Shown here one piece after another: positions 1-16,155 of a DNA stretch of 16,155 bases (position 1 is its first letter; each line of letters starts with the position of its first letter). The position numbers and the translations under genes were made by a program. Origin of the DNA: Tubiluchus corallicola (Eukaryota > Animalia > Priapulida); the NCBI GenBank assembly GCA_030141605.1, contig JAQGDQ010002507.1, forward strand, positions 1 through 16,155, written 5' to 3'. The notes under the pieces were generated by a model. It had not been told where the DNA came from and searched no databases. It saw only the letters and a program-made list of their open reading frames with translations.

Positions 1-1531
1 TTTTTTTCTCTATTTTTTTGTAACTTTTCATTTTTATCATCATATATTTTTTTTAAGTTTTCAATTTCTTTATCAAATTCAATATATTTGATTATCTCGT
101 CTTTAAAATTATTATAAACCTCATTTTCAATAAACTCTACTAGTTGATTTCTAAGCTTAGTTTTTTCAGAAGAGCTATCCTTAATACATTTGTTTATATC
201 CTTTATATTTTTATTAAGTATAGAAATTTTATTTTCAATATTTTCAATCTGACCACTAATATTTTCAGATATACTTATACTCTTTTCAATATTTTTCTTT
301 TTTTTCTCATAATGCTTTATAATTTTTTCAAAGATAGAAATAATGTCATTTTTATCTTTTTCTATGTCATCTAAGTTGATATCTTTAAAAGCTGTAAAAT
401 ATGGTTTTGTATCATTAAACTTAGATTTACTTTTCATAAAAGAATCGTTATAAAAATTTTTAAAATTTTCAATTATATCTTTAATTTTTTTAATTTCTCC
501 ATCTAAAGTATTGATTACTTTATTTTCTTCATCCTCTAAATATTTTTCATATTCTTTAATTAAATTTATAGCTAACTCCTCTTTTAAGCTTTGTTCACAA
601 AAAGGACATACTTCTTTTTTATTTTTGTGGTATATTTCTATTCCTTTTTCAATAAACATTTTATTGGATTTAATTTTTTTCTTAAATTCATCTGAAATAT
701 CAGAACGCTTATAAATCTCTTTCAATAGTGATTTTGAAACTATTTTATCTAAATTTAAACTATCTTTTATGTTATTCCAATTAACTTCTTGTATATTATC
801 TAAATTATCAGGAATTGATTTAAATTTTTCATAACTACTAACTGAGCTAGCATATGTAGGAACTGTAGGATTTCTCTTATGATTTTTATGCTTAATAATT
901 AAGTTTTCCAATGTAATATAAAAAAAACTTCCTGGAGGTTTATGGTTTAAACCTGCCTCCTTTTTAGCGTCTTTTTCTTCTTTTCAATATTTTCTGAAAG
1001 TTCTTTTTTTGTATCTTCAAAATCTTTACTTTTAGCACCATAATTTTCTTTAAGAGAATTTACTTCTCGTTCTTCTTTTTCTAATGAAATTTGATTTTCT
1101 CCAATAATATATCCTTCAAAATTTCCATGAGGTCTAAATTTAGTTTCTCTTAAATTTTTATCAATGAACTCATGATTAAAGCAGTGGTATATATATCCAC
1201 CTGCATCTGTATCATTTAAAGATGGGGGGCTATTTCTTGAGTAATTTATATTAATACTACTTTTAGTTTTCTTTTCACTTTTATCAAAAACTTCAAATTT
1301 AAAACTACTATTTTCTGAGTTAAATTTTAGCATATGATTAAAATTTGTACCTTCAATTTTATTTTTATCTTGAAAGATTTTAAAATTTCTTCCAATAAAG
1401 GTTTTTCCAATGCCATTTCTAGATACTATTAACCACTTTAAACTACTAAGATTATCTTCAAACTTTAATTTTTTAATTGGGCCGATATTTTCAATATCTA
1501 ATTTTACACTTACACTCTTGTTTTTCGACAT
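1..1531 (-). pseudogene. AAA_13 / RloC-like (Rad50-type) ABC ATPase with zinc-hook coiled coil; apparent 1-nt frameshift near 950-985; 3' end runs off the window
   Basis: ORF 947..1531 has SD GAGGGG, N-terminal IENIGPIK and Walker A-like SRNGIGKT. Manual translation of the adjacent (-1) frame from about 970 to base 1 has no stop (DAKKEAGLNHKPPGSFFYITLENL...KMFIEKGIEIYHKNKKEVCPFCEQSLKEE...). It carries a CPFC zinc-hook motif at 608-597 flanked by K/E-rich coiled coil. It could be an intact gene with a consensus error. Confidence 0.75.
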
Positions 1532-1590
1532 AATACCCCCTCATTATGTTTTTAAGCTAGATAATAATTTTTTATAAATATTTAAGGTGC

Positions 1591-1634
1591 TTCAACAGCC
1601 TTTGATATATTGCTTAGTACTGGATACTGTTGAA
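1591..1634. repeat. Inverted repeat with 8-bp arms in the divergent ATPase/kdsB spacer
   Basis: TTCAACAG (1591-1598) and CTGTTGAA (1627-1634) are separated by 28 nt, in a patch richer in GC than its surroundings. Confidence 0.55.
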
Positions 1635-1687
1635 TGTAGTAATCTAGAACACTTATTTTATATATTATACACTTTTATTTTTATTTA

Positions 1688-1717
1688 TTGAAATGTTTAT
1701 TTATATTATTGTATAAT
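1688..1717 (+). promoter_or_regulatory. Putative sigma70-type promoter of kdsB
   Basis: TTGAAA (1688-1693), 18-nt spacer, TATAAT (1712-1717); SD AAGGAG at 1734-1739 precedes ATG 1748. Confidence 0.5.
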
Positions 1718-1747
1718 GTATTTATAATTTGCTAAGGAGAATATATT

Positions 1748-2488
1748 ATGAAAATATTAGGCGTAATTCCTGCAAGATACGCATCAACTAGATTAGAAGG
1801 AAAGCCTTTAAAATTAATTGGTAAATATCCTATGATTGAATGGGTTTATAAAAGAGCTTTAAAATCAAATTTAGATATGGTTATTGTTGCTACAGATAGT
1901 GAAGATATTTATAATCACATATTAAGAATTGGTGGAAATGCTGTAATGACTTCCGAAGAGCACACTAATGGAACAGAGCGAATAGGAGAAGTTGCTAAAA
2001 AATACCAAGAATATGATTATATAATAAATATTCAAGGTGACGAACCATTAATTGATAAAGAAGTTATTAACTTGCTTATAGAAGGCTTTAAGAATGATTC
2101 AGATATTTATATGAGTACATTGAAATCTAGGTTAGAAAATAATAGTATAAAAGATCCTAATAATGTTAAAGTTATTTGTGACAAAAGTGACTATGCTATG
2201 TATTTTTCTAGGTCTAAAATTCCTTATAATTTGAAAAATACTACTAATTGTAGCTACTATAAACATATTGGAATTTATGGATATTCTAGAGACTTTTTAT
2301 TCAAATATTTAAACCTTCCTCAAGGTATTTTAGAAAATATGGAATCTCTAGAACAATTAAGAGTTTTAGAAAATGGCTATAAAATAAAAGTTTTTGAAAC
2401 TAACTATAAAAACATAAGTGTTGATACTAAAGAAGACCTAGAGAAAATTAATAGCTATATAAAAAATATGGATGTTTCACTTTACTAA
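1748..2488 (+). CDS. kdsB: 3-deoxy-manno-octulosonate cytidylyltransferase (CMP-KDO synthetase)
   Basis: Motifs IPARYASTRLEGKPL, NIQGDEP, YFSRSKIP, HIGIYGY, ESLEQLRVLENG and VDT; 246 aa; good SD. Confidence 0.97.
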   Translation: MKILGVIPARYASTRLEGKPLKLIGKYPMIEWVYKRALKSNLDMVIVATDSEDIYNHILRIGGNAVMTSEEHTNGTERIGEVAKKYQEYDYIINIQGDEPLIDKEVINLLIEGFKNDSDIYMSTLKSRLENNSIKDPNNVKVICDKSDYAMYFSRSKIPYNLKNTTNCSYYKHIGIYGYSRDFLFKYLNLPQGILENMESLEQLRVLENGYKIKVFETNYKNISVDTKEDLEKINSYIKNMDVSLY

Positions 2489-2509
2489 TTAAAAAAATTA
2501 AAGTAAAAT
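2481..2509 (+). promoter_or_regulatory. Putative promoter of the TM1266-hydG-aspA unit, overlapping the kdsB stop
   Basis: TTTACT (2481-2486), 17-nt spacer, TAAAAT (2504-2509); a second TATAAT lies at 2511-2516. Confidence 0.45.
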
Positions 2510-2538
2510 ATATAATGATTTTTATACGGAGGAAGTTT

Positions 2539-2778
2539 ATGGGTAGAGTTGCAACTATGTCTATTTTTATTGACAGGAAATTGGATATAATGAAAGTGAA
2601 TAACATTCTTCATGATTATCAAGACATTATTATTTCTAGAATGGGAATCCCATATAGAGAGAAACGGATATCTGTTATTGTTATTATTTTAGATGGAGAT
2701 AATGAATCCATTGGAGCATTATCTGGAAAATTAGGAAATATCAAAGGTTTGTCAGTTAAAGTAGCGATGAAAAAATAA
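2539..2778 (+). CDS. TM1266-family putative iron-only hydrogenase system regulator (ACT-like fold), 79 aa
   Basis: MGRVATMSIFID...VNNILHDYQDIIISRMGIPY...ISVIVIILDG...IGALSGKLGNIKGLSVK matches the family pattern, and the gene lies next to hydG. SD GGAGG at 2528-2532 favours ATG 2539 over 2515. Confidence 0.9.
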   Translation: MGRVATMSIFIDRKLDIMKVNNILHDYQDIIISRMGIPYREKRISVIVIILDGDNESIGALSGKLGNIKGLSVKVAMKK

Positions 2779-2805
2779 ATATCCTAACTACAAGGAGAAA
2801 TCTTA

Positions 2806-2859
2806 GTGAAAGGGAAAAATAATATAATTTATGATTATACGAAAGTCTCCTTATCTTGA
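2806..2859 (+). CDS. Putative 17-aa leader peptide MKGKNNIIYDYTKVSLS
   Basis: SD AAGGAG (2792-2797), 8-nt spacing, GTG at 2806; TGA at 2857-2859 falls at the loop/3' arm of the terminator hairpin. Translation is unproven. Confidence 0.35.
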   Translation: MKGKNNIIYDYTKVSLS

Positions 2860-2876
2860 GGAGACCTTTATTTTTT
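2845..2876 (+). terminator. Intrinsic terminator between the TM1266-family gene and hydG
   Basis: Stem GTCTCCTT / GAGGAGAC (one G-U pair), loop ATCTT, followed by CTTTATTTTTT. Confidence 0.8.
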
Positions 2877-2970
2877 ATAAAAACATTTATTATTTTTATA
2901 AGCTTGGGATTTTAATTAAAATATAGAAGATAACAAAATTATTATTAAATTACTTCTAATTGGAGGAAAA

Positions 2971-4395
2971 ATGTACGAAAAATCATGGCAAGAAACTGTA
3001 AAGCAGGAAAACTTTATAAATGAAGTAGAAATAGAAAATATTTTAGATAAATATAAAAATCCCAGTGATTTAGAATTTGAAACAGTGTTGCAAAAAGTGA
3101 TTTCTAAAAAACCTTTTACATACAGTGATGTAGCTATTCTTTTAAATTCTGAAAAAACACAGCAAATCGAAAAAATATTTAATCTTGCAAAGGATATGAA
3201 AAAGAGTGTTTATGGCAACAGAGTAGTTATATTTGCACCTCTATATTTAGGTAATAAATGTACTAATTTGTGTACTTATTGTGGATTTAAAGCAAGTAAT
3301 AGCGATATAAAAAGAAAAACGTTAAATTTAAATGAATTAGAAAAAGAAATTATTGCCCTTGAAGAAGAAGGGCATAAAAGACTTATTATGGTATATGGAA
3401 CTCATCCTGATTTTTCTCCAAATTATATTAAAGAAACTGTAAAAAAAGCTTATGAAACAAAATTACATAATGGAGAGATAAGGCGGATAAATATAAATGC
3501 AGCACCTCTATCTATAGATGAATATAAAATTGTAAAAGAAGCTGAAATAGGCACATATCAGATATTTCAAGAAACTTACCATGAAAAAACCTACAATAAT
3601 GTTCATCCAAAAGGAGGAGAAAAATCAAATTTTAAATGGAGATTATTTGGATTATCTAGAGCTATGGAAGCAGGAATAGACGATGTTGGAATTGGAGCTT
3701 TATTTGGATTGTATAAATGGAAATATGAAGTGATGGGACTTTTTGCTCATGCAAAGCATTTAGAAAGTACATATGGAGTTGGCCCTCATACTATATCTTT
3801 TCCAAGATTAAAAGAAGCACACGGAGTTTATAAAAATTCTAATTATTTAGTTAATGACCTTGAGCTAAAAAGAGTTATTGCTATTTTGCGACTAGCAGTT
3901 CCATATACTGGCCTTATTCTAACTGCAAGAGAAAGCGCTGAACTTAGAAAAGAATGTATGGACATAGGAGTATCTCAAATAGATGCTGGAACTCAAATTG
4001 AACTTCAAGGTTACTCTAAGCAAAAAGAAAAGCAAAATTTAAAAAATGAGCAATTTAAGATAGGAGATAGTAGATCTTTAGATGATATAATATTAGAGCT
4101 TATAAGGTATAAGTATATTCCTTCATTTTGTACAGCTTGCTATAGACTTGGTAGAACAGGAGAACACTTTATGGAGTTTTCTAAGCCTGGTTTTATTCAC
4201 TACTTTTGTACTCCAAATGCTGTACTTACATTAGCTGAATACTTAGAAGACTATGCTAGTGAAAATACAAAAAAAACAGGATATAATTTAATAAATGAGA
4301 TAATAGAAAAAGAAATAACTAAAGAAGATATAAAAAATACTATAAATAAAAAACTAGATAAAATTAAAAATGGATGTAGAGATATTTACTATTAA
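2971..4395 (+). CDS. hydG: [FeFe]-hydrogenase H-cluster radical SAM maturase HydG
   Basis: Radical SAM motif CTNLCTYC, YQIFQETY and GPHTISFPR. The C-terminal auxiliary-cluster motif C-x2-C-x22-C (CTAC...FCTPNA) distinguishes HydG from ThiH; 474 aa; SD GGAGG at 2962-2966. Confidence 0.96.
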   Translation: MYEKSWQETVKQENFINEVEIENILDKYKNPSDLEFETVLQKVISKKPFTYSDVAILLNSEKTQQIEKIFNLAKDMKKSVYGNRVVIFAPLYLGNKCTNLCTYCGFKASNSDIKRKTLNLNELEKEIIALEEEGHKRLIMVYGTHPDFSPNYIKETVKKAYETKLHNGEIRRININAAPLSIDEYKIVKEAEIGTYQIFQETYHEKTYNNVHPKGGEKSNFKWRLFGLSRAMEAGIDDVGIGALFGLYKWKYEVMGLFAHAKHLESTYGVGPHTISFPRLKEAHGVYKNSNYLVNDLELKRVIAILRLAVPYTGLILTARESAELRKECMDIGVSQIDAGTQIELQGYSKQKEKQNLKNEQFKIGDSRSLDDIILELIRYKYIPSFCTACYRLGRTGEHFMEFSKPGFIHYFCTPNAVLTLAEYLEDYASENTKKTGYNLINEIIEKEITKEDIKNTINKKLDKIKNGCRDIYY

Positions 4396-4436
4396 GCAAT
4401 TCTAAATAGTATCTAATATAGATATGGGAGAATATT

Positions 4437-5765
4437 ATGAATTATAGAAAAGAAAAAGATGCTATTGGGGAAATAGATATTGAAAATTCTTTATATTACG
4501 GCATCAATACTTATAGAGCTTTAGATAACTTTAAGTATAAAGGGAAAAAAATTCACAGTGAAATAATAAAAGGGCTTGCTTATGTGAAGTATGCTGCTGC
4601 TGAAGCAAACATAAAAATTGAGGCTTTAGACGTAAAAATAGGTGAAGCAATTAAAAAATCTGCTACTGAAATATTAGAAGAAAAGTATATAGATCAGTTT
4701 CCTCTTGCTGCAATTCAAGGGGGAGCTGGAACTTCTGTTAATATGAATTTAAATGAGGTTTTAGCTAATTTAGCTCTTGAAAAATTAGATGAACCTAAAG
4801 GAAAATACGATATAGTTAATCCAATTATTCATGTTAATATGTCTCAGTCAACTAATGATGTTTATCCTACAGGAATAAAAATAGCAGTTATAAAAATGCT
4901 TAGATTATTAATTGAGAAAGTAAAACTGATTCAAGAAGCATTACAAAAAAAAGAAACTGAATACAGCAATATTTATAAATTAGGCAGAACTCAACTTCAA
5001 GATGCTGTTCCAATTAGTTTAGGTCAAGAATTTGGGGCCTATGCAGAAGCCCTTTCTAGAGATAGATGGAGACTTTATAAAGCTGAGGAAAGAATAAGGG
5101 TTATAAATATTGGTGGTACTGCAATTGGTACATGTATTGGAGCTAGTCCTCAATATAAATATTATGTAACTGAAGAGCTAAGGCGAATAACTGGATTAGG
5201 ACTTGCAAGGTCTGAAAATCTGATTGATTCTACTCAAAACTTAGATGTTTTTGCTGAAGTTTCTGGTCTTATAAAAACCTTAGCAATTACTTTAAATAAA
5301 ATAGCTGGCGATTTAAGGCTTATTTCTTCAGGTCCTATATCTGGTTTTAATGAAATAAACATACCAAATGTACAACTAGGATCTTCTATAATGCCTGGAA
5401 AAGTTAACCCTGTTGTTTTAGAATATATACAACAAATATATTTAAAAGTTCTATCAAATGATTTAATTGTTTCTAATGGCTGTGCAAGTGGAGAATTAGA
5501 ACTAAATACGATGTTACCAATAATTTCTGAAGCTATAATAGAGAACATAGAAATATTAACCTATGCTTTAGATACTTTTAAAAATAAAGCTATTGATGGA
5601 ATTACTGTAAATGAAAAAATATGTAGAAAATATATAGAGGAAAGCGATAGTACTATTGCAACATTTATAGGGACATATACATATGAAGAGCTTATAAAAA
5701 TATTAAAAGAAAGTGAAAAAACTGGTATAAATTATAAGAAGTTAATTTATAAAAAATACACTTAG
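4437..5765 (+). CDS. aspA: Aspartate ammonia-lyase (fumarase/aspartase superfamily), hyd-cluster associated type
   Basis: QGGAGTSVNMNLNEV, HVNMSQSTNDVYPT, GRTQLQDAVP and the signature GSSIMPGKVNP. Confidence 0.9.
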   Translation: MNYRKEKDAIGEIDIENSLYYGINTYRALDNFKYKGKKIHSEIIKGLAYVKYAAAEANIKIEALDVKIGEAIKKSATEILEEKYIDQFPLAAIQGGAGTSVNMNLNEVLANLALEKLDEPKGKYDIVNPIIHVNMSQSTNDVYPTGIKIAVIKMLRLLIEKVKLIQEALQKKETEYSNIYKLGRTQLQDAVPISLGQEFGAYAEALSRDRWRLYKAEERIRVINIGGTAIGTCIGASPQYKYYVTEELRRITGLGLARSENLIDSTQNLDVFAEVSGLIKTLAITLNKIAGDLRLISSGPISGFNEINIPNVQLGSSIMPGKVNPVVLEYIQQIYLKVLSNDLIVSNGCASGELELNTMLPIISEAIIENIEILTYALDTFKNKAIDGITVNEKICRKYIEESDSTIATFIGTYTYEELIKILKESEKTGINYKKLIYKKYT

Positions 5766-5918
5766 ATATGAGATTCAGTAGTTATTTATTATAAAGAAAT
5801 AAAATTAAATTTAAATATTAATATATAAATTTTTTAATAAAATTTTAAGAAACTATAAGAAAAGAATACTAGATTTTTTAAATATACTACTAATAATAGA
5901 ATAAAGCTATATTATAAA

Positions 5919-5948
5919 ATAAAACCACTATTAAAATAGTGGTTTTAT
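5919..5948. terminator. Probably bidirectional intrinsic terminator between convergent aspA and XRE genes
   Basis: Perfect 14-bp arms ATAAAACCACTATT-AA-AATAGTGGTTTTAT; overlaps the XRE gene stop codon at 5945-5947. Confidence 0.8.
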
Positions 5949-6142
5949 ATAAAATCTTTAATGTCTTTTTCTAAAGTTTCTGCATATTTTTGTAATGTTT
6001 TTATGTTTGGGGTAACTCCATTTCTCCAATTTCTCAATGTTGTACTTAAGTTTTGTCTTGAAATCCCCATTTGCCTAGCAAACTCACTTTGAGTCATTTT
6101 TTTCTTTTCTAACTCAGTTAGAATTTTTTTTGCTATGTCCAT
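5945..6142 (-). CDS. XRE/Cro-CI family helix-turn-helix transcriptional regulator, 65 aa
   Basis: KKKMTQSEFARQMGISRQNLSTTL...W.NG.TPNIKTLQKYAETL is a typical HTH_3 pattern. SD AAGGAGG lies 8 nt before ATG 6142, which is preferred over GTG 6148. Confidence 0.9.
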   Translation of the reverse strand: MDIAKKILTELEKKKMTQSEFARQMGISRQNLSTTLRNWRNGVTPNIKTLQKYAETLEKDIKDFI

Positions 6143-6193
6143 ATACACTACCTCCTTTTTTACATAATTTCAACTTACATCCTTAACCACCCA

Positions 6194-6240
6194 TGTGTTA
6201 TGAACAATAATTATGTTATAACATAATTATTTTATGTTAT
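6194..6240. promoter_or_regulatory. Palindromic operator array upstream of the XRE gene
   Basis: Perfect 26-bp palindrome AATAATTATGTTA|TAACATAATTATT (6206-6231); overlapping inverted repeat ATAACATAA-N5-TTATGTTAT (6218-6240); extra half-site TGTGTTAT (6194-6201). Confidence 0.65.
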
Positions 6241-6257
6241 ATAAAAAAACTTTTCAA
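6229..6257 (-). promoter_or_regulatory. Putative promoter of the XRE gene
   Basis: Minus strand TTGAAA (6257-6252), 17-nt spacer, TAAAAT (6234-6229). Confidence 0.55.
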
Positions 6258-6283
6258 CCTTTTTAGTGAAATTTAAGTGTTTT

Positions 6284-7762
6284 TTAAGAATTGTGTCCTT
6301 TATTCCTCATATGAGGAAACAAAATAACATCTCTTATAGAAAAAGAATTTGTAAAAAACATCACTAATCTATCTATTCCTATACCTAATCCACCTGCTGG
6401 AGGTAATCCATATTCCAAAGCGTTTATGTAATCAAGATCCATCATTTGAGCTTCTTCGTCACCTGATTCTCTTTTTTTAACTTGATCTTCAAATCTCTTT
6501 TTTTGTTCCCTTGGATCATTTAGTTCTGAGAAAGCATTTGCTACTTCTCTTCCAAATATAAAAGCTTCAAATCTATCAACCCAATCTTTTTCATCCTTTA
6601 AATTTTTTGCTAAAGGAGATATCTCCTTAGGGTATTCTGTGATAAAAGTAGGGTTTATTAAGGTTTCTTCCACTTTTTCTTCAAAGATTAGATTTAAAAT
6701 AGAAAATTTACTCATATTTTCTTCTAATTCAATGCCTAAGCTTTTAGCTTCTTGAATTATTTCACTATGATTCATACTTTTAAAATCTATACCTGTTTGA
6801 TTTTTTACTGCTTCACTCATTGTCATTTTTTTCCAAGGTTTTGCAAAATTTATTTTTTTTCCTTGGTATTCGATTTCTTCTTTTCCAAATAATTCTTTTA
6901 CTATGTAGTTAATTAAATCTTCTGTAAGATTTAACATTCCATCCATGTCTGAATAAGCTTGGTAGCACTCCATCATGGTAAATTCAGGATTATGCTGAGT
7001 TGATATTCCCTCATTTCTAAAACACCGATTTATTTCGAAAACTTTATCAAATCCTCCAACTAATAACCTTTTGAGATATAGCTCTGGAGCTATTCTAAGG
7101 TATAACTCCATGTCTAGTGTATTGTGATGAGTTACAAAAGGTTTTGCTGAAGCACCACCAATAATAGGGTGCAGCATTGGAGTTTCTGTTTCTAAAAACC
7201 CTTTATTTTCCATATAATTTCGAATTAATTTGATTACTTTAAATCTTGTTAAAAAAGTTTCTTTTACTTCTTTATTCATTATCAGGTCTAAATATCTTTG
7301 TCTATACCTAATTTCTATATCAGTTAGGCCATGAAATTTTTCAGGGAGTGGTCTTATGTTTTTAGATAATAATTTAAAGCTTTCTATCCTAAGAGTTAGT
7401 TCATCAGTTTTAGTTTTAAAAAGAGTACCTTCAACTCCAATATGATCTCCAACACCCATTTTTTTTAGTATTTCATATCTTTCAATTCCGATTTGATCAG
7501 ATCTTGCATATATCTGTATTTTTCCTGTTTGATCTTCAATGTGTGCAAAGATATTTTTCCCCATTCTTCTATAAGACATTATTCTTCCTGCAGTTTTAAA
7601 TATTTTTGTTGAAGTTTCATCAAAACTTAATAAATAATTTATGTAATGTTTTTTCTCAAAGCTTCTTCCAAAGGGTTCAATATTTAATTCTTTGATTTCT
7701 TCTACCTTTTGCCATTTTTCTTCAATTAAGTGATTTATAGGTTTTTCATTTAAAGCAGTCAT
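6284..7762 (-). CDS. lysS: Lysine--tRNA ligase (class II)
   Basis: N-terminal OB fold (AGRIMSYRRMGK), PLPEKFHGLTD, YRQRYLDL, GGASAKPF, LRIAPELYLKRL, FRNEG..HNPEFTM and YGLPPAGGLGIGIDRL; SD AAGGAGG. Confidence 0.99.
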   Translation of the reverse strand: MTALNEKPINHLIEEKWQKVEEIKELNIEPFGRSFEKKHYINYLLSFDETSTKIFKTAGRIMSYRRMGKNIFAHIEDQTGKIQIYARSDQIGIERYEILKKMGVGDHIGVEGTLFKTKTDELTLRIESFKLLSKNIRPLPEKFHGLTDIEIRYRQRYLDLIMNKEVKETFLTRFKVIKLIRNYMENKGFLETETPMLHPIIGGASAKPFVTHHNTLDMELYLRIAPELYLKRLLVGGFDKVFEINRCFRNEGISTQHNPEFTMMECYQAYSDMDGMLNLTEDLINYIVKELFGKEEIEYQGKKINFAKPWKKMTMSEAVKNQTGIDFKSMNHSEIIQEAKSLGIELEENMSKFSILNLIFEEKVEETLINPTFITEYPKEISPLAKNLKDEKDWVDRFEAFIFGREVANAFSELNDPREQKKRFEDQVKKRESGDEEAQMMDLDYINALEYGLPPAGGLGIGIDRLVMFFTNSFSIRDVILFPHMRNKGHNS

Positions 7763-7799
7763 ATTTCCTCCTTAATATACCTTATTTTATTAGTTTATA

Positions 7800-7828
7800 A
7801 TTATACAGTAATATTTTATTGTTGTAAA
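7800..7828 (-). promoter_or_regulatory. Putative lysS promoter
   Basis: Minus strand TTTACA (7828-7823), 17-nt spacer, TATAAT (7805-7800). Confidence 0.55.
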
Positions 7829-7844
7829 TGTCAAATCAAAGATG

Positions 7845-8918
7845 CTAAATGCGATCTAAATATTTTTTTATTTCATCATCATTTGTTTTGTCATACAAGT
7901 ATTTTAAAAATGCTATTGCTTTATCCGTTTTTATATAAAATTTCATATATTTTTTACCAAGAATAAGCTCATACTTTTCTTCATCTAAAGCAAGCCCTTC
8001 TAATAGATCAAATTCTTCCTCGTATTTTTCCTCATTTTCTAAAAATTCGATATAAATCATAATTACATCATGTCTTTTTTCTCCTTTAATGCGATATTCT
8101 ACAAATAGATCATAAACATACTTTTCTATATTTTCATAGCTTTTATTTTCTTCTGCTAACCTTACATATAGATATACATAATTTATTAAGTTAACATTTT
8201 CTGGATCTTTAGACTTTAAACTTTCTATTGCTAAGTACATTTCATCATCATTTTTAGTTTTATAGCTCTTTTCTATAGTCAGCTCTAGATGAGATTTTTT
8301 ATCTATATTTTTAAATATATTTTCTCCGACTATATTATTTAAATTTATTCTTTCTTTTTTATCATTGTCTTTTGCATCTATAGTTAATTCATAGTTGTTA
8401 TCTATTGAAGAATTATTTTCAATAGTTTCCCCTTTACTGCTGTCTTCGTTATCACTACCTATAGGTACACTATCTTCAGGATCATCGTCCTTATTGTTAT
8501 CTTTATTATCTTCAGTTATCTCATTATCACTATCTACTAATATGATATTTTCAGTTCCTTCATCTTTTTCTAGCTCAAGCTTGTCTTCAGTTGATTCAGG
8601 AATATAATCAATAACAGGATTACTTTCTAATATAGACCTTATTACATCCTCAGTATTAATAGATGGAGATATTCTTTTTTCAGCATTTTTTCCGTTATAA
8701 ATAATTGTATTTTTTGTTTCAATGTTTGGTAAACTTTTTTCAACTAAATCTTCATAATTAGGGTTTGTTATAATTTCTTTTATTATTAAAGATTCATCTA
8801 TTTTTCTTATTATATTTCCATTTTCATCTCTTTTCAAATTTTGCTGTTCTAATAGTTCATTTTCATTTCCCAATAATGCAGTAGACAATACTAGAAATGA
8901 TGCTAATTTAATTTTCAA
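7845..8918 (-). CDS. Hypothetical secreted protein with an acidic low-complexity linker and a helical (possibly TPR-like) C-terminal region
   Basis: TTG start after SD AAGGAGGA; signal-peptide-like MKIKLASFLVLSTALLG; D/E/N/S-rich middle; amphipathic helical C-terminus. Confidence 0.75.
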   Translation of the reverse strand: MKIKLASFLVLSTALLGNENELLEQQNLKRDENGNIIRKIDESLIIKEIITNPNYEDLVEKSLPNIETKNTIIYNGKNAEKRISPSINTEDVIRSILESNPVIDYIPESTEDKLELEKDEGTENIILVDSDNEITEDNKDNNKDDDPEDSVPIGSDNEDSSKGETIENNSSIDNNYELTIDAKDNDKKERINLNNIVGENIFKNIDKKSHLELTIEKSYKTKNDDEMYLAIESLKSKDPENVNLINYVYLYVRLAEENKSYENIEKYVYDLFVEYRIKGEKRHDVIMIYIEFLENEEKYEEEFDLLEGLALDEEKYELILGKKYMKFYIKTDKAIAFLKYLYDKTNDDEIKKYLDRI

Positions 8919-10378
8919 CCTTCCTCCTTGTTATTGTTTTAAATATTAAGTTTATATTTTATATTAAGAATATATAATTATAAGATATTTAGTAAATAAT
9001 TTAAATGATTATAATTAATATTTTATTTTGCATTGAAATAAATACTTTGAAATTTATTAAAATTAATGTATACTTTAAATTATATCATTACATTATATAC
9101 TAATATACTTAAATTTGTGAAATTTATCAAATGATTTTTTATTGTTATATTATTTAAGGAGAAGTTATGGGGTATATTAAGGTTTTAGATGAATCTATTT
9201 CTAATATAATTGCAGCAGGGGAAGTAGTGGAAAATCCATCAAGTATGATTAAAGAACTAATTGAAAACTCTTTAGACGCTAAATCTACTTTTATAAAAAT
9301 AAGAGTAAATAAAAATGGAAGAAATGTTACGATCACTGATAATGGTGTTGGAATGGATAAAGAAGATTTGTTTTTGTCTTTAGAAAGGTTTGCTACAAGT
9401 AAGATTTCTAAAAAAGATGACATTTTTAATTTGACAACTTATGGTTTTAGAGGAGAAGCTCTATCTTCCATATCATCTGTTTCTAAAATAAATATTTCAT
9501 CAAAAACAGTGGAAAAAAAAATTGGATCTAAAATATATGCTAGTGGTGGTAAATATACAAAAATAGAAGATTACTATGGCAAAACTGGAACTATTATAGA
9601 AATAAAAGATCTTTTTTTTAATACTCCTGCTAGATTAAAATTTTTACGTAAAAAATCAACAGAATATAACCATATTAGGGATATTGTTATAAAAGAAGCT
9701 TTAAGTAATTTTAACGTAAGTTTTTCCTTAAGCCTTGATGAAAATACTGTTCTTGAAACCAGTGGTAAAGACATAGAGAATTGTATTTTTGAAATTTTTG
9801 GAAAAAATACATTAAAAAATATTTTAAAATTTGAACTTGGATATTTAGGAAATAGTGAGCTTTTTAAGTCTACTAGAGATAATATTTATGTTTTTATTAA
9901 TAATAGACCTGTAAAATCCACTATCGTTGAAAATGCAATTATAGATGCTTTTTATACAAAGTTATCAAATGGTAGATACCCATTTTCTATTGTTTTATTG
10001 AATATAAATCCTAAAGATGTAGATGTAAATGTACATCCATCAAAAAAAATAGTTAAATTTTCAAATGACAAAAAAATATATGATTATGTATATTCACTTG
10101 CAAATAAATCTATGGAAGATAATGAAAGTTTCTTTTCTCCTAAACTAAAAATAAATACTAATAGATCTTCTATAATAAACACAGAAGAATTTTTATCAAA
10201 TGAAGGTACTAGTATTGATAATTTTGATCTTGATGTTAAAGATGTGACTAAAGAAGATGCTTCTAAATATAATTTAGGTGGGATAAATAATAGAGAGAAA
10301 GGAATAAAAATATCAGAAAATAAAATAGAAAATAAAGTATCTAAAGATAAAACGTATTCAAAGCTAAAGCAAGAAAAT

Positions 10379-10400
10379 AATGACCTAAATGACTAAATGA
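10379..10400 (+). repeat. Degenerate 9-bp tandem repeat at the mutL break
   Basis: AATGACCTA AATGAC-TA AATGA; the second copy lacks one C, which creates the TAA stop. Confidence 0.7.
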
Positions 10401-10441
10401 AATTAACGAAGAACATTTAAAATATAATGAACGGTACATTT

Positions 10442-10477
10442 AATGGTGCTTCTACAAATAATGGTGTTTCTACAAAG
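10442..10477 (+). repeat. 18-bp tandem duplication in the mutL linker
   Basis: AATGGTGCTTCTACAAAT / AATGGTGTTTCTACAAAG (16 of 18 identical; encodes NGASTN NGVSTK). Confidence 0.75.
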
Positions 10478-11112
10478 ATTTTTGATAATAATATTGACAA
10501 AATAAATAAAAACTCATATAGTTTAAATATAGGCACTCCACATAAAATACTTGGACAATTAAAAGATATGTATATAGTTGTTGAAAGTGACAACTCTCTT
10601 GAAATTTATGATCAGCATATAATACAAGAAAGAGTTTTATACGAAAAACTAAAGAAAAAACACTATAATAAAGATATTGCAAGTCAATCTCTTTTAGTAC
10701 CTTTAAAAGTTTTTGTTGATTATAAAGAAAAGACAGTAATTTTTGAAAATATTAATTTGTTAAAAGAATTTGGTTTTGAAATTGAAGAGTTTGGAGATAG
10801 AGAAATACTTATTAGAAGTGTACCTGTTTTTAATTTTAGAGTAAGTGTTGAAAAAACTTTCAAGAATATGATTTCAACTCTTTTAAATGAAACAAATATT
10901 AAAGATTTTAGAGAGCGAATTTTAATAGGTATGTCTTGTAAAAATGCTATAAAAGCAGGAGAAAAATTATCTATTGAAGAAATGAAAATACTTCTTAAAG
11001 ATCTGCATAATTTTGGAAAGTATACCTGTCCACATGGTAGGCCAATTATATTGAAATTGCTATTTAGTGATATTGAAAAAAATTTTAAAAGAAGGTAAAA
11101 AATGAGGTACCT

Positions 11113-11583
11113 ATGCCTAATGTCAATTTAATTTGTGTTGGAAAAATAAAGGATAAGTATATTAGTATTGGTATAGAGGAATACAAAAAAAGAGTGAAGC
11201 CATATGTGAAGTTAAATATTATTGAGCTAAAAGAAAAAAATTTTGAATCCAATATTAATTTAACAGTTGAGAAAGAATCAAGCGATATTATTGAAACTCT
11301 TAATAAACTTAATAGTGGTTACAATGTTTTGTTAGATATAAACGGCAAATGTATGCCATCAATAGATACTAGCAAATATATTGATAAGTTATTGCTATCT
11401 TATAGTACTATTAACTTTATTATTGGTGGTTCATATGGTGTATCTGGAGATGTAAAATTATTTGTAAATTTTATGTATAGTTTTTCAAAGCTTACTTTTC
11501 CTCATCAACTAATGAGATTAATTTTTTTAGAGCAACTATATCGCTGGTTTTCAATTCTAAACAATAATAAATATCATAAATAA
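11113..11583 (+). CDS. rlmH: 23S rRNA (pseudouridine1915-N3)-methyltransferase
   Basis: ICVGKIK, EYKKR, LDINGK, FIIGGSYG, SKLTFPHQLMRLIFLEQLYR and terminal YHK. Confidence 0.97.
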   Translation: MPNVNLICVGKIKDKYISIGIEEYKKRVKPYVKLNIIELKEKNFESNINLTVEKESSDIIETLNKLNSGYNVLLDINGKCMPSIDTSKYIDKLLLSYSTINFIIGGSYGVSGDVKLFVNFMYSFSKLTFPHQLMRLIFLEQLYRWFSILNNNKYHK

Positions 11584-11598
11584 GAGAGGTGGATTTTT

Positions 11599-11961
11599 AT
11601 GTATTCTATTAATGAAAGTTTTTTCTTTGAAATTGATGAAGAAGACATAGAGCTAACTGTTATAGGAGATATTTTTTTAGACAAAAAAGAATATATTATT
11701 ACAGAAGATCTTTTTTCTAAAAAATATGTATTTTTATTTGATGAAGAAGATGAAGAAATTTATTTAATAGAAGATAGTTCAGAAGATATAATATTACAAT
11801 GGGAAGATGAATATTACGGAACTAGTGATAGTGGATCTTGGAATTCTGATATAAAAGACTTTGATGAAAGTATTAAAGAATATGCATATAATGAATGTGA
11901 CTCTTACGAAGAAATTGATGAAGACTTTAACTCTTATATTGATCACTTGAATAATGAATAA
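11599..11961 (+). CDS. Highly acidic hypothetical protein (DUF1292-like, tentative)
   Basis: 120 aa with about one third Asp/Glu; beta-rich-looking N-terminus (FFFEIDEEDIELTVIGDIFLDKKEYII); SD GAGGTG. Confidence 0.7.
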   Translation: MYSINESFFFEIDEEDIELTVIGDIFLDKKEYIITEDLFSKKYVFLFDEEDEEIYLIEDSSEDIILQWEDEYYGTSDSGSWNSDIKDFDESIKEYAYNECDSYEEIDEDFNSYIDHLNNE

Positions 11962-12319
11962 TAAAATAAACATTACTATTAATAGTAAGGATACATTTGG
12001 TATGAATGAAATTAGTAGCTATGAAGTTAATAAAAGTGTGACAAAAATAGGGCTAGCTTATACTTCAAAAACTATTAAGATATATGTAATAAAAAAAAAT
12101 ATTCATATAAAAAGAAAAGGTAAGATTGAAAGCTCTCAAGTATTTTCATTAAATAAGATTACTAAAATGAGCTATAAAACACAATACTTAGATACATTTT
12201 TTAATATTAAATGTAAAAAAATGATTATTACTAATGATGAAATTAGCTTAATGTATGAGCTTTATGATTCTACTAGCCTTATAAACAAAATTAACTTACA
12301 TATTTATGAGAGCTTATAA
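11954..12319 (+). CDS. Hypothetical protein, DUF1934/YwiB-like (tentative)
   Basis: 8-bp overlap with the upstream gene (ATGAATAA). IHIKRKGKIESSQVF...MSYKTQY resembles the DUF1934 pattern. Confidence 0.65.
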   Translation: MNNKINITINSKDTFGMNEISSYEVNKSVTKIGLAYTSKTIKIYVIKKNIHIKRKGKIESSQVFSLNKITKMSYKTQYLDTFFNIKCKKMIITNDEISLMYELYDSTSLINKINLHIYESL

Positions 12320-12493
12320 CAGACTTTTGTATAAATTGAATTTGCTTTTAATATGAAGTAAAATTACTATAAACTCAATTAGATAAAATAAAATGTATAT
12401 GTTAAATATAATATTAATATTAGTAGAAAGTAAATATACATAATAACTATCAGGGAAATTTATTTTATAGTATAAATAAAGGAGATTAAATTA

Positions 12494-13627
12494 TTGAATA
12501 TAGGATTTGATGCGAAAAGAGCATTTTTAAATAACAGGGGCCTAGGTAATTACAGTAGAGCTATTATTTCAGGTTTAGAGAAATTTAAAAAAGAAAATAA
12601 TTATTTTCTGTATACTCCAAAAATAAATAAAGAATTGTATGACTTTAATTCTAATGATATAGTTACTGTTAAAGCTCCTAACAATGTTTTAAAAAGAAAA
12701 CTTTCTTCTTTATGGAGAGTTTTTGGAATAAGAAAAGAAATATGTGAAGATAATATAAATGTATTTCATGGACTTAGCAATGAAATTCCATTTGGGATTA
12801 ATCATAAAAAAGTAAAAACAGTTGTAACTATACATGATCTTTTGTTTTTTTATTTGCCAAAACAATTTACTAAAATTGATGTTGCTGTATATAAATATAA
12901 AACTAAATATGCTTGTAAAAAATCTGATATGATTATTGCAGTTAGTGAACAAACTAAAAAAGATATCATAAAGTTTTTTAATATTTCAGAAAAAAAAATA
13001 AAAGTAATTTATCAGCCTTGTTTTTCTATTTTTTATAATGAAATATCTGAGGAAAAAACAAATAAAATAATAGAAAAATATTCTCTACCTAAAAAATTCA
13101 TTTTATCAACAGGAGCCATAGAAGAAAGAAAAAATCATTTAAAAGTAATTGAGGCTATTTATAAATATGAATTAAATGTTAAGTATGTTATTGCAGGAAG
13201 ACATACTTCATATAGTGATAAAATAAATAAATTTATATCAAATAAAAACTTAAAAAATAAAGTTTTTATTTTAGAAAATATATCTAATGAAGAGTTAAGC
13301 ATTTTATATAAACTTGCAGACATATTTATATTTCCATCAATTTATGAAGGTTTTGGGATTCCACTTGTTGAAGCAGCAGCTTCAAAAACTCCCATAATTA
13401 CAACTAGAGGAGGATGTTTTGAAGAAGTTGCAGGACCTCACAGTTTATATGTTGAGCCCTCTTCTGTTGATGAAATAGCAGAAAAAATACTTCTATTAAA
13501 AGATGATTTTACTCTACAAAGAAACATGACAGAAAATACTTATGAGTATATAAAAAGATTTGACCATGAAAAAATAGTAAAAGAAATAGAAAGCGTATAT
13601 AAAGACCTTGTAAATGGTAAACTATAA
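12494..13627 (+). CDS. GT4-family (group 1) glycosyltransferase
   Basis: MNIGFDAKRAF..RGLGNYSR, VVTIHDL, IAVSEQTKKD, G.IEERKN and FPSIYEGFGIPLVEA (E-x7-E); TTG start after SD AAGGAG. Confidence 0.93.
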   Translation: MNIGFDAKRAFLNNRGLGNYSRAIISGLEKFKKENNYFLYTPKINKELYDFNSNDIVTVKAPNNVLKRKLSSLWRVFGIRKEICEDNINVFHGLSNEIPFGINHKKVKTVVTIHDLLFFYLPKQFTKIDVAVYKYKTKYACKKSDMIIAVSEQTKKDIIKFFNISEKKIKVIYQPCFSIFYNEISEEKTNKIIEKYSLPKKFILSTGAIEERKNHLKVIEAIYKYELNVKYVIAGRHTSYSDKINKFISNKNLKNKVFILENISNEELSILYKLADIFIFPSIYEGFGIPLVEAAASKTPIITTRGGCFEEVAGPHSLYVEPSSVDEIAEKILLLKDDFTLQRNMTENTYEYIKRFDHEKIVKEIESVYKDLVNGKL

Positions 13628-13639
13628 AATCTCTATACA

Positions 13640-16083
13640 TTAGGGTTTTTGCAGTAGTTTTTCTTTACTAATTATATTTATATTTTTAGATGGAAGAGAT
13701 TCTAAAAATAATTTACCGTAGGATTTTTTAACAATTCTATTATCAAGAATGGTGATTATACCTTTATCATTTTTACTTCTAATAAGTCTTCCTACACCTT
13801 GTTTTAGCTTTATAATAGATTCTGGAATTTGGTAATCTAAAAATGGGTTTCCCCCTTCATTTTCAATGTTTTCAATAGTTGCTTCAACTATTGGGTCATT
13901 TGGTACTTTAAATGGGAGCTTTACTATAATAACAGAGCTTAGCTTATCCCCTGTGACATCTACACCTTCCCAAAAGCTAGAAGTACCAAATAGTATAGGT
14001 TTTTCACTTAGATTATACATGGTAATAAGTTTATTTCTAGGCATTACACCTTGAATAAACAAATTATATCCCTCATTTTCTAAATCATCTCTTAATAAAT
14101 AGTATAAAAAATTCAGTGATGAATAAGATGTAAATAAAACAAAAGTGTTTCCATTATTTCTTATGATTAAGCTACTTACGATCTCTTTAATTTCTGATAT
14201 AAAACTTATACTATTAGGATCTGGAATATCTTTAGGTATGTATACTTTCATTTGATTGTCATAGTTAAATGGGGATGATATAATTCCTTCAATAACCTTT
14301 TCGTTTAACCCAATAGAATCTTTAAAATACTGAAAGTCATTTCCAATTGCAATAGTTGCAGATGTAAATATAATGTTTGATAAGTAATAAAAAAGAGTAT
14401 CTGCAAGTTCATCATTAATTTTCAATGGAGTTGCAACTAATTTAACATTGTTTTTTTTAGGGTTAATTGATAACCAATATATAAAGCTCTGATCCTCAAG
14501 ATTTACAATAGTTTTTAGATCTATAAAGATTGATTCTACTCTATTTACATATTTTATAAAGTTATTTATTGTACCGTCATCATCCTCACAATCTTTTATT
14601 AAAGTAATAACCTTTGAAATACTTTTCATATATTTTTTAAAAATAATATACAATTCTTTTTCTTTTTCTAAAATATTATCCCAAAGTGAATTTTTTTTTA
14701 GGCTTTTATTTTGTAATCTGATATTAATAGATCTACTTTTATCCTTTGAAAATGTGTCTATTATAAAATTAAAGTAAAGATTAGTTTCCTTATAAAGGTC
14801 CTTATGTAAAGGAGAAATATCGTTTAAGAAATATTCTTTTATTTTTTCACTTTCTTCAAACTTAATGTTATTTAAATAGTTTATAAGTAACTTGAAACTA
14901 CCTAATGACTTTTCATTAGATAAGTTACTAAGACGGTTCATGTTTCTATTAAAACCATATTTAGAAACTTCCACAGAAAAATAACTTTGTGCAACATTTT
15001 TTATATTTGAGCTTCATCAAATACTACACAGTCATAATCAAGCAAAATTGCATAATCAGTATGAAATCCAACTTCCTTTCTTATAGAAAGATCTGCAAAA
15101 AACATATGGTGGTTTGTAATAAATACATCTGCTTTTGATTTTTCTAGCCTAGCTAAATTAAAAAAACATCTAGATTTATATTTACACTTATTCCCAGAAC
15201 ATAAGTCACTTTCACAATTAAAATTTTCCCAAATTGACATACTAATTTCAAAATATAACTCATTTTTATCTCCAATTTTTGTACTTTGAGACCACTTCAG
15301 TATTTTTTCATATTGATCCTTTTGAGAGTCTGATAATTTTTCAAAATTTATATTAGCGTTTTTAGAAAAATTTAGAGTTTTTAATAAGCAAAGGTAATTT
15401 CCCATACCTTTTATTAAAGTATAAGAAAAAGAATTATTCATAAGCTTACTAACTATAGGTATGTCTTTATTTAAAAGCTGTTCTTGTAGATTAATAGTAT
15501 TTGTGCTAAGTATAATTTTTTTTTCATTTTTTATTGCCCATTCTATTGTTGGAATTAGATATGCTAAAGTTTTGCCAGTTCCTGTGCCTGCTTCAACAAT
15601 AACTTTAGATTTTTCATTTAAGCCTTTTTCTACTAGTTTAGCCATTTCTAGCTGCTCTTTTCTATACTCAAATGATGAAAAAATAGAGCTTAAGAGTCCA
15701 TTTTCCTCAAAATAAGGTTTTATATCTATAATTTCATTTTTTTTATTGGGAAGTTCAATAATAATATATATATCGTCTACATTGTTGTTGATTATATAGG
15801 ATGCACCGTTTTTCTTTTTTGAATATAAAACAGCAATTTCTATATCTGCATCAGAGGGATAAAGGTATCCTGAAGGGTGATTATGTATAATTACCTCATT
15901 TTTTTTCATTCTATTTATCATAGCAGGTACTGAATGTCTATTTCCCCTAGCAAATACTTCTATGTCTATTACTACGTTATTATCTACTATTCCTCTAAAG
16001 AAAACTTCATTTCCTGAAGCCTCTGTAATAGCTGTTTTTATTTTTTTAATAGCATTATTTGAAATTTTTTCATAAATATCCAT
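13640..16083 (-). pseudogene. dinG: DinG/XPD-family Fe-S DNA helicase with an N-terminal JAB/RadC-like domain; one base missing in the DEAH box
   Basis: ORF 15001..16083: JAMM motif HNHPSGYLYPSDAD, Q motif YRKEQ, Walker A AGTGTGKT, Fe-S cysteines, and DEA. ORF 13640..14974: FTSAT, LFTSY, SFWEGVDV, KLPF and QGVGRLIRS. Adding one base near 15007/15008 gives DEAH-NIKNVAQSYFSVEVSKY and a continuous 814-aa protein. Confidence 0.9.
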
Positions 16084-16155
16084 TTTACACCTCTATATAT
16101 TTTACTATAATTATTTATATATAACAATAAATAATAAAGAATTATTTATGAAAAA

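Follow-up and report, generated by a model that had tools for sequence, protein, structure and literature searches.

A conserved two-fold symmetric hairpin between a TM1266-family gene and hydG is a candidate TM1266-dependent attenuator

Analysis of the window, the whole 16,155-nt stretch of DNA considered here, reveals a two-fold symmetric hairpin followed by an intrinsic terminator-like stem in the 192-nt gap between a TM1266-family gene and the maturase gene hydG. Comparative sequence analysis indicates that this element represents a real, conserved and apparently uncatalogued cis-regulatory RNA family. The hairpin and terminator together probably constitute a TM1266-dependent attenuator of hydG with PyrR-like logic, in which protein binding would favour termination. 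The earlier note on this DNA had proposed an RNA switch gating hydG; that general idea is upheld by the conserved and covarying structure, the associated genes and the lack of Rfam matches, whereas the switching helix it put forward is not conserved. The note had also missed that the gene immediately upstream encodes a TM1266-family 'iron-only hydrogenase system regulator'. Table 1 lists the features of the locus.

Table 1. Features of the TM1266-hydG locus, with positions in the window
Feature	Position	Strand	Basis or remark
kdsB	1748-2488		upstream neighbour of the TM1266-family gene
Promoter-like site, 10/12 match	2489..2516	+	predicted; upstream of the TM1266-family gene
TM1266-family gene, 79 aa	2539..2778	+	TIGR03959, 98 bits (cut-off 60.8); PF21699 over cut-off; PDB 2nzc match
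Two-fold symmetric hairpin	2782..2814	+	alignment, covariation, covariance model R2
Hairpin P1	2782-2785/2811-2814	+	
Hairpin internal loop, outer	2786-2787/2810	+	
Hairpin P2	2788-2791/2806-2809	+	CUAC with GUGA, one C.A mismatch; covarying helix
Hairpin internal loop, inner	2792/2804-2805	+	
Hairpin P3	2793-2795/2801-2803	+	
AAGGAGA inner strand	2792..2798	+	exact complement of the terminator 5' arm, in the window copy only; possible minor alternative helix
Hairpin 3' tail, conserved antiterminator strand	2810..2817	+	pairs with 2846-2852, one A.C mismatch in the window
AT-rich spacer hairpin	2823..2839	+	bridges tail and terminator arm; recurs as a fold in relatives, with no conserved sequence
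Intrinsic terminator-like stem (9 pairs) and U-rich tail	2845..2876	+	stem 2845-2865, tail 2866-2876; sequence and folding
hydG	2971..4395	+	TIGR03955, 505 bits (cut-off 312); start codon ATG at 2971
Aspartate ammonia-lyase-like gene (aspA)	4437..5765	+	PRK12273 over cut-off

For the TM1266-family gene, the ATG behind GGAGG (2528-2532) was taken as the start, the ORF caller having placed it at 2515, and 4 nt separate the stop codon from the hairpin. Downstream, aspA is likely co-transcribed with hydG; PMC11736057 records aspA in hyd operons. Neither hydE nor hydF follows the hydG-aspA unit in the window, the next gene being a small HTH gene on the opposite strand (region 4437-6148). The window HydG has its nearest relatives among the Fusobacteriota (62-70% identity) and also falls inside the Fusobacteriota clade of the HydG tree. 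Public contigs from run X1, possibly the source sample (2717-2902), and from another study, X3 (2636-2833), reproduce the element with 0 differences or gaps, so assembly error does not account for the motif letters. Assembly may be less than perfect in the AT-rich DNA that separates the terminator from hydG, since within 2903-2962 the X2 contig carries 5 extra bases after 2905 and no X1 contig is present. Elsewhere, mutL (9167-11098) looks split into two ORFs, probably through an assembly error because the X1 and X2 contigs each carry one extra base at 10393. Frameshifts near A-runs in a JAB-domain/DinG-like helicase gene (13640-16083, minus strand) and in a putative ATPase gene with a long coiled coil (3-1531, minus strand) reflect either assembly errors or real breaks.

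Alignment of the copies yields the consensus CU-RA-N4-A-AG on both strands in dyad, generating two identical 2x1 internal loops that flank a four-pair helix, with a variable cap. Only about 12 bases of this simple hairpin are conserved, and neither a conserved apical loop nor a tertiary partner is seen. In the MAFFT alignment of 30 copies, pairing cells reach 92.4%, compensatory changes are seen at each of the four central P2 pairs (21 cells), and covariation scores 0.307, compared with 0.132 +/- 0.014 for shuffles, none of 500 shuffles reaching it and slid controls remaining at or below 0.123; RNAalifold independently predicts the same central helix. A broader set of 35 model-fitted rows, biased towards the model and including two or three doubtful rows, contains 64 compensatory cells, and kinship among rows inflates both tests. 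The many G-U pairs indicate that the motif acts as RNA of the plus strand. Because the 33-nt hairpin of the window is no more stable than its shuffles (fold z -0.37), its reality rests on conservation and covariation. Comparison of hydG upstream regions from relatives, as the earlier note had advised, thus finds the hairpin conserved with covarying central pairs, and the hairpins described at 2782-2814 and 2823-2839 both fold as stated. The ACT/AGT register gives way to the CUAC/GUGA helix, and the GAAA tetraloop is not a family feature, loop length and sequence varying among relatives.

The window copy scores 32.6 bits (E 2.5e-6) with covariance model R2, whose training rows exclude it, and departs from the consensus at two motif positions; it has a C.A mismatch in P2 and a U at 2804 that occurs in 1 of 30 rows. 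The by-eye judgement that the element fits no known family agrees with the covariance-model scan against Rfam, which, with TPP, SAM, T-box, c-di-GMP, Moco, NiCo and PyrR among the families covered, found nothing at the window element at E <= 5 and nothing relevant in 30 related loci (E <= 2), the sole overlap being a sub-threshold L10_leader match in L152 (E 0.84). A CsrA-type GGA loop was dropped because GGA is not conserved among copies.

The terminator that had been placed about 95 nt before hydG is indeed present as a stem with a U-rich tail, ending 94 nt before the ATG; 105 nt lie between stem end and start codon. It folds with z -4.55 relative to shuffles and is the sole terminator-like site in 2440-2990 (shuffles 0.1 +/- 0.3). 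The antiterminator originally proposed, AAGGAGA with TCTCCTT, is an exact complement in the window, but relatives use the 3' tail of the hairpin. Specifically, among 43 loci (47 motif loci minus L007, L009, L013 and L165, in which no terminator was found; three terminators were placed by hand), the tail outpairs the inner AAGG strand on the terminator 5' arm in 34. Tail/arm pairing is specific to the locus, with a mean of -9.67 kcal/mol against -7.51 after permutation (z -7.1, 0 of 10000), whereas pairing of the inner AAGGAG strand is not (z -0.3, 3604 of 10000 permutations). The window is among the 9 exceptions by duplex energy (inner -9.7, tail -5.3). In its computed nascent RNA, the tail helix has a probability of 0.61 at position 2856, with the AAGGAGA helix at 0.22, rising to about 0.9 (0.92) at 2860, with the AAGGAGA helix at 0.03; the tail helix reaches at least 0.98 in 12 of 12 relatives. 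The non-terminated fold of the window lies 11.8 kcal/mol above the terminated fold, compared with 1.6-9.9 in the others, making this antiterminator the weakest of 13, and in view of this largest gap the window copy may be tighter or partly decayed. The AT-rich third hairpin, earlier seen as a bridge between the antiterminator strands, is upheld in its folding (z <= -2 in 8 of the 12 loci with a spacer; window -2.3) and not in its sequence.

By computation, the binding hairpin, antiterminator and terminator are mutually exclusive, with P1 and antiterminator overlapping by 3-4 nt. Against the attenuator reading, P1 covers just the first 3-4 nt of the tail, and P1 coexists with the tail helix in the computed non-terminated fold of 3 of 12 relatives; the weak antiterminator of the window and its two off-consensus motif positions also weigh against it. 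In Psychrilyobacter-type loci, folding did not reproduce a translational switch, the ribosome site being predicted paired in both states. The distance from terminator to hydG start is only 22-31 nt in 7 of 11 relatives, which leaves no room for a promoter, so hydG must there be read through the terminator. For the window, the earlier note had seen no convincing promoter before hydG; two weak 9/12 promoter-like matches (2895-2922 and 2916-2945) lie in this AT-rich DNA, where 9 such sites were found in 550 nt against 4.9 +/- 2.0 by chance, and a promoter there is therefore possible. A search for Rex-like operators returned 6 matches against 6.2 by chance, with 0 near the element.

The motif occurs in Fusobacteriota, Bacillota, Omnitrophota, Planctomycetota and Cloacimonadota, standing before TM1266 in the last three. 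Among 21 Fusobacteriota hydG loci with upstream DNA, it lies between the two genes in 18 of 18 in which TM1266 directly precedes hydG and is absent from the 3 without TM1266; 15 of these hairpins were detected by a strict scanner and those of L005, L008 and L022 by eye and alignment, with 2 to 80 nt between stop codon and hairpin. Covariance model R1 gave 18 matches at E < 1e-5 in 151 Fusobacteriota genomes, one per genome and each directly behind TM1266, many of them training rows. A further 13 weak R1 matches (12 inspected), away from TM1266 and hydG, were taken as noise, as were 6 of 12 new Omnitrophota matches. Across 190 Fusobacteriota genomes, 107 carry hydG and 37 of these carry TM1266. 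R2 matched 0 of the 70 genomes with hydG and without TM1266, in a search that recovered 3 of 10 TM1266-positive genomes, covariance models missing divergent copies. Six of the seven missed genomes were inspected with a scanner, and all six carry a dyad of variant form, with 2x2 loops, that overlaps the ribosome site of hydG; the same scanner matched 1 of 27 TM1266-negative regions, inside coding sequence. Two Bacteroidota-group hydG loci contain neither TM1266 in the locus nor the motif.

In the Bacillota group, about 45% of sampled genomes encode TM1266. At E <= 0.05, R1, which has no Bacillota training rows, matches 10 of 30 Bacillota TM1266 loci, always within the leader that precedes TM1266. 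Of 18 R2 matches across 80 Bacillota genomes, 14 lie in the leader of TM1266, hydG, hydE or an ECF gene and are spread over 12 of 36 TM1266-positive genomes (2 training rows) and 0 of 44 TM1266-negative ones; the other 4 are intragenic, all in TM1266-negative genomes. Twelve Bacillota genomes with hydG and without TM1266 show no motif within 1.5 kb, hydG being operon-internal in about half. Ten genomes were then selected in which the TM1266 locus, mostly behind a divIVA-like gene, has neither the motif nor an adjacent hydG. In 8 of them the motif precedes the distant hydG (one weakly, E 0.078), and all 12 matches precede either hydG (8 genomes) or an ECF S-component gene (4; PF12822), two genomes having none. 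Overall, 6 of 29 ECF S-component genes are preceded by the motif, all in TM1266-positive genomes; with the ECF protein as query, the metagenome scan yielded no relative. In L232-L236 and L257 (also L164 and L168-L170), the motif overlaps the ribosome site of the S-component gene.

TM1266 therefore co-occurs with the RNA site also in trans. Four Fusobacteriota TM1266-positive loci without a recognisable dyad (L060, L063, L064 and L071) and the silence of R2 in 24 of the 36 TM1266-positive Bacillota genomes count against the attenuator reading. Gene and motif are often adjacent, and a single deletion removing both accounts for part of the co-occurrence; in a quick HydG tree of 65 hand-picked rows (L134 labelled by eye), the TM1266-negative state requires 9 changes, at least 5 of them forced by strong branches. 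A different conserved leader, comprising a promoter, about 110 conserved nt and a terminator, precedes TM1266-hydG in L060 (1760-1960, minus strand), L063 and L064 (1270-1470, plus strand); neither Rfam nor R2 matches it, and a half-site variant of the loop may lie within it. In several Bacillota leaders (L141, L145, L147, L130, L133 and L175), an extra hairpin with a single CCU-GA/R-AGG loop stands before the dyad, and full tandem dyad copies are present in L149, L135 and L103.

The predicted structure of the TM1266-family protein (pLDDT 94) adopts a single beta-alpha-beta-beta-alpha-beta domain of 79 aa. Its closest fold is 2nzc (Z 16.1, rmsd 1.0, 79 aligned), a four-chain structure, followed by NikR C-terminal and ACT domains at Z 11-13, a kinship of fold. 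The 70 aligned sequences contain no invariant or near-invariant His or Cys of the kind expected for NikR-type nickel ligands, and no DNA-binding domain is present, the match being to the C-terminal part of NikR and not to a ribbon-helix-helix. Residues R34, Y39, R40, K64 and K74 are invariant, an Arg/Lys/Tyr set that is compatible with a candidate RNA-binding role. A symmetric oligomer would suit the RNA site, since the conserved positions make up two identical, dyad-related loops. On this reading TM1266 would be an RNA-binding regulator.

In the proposed mechanism, RNA polymerase would pass from the TM1266 gene into the hairpin. With no protein bound, the weak hairpin would release its 3' tail (AAGGG...) to pair with the terminator 5' arm, and hydG-aspA would be transcribed; a TM1266 oligomer seated on the two identical loops would hold P1, withhold the tail and let the terminator form, turning hydG off. 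Where the hairpin covers a ribosome-binding site, TM1266 binding would block translation, so that the transcriptional and translational platforms would both indicate that bound means off. The level of TM1266 itself is not what the switch would control, because the gene lies upstream here and at a distance in some Bacillota; its upstream position makes simple autoregulation unlikely and implies a ligand signal. A small effector held in the ACT-like fold probably gates binding, the best guess being a product or substrate of H-cluster synthesis. More tentatively, TM1266 might be a stand-alone ACT/NikR-fold RNA-binding sensor of an H-cluster precursor or by-product, running through the dyad hairpin, across anaerobic bacteria, a feedback regulon dedicated to the supply of [FeFe]-hydrogenase cofactor. 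Its members would be hydG, hydE, hydF, aspA and an ECF transporter, the last perhaps importing the compound that is sensed. In L120, L121, L123, L129, L139, L143 and L146, TM1266 sits between genes that, judged from sequence, are presumably divIVA-like and MTA/SAH nucleosidase-like. MTA/SAH nucleosidase also clears 5'-deoxyadenosine, a by-product of radical-SAM chemistry, and this neighbour is a possible hint at the effector.

The main rival, a protein-free riboswitch in which the symmetric loops bind a ligand or ion (e.g. a radical-SAM or H-cluster product) and TM1266 is only a co-regulated partner, appears unlikely. The element shares with riboswitches in general a conserved covarying structure joined to an expression platform, here of terminator and ribosome-site types, and tandem copies exist (L149, L103). 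The regulon includes an ECF transporter S component, and ECF transporter control is common among vitamin riboswitches. Such an RNA would need no TM1266, however, yet the motif is missing from the 70 Fusobacteriota and 12 Bacillota genomes with hydG and without TM1266, so that its distribution tracks the partner protein and not the pathway, and with only about a dozen conserved bases it is a simple hairpin. A protein-dependent attenuator is favoured over it because the motif follows the TM1266 gene. That same distribution speaks against another binder, whether HydG, HydE or HydF in feedback or an unlinked regulator, and against opening of the hairpin by the ribosome that ends TM1266. These variants fit the motif's constant position before maturase genes or an operon head, ECF copies excepted, and its closeness to the TM1266 stop codon (at it or a few bases away) in several Fusobacteriota, but the variable stop-to-hairpin distance and the 5' leader position in other phyla render them improbable.

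There is little to suggest that, within a family that is a real switch, the window copy has degenerated into a largely constitutive terminator and that hydG depends on leaky readthrough or on a weak promoter beyond that terminator. The weakest antiterminator of 13, the C.A mismatch, the unusual U at 2804, the 105-nt stem-start distance and the two weak promoter-like sites would accord with decay; against it, the window copy retains its R2 score, its tail helix still dominates in nascent RNA to 2860, and the extra AAGGAGA complement would likewise oppose termination. Scarcely credible is a DNA operator for TM1266 made of two CTRA-N4-AAG repeats. The motif does read as a direct repeat in DNA, and public annotation and PMC6391272 name the protein a CopG-family transcription factor, but the two N4 stretches stay mutually complementary with many G-U pairs, repeat spacing varies widely, and the 79-aa ACT-like fold has no ribbon-helix-helix part.

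Under the attenuator reading, the dyad element apparently works like a PyrR-type attenuator while belonging to no catalogued family. The PyrR-dependent attenuators of the Bacillus subtilis pyr operon (Rfam RF00515) arrange anti-antiterminator, antiterminator and terminator in series, terminate when protein is bound, and lie at times inside an operon downstream of the regulator gene. The dyad element differs in having no RF00515 match and no PyrR binding loop, and PyrR has a phosphoribosyltransferase fold, whereas TM1266 has a NikR-C/ACT fold; the RNA site here is two-fold symmetric. The RAT hairpins of BglG/SacY/LicT resemble the dyad in their length of about 30 nt and their two small asymmetric internal loops suiting a protein dimer; binding prevents termination there but would allow it here, the sequence differs, and TM1266 has no CAT-type domain. 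HydG is a homologue of ThiH, and the P4-P5 arm of the TPP riboswitch bears a superficial likeness (CCUGA ... AGGGA around a short helix); the dyad loops are instead 2x1 and repeated in dyad, a pyrimidine-binding arm is absent, and no TPP match was found at E <= 5.

Open full-text literature yielded no description of the dyad RNA, which the supplements of PMC5737381 and PMC11109978 might list; term look-ups in the body of PMC11109978 and of PMC8632094, and in the readable supplements of PMC8632094 and PMC6429828, gave no hydG or hydrogenase motif. PMC6391272 calls the regulon of the TM1266 orthologue unknown and does not use the words riboswitch or attenuat-. The redox-sensing Rex is the sole printed control found for TM1266-hydG, to which the dyad RNA adds another candidate. 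Rex controls this unit in Caldicellulosiruptor bescii and Clostridium thermocellum (PMC6391272, PMC8457756), binding upstream of it (PMC6391272), with its regulon treated in PMC8457756. Rex thus shares the gene pair with the dyad element but is a DNA-binding repressor at the promoter.

HydG makes the H-cluster iron unit carrying CO and cyanide, according to PMC6391272, and cells thus have a reason to ration it. The motif supplies a precise target for the widespread TM1266, a protein of uncharacterised function with structure 2nzc, and the transporter in the regulon that the motif defines may lead to the effector. The candidate off-switch could limit hydrogenase yield in hydrogen-producing strains. 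If TM1266 were indeed a feedback sensor, this would be the first case of cofactor feedback acting on hydrogenase maturation, and TM1266 would found a new class of RNA-binding regulators. PMC7039931 reports that the TM1266 orthologue, hydG and hydE change together about 6-7.5-fold under CO2.
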